The notes under the pieces were generated by a model that was given only the letters and a program-made list of their open reading frames with translations, was not told the DNA's origin and searched no databases. DNA of 64,000 nt from Octopus vulgaris (lineage: Eukaryota): the NCBI GenBank assembly GCA_951406725.2, contig OX597815.1, forward strand, positions 101,866,001-101,930,000, read 5' to 3'. The position numbers and the translations under genes are program-made. This document shows positions 1 through 64,000 of this stretch, in pieces; position 1 is the stretch's first letter, and every line of letters begins with the position of its first letter.

Positions 1-261
1 TTTTACATGTTAGATATTTATAGAATATCTATGAATTAGGTTAGTGTCTGTGATCTATGCGGTTATTCTACTTCATGCTGAGAATATTTATACAGTTAGA
101 ACAAGATATAATGATGATTGGATTTCCAGTGGTTTGCATATATTTCCAAATGTTAAATGACTGTGTTTAATGCTCACCATATGTGATGGTTCGTTAGACG
201 TTTGAATAACTCGTACTAGTTTCTCCACAGCCCTCTCACTACCATTATACTGTGTATATTA

Positions 262-590
262 TTTTATGAAGTGTCCCTATGGTCTTTGCAATCCTCCTAG
301 ACTGGTGACATCAGCGCAGAAGTTATTCAAGTGGAACAGCTGCAAGGAAAACATAAGCAGAGAGGAAATTCTAGAGCAGTGACTATTTTGGAAGAAAGAT
401 CTGAGCAAAATGGTTAGTGGGGAAGTGAGCAGAAAAAATATGGATGGTGAAAGAAGAAAAGACCAGTGTGTAAAGCATGTCTGACAGTAGAACAAGATCA
501 ACCAGTTCCGAGCAGCAAAAACCGTCGTAGTAGTAGTGAAAGAAGAAGAGCGAGGAGACAGCAGGTATATGAGCAGACACTGGAGTTATT
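262..590 (-). mobile_element. Degenerate 3' end of CR1/L2-group (Crack/Daphne-like) LINE
   Basis: Minus translation AVSSLFFFHYYYDGFCCSELV resembles the RRxVxSLxLFYRYYxGxCSxEL C-terminal motif. A decayed TNHFAQIFLP..LWNSLP-like stretch follows. Similar to the relic at 35.9-36.8 kb. Confidence 0.55.
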
Positions 591-914
591 TCTTTTGTTG
601 CTTTTATAGAATTTCTTAGTCGTGCATATCGGTGTTATTGTCAATATTGCAGTTGTTATGGACACTTTCCAATAAGTTATTTTTAAAATATGACTTAATA
701 CTTGCTTATTGAAAGTTCTTTGCTATAGACTTCTGAGTGACGTTGTTTGGTATGTTTCATTAATGTTTATATGCAAAGAGACATTTTTGTAGCAGTCACC
801 TTCTCTGTAGTTATTGGCTTGTAACTTAGTAATTGTGAAAATTGATACGTACAGTGTTTAGGAAGTGAAACATGAGACTTGAATAACAGAGGTATTAATA
901 ATTGTGTCTATTTT

Positions 915-1680
915 AAGTACACGGCCAGCATTTTGAAGGGAAGGTGCAAGTCGATTACATCAGCTTCAGTACTTGACTAGTAATATATTTTATCGACACT
1001 GGGAACATGAAAGGCAATGTTGACCCTCACTGTATTTTCGGCCACGCGTAGAAGCCCGGAGCAAATAATAGAAGGTATTTTTTCCCGACGATCTAACGAT
1101 TCTATTAGTTTTTCACCTTTAATATTTTCCGAATTAGGCACAAACCCTGGAATTTGGGGAGAGGAAACTATCATCGTCTCTAGCGCTTGACTTATTTTAT
1201 CGACCCCGAAAAAATAAAAGGCAAAGGTGACTTCAGTGAATTTGAACCCAGATCAAAAAGAGTCGGAAAATATACTGGCAAATATTTTCCAAAATGTTCT
1301 AACGATTCTGTCAATCTATTCCCCCACTGATAGGGTTAGTCGATTACATCGACTCCAGAAGTTGACTGGTCCTCATTTTACCGATCAGGAAAGATGATAA
1401 GCAAAGATGACCTCAGTAGAATTTGAACTCAGAGTGTAAGAAACATGAACAAATACCACACAATATTTACCAGTATTCCGACACTCAAACAATCGTTTTT
1501 TAATCCAATTCATTGCTCATGATTTCTGAATTAAATTCAAAGCCAGCAATTTTAAGAGATGGATGATAGTTGATTGTAATGATCCCAGTATTTGACTGGT
1601 ATTTTATTTGACCAACCCCGAAAGGGAGAAATACCTCAAAGCGTTTCTTCCAGCGCTGTAACATTTTCTGCCAGTCCACA
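915..1680 (-). repeat. Cluster of about 5 diverged head-to-tail copies of a tRNA-head SINE (family C)
   Basis: Recurring GATTACATCGACCCCAG..TTGACTGGT..TTTTATCGACCCCGAAA..AAGGCAAAG..GACCTC..GAATTTGAACTCAGA..CTAACGATTCT units. The minus strand carries a B-box-like GAGTTCAAATT. Confidence 0.75.
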
Positions 1681-1839
1681 ATAATAATAGTTGTTTCTAT
1701 AACAAATGAAGGCTTAAATATTTCTTACGATACTGTTTACGATACTTTAATGTCAAACAGGAGAGATAACATAGTACAACAGTCTATCGCCCAAAACAGT
1801 CGCAGATTATTTGTTTACAAATATTAATACGAAGTCAAG

Positions 1840-2045
1840 TTGTTATAGTTTAGTCCCTGGTGAGGCTTGATCAAACAGCACTATCACCAAAAGCATTCCA
1901 AATATGATATTATCTTCTTTTAGGCATAACACATCTAGAACTCCATTATCAAGTGTACTTTTACTTTCTTAAAATGGAAGAGTGTTGCTTGTGGGTGATT
2001 TAGCTGTTATTGCCGGTAGATCGAGTGGTAATCACGTAGACTAGT
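1840..2045 (+). repeat. Interspersed repeat family D (other copies about 3455-3680, 4445-4620, 11780-11950, 15885-16105, 27120-27250, 54910-55110, 56270-56440)
   Basis: Shared TTTAG(T/C)CC..GGT..G.C.TGATC..GCAGACCT.TGA.CAAAG.CATTCCA...GATTT.GCTGCTATTTCTAGC motifs in both orientations. Confidence 0.6.
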
Positions 2046-3139
2046 TGGTTGCTGGCTTGTGATGTTTCTCGTCGCTGTTGCTGTTCTTAAAGTGGTAGTG
2101 GTGGCGATGGCGGCAGTGATGGTGATTGCGGTGGAGGTGATGATGTCGGATTAACCTCTAGGTACGGTCTGTCAATCAATTTGTTAAAGGAGTACATGGA
2201 ACAATTTCAGTATGATTTATCCAATCAATGCTGTAAGGCCGTCCTTATGTTTGAGTGATGTCAGTGTCATCATATTTAGTGTAGTTTATTATTTTACACG
2301 ATTCAGTCATTCAGCTCCTTGGAAAAAAAATTCGAGTTTAATAATACTTAATGCCTCAGCTCACATACTAATATAAATTTAGTTTCATTTTGGCATGTAA
2401 GGCAAAAACTCCAGATAGGTTTCTGCTTTATTAGACCTCCTCAGCAAAGCGTTGTTTTACACTGTTGGTGTTGTAACAAACAGACTTAATTAAGTATCTG
2501 TTATTGAGTTAATGTTTGCTTTTCTCTGCAGCATAAATATTATTAATTGTATTTCTCTTCAATGTATTAAGCCATGAGTAAAACGCTTAATGGTTATTTT
2601 TTCCTGAGGATGCCGTTCTTGAGTAATTTCGTTTACATACAAGGCAATGCTATTTTTAAACAAGAGCAGCAACAACAACAAAAACTATCGAAAAATCAAA
2701 TAAAGCATAAAAGAAAAGCCGGCCGCCGTATCAAAGTGCACCATTTAAATCATTCCTATATTTACGTTGAAAATGACAAATATACCTAAACATATATTTT
2801 CCCACGGTTGAAACAACTCCCTTAGGGAGTATTAAGGGTATGAATAATAAAGCTGTATTCAGCATAGAGAGAAAAAAAGGGAAAAAGAAGGATGAGAGAT
2901 AAAGAAATTAAAAGAAAAAAAAGAAACGGTATTAGGATTAGAAGACAGTTAGCTGTGTGTTAAACTGTTGTCAGCTCTGTATATATAAACACACACACAC
3001 ACACACACATGTACACACAGACACGTTATTATGTGTATGCGAATGTGTGTGATCCGTATATTTGCACTTGTGATGTATGCGCTTACCATCTGTGCATTTT
3101 CGTAAGTATGTGTATGTGTGTGAGCATGTCGTTATTTGC

Positions 3140-3219
<80 letters not shown>

Positions 3220-3683
3220 TATACATGTGTGCGTGTGCGTGTGTGTTTGGGCCTATGTAATAAACCATGAAAGTTTGTTTCAAAAGCAATCATCTGTAGA
3301 ATTAAGGTAGTCAAGACAAAAGATGAGTTGAACCTGGCGTGACAGGAAAAGTTCAACCGTATCTGGTAACACATAAATAACAGTAACGCACGCTTACATT
3401 CCACTTTACCACCATAACGTACATTGCAGCTAGCTACACTGGCCAACACTAGTGGAGACTTTTTGTGGTCGCTCCATCAGCTAGAAATAGCAGCCAAGAG
3501 GTTTTGATATCACGCTCTTTCCTGCAACCTTAAAAAACAAAACAAAAGGCCTAAAAAGATATAAAAGAAATACCAAAACATATTGGATGGCGCAGTTTCT
3601 TTTACAAAATCATAGTGTGAATGGTTAGAGTTGGAGTACCTTTGAAGATACGTCTATTTGAATAGGGTTGATCATGGTCTGTC

Positions 3684-4053
3684 GTCATCATCATTGTCGG
3701 CATCATTGCCTTCGTCGTTGTAGTCATCATCATCATCAGCAGCAGCAGCAGCAGCATCACCACTTCCATCATCATCATCATCATCAACACCAATCATTAT
3801 CACCACCACCTCTATCAACATCATCATCGTCATAATCATCATCATCATCATCGTCATCATCACTACCACCTCCATCATCATCATTATCATTAACAACATC
3901 CATCACCCAATCACCACTACCACTACTGTCGTCATCATCATCATCATCATCATCAAAACCACCAACAGCTCTATCACCATCATTATCATCATCAGCAGCA
4001 GCAACACCATCATCACAATTGTCATTGTCCTCATCCTCATCCTCATCATCATA
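3684..4053. repeat. Degenerate (CAT/CAC/CAG)n low-complexity tract
   Basis: Visible directly; it generates the poly-M/poly-D ORFs. Confidence 0.9.
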
Positions 4054-4099
4054 CTACACTTTACGAACCAATCTTTCGAACAAACTCGGGAAATACGAA

Positions 4100-4299
4100 G
4101 GGCTTTGTCCAGTTTCCTTCTGCTAATTCCACTCACAAGGCTTTGGTTGGGCCGAAGCTGGAGCAGAAGACATTAGCTTAAGATGCCACACAGTGGGATT
4201 GAACTCAGAACCATGTGGTTGGGAAGCAAACTTCTTACTACACAACCACGCCTGCGCCTAAACAGCCACGTCTGCGCCCACACAGAAACGCCTGCGCCT
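4100..4299 (-). mobile_element. tRNA-derived SINE family A, 5' half
   Basis: Reverse complement of GGCGCAGGCGTGG.TGTG..GTAAGAAG.TTGCTTCCCAACCACATGGTTC.G.GTTCA.TCCCACTG (A/B boxes). The head motif is triplicated. Confidence 0.8.
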
Positions 4300-5257
4300 G
4301 GGATGTTGTTTAGAGAATGTGTCTAACTAAAAGACAGTCATAGACGTAATATCTTTGATCATGGGTTTACTCAGACAGGACGACCTAGGGCTAAATAAAG
4401 TTGTAACAACACCAGCAGTAGCAGCAACATACCGTTATATCTCATATGGACTCCACACTTAAAACGAATTATAGAGAAAGAGCAGGTAACGGCGCCCTAA
4501 ATAACATTGTACCATCTTGAAGAACCACTATTGGTCAGTATAACAGATAAGATGGCCATCATTGGAATTTCTTTGTTCACAGGTCTGCTCAATCGGAGCT
4601 GATTTAGGGTTAAATAGCAACTGAGCAGTACATTTCGTTTACTGATCTCTCCCAGTGTTAACCTCTCTCTCATTCACTCTCTTTCTTTCTTCCCTTTTCT
4701 CCATCACTGTTTACCTCTTCTCCCGCCGTTTCTCTCTTTCCTTCACCCTCTTCATCTTTTTATCTTTGTTCAGTTATTATATTCCATGTTTATCTTTTTC
4801 TATTCTTATTCCTCTCTAAGCGGTTCTCTGTCTCTTTCTTATTGGCTCGCGCCCGACCACACAGACATGCACATACACACACACACACATTCACACACAC
4901 ACGCACACACACACACTCACACACACACACTCACACTCACACACACACACACACACACACTCACACGCTTTCGCTCTCTCTCTGACTTTGTCTCCCAACC
5001 TCCCTCATTCTCCTTCTTTTTTCCTCCCTTTTTGCCTGTCTCACCCTTTCTCTCTCTCATTCTTTCCTCCTCCTCCTCCTTCTCCACTCCTCCTCCTCCT
5101 CCTCTCCCGTCTCCTCCTCCACCACACCTCTGTTCTGTCATTCTCACAAACGACGGCTGCAAATCGGACAATTCTTTAAGGCCAATCAGTCAACTCAGAC
5201 TAAACTGAAAACGTTGGCGCACGCACACGCGCACGCACAGACACACGCATACAACAT

Positions 5258-5295
<38 letters not shown>

Positions 5296-5963
5296 GCACG
5301 CACAAACTTTCTCACTCAACCATGCACACATTCAGGCACGTACAGCATCACACAGCACACACGTGCACATTCAACTGCCGACACTCCGTCCATACTGCCA
5401 TTTCCACGGTTTTAATCGGATGCATGGGACGGTTAGGGAGTAATAAGCTGTTATGGCACGTGTGCTCACCCAGACACCCTTACGTACACAAACGTCCACA
5501 AACGTCCACAAACGTCCACACACGACCGCACGCGCACGCTTACGCTAGATCTGTGTGTGCGAGTGTGAGTGCGTGTGTGTGTGTAAATACATATACATAC
5601 ATACACACGCACACACACACACGCATATACACATATGTATAATCCTTTCTCTCTCATCCTTGAAATGTCCCTCGCTCACGCAAGCACACATGTTTCGCAC
5701 CCACGCAAAACACATGCAGAGTCTCTCACGCACACACGCGTATATATGTATATATGCACATGCTACTGCATAGAGTAGAATTTAAACGTGCCCGCGCTTA
5801 CGAAGGCGGGCACACACACACGTACAGATATACTACCATATACATATACATGTATATGTGTATACTCACACACAAAAAAAACTGAATACATACAGACATA
5901 CACACATACATATGTGTATATCTATCTATCTATCAATCTATATAAATATATATATATATATAC

Positions 5964-6014
<51 letters not shown>

Positions 6015-6060
6015 CATACAAACATACATATACATATATACATATATTATATATGTTCAT

Positions 6061-6098
<38 letters not shown>

Positions 6099-6133
6099 GT
6101 GTATATATATATGTATATATATATGTATATATG

Positions 6134-6183
<50 letters not shown>

Positions 6184-6413
6184 ACAATTATTCGGTAGCC
6201 AAGATAAAACTCTGAGTTTCGGATGCCAAGGTGGAAATCCACATCACCTGCATGGGTGTATATATATATAATAGAAATATTAAAATTACTAAGTCTCTTT
6301 AAAGGAGATTACGGCAGCGTTACTGGATATTAATATATATATTATTTATTAGGGAATAAAAATTTCGGTATAACAGAGGTTCAAATTATTCTCAATGAAG
6401 AAATATATATAAA

Positions 6414-6514
<101 letters not shown>

Positions 6515-6569
6515 ATATATATATATATACATATACATACATATATATATATGTGTGTGTGTGTGTATG

Positions 6570-6622
<53 letters not shown>

Positions 6623-6758
6623 GTCACTGTAAAGATATTTAGACCTTTTATTGGGATCTTTTCATCCAAGCTACACTGGTTTAATATATTGTATTATGAG
6701 GACATATTTCTTCAATGCATATGCTATATGAAATATTATAAAATATTAAATATTTTTC

Positions 6759-7193
6759 TAAGTTTGAAAACGAAGAGATCCAGTGGATACAAATTACATT
6801 AATTAATTAATTAATTAATTGACATCTTCACCTACAAATGTTTCATTTCGCATTCAAAACATATATACATATATAATCTTGCATTTCAAAATATCTTAGG
6901 TGGAAAATCATCAGGGCATGGAAAAAGGACAATACAAGGATTACATGATCTGTTGGAATATTCCAATACACTAAGCATATTGGAGTATTCCAAAAGAACA
7001 TAAAATAATCCTTGTATCGTCCTTTTTTCATGCCCTGATGATTTTCCTCCCAAGGTATTTTGAAATGCAAGATTATATATGTGTATATGTTTTGTAGTTT
7101 AAACTGAATGCGAAATGAAACATTAGTAGGTGAAGATGTTAATTGATTTATAAATTTATTGGTATCCATTGGATCTCTCCGTTTTCAAACTTA
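6759..7193. mobile_element. Long inverted repeat (arms about 210 bp, loop about 9 nt) made of two divergent Penelope-like termini
   Basis: Arms are reverse complements (ACATCTTCACCTAC.AATGTTTCATTTCGCATTCA / TGAATGCGAAATGAAACATT.GTAGGTGAAGATGT). Each arm carries CTGATGA...GAAAC..GTA. Confidence 0.75.
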
Positions 7194-7233
7194 ATAATAA
7201 TTATATGTGTGTGTGTGTGCCTACAAACATACT

Positions 7234-8492
<1,259 letters not shown>

Positions 8493-9317
8493 CTGCATCT
8501 ATGTATGTGTGTGTGTATGTATGTGTATGTATGTGTGTATGTGTGTGTATGTATGTGTGTATGTATGTATGCATTTCCATTGAGTCAACCTCATTTCTAC
8601 ATAGCAGACCGTTACATAAACAGACAAAGGTACATACATACATGCACACTCACACATACATACACACACATTCACACATACACATACATACACACACACA
8701 CACATACATAGATACATATACACACACACATACATGCATACATACATATACACATACATGCATACACACGCACGCACTACAAAAACCGAGTAAAAAATTT
8801 CAGTTATCTCTTTCTTTCACACAGACAGATACATAAAAGAAGGCCGTTTGTATGAAATAGAGTGAGTATTGTGTGTTGGTGGTGGTGGTGGTGGCGATGA
8901 TAATTATCATTAGGAAAAAGAGTGAGTGAGTGAGGAAGACATATACATAAATTGTGGCGATGATAATTCTCCCTATGAATGCAAACAGATACATCAAAGA
9001 AAGCCGCCTGACGACCTTATAAAGACAAAGTGAAAGGGAGTTGAGGGGAATACATTAAATAACGGGAGTGGATATTGTCAACGTTATAAATGAAGGGGAG
9101 TAAGAGAGGGAAAGAAGGAAATAGTGTGAGTGAAGAAGATGGCCCCTAGCAACCACACCTTTTAAGATAGGGATTTCTAAGGTAGCCCACGCGCATCGTC
9201 ACCTCATTCTACATGTCCCTGTAAATTTTGGAGCGAATCAGACGGGTCGTAGTGGCATTGAAAGCGATCCAAGCGGTAAAAACGCATTTCAGTTTTATAT
9301 ATATTTATATATATATA

Positions 9318-9387
<70 letters not shown>

Positions 9388-9502
9388 TATATTAAAATTA
9401 ATCGACGGCCATACTAAGCATGTCTACCTGCTGGAAATAACAGTGAAAGCTCTTATATAAATCGCCGAAAATACAATAATAGAGTCAATAATGTCTTCGC
9501 AA

Positions 9503-9553
<51 letters not shown>

Positions 9554-9587
9554 GACGTATGTATGTATGTATGTATGTATATATATA

Positions 9588-9900
9588 TACTTATTCTATC
9601 GGATCTCTTTTGCCGAACCGCTAAGTTCTGGGAACGTAAACGTACCAATTCCTACTGTTAAGCGATGGCGGGGTGGGGGTCAAACACAGGCACATACACA
9701 CACCCCCACAAACACGCACGCACAGACGCGCGCGCGCACACACACACACACACACACATATATATACGACGCGTTTCTTTAAGTTTCTGTCCACCAAATC
9801 CACACTCAAAGCTTTGGTTGGTCAAAGGCTATTATAGGAGACGCTTGCTCAAGATGTCACGCAGTGTGACTGAACCCGAGCAAGCTTCTTACCACACAAA
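9588..9900 (-). mobile_element. SINE family A, partial copy
   Basis: TACTTATTCTATCGG..TCTTTTGCCGAACCGCTAAG ... AATCCACAC..AAAGCTTTGGT..GAACCCG; internal (CA)n. Confidence 0.8.
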
Positions 9901-10060
9901 CATGTTGATGTGAGCATCAAATCCTACACATGAAGAGGTACATATATATAATCATGCACACGAAGGCATAGATAAGCACTTTTCCATTTTTGTTCATATA
10001 AATATACACAAGACTATATGTATATATGTTAGTATATTTAAAACCTACGTATATTGACAC

Positions 10061-11227
10061 ACTAGCAGCATAGCCTGGCGTTGCCCGGGTATGTAAGAGC
10101 CCCTAGTAGGCAACGACTAATCCCAATATAGTCCTTTCCCTCTAGGGAACGAAGGCGCATGTGTAGGTTGCAATGTCTTCTCTTCACTCCCAAATAACTA
10201 TCAAACAGCTATCGATAATTCAACCCAACCAATTCCTACCAGGAAGAAATTACATTCGAGACTTTACCCCCAACACCGCCACTTCTGCTAATAGCTACTG
10301 CAGCCGCAAGTTATTCGAATACTTTTTTTGTTTAAACTTTCTTTATAACTACCACCCCAAACGTTTTAACTTAAATTTTAGACGTACCCTAAGGGTCCTC
10401 GGACGCTACTTGCAAACTCTTGGTTTATTATAAACCGCTTTTGTCGTGTGCACCAAAAAACCTTTTCCATTCGTTTGTTCAGTTTGGTCACTTTTGACGT
10501 TTTCGTTGTTGTCACTCACATTACTGCCCGCTTTTTTGCAGTTTTTGTACATTTTTATACATTTTGGGATACTTACCCCACGTGTTCCGAGAGTTAAAAA
10601 GGTCGAGTTGCGTCCCCTAGACAGTCTGTGGTTTGTGTTTAATACACAAATCGGTTTGCTATGTGTGCCACATATGATTTAATTAACCGATTTTTTCCAG
10701 TAATAAAGTATCCTATTGGAATAAAAAGGGCCATATAGCTCCTTGGAGCAGACATGATTCTCGCTGTGAATTTAAAAAAATATTCCTGCCATTTTGTGAA
10801 AGATATTGTCGAAAATATATCATCTTGAATTTGAACGCGATTTCCCAAAAATGGCATGATTTTATCGATTTTTTCTGATGGTAAGGTATTGCATGGAAAA
10901 CTAACGTCAGAATTAAGTTTCTTAGGGTAACATTAAGCTTCACCATGAGTTTGGTGAAAATCGATTGCAAGTTGCGAAAACTACAACAGAAAATGTGTTG
11001 CATATAAAAAGCTTAGATTCTTGACCCCATGTCGAATTTATCAATTTTTTTCAGAAATGGGGGAACTTTTCAAAATTTTCGCTGCGTTAGTTTTTAATTA
11101 TGACATTGGGCTATGTGTGTGTCAAGTTTCATCAGAATCGGTTAAAAGCCGTGGTCAGGGTGAGGGTACAACCTGACAGACACACAGACACACAGACAGA
11201 CAAACTGCCGTTTATATAGAGAGAGAT
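10061..11227 (+). mobile_element. Non-autonomous Helentron/Helitron-like (Lep1/DINE-type) element
   Basis: 5' ACTAGCAG..GCC.GGCGTTGCCCGGG. 3' CAAGTTTCATCAGAATCGG...(GACA/CACA)n...TTTATATAGAGAGAGAT. This matches the typical architecture of the group. Confidence 0.7.
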
Positions 11228-12408
11228 ACGACTAGATATAATCACTTAAGCATAGATAATGCCAAATCTTGCAGACATAATCAGGAATAATGTGGTGCAG
11301 ACTTACAAAGAAAGATATGTGCACGACAACATGTATTTATAAGACTCACAGAGGTAGATGAAAATATACAGCTAAATATAAATAGACATGCAAATGTAAG
11401 ATATGTAATTGTTTATTTAAGCCTATAAATAATTACATGTAAATATTATATGAATGCTGCGTCAGTCTCAGTAATGAATATTTTTGTGGCTTTGTGAACA
11501 GAACTACAAACTCATTGAATTAAAGTTGCAAGTGTTTGAATACGTCACAGATGCTCGTATCTTAATGTAATGATCAGACATCTTACACCGACACAGTGTG
11601 TAACAAGGACGGGCACTTTAAAATATAGGTACAATCCAGTTTGTATATTTATCCCCACTTAAACGTGGATAAATATTAGCTCTCGGTATTAATTTTTTTT
11701 TTATTACCTCTCAGTATAAATAGCTTGTAACAAAATCCAGTTTGTATCAATGTAAATGCTTTAGACAAGTGATCAAGAGAAACTCTATGTAGTTGCTCGA
11801 GATGCTGGAGAGGTTGCTAAGTCTTCCTCAAATTACACCCTGTCATTTTAGCAAAATGAAAAATTTGGTAAAATAGTTCTAGATAGATTATGGTTAAAAG
11901 AAAAAGAGGAAATAATGAACAGCCGCTGGAACGCCTTTTATCGTGGATCAGGAATGAAACAAGAATGTAATTGTAGAAGAGTTATAGTATAAGACACCTT
12001 CTCAAGTTGTTGAACAATGAAATCAAACCCGAGAGATTATGATTTTGAAACGATTCGCTAAACCATTTGGCCAATGTAGATATACACTAGTAGATGTGCG
12101 AAAATAAATAAAAACAAACTGCGAAGCAACATTTGTATAGATATAGGTCGATGCTGATTCAACAGAGCCATAATCAAAAGCGTTCTGGTATAGATCATTC
12201 AATCACTTTTGTTTTCCGAACATTGGGTATCTGTTAGAAAATCTTATCTCCCGTAATTCAAAATATCCCGGATCTAGTTAGTTTCATTCACAAAATGAGC
12301 CTCCTTTAATTTTGCTCAGATTGCTTTCAATTTTGGTGTATCGATGCAACTCTGAATTTTGATTACGATCAGCCAATTTACTTTATCTCATAAATTAAAG
12401 AATCTGAT

Positions 12409-12704
<296 letters not shown>

Positions 12705-12706
12705 TT

Positions 12707-14218
12707 ATGTTTGACTTTTACTTTACATTTGTACAAGATGGCTCCAAGTCTCACCCAGAGACCTCAAGAGACAAGTTGAAAGTTCATGTTGGTGTTATGC
12801 CGAGGGTGCCATATATTTGGTTTTGTACATAGTGTTGTTCTAGAGAATGTTTAAGAAACCATAAGAAAATTATGTTTGTTTTATAACTTGAGATTACATA
12901 GAAAGTATTTTGCATAAGATAAGAGCAGTTCCCATGAGCACTATCTTTTGAATTTCTGCCATTTTGGGGTTTCCTGGTATCTGAGCTAGGTAGCATTAAG
13001 CCCCTTTTGCTGTCATTCCCAGGGCACCTATGACAACAGGCATTGTTTTAGTCTTCAGGTTCCACATTTTGCTAATTTCTATTTCAAGATCGTTATACTT
13101 GCTCAGTTTTTGGTATTACTTAACAGATAGGTTTATATCGATTGGGACTGTTATATCAATGAGGAGGCATGATTTTTGTCTGAAGTCTTTCAATATGATG
13201 TCTGGCCTATTCGCATCTATCTTTCTTTCAGTCTGAATGGTGAAGTTCCAGAGGAGTGAGATGTGATCATTTTCAAGCACTAGAGGTGATTTGCGTTCCC
13301 ACCAGTTTTTATCATGGGGCAAGTCCAGGCTTTCGCAAATTACCCAGTGAATATATTGTGCAGTTCTATCATGCCTGTTGAGATACTCTGTAGGCGCAAA
13401 AAGACTGCACTTAGAAACAACATGATCAATAGTTTCATTTTGTTGTTGACATACACGACATATTGGGCTACTGCCGTTCTTTAATATATTGGCCTGGTAG
13501 TTTCTTGTTGGTAGGCATTGATCGTGAGCTGCTATGATAAACCCTTCTGTTTCAGATTTTAAGTCAGAGGCCATTAGCCATTGATGGGTCAGGACTTTGT
13601 CAACATCGGCATTATTCGCTCTCTGGGTATTTGCCATTGAGAAGTTTTTCTTGCCATTTATCAGTCAGAATATCTAAGGCAGCAGTTTTTTGCACGGGTT
13701 TTCATGCGCTTAGCTTTTTCTGCGTTTGTTTCTCGTATGTCTAATTCCGGAATTTGTTGTATTCTGAATTCACTTAAATATTCCTTTGCCTGTTTTGTTA
13801 CTAAGTATGATGCTTTCTTGTTTTCATGTTCTGAGACAAGTTTTAACATCCAGTCCTCAGAGTTTTTCAGGTAGGTGTCTAGGCCAATTGTGGCAATCTT
13901 CATTGTTAATGCCAGTTGTAAAAGTCCACGGCTTCCCTCTTTTCTTGGCAGATAAAGTCGTTCTATATCTATCTTAGGGTGGTGCATTCTATGCATTGTC
14001 AACAGTTTTCGTATTTTTCTGTCAAGATTACATATTTCAGTAATTGACCAGTTAACGATTTTGAAACTGTACGTCACGACTTGTATGGCTAAAGCATTGA
14101 TCGCTTTGATTCTGTTTCTCGCATTTCGCTCTGTCTTGAGTATTGCTCTTACTCTGCGATAACATTCTCTCCCGATCCTTTCCTTCATCACTGGATGCCT
14201 TATTCTGTCCCCTTCATC
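12707..14218 (-). mobile_element. 5'-truncated Dong/R4-clade non-LTR retrotransposon (RT thumb, CCHC zinc knuckle, RLE endonuclease), frameshifted
   Basis: Motifs LDRKIRKLLTMHRMHHPK..ERLYLPRKEGSRGL; CRVC..ETIDHVVSKC; RHDR; NRPDIILKD..LLIDITVP; MPVVIGALG. The 3' end abuts (TAA)n(CAA)n at 12581-12706. Confidence 0.92.
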
Positions 14219-14362
14219 CAACATCGAAAAATACCCTAGGAATGAGAGCCTAGGTTCGAAATTTCCCCCAAGACACCTTATGAAGGCTGGACGATATATC
14301 AGCCGACAGGTTGTGTTAACAAACAAGATGAGGATAAATATCCGTCAAATGTAAATAATGTA
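14219..14362 (+). mobile_element. Inverted copy of the Penelope-like terminal repeat
   Basis: CAACATCGAAAAATACC...CCTTATGAAGGCTG..CAGCCGACAGGTTGTGTT...GTAAATAATGTA; reverse complement of 12441-12585. Confidence 0.7.
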
Positions 14363-14754
14363 AAGAATCTGATGTTATTTGGAATTAAAATTGGAAAATT
14401 GGGTAATTTTAGCCAATCAACAAACAGCGTGGTAGGTAATTTTAGCCAATCAACAAACAGCGTGGCATTAGCAGCTTGTTACCATGACCACCACTCGTGT
14501 TTGTGTCGCACGTTGTTCTGAGTTGATTCTTCACACCACGAGATTCTATTGACCCGCGTGTTTTGTTTTAACTTTTCTATGTTAGTATACAACATACTTT
14601 TCTGTGCTTCTGTGTGTTAGTGTTTTTACATATTTTTCATTTCGTATATTTTTGGGACAAATTCTTTGTTAACCAGAGTTATTCTTAACGTAATTTACAA
14701 ATCCAAGCATGAAAACGTTACTCCACTTTGGAGTTTTGGAGACAGATGCCCCCT

Positions 14755-14832
<78 letters not shown>

Positions 14833-14869
14833 ACACACAAACACACACAACGATATCTAACACGGGGAA

Positions 14870-15435
14870 GGATGTATATTTTATGAAACCATTCTCTGTC
14901 CTTGACTGGCATAGTATTTTAATGATTATAGAAATATAAGAGGCAAAATCAACTTCAGTTAAATTTGAACTCACAACGTAAAGTGACATCCCAGAATATG
15001 GGTTTCAAACTAGCAATATCAGGGGATTGGGTAAGTCGATCACATCGACCCCAAAGCTCAACTGGTACTTATTTTATCGACCCCGAAAGGATGAAAGGCA
15101 AAGTCGACTTCTCGGTGGTAGTTAGACTCAGAGCACAAAGTCGGAAGAAATGCCGCTAAGCATTTTGTCCGACGCGGTAAGGATTGTGCCAACTCACCAC
15201 CTTTATATAAAATATAATATTGGCTTTAAATTTTGGCACAAGGCCTGCAATTTTGGGTGAGAAGTAAGACGATTGTACCGATCCCAGTACTCAAGTAGTA
15301 TTTATTTTATCAAACCTGAACGGAATAAAGGTAAAGTGGACTCCAAGACATTTGAAGTTGGAATTTAAAGTCGGAAGAAATGCCGCTAAGCTTTTTGTCC
15401 GGTACAGTAAGGATTGCGCCAGCTCGTCGCTTTAA
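14870..15435 (-). repeat. Three tandem copies of SINE family C
   Basis: ACTGGTACTTATTTTATCGACCCCGAAAGGATGAAAGGCAAAGTCGAC ... GAAATGCCGCTAAGC repeated. Confidence 0.75.
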
Positions 15436-15687
15436 TACAAAATATAATATTGATAAAAAAAATATTAATAAAATTAATAAAAAATTATTAATAGAATTAT
15501 TAATAAAAAAAATATCAAAGAAACACTCCTTCCCCACCTTCAGTAAACATTTCTCTGTTCCCAGACAAAATTTAATTTACCACAACATCATTTCCCATCA
15601 CTCTTGTTTCTCTTAATATTACCTCGTCTTTGTTTATCTTCTCTCCCACGCTTCCAAGCATCAATAAAGTACTAGATTTGATTCGTC

Positions 15688-15688
<1 letters not shown>

Positions 15689-15759
<71 letters not shown>

Positions 15760-15847
15760 TTCTTCTTCTTCTTCTTCTTCTTCTTCTTCTTCTTCTTCTT
15801 CTTCTTCTTCTTCTTCTTCTTCTTCTTCTCCTCCTCCTCCTCCCCCC
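15689..15847. repeat. Compound microsatellite (CAT)n(CTT)n(CCT)n
   Basis: Visible directly. Confidence 0.95.
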
Positions 15848-15946
15848 ACCCCTTCCATCCATAACAAATCCCGCCTTTCGTTTGAAGACTCGCTCAAGCT
15901 GCTAGAAATAGCAGCTAATTCTCACTTAAACTACGCTATGCTGCCG

Positions 15947-16023
<77 letters not shown>

Positions 16024-16521
16024 ATTGTGTAAATGTAGCCCGAAGTGAAACGTTTGATCATAGATTTATTCAATCAAGACAGACTTGGAGTTAACAACAT
16101 CACAACAGCAACAACCTTCGCATCTTCCTTCTTCTTTGACAAACGCCTCCTTTTCCCTTCCTCCTCTTCTTCTTCCCCTTACCCCACCTTTTTCCTTCAC
16201 CTTCCACCTGTACCTGTCTCTCACCGTTACTCACCTCTCAGACAGGTTATTATAGCTCAGTGTTTTATTAGCATCTGTCGATCCGTTGATAACAACGACT
16301 TTAATACGCGTGGGAGACACCGACCGCCGTTGATGTGTTTAACCTCAGTGTTTATCGCATTTCAAACCGCTTCCCACCCCACTCACGCCGCTAGCATCCA
16401 CGTATACTACTTCATCGCCATCACCATCGCCGCTGCCTCCACCTCATCAGTTTATCTTGTTGTTTTATTGTTCTTATAAATACATTCATGATACAAACCC
16501 ACCCCGCGCATGCACACAAAT

Positions 16522-16571
<50 letters not shown>

Positions 16572-16603
16572 GCGCTTGTGCGTGTAAGTACTTTATACAT
16601 ACA

Positions 16604-16653
<50 letters not shown>

Positions 16654-16659
16654 AATATG

Positions 16660-17062
16660 TAGGAGTTGCTGTGCCATAAGTAGCTTGCTTACCAGCCGCA
16701 TGGTTCCGGGTTCAGTCCCACTGCTTGGCACCTTGGGCAAGTGTCTTCTACTATAGCCTCGGAAACTGAAAGAAGTTCGTCGTATATGTGTATATATATT
16801 TATATGTATGCATGTGTGTGTGTGTGTGTTTGTGTGTACGTGTGTGTTTGTTTGTCTGTCTTTGTTACTCCTCACCATCGCTTGACAACCGATGTTGGTG
16901 TGTTTACGTTCCCGTGATTTAGTGGTTCAGCAAAAGACCGATAGAATAAGTACTAGGCTTACGAAGAATAAGTGCTGGTGGGAGGGGGGAAGATCTGCTC
17001 GACTAAAGGCGTTGCTCCAGCATCGCCGCAGACAAATGATTGAAACAAATAAAAGAATAGAA
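16660..17062 (+). mobile_element. SINE family A, near full length
   Basis: tRNA-like head (GGTTCCGGGTTCAGTCCC), internal (TG)n, core GACCGATAGAATAAGTACTAGGC, and an AAAAGA-type tail. Confidence 0.85.
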
Positions 17063-17308
17063 GAATATCTTTTAAGTTTGCTTGCGGGAAACGCTTTGAA
17101 TATGCAAATAAATCTCGATTTTGCTGGCCACAGTCTAATGATGCTGGCCGGTGAACAAGTTTTTCGGGGTTGCATCGAGCTGTACCGATATAATGTAGGT
17201 TAAATATAGTAATGATAACATGTCTCTTAAAAGACATGTGATTTGTGGAAACGCGAGTAGCGATGCATTAAATGTTTATAAATTCTATCCAAAGCATATT
17301 GTTATTAT

Positions 17309-17420
<112 letters not shown>

Positions 17421-17896
17421 GAGTGAGCGAGCATAGCATGCCATCAAAGTGACACTGGGGTAAAATATACGAAGCCCAGTATACCCATCATGACTACCCG
17501 TCTGATAAGGGTACACCAGGCACATGCATCACAACCATATGTGCGCGACATGGTGATCTCATATCAAGATAAACAGCACATGACCTTGCAGGTGGAGCCC
17601 AGTTAGGATTTTCTTCAGATCGAGTAACCCATCCCGCTCAAAAGGTCCCTGAATAAGGGTTGTTTAAGGACGTTGAACGAAACACCCATGTTTCCAGAGG
17701 TGAATTATTCAAACCCCAAAGAATCCTTCTCAACACATGGCTATGATGCTCCCCCACTACTTCTGCTCGTGATCTGAGATGCACATAACGTCAGCCACTA
17801 AGGGACATGCTCAACTGGTTAAGGTCAAACAACTGACAAGCAAATCTGTGGTATTGAGCAGAATATTTGCTGTAGCCCATCTTTTATACCAAGACG

Positions 17897-17897
<1 letters not shown>
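17421..17897 (-). mobile_element. About 480-bp non-coding insert flanked on both sides by (TTA)n
   Basis: Pure (TTA)n at 17368-17420 and 17898-17953 brackets a complex, more GC-rich segment with no convincing ORF. The strand is inferred from a (TAA)n-tail assumption. Confidence 0.55.
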
Positions 17898-17957
<60 letters not shown>

Positions 17958-18085
17958 GTAGAAAAATACAAACTGGGACAAGAACGTAAAACATTTAGAA
18001 GACGATACAAAAAACACGGACGGGACATTCGAAGCCTTCAAACTTCAGTCAAGAACCGGATCATCCTCGCAATTTCGGCTGATGC

Positions 18086-18512
18086 TAGCTTGGCGATATA
18101 ACTATTAATATCCAGTACTGCTGCCGTGGTCTCTTTTAGAGAGATTTAGAAATATTAATATTTCTATTTTTGAAAACCAGTGGATGTGTTCCACTGAATA
18201 TATGTAAATATACACCTTTGAACAGACAGTCAGCAGCAACACCTGCTGGGTTCGGCTACTCCACATTGACAAGGGGCAATCACCTCGAAACTAGTCTGTG
18301 GTTGTTCAACCAGCAAGGGGAAGCTGCTGACCTGCCCTGTTCGAAGGTTGTAAAGGACACAGGTTTGTGTGTCACATAGCTAGCTAGAGGTGATGGTCTC
18401 TTGGAGCTAATCAACGGTATCATTCGTCCTATTTTCCTGGACTGCCATGTTAGCTTGGCGATAACTATCAATATCCAGTATTGCTGTCGTAGTCTCCTTC
18501 AGAGAGATTTAG

Positions 18513-18518
<6 letters not shown>
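18086..18518 (+). mobile_element. About 365-bp partial-tandem unit with a minimal type I hammerhead (retrozyme-like or non-autonomous Penelope-like)
   Basis: Direct repeat 18086-18155 / 18451-18518. Hammerhead fold at 18261-18301. A related inverted fragment lies at about 6272-6335. Confidence 0.65.
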
Positions 18519-18547
<29 letters not shown>

Positions 18548-18784
18548 CTCACAGACAAGGACATACCTCCTCACACACACACGCAAGCTATTATAACCTC
18601 TCCTAAAAATAAAGTAAATCATTGCACCATAGGATTTTTTAGTATGGCCGGGAGCAAGGAAAATAGGTTTGATACGTCTGATTTCCAGGCTTTGTGGAAA
18701 TTTTTCATAGAAAGAATACTGTAATCCGTTCATGGGGGGATTAGAAGCTTATAGTATTTTACTTTGTCTACATACACGAACAGC

Positions 18785-19085
18785 GAAGGCTCGCGGCTTA
18801 GTGCATAGGGTATTCGGCTCACAATCGTAAGTTCCTAAGTTCATTTTCCGGCGACACTTAATTTCACGTTGTCCAGTGCACTCAGAAGAGAAAAATTTGT
18901 AGTACCTGTATTTCAAAGGTCAAACTTTGTCACATTCCGTATCACGCTGAATCTCCACGAGAACTACGTTTCGGGTACACGTATCTGAGGAGTGCTAAGC
19001 CACATGCACGTTATTTCACGTGCAGGCTGTTCTGTTGATCGGATCAACTGGAACCCTCGTCGTCGCAACCGACGGAGTGCCAGTT
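18785..19085 (+). mobile_element. tRNA-derived SINE family B
   Basis: GGCTTAGTG..TAGGGTATTCGGCTCAC..AGTTCA head; body GTACCTGTATTTCAAAG...GATCAACTGGAACCCTCGTCGTC. Second copy at 54626-54903. Confidence 0.8.
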
Positions 19086-20087
19086 ATATATACACCAACA
19101 TTGCTGAACTTATGAATCTAAGTTACATAACGGCGCACACGCTGACATCGTATACAATTAATCCTGCATTACATAAGGTTTGGGGTTAATTTTGAAATCT
19201 TATGCAAGGTAAACTACTTTTTTATAAACTACTTTAGCTAAGAAAGGTAGTTGTTGAGTGACAAGAAGTTTCCTTGCCAATCACATGGTTCTGAGTTCAA
19301 TCCCACATCATAGCACCTTAAGCACGTGTCCCCTACTGTAGCCTCGGGCCGACCAAAGCCTTGTGAATAGATATGGGAGACGAAAACTGAAAGAAGGTAG
19401 AGGCAGAGGGACAGAAGAAACAAGGAGGGGCGAGAAAAAATGACAGGGTGACAGTGAAATGAAAAGAGAAAGGAAAGTGAGCATGAAGAGACGGTAATGA
19501 AATGTGAGAGAAGGGGAACGAAAGAACGAAGAGTGGAATGAACGAAGTAAGCGTGAAAGGGCTGATAGAAAAAAGAAAAGAATAAAAGAATAAAAGTCAT
19601 ACAAGATTTAGATAAATTTCATTGCCTTCTCGTCATGCTCACTTTCCCTCCTATTTTCAATTCACTGTCTCCCTGTCATTTTTTCTCGCCCCTCCTTGTT
19701 TCTTCTCCCTCTTTCTCTCCCTCTGTCTCTCTCTGTCTCTCTCTCTCTCTCTCTTCTCTCCCCACGTGACCGGTGTTCGGCCAAGCCTGACCTTTCTTTC
19801 TTGGTTCGGCCGCTGTCCGTGGAATTTCTATATTCTTCCCTGTGCCTGTGAAATCTTGCATCCCTGCCGTAAGGCTTTACTTCCACACACACCAGCTTAA
19901 TTTAATTCGTCCTTAGTCGAAAGACACCTGTTGTTATGTCCTGTTATTTGTATTTGTGTAACCTTCTCCGTTTTTCTTTTTGGTCCTTGTTTTCGTATAC
20001 ATTCGTTGCTTTCTTCCAAGGAATCTAATGCGCTTAGCTTAGTTTTTCCTTGAGGCTGGCCAGGTTGGAGAAATCTCGACTATAATC

Positions 20088-20631
20088 AAGTGGAGTTCAA
20101 TGTCAAGACGAGACTGATTTGTTTCATCGATGCGAAAGGAATTGTCCACACAGAATTTGTTCCTCTTGGTCAAACTGTTAACCAGACATTTTACTTGGCA
20201 GTTCTGTAGCATTTGCGAGACGCGGTGAAACGAAAACGCTTCGACCTGTGACAAAGTAGAAAGTGGTAGTTTCATCACGACAATGCGTCTGCGCACACAG
20301 CCTTCAGTGTGAGACAGTTTTTGCCAAAATTGGCATGACCTCTCTTACCAACTCTGCCTATTCACCCGATTTTGCTACCTGTGATCATTTTTGTTACCCC
20401 GAATGATAAAGGCCTTAAAGGAAAACATTTTACAGATGTGAAGAAAAAAACGACAGAAGCGTTAAAAGGCTTCGCAAGAATTCTAGAACTACCTTGAACA
20501 GTGGAAAATGCATCTGGACCGATGCATTGCTCCAGATGGAGAATAATTTGAAGGCTATAAAAGTATAAACATATAAAACTAAGTGAATAAAATAATATTG
20601 CAAAATTCCGGTTTCTTTTGGGTCCCCCTCG
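20088..20631 (+). mobile_element. Mariner transposon 3' half (pseudogenised transposase plus TIR)
   Basis: ICFIDAKGIVHTEFVPLGQTVNQTFY, HHDNASAH and PYSPDFATCD motifs with stops; ends GGTCCCCCTCG|TA. Confidence 0.88.
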
Positions 20632-20663
<32 letters not shown>

Positions 20664-20710
20664 CATACATACATACATACATACATACATACATACATAC
20701 ATACATACAT

Positions 20711-20762
<52 letters not shown>

Positions 20763-20766
<4 letters not shown>

Positions 20767-22005
20767 CACCCAGTGTAAGCTATGGACGCATAAGAGGTGC
20801 AGCAACATGAAAGGGAAATTAACTGATAAGATTGCTTTCATGTGCGGCAGATGCACAGGGACAATATACACCACAGATACTCAGAAAACAGATTCCATCA
20901 CACTCCAGGGGGAGAAACTAGAAGTAGTTGATAGTTTCCGCTACCTGGTTGACCAAGTTAGTAGTGGAGGTGGATGCTCAGAGAGTGTCACCACTAGAAT
21001 ACGAATAGCCTGGGCAAAGTTCAGAAAGCTCCTAACCCTACTGGCGACAAAGGGTCTCTCGCTCAAAGCGAAAAGTAGATTGTATGACGCATGTGTGAGA
21101 ACTGCCATGCTTCACGGTAGTGAAACATGGGCTGTGACTGCAGAGGACATGCGTAGACTTGAAAGGAATGAAGCTAGCATGATCCGCTGGATGTGTAATG
21201 TCAGTGTGCGCGCACGACAGAGGGTAAGCACCCTGAGAGAAATGCTGGACATAAAAAGCATCAGATGTGGTGTGCAAGAGCGATGCTTGCGACGGTATGG
21301 TCATGTACTGCGGATGGATGAGGAGAGATGTGTGAAGAAGTGCCACTCCCAAACAGTTGAAGGTATCAGGGGGTGAGGTAGACCCAGGAAGACATGGGAT
21401 GAGGTAGTCAAGCATGACCTCAGAGCGTTGGGCCTCACTGAGGCAATGGCAAAGGACCGAGATCTCTGGAGATATGCTGTGACTGCAAAGACCCGGGCTG
21501 CTTCCTACACCAGTTCCGCATAGCCCCTGCCCATTCAAAGTACCTTGGATTCCAGAACATCCCGCTGTGCTTGAGGAGACCTGTTGAGTCAAGTACATGA
21601 ACATCGAAATAAATATCAATGGAAATAGAAGTAGTGATACCTGTGCCGGTGGCACATAAAAAGCACCATCCGAATGTGGCCAATGCCAGCGCCGCCTCGA
21701 CTGGCTTTTGTGCCGATGGCACATTAAAAGCACCATCCGAACGTGGTCGATGCCAGTGGCACGTTAAAAGCACCAACCGATCGTGGCCGATGCCAGACTC
21801 CCCTGGCACCTGTGCAGTTGGCGCGTAAAAAGCACCCACTACACTTGCGGAGTGGTTGGCGTTAGGAAGGGCATCCAGCTGTAGAAACACTGCCAGATCA
21901 GACTGGAGCCTGGTGCAGCCCCCGGCTTCCCAGACCCCGGTCGAACTGCCCAACCCGTGCTAGCGCGGAAAACGGACGTTAAATGATGATGATGATGATG
22001 ATGAT
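20763..22005 (+). mobile_element. 5'-truncated RTE-clade LINE with 3' UTR subrepeats and (GAT)n tail
   Basis: LEVVDSFRYL..RIRIAWAKF..RLYDACVRTAMLHGSETW..YGHVLRM..GRPRKTW. The UTR has repeated AAAAGCACCA.CCGA..GTGG.C.ATGCCAG. Confidence 0.92.
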
Positions 22006-22050
<45 letters not shown>

Positions 22051-22293
22051 CATACATACATACATACATACATACATTACATACATACATATATACATAC
22101 ATACATACATACATATATATATATAATATCTATATATGTATGTTTATATAATACAGACTGTCGTCTAAATCTGTGTACTTTTGTTGATTGTGTGTGTGTG
22201 TTGATGCACATACACACGCACATACATATACTCACACAAAAACACACACACACGCACACATGCACAGACATTCATCTCTCTCTCTCTCTCTCT

Positions 22294-22345
<52 letters not shown>

Positions 22346-22373
22346 ACATACATATACATACACATCCATATGA

Positions 22374-22404
<31 letters not shown>

Positions 22405-22830
22405 CGTGTGCATGTATATCGATATACTGTGTCTACTGAATCAATTATGTGTAACCAATGATGGATTTCTATGTTGATGCAATAAATAACCAAAAGAAAA
22501 AGCAAATACTAAACATTTGATGGCTGAGCCTAATTAGCTCACCTGCGTTTCATGTATGAGTCATTGTAGTTCATAAAATTGACTCTACCCAACTATACCA
22601 TGCAATAAAAACAAGAAACACGATAGCGTATAATATAATATATACAACGAATGCTTACTCTTAACAGTTATTTAAAGAGAGACACGATATCTGAGAAATA
22701 TCTAAGTAATTTTTGTATATAACATGCAGAACTGGTACTGTTTTGTTTAACTATTGTGGACGATATATTTGACCTCAGTAAATCATCGGTATTAAAAGCA
22801 CAGGTCTTTCTGTAATTAAGTTAGAACTTG

Positions 22831-23204
22831 TGTAGCTGTGTGGTAAGAAGCTTGCTTCCCAGCCACATAGCTCCGGGTTCGGTCCGACTGCGTGGTACCT
22901 TGGGCAAGTGTCTTTTACTATAGCCACATGCCGACCAAATCCTTGTGAGACGGAAACTGAAAGAAGCCCGTCGTATCTCTCTCTCTCTCTCTTTCGCTCT
23001 CTCCCTCTCTCTAAATATATATATATATATTTAAGTGTGTGTGCTTGTGTTTGTTGCGGTTATATATTTAAGTGTGTGTGCTTGTGTTTGTAGCGGTTCA
23101 GCAAAAGACCGATAGAATAAGTACTAGGCTTACAAAGAATGAGTTCTGGGGTCGAATAACTGAAACAAGTCAAAGAATAGAAGAATCTAGTAATACATGT
23201 GTGT

Positions 23205-23257
<53 letters not shown>

Positions 23258-23478
23258 TGAGCTTGTTCCCCTTCACACTACCACTACCACCACCACTTGA
23301 CAACCGGCGCTGATGTGTTTACGTTTCTATATCTTCGGCAAAAGAACAGATGGAATAAGGACTAGGCTTTTGAAAAAATATATGCTGGGGTCGATACATT
23401 CGACTAAAAAATTCTTCAAGGCAATGTCTCAACATGGCCACAGTCTAATAACTGACACAACTAAAATATAAAAGATAA
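22831..23478 (+). mobile_element. SINE family A copy plus a second 3' half
   Basis: GCTGTGTGGTAAGAAGCTTGCTTCCC head; two GAATAAG.ACTAGGCTT cores. Confidence 0.75.
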
Positions 23479-23550
<72 letters not shown>

Positions 23551-23552
<2 letters not shown>

Positions 23553-25455
23553 CCGCGGTTGGATCGCTGCCTTATACAGCGGCATCCGCTCAGTAGTTCG
23601 CGTAAATGGTCATCTATCCAGACCTTTTAACATCATGCGTTCGGTTCGTCAGGGATGCCCCCTCTCATCGCTGCTGTATGTACTGACTCTTGAGCCACTA
23701 CTGCGGAAACTGGCGACGCTGAGGGGCATCCCACGAGAGCTGGGATGCGGGAGGAGCGTGTCTGCATACGCGGATGACGTCACCGTCATAGTGTCGAGCT
23801 ACGAGCACATCGAGCTGGTCGGCGAGACACTGAAAGAATACGAAGCGGTAACGGGAGCAAAAATTAACCGGGAAAAGTCAGTGGGCTTGCGGCTCGGCAC
23901 CTGGAGAAGCAAGCCCATGCCGTCCAACAGCGTCTCCATCGTGGGACGCTGGACGGACGGACCGGTTAAATTGCTCGGGGTCTGGTTCGGTCCGGACCTC
24001 CAAATGGAGAAGAACTGGGGCGAGATAACGACTAGGGTGGCTACTCTCACCCAGAAATGGACTGAGAGAAAGCTATCCCTAAAAGGTCGGGCGGAGGTGG
24101 CGAACGCGTACATCGCATCCGTCATCGAGTATCGTCTGACCGTCGTGCCTTGTCCCGACCCTACCATCACCAAACTGGAACGCATACTCTTCCGCTTCTT
24201 GTGGAAGGGAAACGTTCCGATGGTTAGGCGATCCATTTGCTGCCAACACCCGCTAAATGGAGGGCTGGGCATGCCGTGGTTGATGATGCGCAGACATGCG
24301 CTGAGACTGCGACATCTCCGGCGCTTCATAGACAACGGTGAACAGGGGTGGTCGCCTTTTGTGCGGCGCGCTTTCCCGCAGCTCGTCTCCTTGGACGAAC
24401 TACAGTCATGGATCAAGCAGAGACCGAGGCTAGGCCAATGGCACCGCGAGTGTCGCGTTGCTCTCAAGCAACTCTGCCGTCCGGGATCGAACTTGTGCGA
24501 CTCCATCACAACAAAGGCATTCTATAGAGGATTAGTGGAGGGGAGGTGCGACGACGAACTCGGGCAGAGTCTGGGCGTCGACGAGGAACACCTGACCCGC
24601 CTGCTCAGGACAACTTTCGGGCCGGGACCTATGAACAATCACCAAAGATCCCTGGCCTGGCAGTGCTATCGAGAAGCATTACCTGTTCGGGATAAGCTCT
24701 ACAGACACGGTTCCAGACACACTGGACCGACTTGCCCGAGATGCGGTCAGAGCGACGAAACCGTTCTACACGCACTCGTGCAATGTCCAACCATTTCCGA
24801 CCTGTGGGCTTATGCCGAACGGCTGCTGTCACGTGTGGGACGAATCCGCCTATCGGCCGAGTCTATCGTGAGAATTGCTCCGCCCCCTTCCCTCAACCGG
24901 GAAGGCAAGGCAGTTTTCATCGTACTGGTGGCCATGGTGAAAGAATGTGTGTGGTGGACTCGAGCGAAAGGATTAGAGACAAACACTTACCTCTCTGGCC
25001 AATCGCTCATCAACTTTTTCAAGTACCACTTGAAAAGGAAGGTGAGAATGGAGAGGAAGTTTTGTCTCGCGAAAGATTCAAAAAAAGATGGGTGAATGTT
25101 GCAAAGATGGTGCGTGCTAGTAACGAAACCATTTTGAGCATGATCCTGTAGATCGTAAAGAAAGAAAGAAAGAGAGCATTTTTGACCTCATGTGTTTATT
25201 TCCTCCCTGACTGGGGTTCCCGTGGTCTTTTCTGTAGGCTTTTCTTCCCACGGATGAACCCAATCTTGTTATATCAATGTTTACACCATTATTTCTGTGA
25301 TACACGATTTTTTCTTTTTTTCCTTTTTTTCCTCCTCTCGATCCCTTTTGATCGCAATCTTACATTTTTTATTTTTTTCCACCCTCGAAAAGAAAAGCTC
25401 TGCATTTGTATTTGTCCCCTCTGTATTCAGCCCTGTATGGCTAATAAAAGAAAGT
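23551..25455 (+). mobile_element. Tx1/L1-clade LINE, 5'-truncated, copy 1 (RT C-half plus CCHC zf-RVT)
   Basis: SVRQGCPLS, SAYADDVT, GAKINREKS, KLLGVWF, LSLKGRA, GGLG, CPRC..ETVLHALVQC. One frameshift near 25060; the likely true stop is at 25151. Flanked by (TATC)n on both sides. Confidence 0.95.
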
Positions 25456-25492
25456 TATCTATCTATCTGTATATGTATGTATATATATCTCT

Positions 25493-25533
<41 letters not shown>

Positions 25534-25854
25534 GTATATATATACACATACAATGTATATATATATATAGCCATACATGCATACATACATACATACATAC
25601 ATACATACATACATACATACATACATACATACATACATACATACATACATGCAATATATATATAAATATATGTATATGTATATATAATTTACGCATTTGC
25701 GTGTCAGTGAATTCGCTGGCAGGGTATATAAAATAACTAAAATACTGAGATGTAGGTAAATTGTGAATAAATTCAGCTGCGTACGTTTCCTGAAGCATAG
25801 ATTCACACGCATTGTGTTAATAAATTCTGTAGTGTATGTCTACATCTCTCTGTC

Positions 25855-25912
<58 letters not shown>

Positions 25913-26539
25913 CCTATTCTTTCCTTATCCGTACAAAATGAACCTGCCTTCAACTCAACAAGTTTCCGCTGGTTATTTCCACCTTATCAAGAGTGTCTAT
26001 ATAAGACGAACTTCAGTAGTGTGTTTGTGTGTATGTATATTTATATACACATCCAAGTTTATATATATATTCATGTAGATCAAGTGGGTTGGTTGTGAAG
26101 CAACGAAAATAGTTTTTGATATATGACCCCCTTTCTACCTAATCTACATGGGTTCGAATTTTTAGCCTTGTCAGTGTTACATACCACAGGGATTCATCAA
26201 GCCTTCAAGATGTGCAACTTGTCTTTCGCTCGGGGAATACAACTGTCGTATTTGCACATGTCTGATCATATCTTTGCACGCGTGTCGTTTAGTGCGCTGA
26301 CAGTAGAATGAGTGTACATGGCTGATTGTATGTATGTTCGTGCGTCGTTGTGTTTGTGTTTAAACATTGTGACTTTGATTGTATTTATATTTATGTTTGT
26401 TTTGTGATAAGATGTAAGTACTGATCAAGAGGGAATATGAAGTATATTTACAGGATTTTAACGTGTTTTATCAATGTAAATGAACACTAGAAGGGATACT
26501 ATCTTGAAATTACACGTGTGAAGTTTTTAACACTTCTCC

Positions 26540-26960
26540 CTTTTACTCTCTTTTACTTGTTTCAGTCATTTGACTGTGGCCATGCTGGAGCACCGCCTTT
26601 AGTCGAGCAAATCGACCCCAGGACTTATTCTTTGTAAGCCTAGTACTTATTCTATCAGGTCCCTTTTTGCCGAACCGCTAAGTTACGGGGACGTAAACAC
26701 ACCAGCATCGGTAGTCAAGCGACGTTGGGGGGGGGACAAACACAGACACACAAACATACACACACACTCGCACATACATATATACATGCATATATACGAC
26801 GGACCTTTTTCAGTTTCCGTCTAACAAATCCACTAACAAGACTTTGGTCGGCTCGAGGCTATAGTAGAAGACACTTGCCCAAGGTACCACGCAGTGGGAC
26901 TGAACCCGGAACCATGTGGTTCGTACGCAAGCTACTTACTACACAGCCACTCCTACGCCT
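26540..26960 (-). mobile_element. SINE family A, full length
   Basis: Complete reverse complement from the TTTTACTC tail to the head ACACAGCCACTCCTACGCCT. Confidence 0.88.
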
Positions 26961-27646
26961 ATTTCTAATTTCTTTCTTTCTTTCTTTTCTCCCTCTTCAA
27001 ACATCAACTCAAAATTTTACGAAACTGGAAATTACCAAATATTAAAAATTAAGGGATTTACAATAAAAGATTAACTTCCAGATTATCCAAAACTTATAAT
27101 AAAGAAAAATGTTGTTGTAGTAGTTGTTGCTTAACCTTAGGTTGGCTCTGACTCGGCACATCCATGCTCAAAGGATTTCGAAGCATAAGTATCATTCTGT
27201 CTTTTCCTTGACCGTCGTCTATCTAGGAGTACCTGATCCAATGAGTAATAATGGCTATGAATATTTAGTTCACATAGCTGATCGTTGTACCCTAATAAAA
27301 AATAAATGTATGTTCTCATTGTTTAACTCGCAGTTGGCCCTTAATGAACAGATTCATAAATGTAACCACTCGTGGGCCGTTCGCGGTATTCCTTCTTCAT
27401 TTTTGGATTCTTCCTTTTCTCCTTTCCGGTGAAGAGCTTTGACCGAAACGTTAAAAACGCTCTCCTTTCACCGAGCGTCAAACTAATATAATTCTTGTGC
27501 ACGTCCTCATGTTCGTTTTTATTCTCTTTTCGTTTTTTATTCGCTTTTTGAACTGTTTCTTCATTGAATTGTCTATATATCTATCTATCCATCTCCTTGT
27601 TTCTCTGTCTCTCTGTCTCTGGCTGTCTGTCTCTCTCTCTCTCTAA

Positions 27647-27755
<109 letters not shown>

Positions 27756-27863
27756 TATATATATATAGAGTAGCGACCCTCGGAATCAGTAATTTTGAAC
27801 GAATAAGCTGTACTTGATATTGAATACTCTTTCTCTTGTTTTTACAACCAAGCACGTACGCAC

Positions 27864-27867
<4 letters not shown>

Positions 27868-27954
<87 letters not shown>

Positions 27955-28284
27955 TATGTATGTATGTATGTATTTGTGTCTCTGTTTTTCTTCGTCCAAC
28001 CCCATCGCCTGACAGCGGATGCTGGTTTGCTTACATCCTCGTAATTTAGCGGTACGGCAAAAGAGACCGATAGAATAAGTACTAGACTTATGAAGAATAA
28101 GTCCTGGGGTCAATTTGTTCGACTAAAGGCGTTGCTCCAGCATGGCTCAAGTCAAATGACTGAATTATAAGTATAAATATAAAAGACAACATACATACAC
28201 GACGCGCATAAACATTACACACATTGTGTATCTATACATACAAAATATAATATATTACAATACATTCACACATACACTCACATA

Positions 28285-28367
<83 letters not shown>

Positions 28368-28697
28368 TATGTATGTATGTATGTATTTGTGTCTCTGTTT
28401 TTCTTCGTCCAACCCCATCGCCTGACAGCGGATGCTGGTTTGCTTACATCCTCGTAATTTAGCGGTACGGCAAAAGAGACCGATAGAATAAGTACTAGAC
28501 TTATGAAGAATAAGTCCTAGGGTCAATTTGTTCGACTAAAGGCGTTGCTCCAGCATGGCTCAAGTCAAATGACTGAATTATAAGTATAAATATAAAAGAC
28601 AACATACATACACGACGCGCATAAACATTACACACATTGTGTATCTATACATACAAAATATAATATATTACAATACATTCACACATACACTCACATA

Positions 28698-28763
<66 letters not shown>
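27868..28763. repeat. Near-perfect tandem duplication (about 415-bp unit) bounded by (TA)n
   Basis: 27912-28285 recurs at 28331-28700. The only non-microsatellite difference I saw is CCTGGGG versus CCTAGGG. Confidence 0.92.
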
Positions 28764-28765
<2 letters not shown>

Positions 28766-29226
28766 TGTCTGTATTTGAAACGTTGTGACATGCAGAAGGG
28801 AAATAAATGATTTGAATATTTCGAGAATATTTCCAACTGTCACCACTTTGTTTCCAAATATATGTCTTCCCATTACCTGTTAATTTAAAACTTCTCTCAG
28901 CAGATTTTTATTTGTTGTAATTTCTAGTTTGGAGCCATTAAGTGGAGTGATGTGAAGAAATGTGTACTTGGAACAGCGGCATGTCGACAATATTGTGCAA
29001 AGCAATTTTAGCAATTTAGAATACATATATACTTCTACTAATGATTGAATATGAAAATAAGAATAATTTTTGTGATTGGATAGTTTCTGAAACTCAATTT
29101 TCTTCTAAAACATACAGGAAATTAAAACAAGATTTTTAACAAAAGACGAGAAAAACTGAAGTAAAAACGGAATGAAAGAAGGTTAACAGCATATGGCAAA
29201 GAAAGTGATGCGGGAGAAAGAAAGCT

Positions 29227-29276
<50 letters not shown>

Positions 29277-30318
29277 AAAAATATTAAAAGAATAAACCTA
29301 TCGCAAGATGTTATTTCTGAAGTGATGAAAATATGTTTGTTACTAAACGAAGTCTGTTGATGTTTATAAACGATGCCTACAGAGGAGCAAGATTCAGCGA
29401 GAATATAGGTAAAATTTCTAGTAGTAGCACATGTTCTCTGTATATTGATTCACTCAGTGACGTAGTATTCGGAAAGACACCTTGACAAGCTGGCATTCAG
29501 TGCTAAGAAAAAAGTTTTCAAAAGACAGAAATTGGAAATATATTTTCATTGAGTTTATATTTCATACATACATAACTTTGCACTGTATTGCAAATGTAAA
29601 ACATGGACATATATAAGTAACTTAATATTTTGCAACTGGAATTCCACTATCAATTACTGAAGAAAACACATAGGTTATAAATAATTCAGAAGTATAAATT
29701 TAGCTTCAGATATCAGGGTGACTCCGTTTATAATAGAGACGCTGAACTGACGAGACAAAATTGAACCCTGGAGATATATTATATACTATGGAACCAATAC
29801 CTAGTGGGTTATGAATAAATAAACGCACAGAATAACATTTGCTTAATTTATTATCATATTTTATAAACAGTTGTTACGAATGGTATTTATTTTTATGGGA
29901 ACGAGTTTTCAATTTTTAGAGACGTTATTTGTTAAGTATTAATAAATCATTTCAAAGTAAGTTTGAAATATTTGAGTCTTACAAAGTTGATATGTATAAC
30001 TTTTATAGTAACAACTAACATACTCGTACCCTCCAAAATAACTTTTTAAAAGAAACAAACTGAAATGCATTTAATAAATACTTTGACATAACATATTTTC
30101 CATACATTTGATAAAGCCGCATTACAACACATCTGATATGGCCGTGTTAGTTTATGATCAAATTTCCTTAACAGAAGAAGTATATATTGTCAATAATCAA
30201 TATTGCACACATTCTATATACATGTAGCATAATTATATTTATGACATATCCCATATATATATATATATATATATATATGAATGCATGTATATAAACATAT
30301 ACATACATACATTATATA

Positions 30319-30382
<64 letters not shown>

Positions 30383-30797
30383 TATATTTGTATATTATGT
30401 TGCTGTTATGAGTTTCCAAACAAAATATATTACAATTTCTCTGGATAAAGATAGATATATATGTTTGCAATACACATAGATAATAAACATTTCCAATAGG
30501 GCACTACGTCGTATATTATTGAACATAATTTAAGCGGTGCAGTATTGAGTCTTTTAAGGAATCTAGTCGAATGACATACCCTTGGTAGTTTTAAGAATAT
30601 ATTCAGGTTCATGATTAAGTGGACAATTTATTTCAACAATGTGATTTCCAAGGTCATCACTTCTTTCCATGCATAATCTCGGATTATTCTTCTGGTTTAT
30701 ATTTATACATAAACACACGCGTGTGCGCGCGCACACACACACACACTCGCACTCACATACACACATACACACTCATATACACACACATATATATATA

Positions 30798-30893
30798 CGA
30801 GAGGTGTATGAAAAGTCTTGAGCCTCAAAAAAAAAACATGGTACAAGACTTTTGTTGAAGACGTCAAGGCTTAAAACTTTTCATACCCCCTCG
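30798..30893. mobile_element. 96-bp mariner-type MITE
   Basis: TA|CGAGAGGTGTATGAAAAGTCTTGAGCCT ... AGGCTTAAAACTTTTCATACCCCCTCG|TA. Confidence 0.85.
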
Positions 30894-31101
30894 TATACAT
30901 ATATATATATATATATGGTGCTTCGTGTACCCTCTAATATAATTAAGAATTTATTGTAAAGCTGTTTAATGCTAATATCGCTTGCCGCCACAATGTTATT
31001 GGCTTTGTTATTATCAATTATTTTGATTTGCTCTTCATAATTAATAATAACATCTTTACGAGTATTTATTTTGAATATATGCTCATTCTTATATATATGT
31101 A

Positions 31102-32353
31102 TCTGGCTGAGTAAAAAGTAAGCAATGTTTTGAAACATGCAGTTCATCACAATATATTTCAACAGTGCGGACATTTTATTCATCAAAGTCAGTACCATTC
31201 CAGTCAACATATTTTTGGCAACGAGCAACAAGTTTATTTATACTGGTAACATAATAATCTGGAGTTCTGGAGATGATGAACTCTTTCAACGCACTTTCAG
31301 TATCAGTTTGATTTTTGAACTCCTTCTCTTGCCCGAAACCATCAAAGTGCTTAAAAAATATGGAAGTCAGTAGGAGAAAGGGCTGGAGAATAAGCTGGGC
31401 GGGAAGAACTTCGTAGCCAAGTCCCTCAACTTCTGAAGCGTCATTAGGGAAACTTGTGGTCGAGCATTGTCATGAAGAATGATCGGCCCTCTTCTGTTGA
31501 CCAATCTAGGAGGGAGGAGTTGCAGTTTTTCGTTCATTTTGGCAATTTCAAGGCAATATGTTTCTGCAGTAATGGTTTTTTCCGAGTTTTAAGAAGTTTT
31601 AGCGGATGAGTCCAGCAGTACACCACTAAACAGTCAATATAACCTTTTTTTTGAAGAGTTCGGGTTTAGGGAAGGTTTTCGGTGCTTCAATTTGGTCCAA
31701 CAACTGCGAAGAACGTTTTTATTTTTTTATAATTTTATAAATCCACTTTTCGTAGCAAGTTACAATACGGTCTAGACATGGGTCGGTCTGGTTACGGAGA
31801 AGAAGAGACGAGCAAATGTCATATCTGCGCATTTTCTGATTTTCATTCAAATTGTGTCATCCATTTGCCGAGCTTTGATTTTGCGATCGCATGCAAATGG
31901 TTACAGTTAGTTTTCTGGCTAACTTGAAGTTCTTTTGCCAATTCTCAAGCGGTTTTACGTGGATCTTTTTCAATGACGGTCTTTAATTGGCCGTCATCGA
32001 TGACAGATGGGCGTCCACTACGCTCATGATCTTCAAGACTCAAGTCTCCACTGCGAAATCGTTTAAACCATTTTCGAGTTGACCCCTCACTGGTCGCTGA
32101 ACATTTCGTTGATATCACATTCTTTTTTGAAGTTGAATAGCAAAATTGCACGAATATCGCGCTTCGACAGTTCCATTTTAGATGGTTGTAACAACGGTGA
32201 AAAATAGATCAATGTCAATTTATTGATGCATTTGGGCAAGTCTATGTTTTATCAGGCAATTGCAAGAAAATGTTTAAAACAAATTAAAAACTCAGCAAAA
32301 GTCCGGTAAAATTCTTCATGGTTCAAAAGGTTGCTTACTTTTTACTCAACCTG

Positions 32354-32354
<1 letters not shown>
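31102..32354 (-). mobile_element. Full-length decayed mariner transposon (1253 bp, TA TSD)
   Basis: TIRs TCTGGCTGAGTAAAAAGTAAGCAA / TTGCTTACTTTTTACTCAACCTGA. Motifs KWFKRFRSGDLSLEDHERSGRP, IVTCYEKWI, ILHDNAR, PAYSP. Confidence 0.92.
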
Positions 32355-32424
<70 letters not shown>

Positions 32425-33059
32425 ACCAGTTTATATTTGAAAACTATGCAAACACACGAGCGTATTTTTCACTCGTTGGTGATGTCCTGTACTTATTGTG
32501 TATCTTTTTTGTATTTTGTCCTCTACTTATTTCTCGTGTGTTTACGTATTTTTCACTGCTGGTATTTTCCTGTACTTAATGTATATTATTTTTTTATTTA
32601 TAATCAAACGCCACGCAGCCTCGTCCACAGTAGCTTCTTACGTATATATATATAAATTCTGTGACTCCACACTGTTTTCTTTCTTTGTCTCTATCCCTCA
32701 ATAATCCTCTGTATTTTCCGTTTCTCCCCCTCCTTCTTTGTTGTCCCCTGTCTGTCTTTCTTCCGCTCCCTACTCTCTCTCGTTCCTTCTCTCTTCTCCT
32801 CACTTCCTTTGTTTACCTATTTAAAGCAAATAGGTAACTGGGAACTGAAGTCAATTTCCAGTGGTTTTAATTCTTAGTAGACGTAGTATACCAGCTGCAT
32901 TAGATCTTGTGATGGTGATAAGGAGATAGATAAATGCAGCTATATTACCATCTCATGACCACCATTTTTATTCTCTTCTGCCACTCCAAATTATAATTGG
33001 GGTAATTTCTCACTCAGTTCATTCTGCTACAATAATAGCAACAAACATGTAATTCTTTT

Positions 33060-33325
33060 ATTCTCTAGTTCTGATGAAAAACTTGCTCAAAAATTATAAT
33101 GGAGTATCCTGTATGTTGAAAACCAATGTGGTTTTATGCATCCGAAGAAGGCGCTGTATTTCAAACTGATGTAAAGCTTGCCTTGTTCGATTAAATGGAG
33201 CCGCCTGAAACGGCCATAAAGCACTGATATCTTGACATCCTTGTAACTTGTTTGCTATTTATTCACCTTACTACGAGCTGTGCGGATAATACCGGATGAC
33301 TTGGTGCCTCACCTTAAGTATCTAA
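33060..33325 (+). mobile_element. Penelope-like terminal fragment with hammerhead-like motifs
   Basis: CTGATGA at 33071; TTTATG..CCGAAGA-AGGCG...CGCCT-GAAACGGC-CATAAA. The 3' GGTGCCTCAC..TTAAGTA motif recurs inverted at about 34840-34862. Confidence 0.5.
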
Positions 33326-33455
33326 TTCAACTGAATCTTAATTATTTAGATTGAACTCAATTAGGTTTGATGCATATATTTTATGAGCACAACTAAAAAT
33401 GATTAAGAATATATATATAGAAATTATGCTGTATTTCTTGTGCCCCGTTTAAATA

Positions 33456-33487
<32 letters not shown>

Positions 33488-33646
33488 ACTTAATTGTGTT
33501 TATCTACCTCACTACTACCATATCAGTTTGGATTCTTTCTATAGTTATTCTTGATGACGATGATCCTGTCTTGGATGAAAAATTTGGAATTTAAGTTCGA
33601 GTTCATTTGAGCATTACTGTGTATTTTCTACGCTGAACTTGTTTAG

Positions 33647-33703
<57 letters not shown>

Positions 33704-33727
33704 CCTCTGTTGCTCTGTCTCTCTCTG

Positions 33728-33833
<106 letters not shown>

Positions 33834-34422
33834 CCTTTTTCTTGCAAGTCACCACTTCTATACAGCATGCTTAATGGAACATCTAATAGGCATGATTTCA
33901 GCTTCTGTTTTTCTTAATTATAAAGCAACGAACTTCTTCACACTATAATAAAATTCTATGCTTTCTTGGAATGTGATAAATATTTACTTCCTTCTACAGC
34001 ATTCATCCAGCCCAAAATAGACCTCGTTCTATGCACTATCTAATTACATTTGAAAAGAAATGATAAAAGTGTCTTTGAAAACTTTAGCGAGAAAGATGTG
34101 TACACATAGATTTTAAATAAAATCGAAGTGAAAGAATATACTAAGGTGAAGTGACAGAAATGGAAATGAGGCGAAAAAATAGAATCAAAACGCTTTTTGT
34201 TTTAAATATTCACCTAATCACACGATCATTAAAATTATAGCAGCGGACCTAGCTTTTCTCCAGCAACGGCAAAATTTTATAATTCATTTGTTCATGAAAC
34301 TAGTACTTGAATTTTATATGTCAGGTAAGTATAATACATACATACATACATACATACATACATACATACATACATGTTTGTTTGTCTGTGTGTGTGTGTA
34401 TGTTTGTATGTATGTATGTATG

Positions 34423-34467
<45 letters not shown>

Positions 34468-34471
<4 letters not shown>

Positions 34472-34598
34472 GTCAATATGGAAATTCGCAGACAATATAT
34501 TTAAGGGACATATATTTACTTGCAGATTATATTTACTCAGCGAGACTAAATATATGTTCCTTAAATATATTGTCTGAAAAATTTCCATACAAATGTTT
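34468..34598. repeat. Imperfect palindrome (arms about 50 bp), with a third arm copy at about 34718-34765
   Basis: TATGGAAATT..CAGACAATATATTTAAGG.ACATATATTTA / TAAATATATGT.CCTTAAATATATTGTCTG..AATTTCCATA. Confidence 0.8.
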
Positions 34599-34618
34599 AT
34601 TACTCTCCTTCTGTCCGT

Positions 34619-34652
<34 letters not shown>

Positions 34653-35232
34653 GTGTATGTATGTATATGTATATGTATATGTACATAATGGCAGTAATAA
34701 CAGTATTGTTTTGAATAAACGTGTATATGAAAATTCATAGACAATTTATTTCAGGAACATATATGTATTCTAGCTGCGTGAATATGATATGCGAATAGGT
34801 CACAGGCTCATATACATATAAAATAAGATTCATTTGAATAAGGTACTTAAAGTTGAGGCACCTGGTTAGGTCGGAACAAAAAGTACACACTACAATTATA
34901 GATGAATATCAACATTGGTACAAAAGTACTGGCAGAATGATATTCGGGCAATGCATGCCGTGAATTGGACCCAACTGAGTATATAATCCGCTCTTGAGCT
35001 ATTCAGACATCATGCACATTTAATTAAGTATACAGTCCATAATATACTTCGGAAAATGCGAGGGGCATGTTCTGAGATAGATGAATTACAAATAAATAAC
35101 AACTGATGAACAGGTATCAACTGATACATACATACATACATACATACATACATACATACATACATACATGCATACATACATACATACATACATACATACA
35201 TACATACATACATACATACATACATACATACA

Positions 35233-35321
<89 letters not shown>

Positions 35322-35899
35322 GTATATCAATAGATAGATAGATAGCAAAAGCAAAAGAAAGACTAGTCGAAGATGAACGAATAAATTCCCTCATTGGTGT
35401 AAGAATGCCAAAAGCAAAGAACACCAACGCTCATGAATATGTATAAACAAAAATAAACAAGATCATGGAAAATGATGCAGGAAAGAGAAATAGAACTAGC
35501 TAAAAGAAAAATATATTGAAAGGGAAAACCTTTGCAAAATTTAAAAAAAAAACAAGAAAATGTGTAAAAATATCCAAGAAATGACAGAGTGACACAAAAA
35601 TGTCCAACGGGAGATATTTTATAAAAGAAAGAGAATCTTTCATTTAAAAAAAAAGAGTAAAGATGGACAAAGTACATAAGATGCCCATTTTTAAGATGAA
35701 AGACCCGAAATGTCTTCACCGTCCCTCCTCATTGAGCCAAAAGTTTAAAAATCTGACGTGGAACATGCGATCAAGAAGAGCAGAAAGGGAAAGCTCCAGG
35801 GACAAAAGTAGTGACATATGAGATATTAGAAACACAAAAAGATTATGGAATTCACAAACTCACAGAGATATACACGCACACGCTTGTGATATGTGCAAG

Positions 35900-36760
35900 C
35901 ATATATGTAGTATCTGCTGGGTCAGGAAGTTGGAGCAATACCAAAGGTTTTCCTATGCCTTACTACTTCGATGAGATTGACAAAGATTTTAGTCCGTCTT
36001 GAGCCTTTGTAAGTAAACAACAACGCGAAAGATATGAGTAGGGAAATAAGTCTAGAGGGCTTGATGTCCTGGAAAAGAACTAGTCTTAGTAGGAACTGGA
36101 CACAGTAAAGGTGAAAACAGACGGTTAGACCAGTTGAATAGTAATGCCTGAGTGGAATATTATGGTATCGGTAGTAAAGTCAGAGGGAGAAGACAGCACA
36201 TATATGGGTCAGAGACTGAAGCGTGTCTTCAGAGGAGTGTGCTCTCTCAATGTGCTCAGTGTCTATATGCAGCAGTAGAAGCATTTAGGATACGAGAACA
36301 ATACTCAATTTTATGGTTTCGTCGGCGCTTTATAGGCATTAACTGTTTGAAGTGGTAGCATTTTTTGTCCCAGAAAAAAAAAAGACTGATCGTTAAGATG
36401 CGGTCCTAAATTTGTTAAAGATGTGTTTTCGTCAAAAAAGCTTTTCGATAGATCTATGTGCAAGGGTTCTTGCTGTGTTAGTCGATGTTTCTTTTTTTTT
36501 TATGAGAAGCATTTTTGTTTTATTGAAAGAAAGAAGATTCGCTTACTTCCATTGAAAGTTGCTTTCGGGTTCTGTTTTGATCGAGATGTCACTTTCATGC
36601 AGTGTGGCTTTGACGTATGGTATCTAGATTGCGAGTGAATGATGGATGATTGGGAATATTAATGAAGAATGAAGAGGAGGCGCGTCAGCGTGAGTATAGT
36701 CCCACCAAGTAGATAGAATGGGGAACAGAAAGAACTCCATCAACATGGCCGGCAATCATT
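35900..36760 (-). mobile_element. Heavily decayed CR1/L2-group LINE RT
   Basis: Minus remnants DGVLSVPHSI, LLFIL..IN, FNGSK and SSFPGTSAL*..PTHIF across frameshifts. Confidence 0.45.
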
Positions 36761-37204
36761 CCATTTAATAGTATAGTATAGGTAGTAGGAGTTCCAATTA
36801 TTCAGTCACTCGCATGGCAGCATCCTTCGATGAATTGCTGCCTGCGTCTAAAAGGTGAAGCTATAGTCTTGCCATGGTGTTGTTTATCATTGCCGTCGTG
36901 TGAGTCCATGACAAGAGGTACTATAACTGCTCCTACTTGTACGCTTAAACGGGCATATTAACGGTGTTAGATGAGTATAGAACGGTAATAAGAGAAAGAG
37001 ATACTACAGAAAAAACAATGGTTATGTTATGATCTCAACTAAGAGACCACTGCATCTTATAGCAGAAAGAGCTGGAAGCTAATGAAGTTCATAACATAAC
37101 CATTATTTTTCCTTTGTCATCTCTTATTCTTATTAGCGCTGTAAATATATATTGCTATCATCGAAGAGGTTAACAGTCGAAAACATATCCTTAATAAATT
37201 TAGG

Positions 37205-38290
37205 CCAATGAAGCTCAGCGAAAGTCACCAGTGGTGTCCCTAAAGAAACTGTTTTGGGCCCGCTTCTGGTTTATAGTCTATATAAACGACATTTCAAGCG
37301 TCATCAAACGCACCAGAGTAAAAATATTCGCTGATGACTCCAAGCTCCAAAAAATGAGCAACGGAGTAGAAGACCGTACCGAACTCTAATCTGATCTACA
37401 TGTCGTAATTCAACGGGCAGACAAAAACAAAATGCGACTAAACGAGGAAAAATTTGAACTGATACATTTTGGAAAAAAGACTATACTAAAACAACCACAT
37501 TCTCCTCTTTCAGGGGAACCACTCACAGTATCTAATAATTTCAGAGACCTAGGAGTAATCGTTGACAACAATCTCAGCTGGAGTGTTCACATTAGCAATA
37601 AGGTCGATATAACATAAGATGAGCTCCTGGATCCTAAGAACCTTCTGGTCCACAGAACAAGATGTCATCATTCCTCTTTTCTCTTCCTTTGTACGGCCAT
37701 ATCTAGAATACTGCTGCTCTCTGTGGTCTCCCCACACAAAACAAAACATTTCGCAAATGAATCACCTCAGAGGGCATTCACTAAAATAACTAAGGACATG
37801 ACTGATCTTGATTATTGGGATCGCCTTAAAGCATGGAAACTATTCTTTCCAGCGCCGCTGAGAGCGATACATCATTTGCACGATGCGGAGAATATACCAC
37901 CAGCATTTCCCAAACTACCTCAAAATTAGCTTCAAAATTCATCCAAGGCTAGGACCACGGGCCATACGTCTCCTACCCAATTCAGGATCGCAACACATAA
38001 ATACACTGCAACACAATTTCTCTTTCTCAGCAGGCCCTGCCTATTTAACACTGTCCCGAAATAGATCAAAGACGAAAAGGGTTCCATTGCCTTTAAATGG
38101 AATTTGGACAAATTTCTTCTATACCTCGTTGCAAATCACTCAACAAGAATTCCCTACTCGAATGGGTTATGATACCTCAAAACTTGACTTAAAAAGGATT
38201 TAACAAATCCCACCAGATGTTGCTGTTAAGTTAGACATGGCCTGGGCCAATTCTTGGTCGAAACATATCTAAGTTTTATCTAAGGTTATA
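37205..38290 (+). mobile_element. CR1-like LINE, 5'-truncated and decayed
   Basis: VTSGVP..TVLGPLL, YINDI, KIFADDSKL, MRLNEEKFELIHFG, DLGVIVDNNLSW, FVRPYLEYCCSLWSP. The 3' end is short repeated ATCTAAG. Confidence 0.9.
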
Positions 38291-40095
38291 TACATATGTG
38301 AATGTATGTATGTATATATCAAGGCTATTCACTGCTTCTGAATTTTTTTTCTTTTTCATTTTTTGTCTAAACAAGTTCGTTGGACAGTCAGAGAGTAAAA
38401 TGGATTACTTCAAGAGTTCGAGTAAATGGGAATAAATAACTTTCTGAAATTATGGTTACTCCTCTTTATTAACGAAGTAGATTTATTCTCTTACATAAAG
38501 CAATGATTTTATATTTAATCTCTAGGGAACATTATAAAGCTAACTAGAAATAATGTTGTAGTGCCGAGATACACAGAAATAAATGGTATATAGACAGAGA
38601 GTAAGAAGAATTTCTTATTCATGAAAATGTTAATAAAGAAATAACTATGTAGAGGTTAAAGAACTATGTTAAGCATTCACTTATCGGAGTTATTTCCGAA
38701 AGTATGTGAATCAATTCCGAACATGTTTCGGATTTATTATAATTTCCTCAGTGAAATTATAAGTTTCTCTGCATTTACCAAAATAATGGAGAGAGAAACA
38801 TTAAATGAATATATAAATGATGCTGAAAAAATGACGGGTGAATTGGTAATTCAGGAACCAAGTCTTTCAGTAGCTTTTTCATAAACTGATTGAAATACAG
38901 GTAATATAAAAATGAACCCGCAGATATTGTATATCAGACGAAAATATACTAAAGGCTATTATGTATTCAAGTGAGACAAACGTACACACAAAACACTGAC
39001 TTCATTGACAAAGACTTTGGAATAATATGAATCAGGTTCGAACAACAACAAAAATAAAGATACTTTACTTATTATTGAACTGGTTTTGAAATCTAAAAAT
39101 TTCAAAGACACTGAATATTGTTTCAACACCACAACCAACTGGTCCGTGGGATCTAGAGTGACGTTTCATTCTCTGGCAAGCACAGACGTAAGACGTACAG
39201 ATTGGTCCAGAGCAAAGTCAAGTTCAGCTGTCTGGCAAAATGGCTTACAGGTCATGGAAATTGCCTTCATCACTACTGACTGTATACATTTATATGTATT
39301 TGTTTAAGCTGAACTTCAAACAGCAAATAATGCCATAACTTTCGTGTTTATACTTGCTAGACAAGTGGACACATGAAATTTATGTAACCATCCGGTTTTT
39401 GAAGTTTCTGTTTTGAAGATAAACATTTTATTATTTGTATTTGATGTTTCGTGTGATTTTATCTTAAACGCGCTGCAACATACATACATACATACATACA
39501 TACATACATACATACATACATACATACATACATACATACATACATACATACACGTGTATACGTATATATGTACACATATGCATTCATACATCTGTCCGTC
39601 TACATATATGTGCGTTTATGTGTATGCGTCTCCGCACATATATGTGCACGCATTCATGCACACACAAACACACATACACAAACATACACACACACGCGCG
39701 CGCATGCACGCAGACGGTGTTGATGGAAGCTAATTCAACAATGAGTATGGCCATTGCTTGTTAATGAGCTGCAAAGCAAAGATGACATTTCAGCTCCGCT
39801 GATGATTTGCAGCCTTTACTACATTTATCACATAAATGTGTACTTTCAATTAAATGTAGTCCAAAATCACATGTAACATTTCAATTTATTTACAGACAAA
39901 TTTATTTATAGACAAATGGAATATTCATGGAACATTCCCATCAAAACTTTTACTATGTGCAAACATAACATAACCGACATTAATATTTGAGACAAAAAGA
40001 AGTTTTCCCACTTGTCTGAGCATCTCTTCGAACGAGAAGTAGAAAATGTATTCACAACACCTTCGAAACGTGCAACTCCTCTATACCAATATCGT

Positions 40096-40736
40096 AGTAC
40101 TACTTTGGCGTGTGATCTACAAATTAAGGGGCGATTACTTTAGGTTACTTTTATTAATTTGCTTTTCAATTTCTAAAAACCCTTAAGATGTTGGTTAAAG
40201 ATTTTTACAATGTGATAAGCGACGAGAGGAAGGCAGTCGCATTTTTACGAAGAAATGGCCTTTTAGATGATGAAGAAAATGTTGCACCATGTTATCGTGG
40301 TGGTGGGGAAATAAAGGAAGCTTGAAGAAAAGGGAAAATCGGTGGAATTCTGCCAACTTTACGTTGCAAAACTCGCGGCTGCCAAACACGTGTGATCTAC
40401 GCGCTTACGATAATTATTGTATTCCTTATTCTTGGTTTCTTCTTATTATTATTTACTAAGACATTAATGAAACATAGATTTATTATCAAAATAGTAAGAA
40501 TTTTGAAAAAATACATTTACAATGCTAAGTATGTGGAAAAGAATTTATTAAAAAATTGAATTGCAATTTGACAATAAAGATGAAATACAAATTTGAATAA
40601 TTTTATCGATGAATTGAGCGAACATCTGCTAGAAACACATGAACATCTAAAAGGTTTTTGGAAATTGAAAAGTAAACTTAGAAGTAACCCAAAGTAATCG
40701 CCCTTTAAATTGTAGATCATACGCCAAAGTAGTACC
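40096..40736. mobile_element. MITE with about 95-bp TIRs and a probable 8-bp TSD (Merlin-like)
   Basis: (A/G)GTACTACTTTGGCGT.TGATCTACAA.TTAA.GGGCGATTACTT... is inverted at both ends. Flanks are AATATCGT (40088-40095) and AATAGCGT (40737-40744). Confidence 0.75.
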
Positions 40737-41072
40737 AATAGCGTTATTTATATCGATATTCATAGATGCATACCTAGTGATTAGGGTATTGGACTCATTT
40801 GAACGTGCGCTGGGTTTTTACGCAGGGCGGCGCATTTTGTCCTTGACAAAACATTATTTTATGTTTCTTCATTATATTAAGTTGTAAATAAATGCGAACC
40901 CAGTTGTGGTGCAGCCCTTTTACATTCCGACTGTCTCAAAGTAGATGCTGCAATCAGCCAGTACTTGGAGGCTGATGACGCTGACTATGCTCGCAATTGC
41001 ATCGCAAACAGTGTACCATACAATATGCCATCGCATCATACTCACTCACACACACAGACACACACACACCCA

Positions 41073-41120
<48 letters not shown>

Positions 41121-41124
41121 CATA

Positions 41125-41666
41125 CAGTAATGCTTCCCTTTGCGAGGACCCGCTTTACGAGTATTATTTTTCAAGCACAAGGTCCAAATTTTGAATGAAG
41201 TGCAAAAGTTTTTACTACCATAACAAATACTTCTGAGTGTTACCGAGAAATTATAGAGAGCGAAAAAAAATTCTTCGAAGCAAACAACTCTAGACTTGTT
41301 TTTAAAAAAGAAATCTATAAGTCCGTCTACGAGTGCTTGTGAATCGGTTATCACGTGTACAAGTGATAGTATGCACGAGTCCAGTGCGAGTGAAAGTGAT
41401 TCAGAAAACGATAATAATAATAATATTTTTTATTATAAATGATCTTTACATTCTTTTTACGTTACATAAAATATTCTTTACTTTCTATCTTTGTTTTATT
41501 GCCATTTATTTACGAGTATTATAAATTTGATAGGAAAAATATTTTTCTGGGAACGAATTACGATTTATAACATTGCTACTATGAGAAATCATTGCTTTGC
41601 TTTACGAGTTTTCGTCTTACGAGCAGTCTCCAGCAACAAATTAACTCGTATATCGAGGCATTGCTG
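41125..41666. mobile_element. Tc1/pogo-type MITE
   Basis: TA|CAGTAATGCTTC... and ...CTCGTATATCGAGGCATTGCTG; repeated TTTACGAG subterminal motifs. Confidence 0.55.
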
Positions 41667-42464
41667 TGTACATAGAAAAGCAATTCTAGAGTTCACATGC
41701 AGACATATATTCTTTATTCTTTGATTTTTTGCAGCCTTGGGGTACTTATTTCTTAAAGCCTGGTACTTATTCTATCCGGTTTATTTACTTATATGGTCGA
41801 ACCATTAACTTACAGAGACGCAAACAAACCAACACATGTTGTCAAGCAGTAGTTGGGACAAATAAAATGACATGCAACATGCTCATACAAATCCGAATGC
41901 AGATATGATAATGATTGACTCATCTTCTCAGATGATAGCCGTCTCACATTCAGCTTGGTTGTTTTGATCTATTTCCACCTTTGTACATGTGCTGGTATAT
42001 GACTTTTCATCACGCATCCATCGCCATAATACATTATAAAATACAAAACAGATCAAGAAAAGAACTGATAGTGAGACATCTGTACATCACTGAATCTAAG
42101 TGACAAAAGCTTTTTACAACATTTTTACCGCTCATTCAATCGCCATATTGAGCTCCAGTGACAAGCATTGCAAGATGACTGGTACTCTTTTGACGGCAAC
42201 ATTTATGTCAGGATATCTTTCTCTTAGAAGAGCTGCTTCCCCTACAACTTCGTCAAAAACACCGGGTAACTCATCTACCTCTGGTAAATCTATTTAACCC
42301 ATAAATGCAACCCTGACAGGTACTATGTTTCGGCGTCAGAATGAACCTGGGAGTAAAAGTAATTAAGGAGAGACTTCATGCAGCCCATAACATCAGAATC
42401 CCCAAACTGGAGTCTCACTACCGGGTGCAGTGTAATGTCATAGCCATAACATACATATCTATCA

Positions 42465-42522
<58 letters not shown>

Positions 42523-42616
42523 ATGCATATATATGAATGTATAAATGCATGTATGTATATATATATATATATATATGTATATATGGGGAGCAAACTTCTT
42601 ACTACAGATACGCCTG

Positions 42617-42689
<73 letters not shown>

Positions 42690-43511
42690 ACACATGTGAC
42701 GGCTTCCCACACCGTTTCAATGAATTTCCCTCACAGCTATAGTAGAAAGTACTTTCCCAAGGTGCTGAGCATGGGGACTGAGCCTGAAACCGCGAGGTTG
42801 GGAAGCGAACATCTTAACCACAAAGCCGTTTTTACGTATCTATGTATACGACTACTACACACACGCGCACACATACAACATACGAGTGTGTGTGTGTGTG
42901 TGTGCGTGTGTGTGTGTGTGTGCGTGTGTGTGTTTGTGTGTGTGTATGCACGCATCTATATGGCTATATGGGGCGTAACTGAGAATAATAATTGCCTATA
43001 TCCATATGCTTAATGGATTCTCTTTTCTCTTTTTTCCTTTCTCCCTTTCAATCCAATCTCTATTTCTCTCTAATTCTTTTCAATAATTAATATTACTGGC
43101 GATGCGATGTTGGGCAGTGGTGGCGGTGGTCATCTCAATTATCGCTTTTTTTCCCTTTCAACCTTTTTGTTTTGTTCTACAATTTGCAATTTATTTCATG
43201 AATTTTAATTCCTAGGTTTTTGTTTATTTTTCTCTCGGTGTACCTTTTGTGTATTATATTGTCTTTTTATTTCACTTAATACCCTATACTGCTCCCTGTT
43301 TTTCACCCTTCCCTCCCCTAAAACCCAGTACAATTACCACCTGTATGTACTCTCACTTCTCGATTCTCCCACGTTCCTTATGAAATTGGTCCCACGCAGA
43401 TTAGTCAGATGGTCGAGGGGATTGAGGTGTCACTCACCAGTTGAAGGCTTATGCTTACATATTGTAACTGCTATCGCTGTGGTCGACCCTCCCCACCACC
43501 AGCATTCTCTC

Positions 43512-43590
43512 TCTACTACTACTGCTACTTCTACTGCTGCTACTGCCGCCGCCACTACCACTGCTGCTACTGCTACTACTGCTGCTGCAG

Positions 43591-43641
<51 letters not shown>

Positions 43642-43830
43642 ATACTGCTGCTGCTGCTGCTGCTACTACTACTCCTACTACTACCACCAACACTGTCACT
43701 ATCTTCCTCATTATCATACCACCTCCACCACCTCCTCTCCTCCTCCTCAACCTCCAGCACCAGCACCAGCACCACTATCACCTACAGCAACAATAACAAC
43801 AACACCACTATCATCACCACCACCATCACA
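43512..43830. repeat. (CTA/CTG/CAC)n low-complexity tract
   Basis: Visible directly. Confidence 0.9.
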
Positions 43831-44784
43831 CACACACTGTGTCATCACATCATATCAATACCCCATCCCTTCCACCCACCTGATGCCTTTCAATAACTTG
43901 CTGCAGACATCATCTGTATAGTTAAGAGGTTCACTTTACAATCACGTAATTCCGGGTTCGACCTGACTGCACAGTATCTTGGCCAACTGTCTTCCAGTAG
44001 CGCCTTGGAGTTGAACAGTACCTTGTGAGTGTGACTTATTTCAGCGAAAATTGTACAGATCTTTGTGTGTGTGATGTGCATGCATGTATGTATGTATGTA
44101 TGTATGTATGTATGTATGTATGTATGTATGTATGTATGTATGTATGTATGTATGTATGTATGCATGTATGCATGCATGTATGCATGCATGTATGTATGCA
44201 TGTATGGATGTGTGCATGCATACCTGTATGTATGTATGCATGCATGCATGTATGTATGTATGTATGTATGTATGGATGGATGGATGGATGGATGGATGGA
44301 TGGATGGATGGATGTGCGAAATACAACCACATTCAGTACGAAACTAGTAATTAGTTCGCTATCTCTAACGTAAGCCAATCATATTTGGTATGAGACTAAC
44401 AACTAGTTTGCCATCTTTGTTCTGTTCTATGCCCTCTTCATTGTCGAAAGTAGATGGCTTAACCAGTCGTAACTGGGAAAGAAGGATCTTGTTCATTAAT
44501 TTTTTAATCCTAAAAATCAGACAGGTCACTGGGGTCTGTTGATTTTCTCCTTAGTTCTGCTGCTATTCGTTACTTCATGCTTTTCTGGCTTTCTGGCTTT
44601 CTGGCTTTCTACTTGAGAGCAAAATGCCCGCAACTAACATTTGTTGGGCTGTTTTCCCTGCAATATCATTCTCATTAATCAGTGGAACTCATTTCAAGAA
44701 TGTAGCTACAGAAGGGTTTAATTAGAAGTGTACCTACACGAACATCGTCGCTTCGGACGTACTGCGACACATTTCGAAACTCAA

Positions 44785-45290
44785 ATTCTGACTACAAAGT
44801 TTTCAAACGCAACAAATTCCATAGAGACATTCCTAGAGCTGGAATTGTTGTGACTGCTGGCACCAGACCTGCCTTCAAATCGATCTTAGCTAACAGATTT
44901 AATATATATTCATTCCGATCGCAGAACCACGACAGAGTCCCGACTGATTACTTCTTGTCTCTACTTCTTAGTGCGAAAAGTGGATAATTTGCACCCTTGC
45001 CACCATCCTTAAATGTAGTAACCGTTTTGCATTCTTACTCTCCGGAATAGAGCACTAACTCCGAGTTACGATCAGTGCTTACTAAGTCGTCGACAGATGA
45101 TATAACGGACTCGTAGAGAATCCATTACTCGAGGATTAATATATTCTAGCCTGTGCAAATGTGCTAATAGTTATCCAAGGTCACCAAAATCTAAAAGCGT
45201 GACGCTAACCACCTGCAAATGCTAACGAATGGCAGGAGGTGACTATTGCAACGTCTTCAACGAGTTTCTCTCAGTCTAATATTTGCGACG
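44785..45290 (-). pseudogene. Decayed 18S rRNA fragment (5' domain through the 530-loop region)
   Basis: Colinear matches to antisense 18S: GAGCTGGAATT...CTGCTGGCACCAGAC.TGCC.TC.AAT, TCATTCC.AT..CAG..CC.CGA.AGAGTCC, AGTGG.TAATTTGC, TCCTT..ATGT.GTA.CCGTTT, CTCTCCGGAAT.GA, GTTATC.A..GTCACCAAA. Confidence 0.85.
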
Positions 45291-46969
45291 CGATCAAAGC
45301 GATGGCTGACCGTATGACTTCAACCGGAAAGCGTTATGCATCTGACTGATAGAGTACTAGTAACAAACGGCCACAGGGACGGTGCCGATGAGAAACACAA
45401 GCCAACACTGAACGAGGTCATATCTGACTCCTGGGTTTAGCTTATAATTGTAGTTTCAGGTGTGTGAATTATCTCTACAGTTACCAGTATTGCTTAGCTC
45501 CGCTTCACTGAACCATGAAGTACTCTTGTATGGTTTAAGCTTTGAGATAAGTAATTGACCGTGAAATGAGCGGAAAAAACAAACTAGGATTTCTTTTCCT
45601 TTGGGCACGACGATTAGCACGATGTCTTGCTGTACGTCGTCGTTTTTAAGAAGAACACAAGGATGCTGCCACCACAGTGAGAATCTTTCGGGTTGTTTCA
45701 ATCGGCCGTTTATTTAATTACTGTGACTACGTAATCCATTAACGACAATTACCTATCGTCGAGGACTGAGGAAAACAAAGAGCACGATAACGACAATGTC
45801 TAGGTTAGACGTCGCTGCTACGGTTGGTGGCAAGGCATGCTTAAATGCCGAGCAGCTGGATTAAAATGAAAGTACTCCTGCCACTTTTCACGGCGGAACA
45901 GAAGTATATGGACTTGCTGCTTTTATCCATTCTAGAGAGACATCACCACTATTTCTTATTGCTGCTTCAGCGTGGAAGATCAGGAAGCAACTTATTAATC
46001 TTCGTTGGCGAGGAGACGAGTCGTAAAAGAATTACAGGCGGAATGGTCACGGTCAGAATATACCTTTAGCAAAAGACTTCGTCCATAAGTGACCTGTGAT
46101 TAAATAATAGCAATAACTGCAAACAAGTGATTGGTATGTTGCAAACCTGTAAAGCAACGACGCTATAGTTTACAATTTGCGACATAAAAATAACTAAGGA
46201 AAGAAAGAAAAGAAATAACCTAAACACTACAACTTGTAGACCATTTGATAAACATTCTGCCATGGCTACAACCATTGTGCTGTCAATTATACCCGTCTAT
46301 CAGTGAGACCTCTAAATACACCCCAGTATACCCCTCAACGTCTCCCTCACAGCAACTCTGTCTTCTTCATCCGCAGTAATCTAATCACAACAGCATCTAC
46401 TTTATTATTTAACCGACACTTTAAGAAGATTCGTTGACTTCAAGTCACTTGGAAGAGGATTAGTATAATCTTTCATTCCGCATACCTCACATTCACCCCC
46501 CCACATACATAAACATATATACATATACGCATGTTGGTGCACTCATATATATCCATACAGACATATGCTTATGCATATATACACACGTACATGCACAACA
46601 CACATACATCCAGTTTACATAAACATACACGCATATATTTTATATCGCGTACATGTGCAAACATACCTCACAAATACGACACATATAGATATTCATAGAT
46701 AAACGCATAAATGCATAAATATAGGCATACATTTGATATCACGCAGACTGCACATACACCTTACACTTGCATGGCCATCTTACACATTCATGCACATCAT
46801 ACAAATACACATCACACATATATACGCTTCATACGCACACACATATATAAACACACACGTATATTGCACCTCAAACACAAACTACACATAGACCCACATC
46901 ATCCATACATGACACATTACACGCACTACAGAATACACAATACAGACAGACAAATAGACAGACAGACAG

Positions 46970-47015
<46 letters not shown>

Positions 47016-47023
<8 letters not shown>

Positions 47024-47588
47024 AGGGACTAAAGCCATCTGAATATGGCTAGGGACAGGGCAGGGTGGTGGGGGTGTTACTGTTGCATTTAGCCCCAGGC
47101 GAACATCGACGTCGCTAGATAGGCTTGACACCGTCACGGTGTCCTTTAACCTGCAAAGGGAGATAATTCCCCGATGAAGCGGAAACCACACACGGACCAT
47201 GGTTTCAAGGTGTATTGCCTATCGTCAACGTGTGGTAGGCCTCCGCTTCCTCGACGAAATCTCACTCTGCAGGTTATTCATATATAGATTTTCAAGCAAA
47301 ATACATTTGCTGATTTCGAAAATCTGTTCGACAGCAATAATAATTCTCTAAAAGAGATATAGACAGTAGCTGCTCGATAATATAAGGGACTAAAGCCATC
47401 TGAATATGGCTAGGGACAGGGCAGGGTGGTGGGGGTGTTACTGTTGCATTTAGCCCCAGGCGAACATCATCGGGGAATTATCTCCCTTTGCAGGTTAAAG
47501 GACACCGTGACGGTGTCAAGCCTATCTAGCGACGTCGATGTTCGCCTGGGGCTAAATGCAACAGTAACACCCCCACATTATTATTGCT
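47016..47588 (-). mobile_element. Young non-coding element: 361-bp unit with a 92-bp direct repeat and a 110-bp inverted copy, inserted in (TA)n
   Basis: 47016-47107 equals 47377-47468; 47467-47576 is the reverse complement of 47068-47177. The strand is inferred from Penelope-type architecture. Confidence 0.7.
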
Positions 47589-47635
47589 ATATATATATAT
47601 AGATAGATAGATTGATAGATATATAGATAGATAGG

Positions 47636-47692
<57 letters not shown>

Positions 47693-49184
47693 GGATGGAT
47701 AGATAGATAGATAGACCACAACATACACATACCACATTTGGACGCAGCTGAAATCATTTACACACGTTCACACATACAGCACACTGGCACCAAAAAACGC
47801 ATAATTCATGGTTTCGGGTTCAATCCTATTGCGCATATATTTGTCAAATGTTTTCTAACATAGCATCCACTGAACCAAATCACAGTTAGGGAAGTTTGGT
47901 AAATAGAAACTGAGTGGAAGTCTTGCGCACAGAGAGATTATTTGATTATACAAACATTGTATGAGAGAGGGGGGAGATAGACAAATAGACAGAGAGAGAG
48001 AGAGAGAGAGGGAGAGAGGGGGAGATGAAAGAAAGAGGGAGCTAAAGCGGTGTGTCTAATGTTCATGGCAGTGCATGTAGTCACAGGTCACAGCTGAGCT
48101 TTTGTAGTAGGGATAATGTGTAATATGAGGTACACCTATATTTTAGAATAAACAAACAGTTTAGTTTCGCTGTGAGAAGTAAACAAAATAATTGCATCAG
48201 GGATTTTACCGCTATGAACAGATAAAAATAGATAGCTGAAACTGGTTTTAGTGTTGGGAAGATGGTTATTTATTTACTGATGAAAATATAACAAGACTAG
48301 TTTGATTGATATCTCATTTGCTCCTCACAGAGAGATAATGCCTGTGGTGTAACCAGTTTGTTTTTCAAAGTTAGATTAAATTGCTGGTTTATTTATAAGA
48401 CAGAAGAAAATAAAAATGAAAAAAATGAAAAGTTGTGCAAATTACATATTCGAAGTACAATTCATTTAACAAAGATCTCCGCAGAGTAAAATGTTCAGTT
48501 CCAGCATTAACACTGTTTAATCGCTCAAACTGTTCTTCTCATCTTATACCAAACATCCACAGAGAGAAAATTACATTTAACACTCTCGACTATATATGTT
48601 TCCGCAAGCAGACCAATGCTTATAGTTAAAATCAGAATAAAGCTTATTGAACGAGAAACACCTTTTTTTTTAGAGAGAACCGCTACGTCTGTCGGAGATC
48701 AATAAGAAATAGAACAAAGTTTAGAATTATACTTATAGCCATTCTGAGTGTAAATCAACCTATAAAGAAATCACACAAAGTGTCACTAAAATTTCACCTA
48801 AAACTTCACCTCAACTTAAATTATTACAGGTAATCAAATTAGTGAGGATGCCGTGAATGTTTATTCTTACAGGTTTCAGCAGACTCGAACAAGAACATGG
48901 CTTTTTTGCTATTGAACTTTGTCTCGGAGAACGAATTCTAGACAATGTCTGCAAACAACACACTAAGTGACAACGTTATTTCGGTATGGGTGTGGTTCCT
49001 CAGCGATAGATAGCAACTTGTCTTTTGCGAAGCCAGAGATCTTACTCTTGCTCGTTTCTGAACTTGGCGAGAGTCTTAGATGGAAACCTTAAATTTCAGC
49101 AACGGCATTGGTGACAGGCATTGTATTTAACATCTTGCTAGTGATGGTCATGCTCGTTTACGAGTTGACAGCTACCATGTATAT

Positions 49185-49740
49185 ATGTATGTATGCATGC
49201 ATGCATGCATGTATGTATGTATGTATGTATGTATGTATGTATGTATGTATGTATGTATGTATGTATGCATGCATGCATGCATGCATGTATGTATGTATGT
49301 ATGTATGTATGTATGTATGTATGTATGCATGTATGTAGTTTATTTCAAGATTTCTTGCCAATAGAGAAAGAACCGGTTTCTAACCTAGATCCAAGGTTCC
49401 TTCATTGGAATTTCAACCTCAACAACAGTATTTTTGTATGTATGTATGTATGTATGTATGTATGTATGTATGTATGTATGTATGTATGTATGTATGTATG
49501 TATGTATGTATGTATGCATGCATGCATGCATGTATGTATGTATGTATGTATGTATGTATGTATGTATGCATGTATGTAGTTTATTTCAAGATTTCTTGCC
49601 AATAGAGAAAGAACCGGTTTCTAACCTAGATCCAAGGTTCCTTCATTGGAATTTCAACCTCAACAACAGTATTTTTGTATGTATGTATGTATGTATGTAT
49701 GTATGTATGTATGTATGTATGTATGTATGTATGTATGCGT
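49185..49740. repeat. Tandem duplication (241-bp period) of a 100-bp hammerhead-like segment inside (ATGT)n
   Basis: 49336-49436 equals 49577-49677. The minus strand reads CCAATGA-AGG-AACCT-TGGATCT-AGGTT-A-GAAACCGGTTC. Confidence 0.85.
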
Positions 49741-50053
49741 GTATACGTGTGTGTGTATGGGGGTATGTTAATTTTGACCTGCTTCCTGCTTGGTAGCAAG
49801 GTTGCGAAGGAAAGCATTTTGTTTTATTCATCATCCTTTAAATCTTAAGGTCCTGTATATTTTTATTGTCCCAGATATCGCGATCATTTGTAGCGTATGA
49901 ATTAATGGGATGCATTTCCTTCCCAAGAATCCAAGCTTAGCCATACTTTGCTCATGGCGTCTTGGTACATATGCTGTTCCTCTAGTCATATAGCTGGCAT
50001 GAAACCGAAAGTGTATCTTAAGCACTGGATTTGCAAACTCCATATAATGGGTC

Positions 50054-50422
50054 GAGTCAAAAGTTTTGCAATATTTTCGTAACTTATTTGCTTTATTCGT
50101 CAAGTTACAACAAAAAGAGCCTAGCATTCATAGAGGCCATCGTGTTGCACCGTCTGAAGCTATCCTTCTGTCAGCTTTTGATTCCACGCTGATACCAGTT
50201 CTTGTCCTCACTTCCTGCGTTCTCTCATCAAGCAAGAGGAGATGGAAGCTTCAGTGAAGTAGTTCTTCGCCTCGAAGGACAAGAACTGTTATCAATATGG
50301 GATGAAAGATAGCTTCAAAAGGTGCAACACGATGGCCTCTATTTTGAATATTTAACTGCTTTTGTTGTAACAAGATGAATAAAGCTAATAAGTTACCAAA
50401 ATATTGCAAAAGTTTTGACTCA
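50054..50422. mobile_element. Fold-back mariner derivative built from two inverted 3' ends
   Basis: GAGTCAAAA.TTTTGCAATATTTT.GTAACTTATT...ATAGAGGCCATCGTGTTGCACC is inverted on the right. The right arm encodes FFASKDKN.YQ.G...KVQHDGLYFE, a mariner C-terminus. Confidence 0.8.
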
Positions 50423-51465
50423 ATACTAAATGGTCATAGGTGTTCTCTTTCTGCTATATTTGCTTAACCACTTTCATGTCCAGGAGCATCTGATTTCCAT
50501 ATGTATGTATTTATGTATGCATATGAGTGAGTTGGTGGATGCTCATAAGGTTGATGGTTTGATTTCTCGAGCGGGTGGTGCACTGTTCTTTTGAGCAAAG
50601 TACTCAGCTGAAAATGAATTGACTTGGACAGCGTTAAACGATGTGTGAAGCCCACTCTACCTCCAGATTCCACATCAACAATGTTAGACTAGCTCAAATG
50701 TGGAAGGACCTGGAGGTGTCTATGGGCACCTAAAGCAATCTAAAGCAATTAACGAAAGCGTGGTATGAGCTATTTGATAATATTCGCTTGCGAGTGATGG
50801 CAAATCATGTAAGTTTGTATGCATATATCTATGCAGGTATATATGCAAGTATATATGGATGCATATACGCTTGAATGTACATGTTTGTGTAAATATATAT
50901 ATACCTCTTATGTACGTATGTATGTCCCTACGTTTATTTTTATGTGTACATGCATATTGCTGCATATAAATTGTTTATTTGTATATCTGTATATAAATAT
51001 ATGGGTACATACTCGTGGTGTGTGTGTGTGTGGGGGGGGTATGTATACACATATATGTGAGAATGTGTATGTATGTATGTATGTATGTATGTATGTATGT
51101 ATGTATGTACGTACGTATGTATGTATGTATGTATGTATTATGTATGTATGTACGTACGTATGTATGTATGTATGTATGTATGTATGTATGTATGTATGTA
51201 TGTATGTATGAGTGCATGCATGTATGTTTATATGTATATATATACATGTCTAATCTACGCGGATACGTATGTGTGTATGCATGAGAGTATGTAAGCCAGT
51301 ATATATGTATGTAGATAGATATGCAGTTAGATAAGTATATTTGGGTGTGATTATATGTTTATGTTTTAATGTGTGAATACATAAGTACTTATCTGCGTGC
51401 ATTCGTTCTTGCTTGTGAATGTGTAGATATATAAATGTGTATATTTATATATGTGTGTGTGTGTG

Positions 51466-51502
<37 letters not shown>

Positions 51503-52279
51503 GTATGTGTATGTGTGCATGTATGTCTATATTTATGCATATGAGTACGTGTCTTTGTTTAATACTTTAGTTCGTCTAGTGAAAGGCTTTCTTTTCCTAG
51601 CTGCTTTATCAAAAGTTACTTCTCGTTCCCACGATGATTTAAAAAGATAAAAACAAAAGGCCTCAAGCGAGACACTTGGCTGTCAAGATTAGTACAAGAA
51701 ATCGAATCTTGCATTGAAGTTCGGGGTAACATTAAATGATTTAAGTTGACCACTTAAACTCAACTAACATACAATAAGAACCGAACAAAAGCCTCTCACC
51801 AAAACAAAAACTGAAATAAAAAAAAGTTATTTTTTATTGTTTTTTTTTTACATTTAATTACGAATAGTTGATGCTATTGTGGTTGCTGTGGTGCGCAGTA
51901 ATTGATTAGGATATTTTCCTTTTATGATTTTTATCCCCTTTTCAATTGCATTATTGTTGTTGTTGTTATTATTATTATAATGTTTTATTATTTTGTTTTA
52001 TTTTGTATTTTGTCTGTTTTTTGTTTTATTTTGTTTTGTTTTTTTTAAAGCACTTTGACTCTTCTTTTATCTTCTGATAATTGGGCACGTGTCAGCTTGT
52101 TGGTGGTTTAATCATTTGACTTAATCTTACTTCATACCTTAGAAACAATACAAGTTTATTTGCCACCCGCTTCTATCTCTCTCACCTTTCTCCCCATCTC
52201 CTCTTTCTCATGCACACAAACACAGACGCACACACTAAAATACATTAACACATGTATACTTACCTACCTATCTATCTAC

Positions 52280-52349
<70 letters not shown>

Positions 52350-52354
52350 CATAT

Positions 52355-52415
<61 letters not shown>

Positions 52416-52449
52416 GATGGATAGATAGATAGATATACATACACACACA

Positions 52450-52486
<37 letters not shown>

Positions 52487-52654
52487 GAGCGTACATACAT
52501 AGTTGCCCGTATACAGACATGCAAGCACATCCATGCATACACACAGGTGCACGGATACACTTACACACTCACTCTCTCACACACACACACACACACACAT
52601 ATGTACACAAACAAACAAATATGCAAACAGCATAATAAAGGTGTAAGAGAAAAA

Positions 52655-52702
<48 letters not shown>

Positions 52703-53184
52703 CCTCGCTTTCTGTTTACCGACTCATGCCTCAATGAATGAATAAATGATTGATTAGTTAAGAAAAGAGGGGGTGCATGAGGTGGGGGAGTGGAGAATTT
52801 TTAGAAAGATAACAATGGAAAGGTAAAGATTAGGAATGAAAAATGGAATGAATGAAAGAGTGAAAGTTCAAAAGAATGAGCGAAGATCAAATAAATAAAT
52901 AAATGAACGAATCAACAACAACTGCGTAAATACGTAAATGTTTCACAGGTGTGAGGCTGGGAGCTGATTGTAGCTAACGTTAACGAACTTTATCCAAGAC
53001 AGTGTGTGTGTGTGTGTGTTTGTGTTGTGGGTGTGTGTTTGTTTGTGTATGTGTGTGTGTGAGTGTGCACGCGCATGTGTTTGTGTACGTGCGTGTGTCT
53101 GTCAATGTGCATGCTGAATGTGCGTGCATGTACCTGTGAGGGCGTATTGGGTCTAGGTGAGTGTGCGTATATACCTATTTCGTT

Positions 53185-53355
53185 ACTACCCACAAGGGGC
53201 TAAACATAGAGGGGACAGACAAGGACAGACATAGGTATTAAGTCGATTACATCGACCCCAGTGCGTAACTGGTACTTAATTTATCGACCCCGAAAGGATG
53301 AAAGGCAAAGTCGACCTTGGCGAAATTTGAACTCACAACGTAACGGCAGACGAAG
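53185..53355 (-). mobile_element. SINE family C fragment
   Basis: GTCGATTACATCGACCCCAGTGCGTAACTGGTACTTAATTTATCGACCCCGAAAGGATGAAAGGCAAAGTCGACC. Confidence 0.8.
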
Positions 53356-53467
53356 TGTGTGTATATACCTGTTAGGGTATACAGCGTGTGTGTGTGAGTA
53401 TGTATACGTATATGTGCCTGAGAGCATGTGTGTATATCTTTTCGCTTGCACGCTGTAGATCCAATGA

Positions 53468-54531
53468 TTTTGGAAAATATCTACACTGATGTAGTTTTTC
53501 ATGCAACGTAGGAAAATCATGATTATTTTTTTGGAAAAATTAAAAGCAAAAAAGTTGTTACAAGCTTTTAAAGATGGACATTTGGGGGAATTTTAGCCAG
53601 TCAGATGCAGTCATTTTCGACACGCCTGAAGTCCGAACTTATATATTCACTTCCTGTTTGCTTTTGTTTTTGGAGACATTTTCCACTCAACATTTTTATT
53701 TTTAATTTTGATTATTTGTTATTTTGCGAGAATTTAATATTTAAAGTGTAACCTTTTTTTGTAACGATGAGGAAATGAAACAAAAAGCAAGTGAACTTAA
53801 GAAATCTGAAAGTTGATGCTCCGCAATATTTTCTGAAGCAAATCAGAATTTTCGTTTCTGCACTGTCACATAAATTTACGGAGTTATGTGTATCACAGCG
53901 CCGTTTATTTGAAGTCTCTTTTTTTTTTCTTTTTTGAGGCTGTTCCATCTGTTTCCAATTTGTGTACGGGTTCCATCTTCTGAGTTGACAAATTCTTCGC
54001 TGTGGTTCCACTGTCCCATGCTGAATTAGGGTTGCCACAGGTCACTATTTACATAGGGAATTTTTACAGGATCGACTACCTGGATACATTCCTCAGGTGT
54101 GTCGCTGTTGCGGCATGGTACAGCATACAGAAACACCTACCAAATTTCGAGACACACCGCTAAAAACTCTGCAGTGATACTCTTATTCAGTTGTATTTCT
54201 GTTTGGAGCGCATCGTTCGTCCGTCGCGACGATTGTTGTACGACCTCCTATCTGAATTAAGTTGAGAAGTAGGTCTTTTGCGTACAGTTTTTTCACATAG
54301 TTCTCATATTCATTTGGTGTCTTTGCCGACAAAGTCTATACCTTTGTATGATGTTACGGGAATATATAGAAATTTCGACTATTGGCGTATCGAAAATGCC
54401 CTTATCTAACTGGTTGAGACTCCAAAATGTTTCGTTCTTTAATTTCTCAATTTTTTATTTCTCCACAAATTGTTTATGATATCTTTTAGCATGTAAAGCT
54501 ACATCAGTGTAGACATTTTTTAAAAAGTTCC
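53468..54531 (-). mobile_element. Merlin (IS1595/ISXO2-like) DNA transposon with about 180-bp TIRs and a decayed transposase
   Basis: Minus remnants across frameshifts: IQIGGRTTIVATDE, KQKYN, VFLYAVPCRNSDT, NSDLWQP, HGTV/NHSEEFVNSEDGTRTQ..RWNSLK. TIRs at 53468-53650 and 54359-54526. Confidence 0.82.
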
Positions 54532-54625
54532 TCTGTGTGTGAGTGTATTGAAGCATACGAGCGTGTATGCGTTTGTGCGAGTGTGTGTATACTTGAGCGT
54601 GTGTGTGTATATATATCTTTGTAGT

Positions 54626-54903
54626 GAAGGCGCCTGGCTTAGTGGTTAAGGTGTTCGACTCACGATCGTTGTGAGTTCAAAAACCTTTGGTGTGGTTGTG
54701 TCTTTGAGCAAGACACTTTATTTCCCGTTGCTCTAGTCTACTCAGCTGGCAAAGATGAGTAGTACCTGTATTTCAAAAGGCTTACATTAAGGGAACGTGT
54801 GTGTGTAGAGTGCTCAGTCGCTTGCACCTTGATTTCACGAGCAGGCTGTTCCGTTCATCGAATCAACTGGAATCTTTCTCACTGTAACCGGCGGAGTGTC
54901 AGT
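54626..54903 (+). mobile_element. SINE family B
   Basis: GAAGGCGCCTGGCTTAGTGGTTAAGGTGTTCGACTCACGATC..GAGTTCAA; GTGTCTTTGAGCAAGACACTTTATTTC. Confidence 0.82.
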
Positions 54904-55603
54904 TGTAGTTATCTATGTAGTGTTTATCTCTAGGTCAAACCTGACCAAGCGGACAAACGATCAAAGGCATTCCAATCATGAGCAAACAGTCTTCTTATGG
55001 TTACTTTGCACTACGTTATCCAATGTATTCGTTTCTTGCAGTAGAGCATAATTCAGGGAAAATTGGTTGCGACATTTAGTAGATCAAATGGCTACGTAGA
55101 AGCCTCCACGTTGGCTCGATGTGTGTGCTTGTCTGTGCGTATTTCCGAATGTTTGTATGTGTGCCTGTGTCTTTGTATATGTGCGGTGTGGGTATAACGA
55201 AATATTCATTGCATGTGCCGACTTACATAAACATCTCAGTGTGTTTCACCTCTATATGTGTGTGTGGGTATTTCTTCTGTATGCGTGTGGACGCCTGTCT
55301 GAGTGGACGCGCGCATATGTGTGTGCGTGCGTATGTGTGTATGTGTGTGAGAGCATGTGTGTGTATGTGTGTGTGTGCACGCTTTTTTTGTTTTGTGTAT
55401 AGTATGTTTACTTATTTGTCTGTGTGTCAATTACTTTGAACCTCTGACCGTGTATTTGCATATATCCTTGTATGTGTTGCAACAGGTAAATACATACATA
55501 CATACATACATACATACACACACACACTATGTCTGTACTATTAATAATTAGACGAAGTGAGAATACTTTTTATGTTTTGAATGGATCATCTACGATGCAA
55601 TGG

Positions 55604-55651
<48 letters not shown>

Positions 55652-56932
55652 CGTGCGTACATGTATGTATATATGCACATATATGTGTGTCTGTGTGTGC
55701 GAGTATGTGTAAGTAAAGTGTAAGTAAAGTAGGCTCACGCCAACTTCACTGGACACATCTTAATTCATCTAAACGAAATACTTTACATTGAGCGTGCTTT
55801 ATAACTAATTAAGAATTAGTGAGAGCTCTGGCAAAAATTTTATGTGAAAGAAATAATGCAGAAAAGAAGATTCTAGTTTCTGGTGATACAAAGAAGCTGT
55901 GTATATATTGCCATGCTGCGACATTAACTAATGAGGCTTCTTTTGACTAGTTACACGACCTATATTTTACAGGTGAGATATAATTGTCTCGGTTTATGCT
56001 ATAACAAAATAGGATTCGTCGGACATGTAACAAAAAGTCGATATTTGCAATATTTATTATAAGTAACACGTATGTCGATGAATAAATCTTCTTTAATCCA
56101 ATCTATTATAAAGTTTTTATCATTCGACCATTTCATAATTGTCCTCTCATCTTAGATGTCACGTTTCAATATGGCGGTGACAAACGTTTCTCTACTTGGA
56201 ATCGATGTTAAGTGTTAGTGCGCCATGGACATTTTTACTACGTCGTTAAGGAGACACGCTACATGAGAAAGCCTTTCAGTGGTCACTCGACTACTAGAAA
56301 TATCAACCAAGTCACACCCTGTTGTCTTTATAAAATGATAAGACCATGTAACCTTAGAGATACACTGACAGATTAGTCACGACTAGAAAGTATTTGATCA
56401 TAGATCTCCTGGGACACTACTGACCTAGAGATAAATAACAGCATAAGGCAAATTGGTATCGTACATTCAAAAACAAGCTTTTCTAGGTGATTTTTTTGTT
56501 ATATTTTATTTTTATATTTTCTGGTGAGAGATCTTCTTTTCGTCTTGTCTCTATTGTCAATATTTTTCTTATATTTAATTAATTGTATATCTTACTTTAC
56601 GTATACCATATAATTTATCACACAGGTTGAATTACTCATAGAAAGCGAAAGCACAGGAGTATGCACATAGAAAGCACAGGAGTAAGCACACACTCTCCAA
56701 GTCAACATACCGTTGGTCGAGTCCATAAAAAGTCATTCTGATCTGTTAGAAACTACAGCCAAAACTTCCTCAAATCGTATTCTTTCTTCTTAAAGAAAAA
56801 GAAATGAGAATAACATTTTAGATAACGTCCCTGATATACTGTACCTGAAAACAAAAGTGGGCAGACTAACGTTTGAGCATTTTCATTATAGTTCTGGTCA
56901 ATCAAAAATGCTAAACTGGAATTACATATTTA

Positions 56933-57070
56933 CCGTCAAGCAGTATATTACAGGTTATGGGGTATAACTGGTCACGATGTCAATATTGTCTAGTGGCAAT
57001 GTTCCAAGCGAAACCGATAGTAACATCCGGACCAGTTATAAGCCATAATCTATAATATACTGTATGACGA
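56933..57070. repeat. Imperfect palindrome (arms about 55 bp)
   Basis: CAGTATATTA.AG.TTATGG..TATAACTGGTC..GATGT / ACATC.GGACCAGTTATA..CCATAA.CT.TAATATACTG. Confidence 0.8.
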
Positions 57071-57121
<51 letters not shown>

Positions 57122-57153
57122 GTGTAGTTCTACAAATTATATCTTGCAAAGAG

Positions 57154-57232
57154 GATCACACTGACGATCTACAGACAAGTTGTGTAAGTAAAATTACGTA
57201 ATTTATTGATAGTGAAACAATTGTTTGTGATT
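57154..57232 (+). ncRNA. Candidate minimal type I hammerhead ribozyme
   Basis: ATCACA-CTGACGA-(T)CTA...TAG(T)-GAAAC-AATT-GTT-TGTGAT: intact core and a 6-bp stem I. Confidence 0.65.
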
Positions 57233-57402
57233 AATCTATATTTTTTTGTTACTTTTCATTTGTCTTGCTCGCTTACGTTTCTGGTGGGCTAAATTTTCTG
57301 GAGAACAATTCTTAGTGGTTGAGACCATAGCGGATCTCTTTCTATCGTAAGGGTTCCCACATAGTGGTTACCTCTTATATTTATGTATAAAATACTATTT
57401 AC

Positions 57403-57484
57403 TGAATCTCAGCCTTTTATATGCTTGACCACTGGTGTTTAAATTGTTGTTATAAAATTAATATGCAATTGTTCACCCTCATTT

Positions 57485-57540
<56 letters not shown>

Positions 57541-57631
57541 GTATGTATGTATGTATGTATGTATGAATCTCAGTCTTTTATATGCTTGACCACTGGTGTT
57601 AAAATTAATATGCAATTGTTCACCCCCATTT

Positions 57632-57680
<49 letters not shown>
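57403..57680. repeat. Diverged tandem duplication (160-bp period) between (TA)n/(TATG)n tracts
   Basis: TGAATCTCAG.CTTTTATATGCTTGACCACTGGTGTT...GCAATTGTTCACCC.CATTTTGATA at 57403 and 57563. Confidence 0.85.
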
Positions 57681-57712
<32 letters not shown>

Positions 57713-57786
57713 TGCACCTATGTATGTCTGTGTGCGTGCGTGTGTACGTGCGCGCGCGCGCGTATGTCTGTGTGTGTGTGTTTGTA

Positions 57787-58180
57787 TAGGTGTGGCTGTG
57801 TGGTAGGCGGTTCGCTTCTCAGCCACTTAGTTCCGGGTTCGGTCCCACTGCATGACACCTTGGGTGTCTTTCTCTATAGCCTCGGGCTGAACAAAGCATT
57901 GTAAGTGGATTTGGTAGACGGAAAGAAGCCTATTGTATATATTCGTAAGTAGACAAATGTGAGTGAGCATGTGTTTGTGTCTGTTTGTCCCTCACCACTG
58001 CTTTGACAACCGGTGTTGGTGTATTTACGTCCCTGTTACATAGCTCTTTGGCAAAAGAGACCGATAGGATATGTACCAGGCTTTAAAAATTAAGTACTGT
58101 GGTCGATTCGTTCAACTAAAATTCTTTAAGGCGGTGCCCCAGCATGGTCGCAGTCAAATGATTGAGACATGTAAAAGCTA
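57787..58180 (+). mobile_element. SINE family A, full length
   Basis: GTGGCTGTGTGGTAGG..GTTCCGGGTTCGGTCCC head through GGCGGTGCCCCAGCATGG.CGCAGTCAAATGA. Confidence 0.85.
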
Positions 58181-58193
58181 ACGGAGAGGATTA

Positions 58194-58230
<37 letters not shown>

Positions 58231-58238
58231 CTATCCAC

Positions 58239-58300
<62 letters not shown>

Positions 58301-58589
58301 GTCTATCTGTCTATCTGTCTGTATATATATTCCTTTTTCTTTCCATTTATTCTTTAATTTGTTTCAGTTATGCAGCTTCACTTATGGTGGAGTAGTATTG
58401 TGGAGTTACCCCGTTAAATGGCTGTTTGTTTGCTTCCCTGAGATTGGTCAAACTGATGTGGACACCTGTGATGAGAACCCATTGTAGCTCGAATATTTAT
58501 TGAGACTATTCATAATTTTTTTCTATCTACGGAGAAATTTTAATTTAAATTTATATGCGTACATCTCTCTCTCTATCTCTCTCTCTATC

Positions 58590-58634
<45 letters not shown>

Positions 58635-58637
58635 TTG

Positions 58638-60346
58638 TCGGAAAGACCCAACAAGGGGGACGTTATAGATAATTTCCGGCCCATCACTCTACTTAACGCA
58701 GATCTGATGATTTTGACCAAGGTGCTAGCCGAGAGGTTGGTGCTTGTTATCGAGAAACTGGTCGACAAGGCGCAAACATACACCGTGCCGGACAGGAGTG
58801 CCCATGACAACCTCCATCAGATGCGCTACATCATAGACAGGGTAATTAAGGAACTTGGCATGGGTGAGGCGCTGATCAATTTGGATCACTCGAAAACTTT
58901 CGATAGGGTCGACCATTGTTACTTGGAGGCTTCTTTATACAGCGACATCCTCTCGGTAGTGGATAACGTGTAGAGTGGCCAGTCTCACCCAGCAATGGGC
59001 CGAGAGGAAGCTATCTCTAAAAGGTTTGGCTGAGGTGGAGAATGCGTACATTGCATCCGTCATCTACTAACCTTTTGACTGTTGTGCCTTGTCCCGACCC
59101 TACTATCACAAAACTGGAGCGCATACTCTTCCGCTTTTTGTGGAAGGGAAGCGTTCCGGTGATCAGGCGACCCATTTGTTGCCAACATCCGCTAAACGGA
59201 GGTTTGGGCATGCTGTGGTTAATGATGCGCGGACATTCGCTGAGACTGCGACAGCCCTAGCTTTTCATAGACAACAGTGAACAGGTGAGGTCAACGTTTG
59301 TAAGATGCGCTTTCCTGCAAATCGTCCCTTTGACCGAACTGCAGTCGTGGATAAAGCAGAGACCGAGGCTGGACGAATGGCACCGCGAGTACCCCCTTGT
59401 TCTCGAGCAATTCTGCCGTCTGGGATCAAACTTGTGTGACTTCAATTCCACGAAGGCATTCTATAGAGGATTAGTGAAGGGGAAGTGCGACGACGTACGT
59501 GGGGAGACCCTGGGCGTCGACGAGGAATACCTAGCCCACCTCTTCACGACCACTTTCCAGAGATCCGTGGCCTGGCAGTGCTATCGGGAAACATTACTTG
59601 TTCGAGATAAGCTCTACAGGCAAGGTTCGAGAAACCGGACCGACTTGCTCGAGATACGGTCAGAGCGACGAAATCGTTCTGCACTGACTCGTGCAATGTC
59701 CAAACATTTAAGACCTGTAGGCTTATGTCGAACGGCTGCTCTCGTGCGTGGGACGAATTCGGTTATCAGCTGATTCTATCGTAAATATTGCCCCAACACC
59801 TTCATTTTACCGAGAAGGTAAGGCAGTTTTCATTGCACTGGTGGCTAAGGTGAATGAGTGTGGTTGACTCGTGCGAAAGGTTTAGAGACAAACACTTTCC
59901 TCTTTAGTCAACCGCTCATCACCTTTTTCAAGTACCACTTGAAAAGGAAGGTGACAATAGAGAGGGAAGCTTTGTTTCATGAAGGCTTCAATAAAAGGTT
60001 GGTGAATGTAGCGAAGGTGGTACGCGTGAATGAAGAAACCAATTTGAGCATGATCCTGTAAATCCAAAAGAGACAGAGAGCACTTTGCTCTCAGGTATTC
60101 TTTCCCTGCCTGAGGTTACCGTGGTCTTTTTCGTACGCTTTTCTTTCCACGGATCAACCTAATCTGTATTACATCTTTTACTCCCCCTTTTGGAAAATCT
60201 ATTATAAATGGAACATTGCTATTTCGCTGTTTACACGTCCCAGACGCTCTCGGTCCGTTTTGATCGTATTTTTCTTCCGAAAAGAAAAGTTCTACATTGT
60301 ATTGTCCCCTCTGTATTTGGCCCTGCGTGGCTAATAATGGAAGCTA
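58638..60346 (+). mobile_element. Tx1-clade LINE copy 2, internally deleted and decayed
   Basis: NFRPITLLNADL.IL.KVLAERL, DNLH, LD.SKTFDRVDH. It then jumps at about 58960 to the LSLKG region, so QGCP/YADD is missing. Same 3' UTR as copy 1. Preceded by (TATC)n. Confidence 0.9.
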
Positions 60347-62296
60347 GCTTTCGATAGTGTAGACCACCGATACTTGGAGGCTGTTCTCATAGCGGCTGGT
60401 TTCGATCCCGTCTTCTGCAGCTGGATAGCTACCTTGTACAGAGACATTTGTTCGGTAATCCGCGCGAATGGACATCTATCGAGACCTTTCGTCATTGCAC
60501 GTTCGGTCCGTCAGGGATGCTCCCTCACGTCGCTTCTGTACTTATTGACTCTCGAGTTCCTACTGCGAAAGCTGGCGACGCTGAGGGGCATCCCACGAGA
60601 ATTGGGATGCAAGACGAGCGTGTCCGCCTTCGCGGACGACGTCACCGTCATTGTGTCTAGCCAGGAGGACTTCGAGCTGGTCGGCGAGACACTGAAAGAC
60701 TACGAAGCAGTAACAGGAGCGAAAATCAACCCAGAAAAGTCAGTGGACTTGCGGCTTGGCACCTGGAGAAGTAAGCCCATGCCGTCTAACAGCGCCTCCG
60801 TCGTGGGACGCTGGACCGACGGTCTGGTCGAGATGCTTGGGGTCTGATTTGGTCCGGACCTCCAAATGGAGAAGAACTGGAACGAGATAACGAGTAGGGT
60901 GGTCACTCTCGCCCAGCAATGGGCCGAGAGGAAGCTGTCCCTAAAAGGTCGGGTGGAGGTGGCGAACACGTACATCGCGTTCGTCATCTACTACCGCCTG
61001 ACCGTCGTGCCATGTCCCGACCCTACCATCACCAAACTAGAACTCATTCTCCTCCGCTTCTTGTGGAAAGGATGCATTCCGATGGTCAGGCGATCCGTTT
61101 GCTGCCTACACTCGTTAAAAGGAGGGCTGAGCATGCCGTGGTTGATGATGCGCAAACATGCGCTGAGACTGCGACATCTCTGGCTCTACGTAGACGACGG
61201 TGAACAGATGTGGTCGCCGTTTGTGAGGCACGCTTTCCCACAGCTCGTCTCTTTGACTGAACTGCGGTCGTGGATGAAAAACAGGCCGAGGAAGGGAAAA
61301 TGGCACCGCGAGTGTCGCGTTGCTCTCTATGCCGTCCCGGGTCGAACTTGAGCGACTGCAACACAACCAAAGCATTCTATAGGGGATTAGTGGAGGGGAG
61401 GTACGACGACGACCTCGAGGCGAACCTGGGCATCAACGAGGAATACCTGATCCACCTGTTCAAGACGACTTTCGGGCCGAGACCTATGGACAACTTCCAG
61501 AGATCCTTGGCCTGGCAGTGCTATCGAGAAGCGCTATCCGTTCGGGATAAGCTCTTCAGGCATGGCTCGAGAAACACGGGGCCGACCTGCCCGAGATGCG
61601 GTCAGAGCGACGAAACCGTTCTGCACGCACTCGTACAGTGTCCAACCATTTCCGACCTGTGGACCTATGTCGAACGACTGCTATCGTGTGTGGGACGAGT
61701 CAGTTTATCAGCCGAGTCTATCGTGAATATTGTCGAGTCTCCTTCCTGGAAACGGGAAGGAAGTCCCGTTTTCATTGTACTCGTGGCTATGGTAAAAGAA
61801 TGTGTATGGTGGACGCGTCTGAAAGGTCTAGAGAAAACACTTTCCTATCTGGTGAATTTCTCATCAACTCCTTCAAGTATCACTTGAAGTGGAAGGTGAG
61901 AGTAGAGAAGGAAGTTTTCGTCTAGTAAAAATAGATGGGTGAATGTAGCAAGGATGGCACGTGTGACGGAACTACCTTGAGCATAATCCTATGAACCAGA
62001 AAAACAAAGGAAAAAAAAGAGAGTCACTTACTGTAATGTGTTTTTTGCATGACATTATTGCCTGAGGTTACCGTGGTCTTTTCCGTTGGCTTTTCTTTCC
62101 ACGAATAAACCAAATCTATTTCCCATTTTACACTATGATATTTCTGTTATACACGATCCCTATTGATTGGCTTCCTCCCTTTTTCTCACGATCGAAATGC
62201 TATCCCCAACTTTTTTTTTCTTACTTTCCCCCCAAAAAGCTCTACTTTGTATTTTGTCCCCTTGGTCTTCAGCCCTGTGTGGCCAATAAAGAAACA
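60347..62296 (+). mobile_element. Tx1-clade LINE copy 3, 5'-truncated
   Basis: SVRQGCSL, SAFADDVT, LSLKGRV, CPRC..HALVQC, with a stop at 60845 and frameshifts. The 3' end CAATAAAGAAACA is followed by (TATC)n to 62414. Confidence 0.93.
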
Positions 62297-62313
62297 TATC
62301 TATCCATCTATCC

Positions 62314-62414
<101 letters not shown>

Positions 62415-62641
62415 GAGCAATTGGTGAGGGATTATCAATCCGGGCAAAATACTTCATACTCTGTTGGCATACCCGGCTAACAATATTACTTAGAACTTCA
62501 GGTAATCTTTTGGTAGGGTCCAAGTTTAGGGTTCATCACAATTCTACATTGTAAATCCATGGATGGGATCCAGACAAACTGGTTTTTACACAGAGTAATT
62601 TATAAGAAACAACTTTAAAATTATGTTCATTACATATTATG

Positions 62642-62845
62642 CCTTTATTGGAGCAAATTTGGCTTACAGCTGTTTCCAGTAGTCATTATGGGTGCATTAC
62701 TGATAGGCTTACTCGGTTGGTCTATCGATCAATTGAGGTTGGTCTATCGATAAAATGAACGATAGACCAATTGAGTAAACCTATCAGTAATGTGCATATA
62801 ATGACTACTGGAAACAGCTGTAAGCCATATTTGCTCCAGTAAAGG
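62642..62845. repeat. Inverted repeat (arms about 86 bp)
   Basis: CCTTTA.TGGAGCAAAT.TGGCTTACAGCTGTTTCCAGTAGTCATTAT / ATAATGACTACTGGAAACAGCTGTAAGCCA.ATTTGCTCCA.TAAAGG. Confidence 0.88.
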
Positions 62846-63303
62846 ACCGTTATTTTTAGCATTTATATATATATATGTGTGTGTGTGCGTATGTGTGTAG
62901 TCATACGTACACACATATATGCATATTTGTGTGTGGGTGTGTGTGGTTTCCGTTTATCAAGTTCAATTCACAACGAGGCTAAGTTACATGGAGAATTTCT
63001 TACAGAAGAGAAATATTGACTAGTCTAATGCCTAATACATCGTGGTGTTGACCTCTTTCCCAAAATGACTGGCCTTCAACTGAGAAACACATAGCAGAAA
63101 AATACACCCACATGCCAGCTAATATTTCTCTACTCGCAACTCACTCTCCAAGTGATCGACTATAAGCTAATCCTGAAGCCTCTAGATGACTGAGCGATCT
63201 GATAAAATTAAATTTTAAATCTCCCTTTCACCCTACAGTCTTTAACAACACATTGAGCAATGTAGTCTCAGGTAAATAGTAGGGTGCACTTAAAGGAACT
63301 CAC

Positions 63304-63494
63304 TCTGCCGTTAGCATTTGGTCCGAGTCTCGGATCCCTGGAGCATATTTCCTTCTTTTTTCCGTATCTGTCGTGGCGATCATGCAAAAAGTTGCAGATT
63401 CCGCTTTTTTCTCTTTTAGCTAACCCACTAAAACATTTTTTTTTCAAGAAATAACACAGATGACCACGCTCGAACATCTTTGGTTATCTTTTCG
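63304..63494 (-). other. Candidate host exon (191 nt)
   Basis: Minus strand: CTAAT branch-like motif, CCTTTGTTCAG| acceptor and AGA|GTGAGT donor. Non-repetitive sequence with two open ATG frames. No recognisable homology. Confidence 0.35.
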
Positions 63495-64000
63495 CTGAAC
63501 AAAGGTTAATTAGCGGTTAAACAACAGGAGCAGCAGCTGCGGCAACAGCAGCAGCAGCAGCGGCAACAGCAGCAGCAGTAGCAATAGCAACAAAAATAAC
63601 AAAAGCAACAACCTACTCGGTGACGCTCTTCACCACTTGAATGTATTATTGCCATAACCGAAATTTTTCACGATTTCCAACCCCATAATCTTTTATTAAT
63701 GGATTAATGGAAAAATGTCTATACAAGAATGAGAAAATGTACCTGTTCCTTCTTTGAGTCATCAAATATTTACTTTCAGTTTAAAGCACATGATTTGACT
63801 CGTTTTATTGTTTTTGTTTTTGTTCTTTTCGTAGTTGCTGCTCTTTGTATTCTTATCGTTTGTTGATATTATTCATAAAATAAAATTATATACGACATTC
63901 TACCTGAATAATATATTAGTTTCCTTTGACTTGACACAAAGGTTCTACATATGTCTATTATATAGAATTCTTTACAAACAACCACGAATACTACAACTAC

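Follow-up and report, generated by a model that had tools for sequence, protein, structure and literature searches.

Does the truncated LINE that lies between (TATC)n arrays in this stretch of Octopus vulgaris DNA belong to a family that inserts by preference in (GATA/TATC)n microsatellites? A sequence-only reading had proposed a Tx1 family with this target. Our analysis of the window, that is, the whole 64-kb stretch of DNA, upheld part of the proposal: the reverse transcriptase (RT) falls on the Tx1 side, same-sense TATC is present at two 5′ truncations, and the copies are diverged. As to the targeting itself, the evidence comes from two loci only, with one junction pair without TATC and one SINE confound. 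We consider it fairly probable that the three copies found here represent a cephalopod Tx1-type LINE which inserts by preference in (TATC)n, using target-primed reverse transcription (TPRT) where the (GATA)n strand is predicted to be nicked; two loci cannot prove such a landing preference.

Three truncated copies of a Tx1-type LINE

The window is animal DNA rich in microsatellites, with 145 tandem-repeat rows and 218 perfect microsatellite runs, among which the AT, AC and ACAT classes dominate. BLAST revealed three copies of a Tx1-type LINE, all on the + strand. Copy 1 consists of a 5′-truncated ORF2 remnant (23552-25151), which encodes the C-terminal part of the RT and a zf-RVT zinc finger (RVT_1, 5.5e-13; zf-RVT, 5.2e-8), and of a 3′ UTR (25152-25455). 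Its reading frame is open over 502 aligned codons, with a single frameshift near 25057. The 3′ UTR contains AATAAA at 25443-25448, 7 nt ahead of the first TATC unit, and has no poly(A). Copy 2 (58635-60345), also 5′-truncated, is the most decayed of the three: the part corresponding to residues 402-541 of the homologue P0002 is missing through an internal deletion, five stops are found in its longest aligned frame, and its 3′ end has no TATC tract. Copy 3 (60346-62296) is 5′-truncated at the RT KAFD codons and fused directly behind copy 2, with AATAAA at 62285-62290.

When aligned to P0002, copy 1 starts at about residue 385, copy 2 at about residue 280, and copy 3 at about residue 364. All three share one 3′ end, which lies 6-7 nt after AATAAA, and poly(A) is absent from all of them. 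Three different 5′ ends with one common 3′ end are the signature of TPRT with variable truncation. The N-terminal APE endonuclease and ORF1 are absent through truncation in copies 1-3 and in P0002. A conserved 3′ stem-loop in the LINE was not supported (z-scores -1.2 to +0.8).

The pairwise identities of the three copies are 81%, 71% and 69%, and private differences number 106, 315 and 149 in copies 1, 2 and 3, respectively, over 1,655 three-way columns. This divergence indicates that the copies are separate insertions differing in age or subfamily, not segmental duplicates, and an origin as local duplicates was ruled out by the 69-81% identity. An insertion of copy 2 into copy 3 at the KAFD codons was also considered and rejected, because the sequence upstream of copy 2 contains nothing from the 5′ part of copy 3, and because copy 2 holds its own diverged version of these codons.

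In contig run X1, 22,011 records match the element, 3,321 of them at identities of at least 99%. These records show a family of many variants, and they are silent on insertion targets. Half or more of the words of the window stretch are contained in 20 of 24 sequencing runs. As for the loose ends of these records, 0 of 6 had TATC among those listed of 1,160; these ends resembled element variants, and ends at repeats were excluded.

TATC arrays at the junctions

The 5′ flank of copy 1 is a perfect (TATC)18 array of 73 nt (23479-23551, + strand), which meets an element truncated inside the RT. The last 3 nt of the array, TCT, are common to array and element, as judged from copy 3. At the other end, TATCTATCTATCT (13 nt, 25456-25468, + strand) directly adjoins the 3′ end of copy 1 and is followed by a compound AT-rich microsatellite (TA/TACA). 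The 5′ flank of copy 2 is a (TC)n/(TATC)n array (58563-58634, + strand) with 45 nt of perfect and ~70 nt of imperfect TATC. Its (TC)n-like stretch is found only upstream of the TATC run, and the repeat touching the junction is TATC. The 3′ flank of copy 3 is likewise (TATC)n, 118 nt long (62297-62414, + strand).

These results bear out what the sequence-only reading had described: about 70 bp of (TATC)n at the truncated 5′ end of copy 1, the short TATC stretch after its 3′ end, a copy 2 that follows (TATC)n at a different truncation point (58638 in that reading, 58635 here), and about 115 bp of (TATC)n behind copy 3. The single orientation relative to the repeat and the lack of poly(A) were likewise confirmed, as the three copies and the four touching arrays are all on the + strand.

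The 3′ end of copy 2 leads directly into the truncated 5′ end of copy 3 near 60345, with at most 3 in-phase TATC letters between them, so the 5′ junction of copy 3 is likewise without TATC; this direct fusion was absent from the sequence-only reading. TATC thus touches four of the six junctions (2/3 at 5′ ends and 2/3 at 3′ ends), which belong to two loci. When copy 1 is taken as one locus and copies 2 and 3 together as the other, all four outer edges are TATC in the same orientation, on both sides at both loci. No additional short copies of the LINE were found at other TATC arrays in the window.

The junction between copies 2 and 3 is shaped like a jump onto the 3′ end of another transcript. 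This agrees with a reading in which insertion itself generated the 5′ arrays, either by a jump of the RT from the truncated template to another transcript's UAUC tail or as slipped repeats, so that they would be products rather than targets. However, both jumps would have to halt inside the tail. In addition, copy 2 is far more decayed than copy 3, with 315 against 149 private changes and more stops, so two separate events fit better than one. We regard arrays written in this way as very unlikely.

The earlier objection that the 5′ flanks need more than a 3′ tail to account for them is sound. Two 5′ truncation points lie in same-sense TATC. The chance of such flanks was estimated from 116,664 position-strand pairs outside elements, with arrays touching elements counted, of which 372 (0.32%) had a same-sense TATC run of at least 12 nt as 5′ flank. 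At this background, the probability that two or more of three 5′ junctions lie in TATC is 3e-5, a post hoc figure with n=3. Same-sense TATC makes up 2.5-4.2% of microsatellite bases, and the probability is 2e-3 to 5e-3, also post hoc, if any microsatellite is favoured. An element-free TATC array is present at 58192-58320, ~250 nt from copy 2, which indicates that the region is locally TATC-rich. Microsatellites can also grow after insertion, and this is a point against targeting.

The second of these probabilities bears on the suggestion that the LINE prefers, or survives in, any AT-rich microsatellite and has a TATC tail besides, the match of the 5′ motif being a modest fluke. The 3′ flank of copy 1, which runs into TA/TACA, and the mixed TC/TATC 5′ flank of copy 2 are consistent with it. 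Yet both informative 5′ junctions are TATC, although same-sense TATC is such a small share of microsatellite bases and other classes dominate. A general preference of this kind is therefore improbable in our judgement.

SINEs and the origin of the TATC tracts

A repeat copy at 23288-23478 (+ strand), which we take to be a SINE, was delimited by self-BLAST and by an nhmmer profile of the window copies, and its 3′ end abuts the TATC array before copy 1. The profile gave nine matches, eight of them independent, with one pair being a local duplication. TATC is found within 80 nt after the SINE end in two matches, that is, at 1 of 7 independent ends apart from copy 1's own. The 5′ array of copy 1 is confounded by this adjoining SINE end, the 1/7 rate being far above 0.32%. 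The 5′ array of copy 2 has no SINE at its edge.

Another SINE-like copy (53175-53345, - strand) has a LINE-like 3′ tail. Alignment showed that ~45 nt of this tail are common with the LINE and stop at the same end position (window-wide BLAST, E = 0.01). A 16-nt direct repeat (15/16) brackets the copy, which lies outside TATC. By its sequence it is a candidate for a SINE-LINE partnership with a Tx1-type element. Because it stops at the end position of the LINE without TATC, it hints that the tail itself does not include TATC. Provided that it was mobilized by the same machinery, this one copy also argues against strict endonuclease specificity.

These repeats matter for the simplest reading without targeting, in which (TATC)n would be the element's own 3′ tail, as in RTE and CR1/L2, and the 5′ arrays would be coincidental, one of them being the SINE's. 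Several observations speak for it, namely the 3′ TATC in copies 1 and 3, the SINE confound with TATC at 1/7 other SINE ends, the 218 perfect microsatellite runs in 64 kb, and the microsatellite 3′ ends reported as frequent in RTE elements (PMC9115989). But this reading needs two coincidences with the right motif and strand (P of 3e-5 to 5e-3), one of them at copy 2, where no SINE adjoins the 5′ array, and no such tail was found on the tail-sharing SINE or on the sister lineage described below. We consider this reading without targeting unlikely.

Relatives of the LINE

The closest named homologue over the length of the LINE is from Argonauta hians (64% identity), and a piece of the LINE lies within an Octopus bimaculoides gene model. 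The RT tree (LG+G4, midpoint root) had 50 rows, of which 41 came from the 91 of a quick tree and 9 were new; copy 1 fills 47% of its columns, and its anchors are not curated Repbase entries. In this tree one clade (100/99) unites the window copy with P0002, P0178 and the Argonauta protein, and it is sister to a tandem-array lineage (100/100). Both sit inside a 43-row group (100/94), which also takes in a fish protein named YTX2 and the U2/U1/5S-flanked elements. Outside this group are two distant rows and five frog rows, which we infer to be L1 proper. Within the 43-row group the family and the U2, U1 and 5S groups come together in one set of unresolved branching (87/94). The quick 91-row tree, to which we give lower weight, puts the family beside other, unlabelled metagenome rows (88). 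The RT tree thus places the family with Tx1 within the L1 group, as a cephalopod branch of its own. The comparison with Kibi and Koshi by RT phylogeny, which the earlier reading had proposed, thus gave the Tx1 side and a separate branch, with no named Kibi or Koshi among the rows. No sequence of either name was present among the homologue matches.

The sister lineage has 44% identity, and its loci in the MAG record described next have 41-43%. Exo_endo_phos was detected in its full-length protein P0005 and zf-CCHC in the ORF1 of L090, and the best PDB match of P0005 is human L1 ORF2p (9e-69; R2, 5e-16). In the prokaryote-genome scan, apparent animal-host contigs within one MAG record (CAXXMW01; loci among L081-L132) were found to hold head-to-tail arrays of intact full-length sister elements (89 matches), with an ORF1 of ~630-740 aa (zinc knuckle in the one scanned) and an ORF2 of 1,155 aa. 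Contigs C3-C19 of G001 (loci among L081-L132 and L134-L153) reach 94 kb and are mostly stacked sister LINEs with a unit of 6.4-6.9 kb, each subfamily having its own ~15-nt spacer after AATAAA and no poly(A). The presence of such contigs in a bacterial MAG is binning contamination together with an unusual self-stacking retrotransposon array.

A search by pattern gave 58 sister-lineage 3′ ends, 40 of them distinct, in which AATAAA is followed by a ~15-nt spacer and mostly then by the next copy. None of the 40 distinct ends, which are from one assembly, non-independent, and counted only where they fit the 3′-end pattern, had TATC or GATA within 40 nt. Judging by these ends, the sister lineage resembles the window family in ending without poly(A) and in stacking in tandem, but not in the GATA association. 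Since it also stacks head-to-tail without a microsatellite, a tandem arrangement alone is no sign of GATA targeting. Together with the tail-sharing SINE without TATC, the 0/40 count hints that TATC is not a built-in tail.

More distant relatives are flanked by U2 (L001, L009, L011), U1 (L129), tRNA genes (L066) or 5S sequence (L015, L018, L019, L122, L126), and those next to U2, U1 or 5S sequence rank near the top of the distant RTs by identity (33-43% to P0002). In L129, a host-like MAG contig, U1 snRNA lies on both sides of a Tx1-type element (2241-2404 and 9166-9342). The Tx1-type ORF2s of Patella caerulea (P0036, P0163-P0176) have closely spaced tags (SNE40_004279-004307, 023685-023689), which suggests clustered insertion in a multicopy target. 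In the metagenome scan, where 80 of 446 loci were kept, all relatives were distant (24-39% in the best segment). No relatives of the LINE turned up among viral proteins, its 3′-end motif had one viral match, and no taxonomically informative relatives were found in the ESM Atlas.

Other repeats in the window

A 5′-truncated LINE that has both a zinc finger and a restriction-like endonuclease motif is located at ~12700-14210 (- strand), where it ends in (TAA)30; a short repeat flanks it in inverted copies at 12435-12585 and 14219-14368. Its motifs are presumably those of an R4/Dong-like element. It has (TAA)n at its 3′ end and no TAA at its 5′ truncation. Dong is given as TAA-targeting (PMC3812793), which indicates that a repeat missing at one 5′ junction is not fatal to targeting. 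Near-perfect tandem duplications (97-99%) with periods of 413 nt and 241 nt are present at 27873-28744 and 49197-49744, with microsatellites at their edges; they are either recent slippage or an assembly artefact. In the region 47016-47576, direct copies of 92 nt and inverted copies of 110 nt, both 100% identical, make up a local duplication-inversion that lies between (TA)n and (GATA)n.

Proposed mechanism of insertion

In the explanation that we prefer, with insertion into (TATC)n by preference, the nick in the GATA strand would be made by the APE endonuclease, which copies 1-3 have lost and the sister lineage has kept. Cleavage of a transcript 10-30 nt after AAUAAA is the textbook spacing. 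With the poly(A) signal only 6-7 nt before the array, the transcript of a copy residing in an array would probably carry 1-5 UAUC units at its end, and these could pair with the nicked strand. Such pairing would account for the uncopied poly(A) and may strengthen the choice of target. Joining of the truncated 5′ end would rely on microhomology (in copy 1, TCT), the array would be split in two, and a target-site duplication inside the TATC array would be invisible. The fusion of copies 2 and 3 may go back to a second insertion where the TATC tract following an older copy 2 began, with loss of the tract, or alternatively to a template jump.

By analogy with Kibi and Koshi, the main determinant would be the preference of the endonuclease, with RNA-DNA pairing as a helper. 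Endonuclease specificity has been reported as the main determinant of target choice, and head-to-tail stacking is known in target-preferring elements, as in tandem SINEU-3 (PMC4494074). The mechanism of microsatellite targeting is poorly understood according to a 2013 review (PMC3812793). A fuller scenario would join an independent cephalopod (GATA)n specificity, as against that of fish Kibi and Koshi, to a UAUC guide made by read-through of the poly(A) signal, to array splitting, and to a 3′ tail given to a guide-less octopod SINE that lands elsewhere; taken as a whole, it is conceivable but doubtful.

Comparison with known systems

The statement in the earlier reading that the Tx1 clade has microsatellite-specific families agrees with reports on Kibi, specific for (TC)n, and Koshi, specific for (TTC)n, both Tx1-clade LINEs of teleost fish (PMC4494074, PMC3812793). 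According to the methods of PMC4494074, a family counts as target-specific when the target is found in >20% of flanks genome-wide. Like Kibi and Koshi, the window family is an APE-type, Tx1-side LINE found with one microsatellite class in one orientation. It differs from them in that theirs are pure pyrimidine/purine repeats in fish, whereas the window family has TATC/GATA in a cephalopod, and in that its branch stands apart from the vertebrate YTX2-named group. All four outer junctions have (TATC)n and not the (TC)n or (TTC)n of the fish families. Because the motif differs and no named Kibi or Koshi is present in the RT tree, the window family is not filed under either of them.

Crocodilian Tx1 families, reported near Kibi and Koshi, prefer (TTCC)n or (TTTC)n (PMC4494074). 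The likeness here is a tetranucleotide microsatellite preference inferred from flanks; the motif and host are different, and the crocodilian preference was established by genome-wide flanks, and that of the window family is judged from two loci. Keno, whose target is U2 snRNA, Mutsu and Tx1L are of the Tx1 clade, as is the window family. Mutsu targets 5S rRNA. Unlike the window family, these elements have RNA genes or a DNA transposon as targets, and no starred branch joins them to it. Waldo (ACAY), Mino (AC) and Dong (TAA) are further microsatellite-targeting non-LTR elements (PMC3812793, PMC4640811), and Togen targets (TG)n (PMC4640811); they differ from the window family in both clade and motif.

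The sequence-only reading knew of no described GATA-specific Tx1 family, and our findings agree. No GATA/TATC-specific Tx1 or LINE was found in the portions of the literature covered; such a family may yet be catalogued in Repbase or Dfam, or named by Kojima and Fujiwara 2004 or by PMC4494074 in its Fig. 3 or supplements. The targets given in the part of PMC3812793 covered are ACAY, AC, TC, TTC and TAA, without GATA, and no word in the main text of PMC4494074 starts with GATA or TATC. Nothing on a GATA-specific Tx1 was found in the covered parts of PMC8869645, PMC4758252, PMC5786205 and PMC3747384, and PMC9115989 has no mention of Tx1. An annotation of Octopus vulgaris lists 80 L1-Tx1 families with 56.3 Mb, of which 13 families are recently active with 421 insertions (PMC13282606, in the part covered), and the window family is probably among these automated consensus families. 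The word 'target' is absent from the main text and one supplement of that paper, and octopus L1-Tx1 elements are counted without targets in the corresponding part of PMC8967140.

If the preference is confirmed, a mixed purine/pyrimidine tetranucleotide and a mollusc would join the microsatellite-specific APE LINEs, whose reported motifs are TC, TTC, TTCC/TTTC, AC and ACAY, and the (GATA)n preference of the window family would probably be of independent origin. The window family, the sister lineage without GATA and the tail-sharing SINE make a natural comparison between endonuclease preference and RNA-DNA pairing. Octopod (GATA)n markers could have a multicopy LINE as one flank. Compared with the systems already described, the family extends a known targeting strategy and is not a new kind of system.
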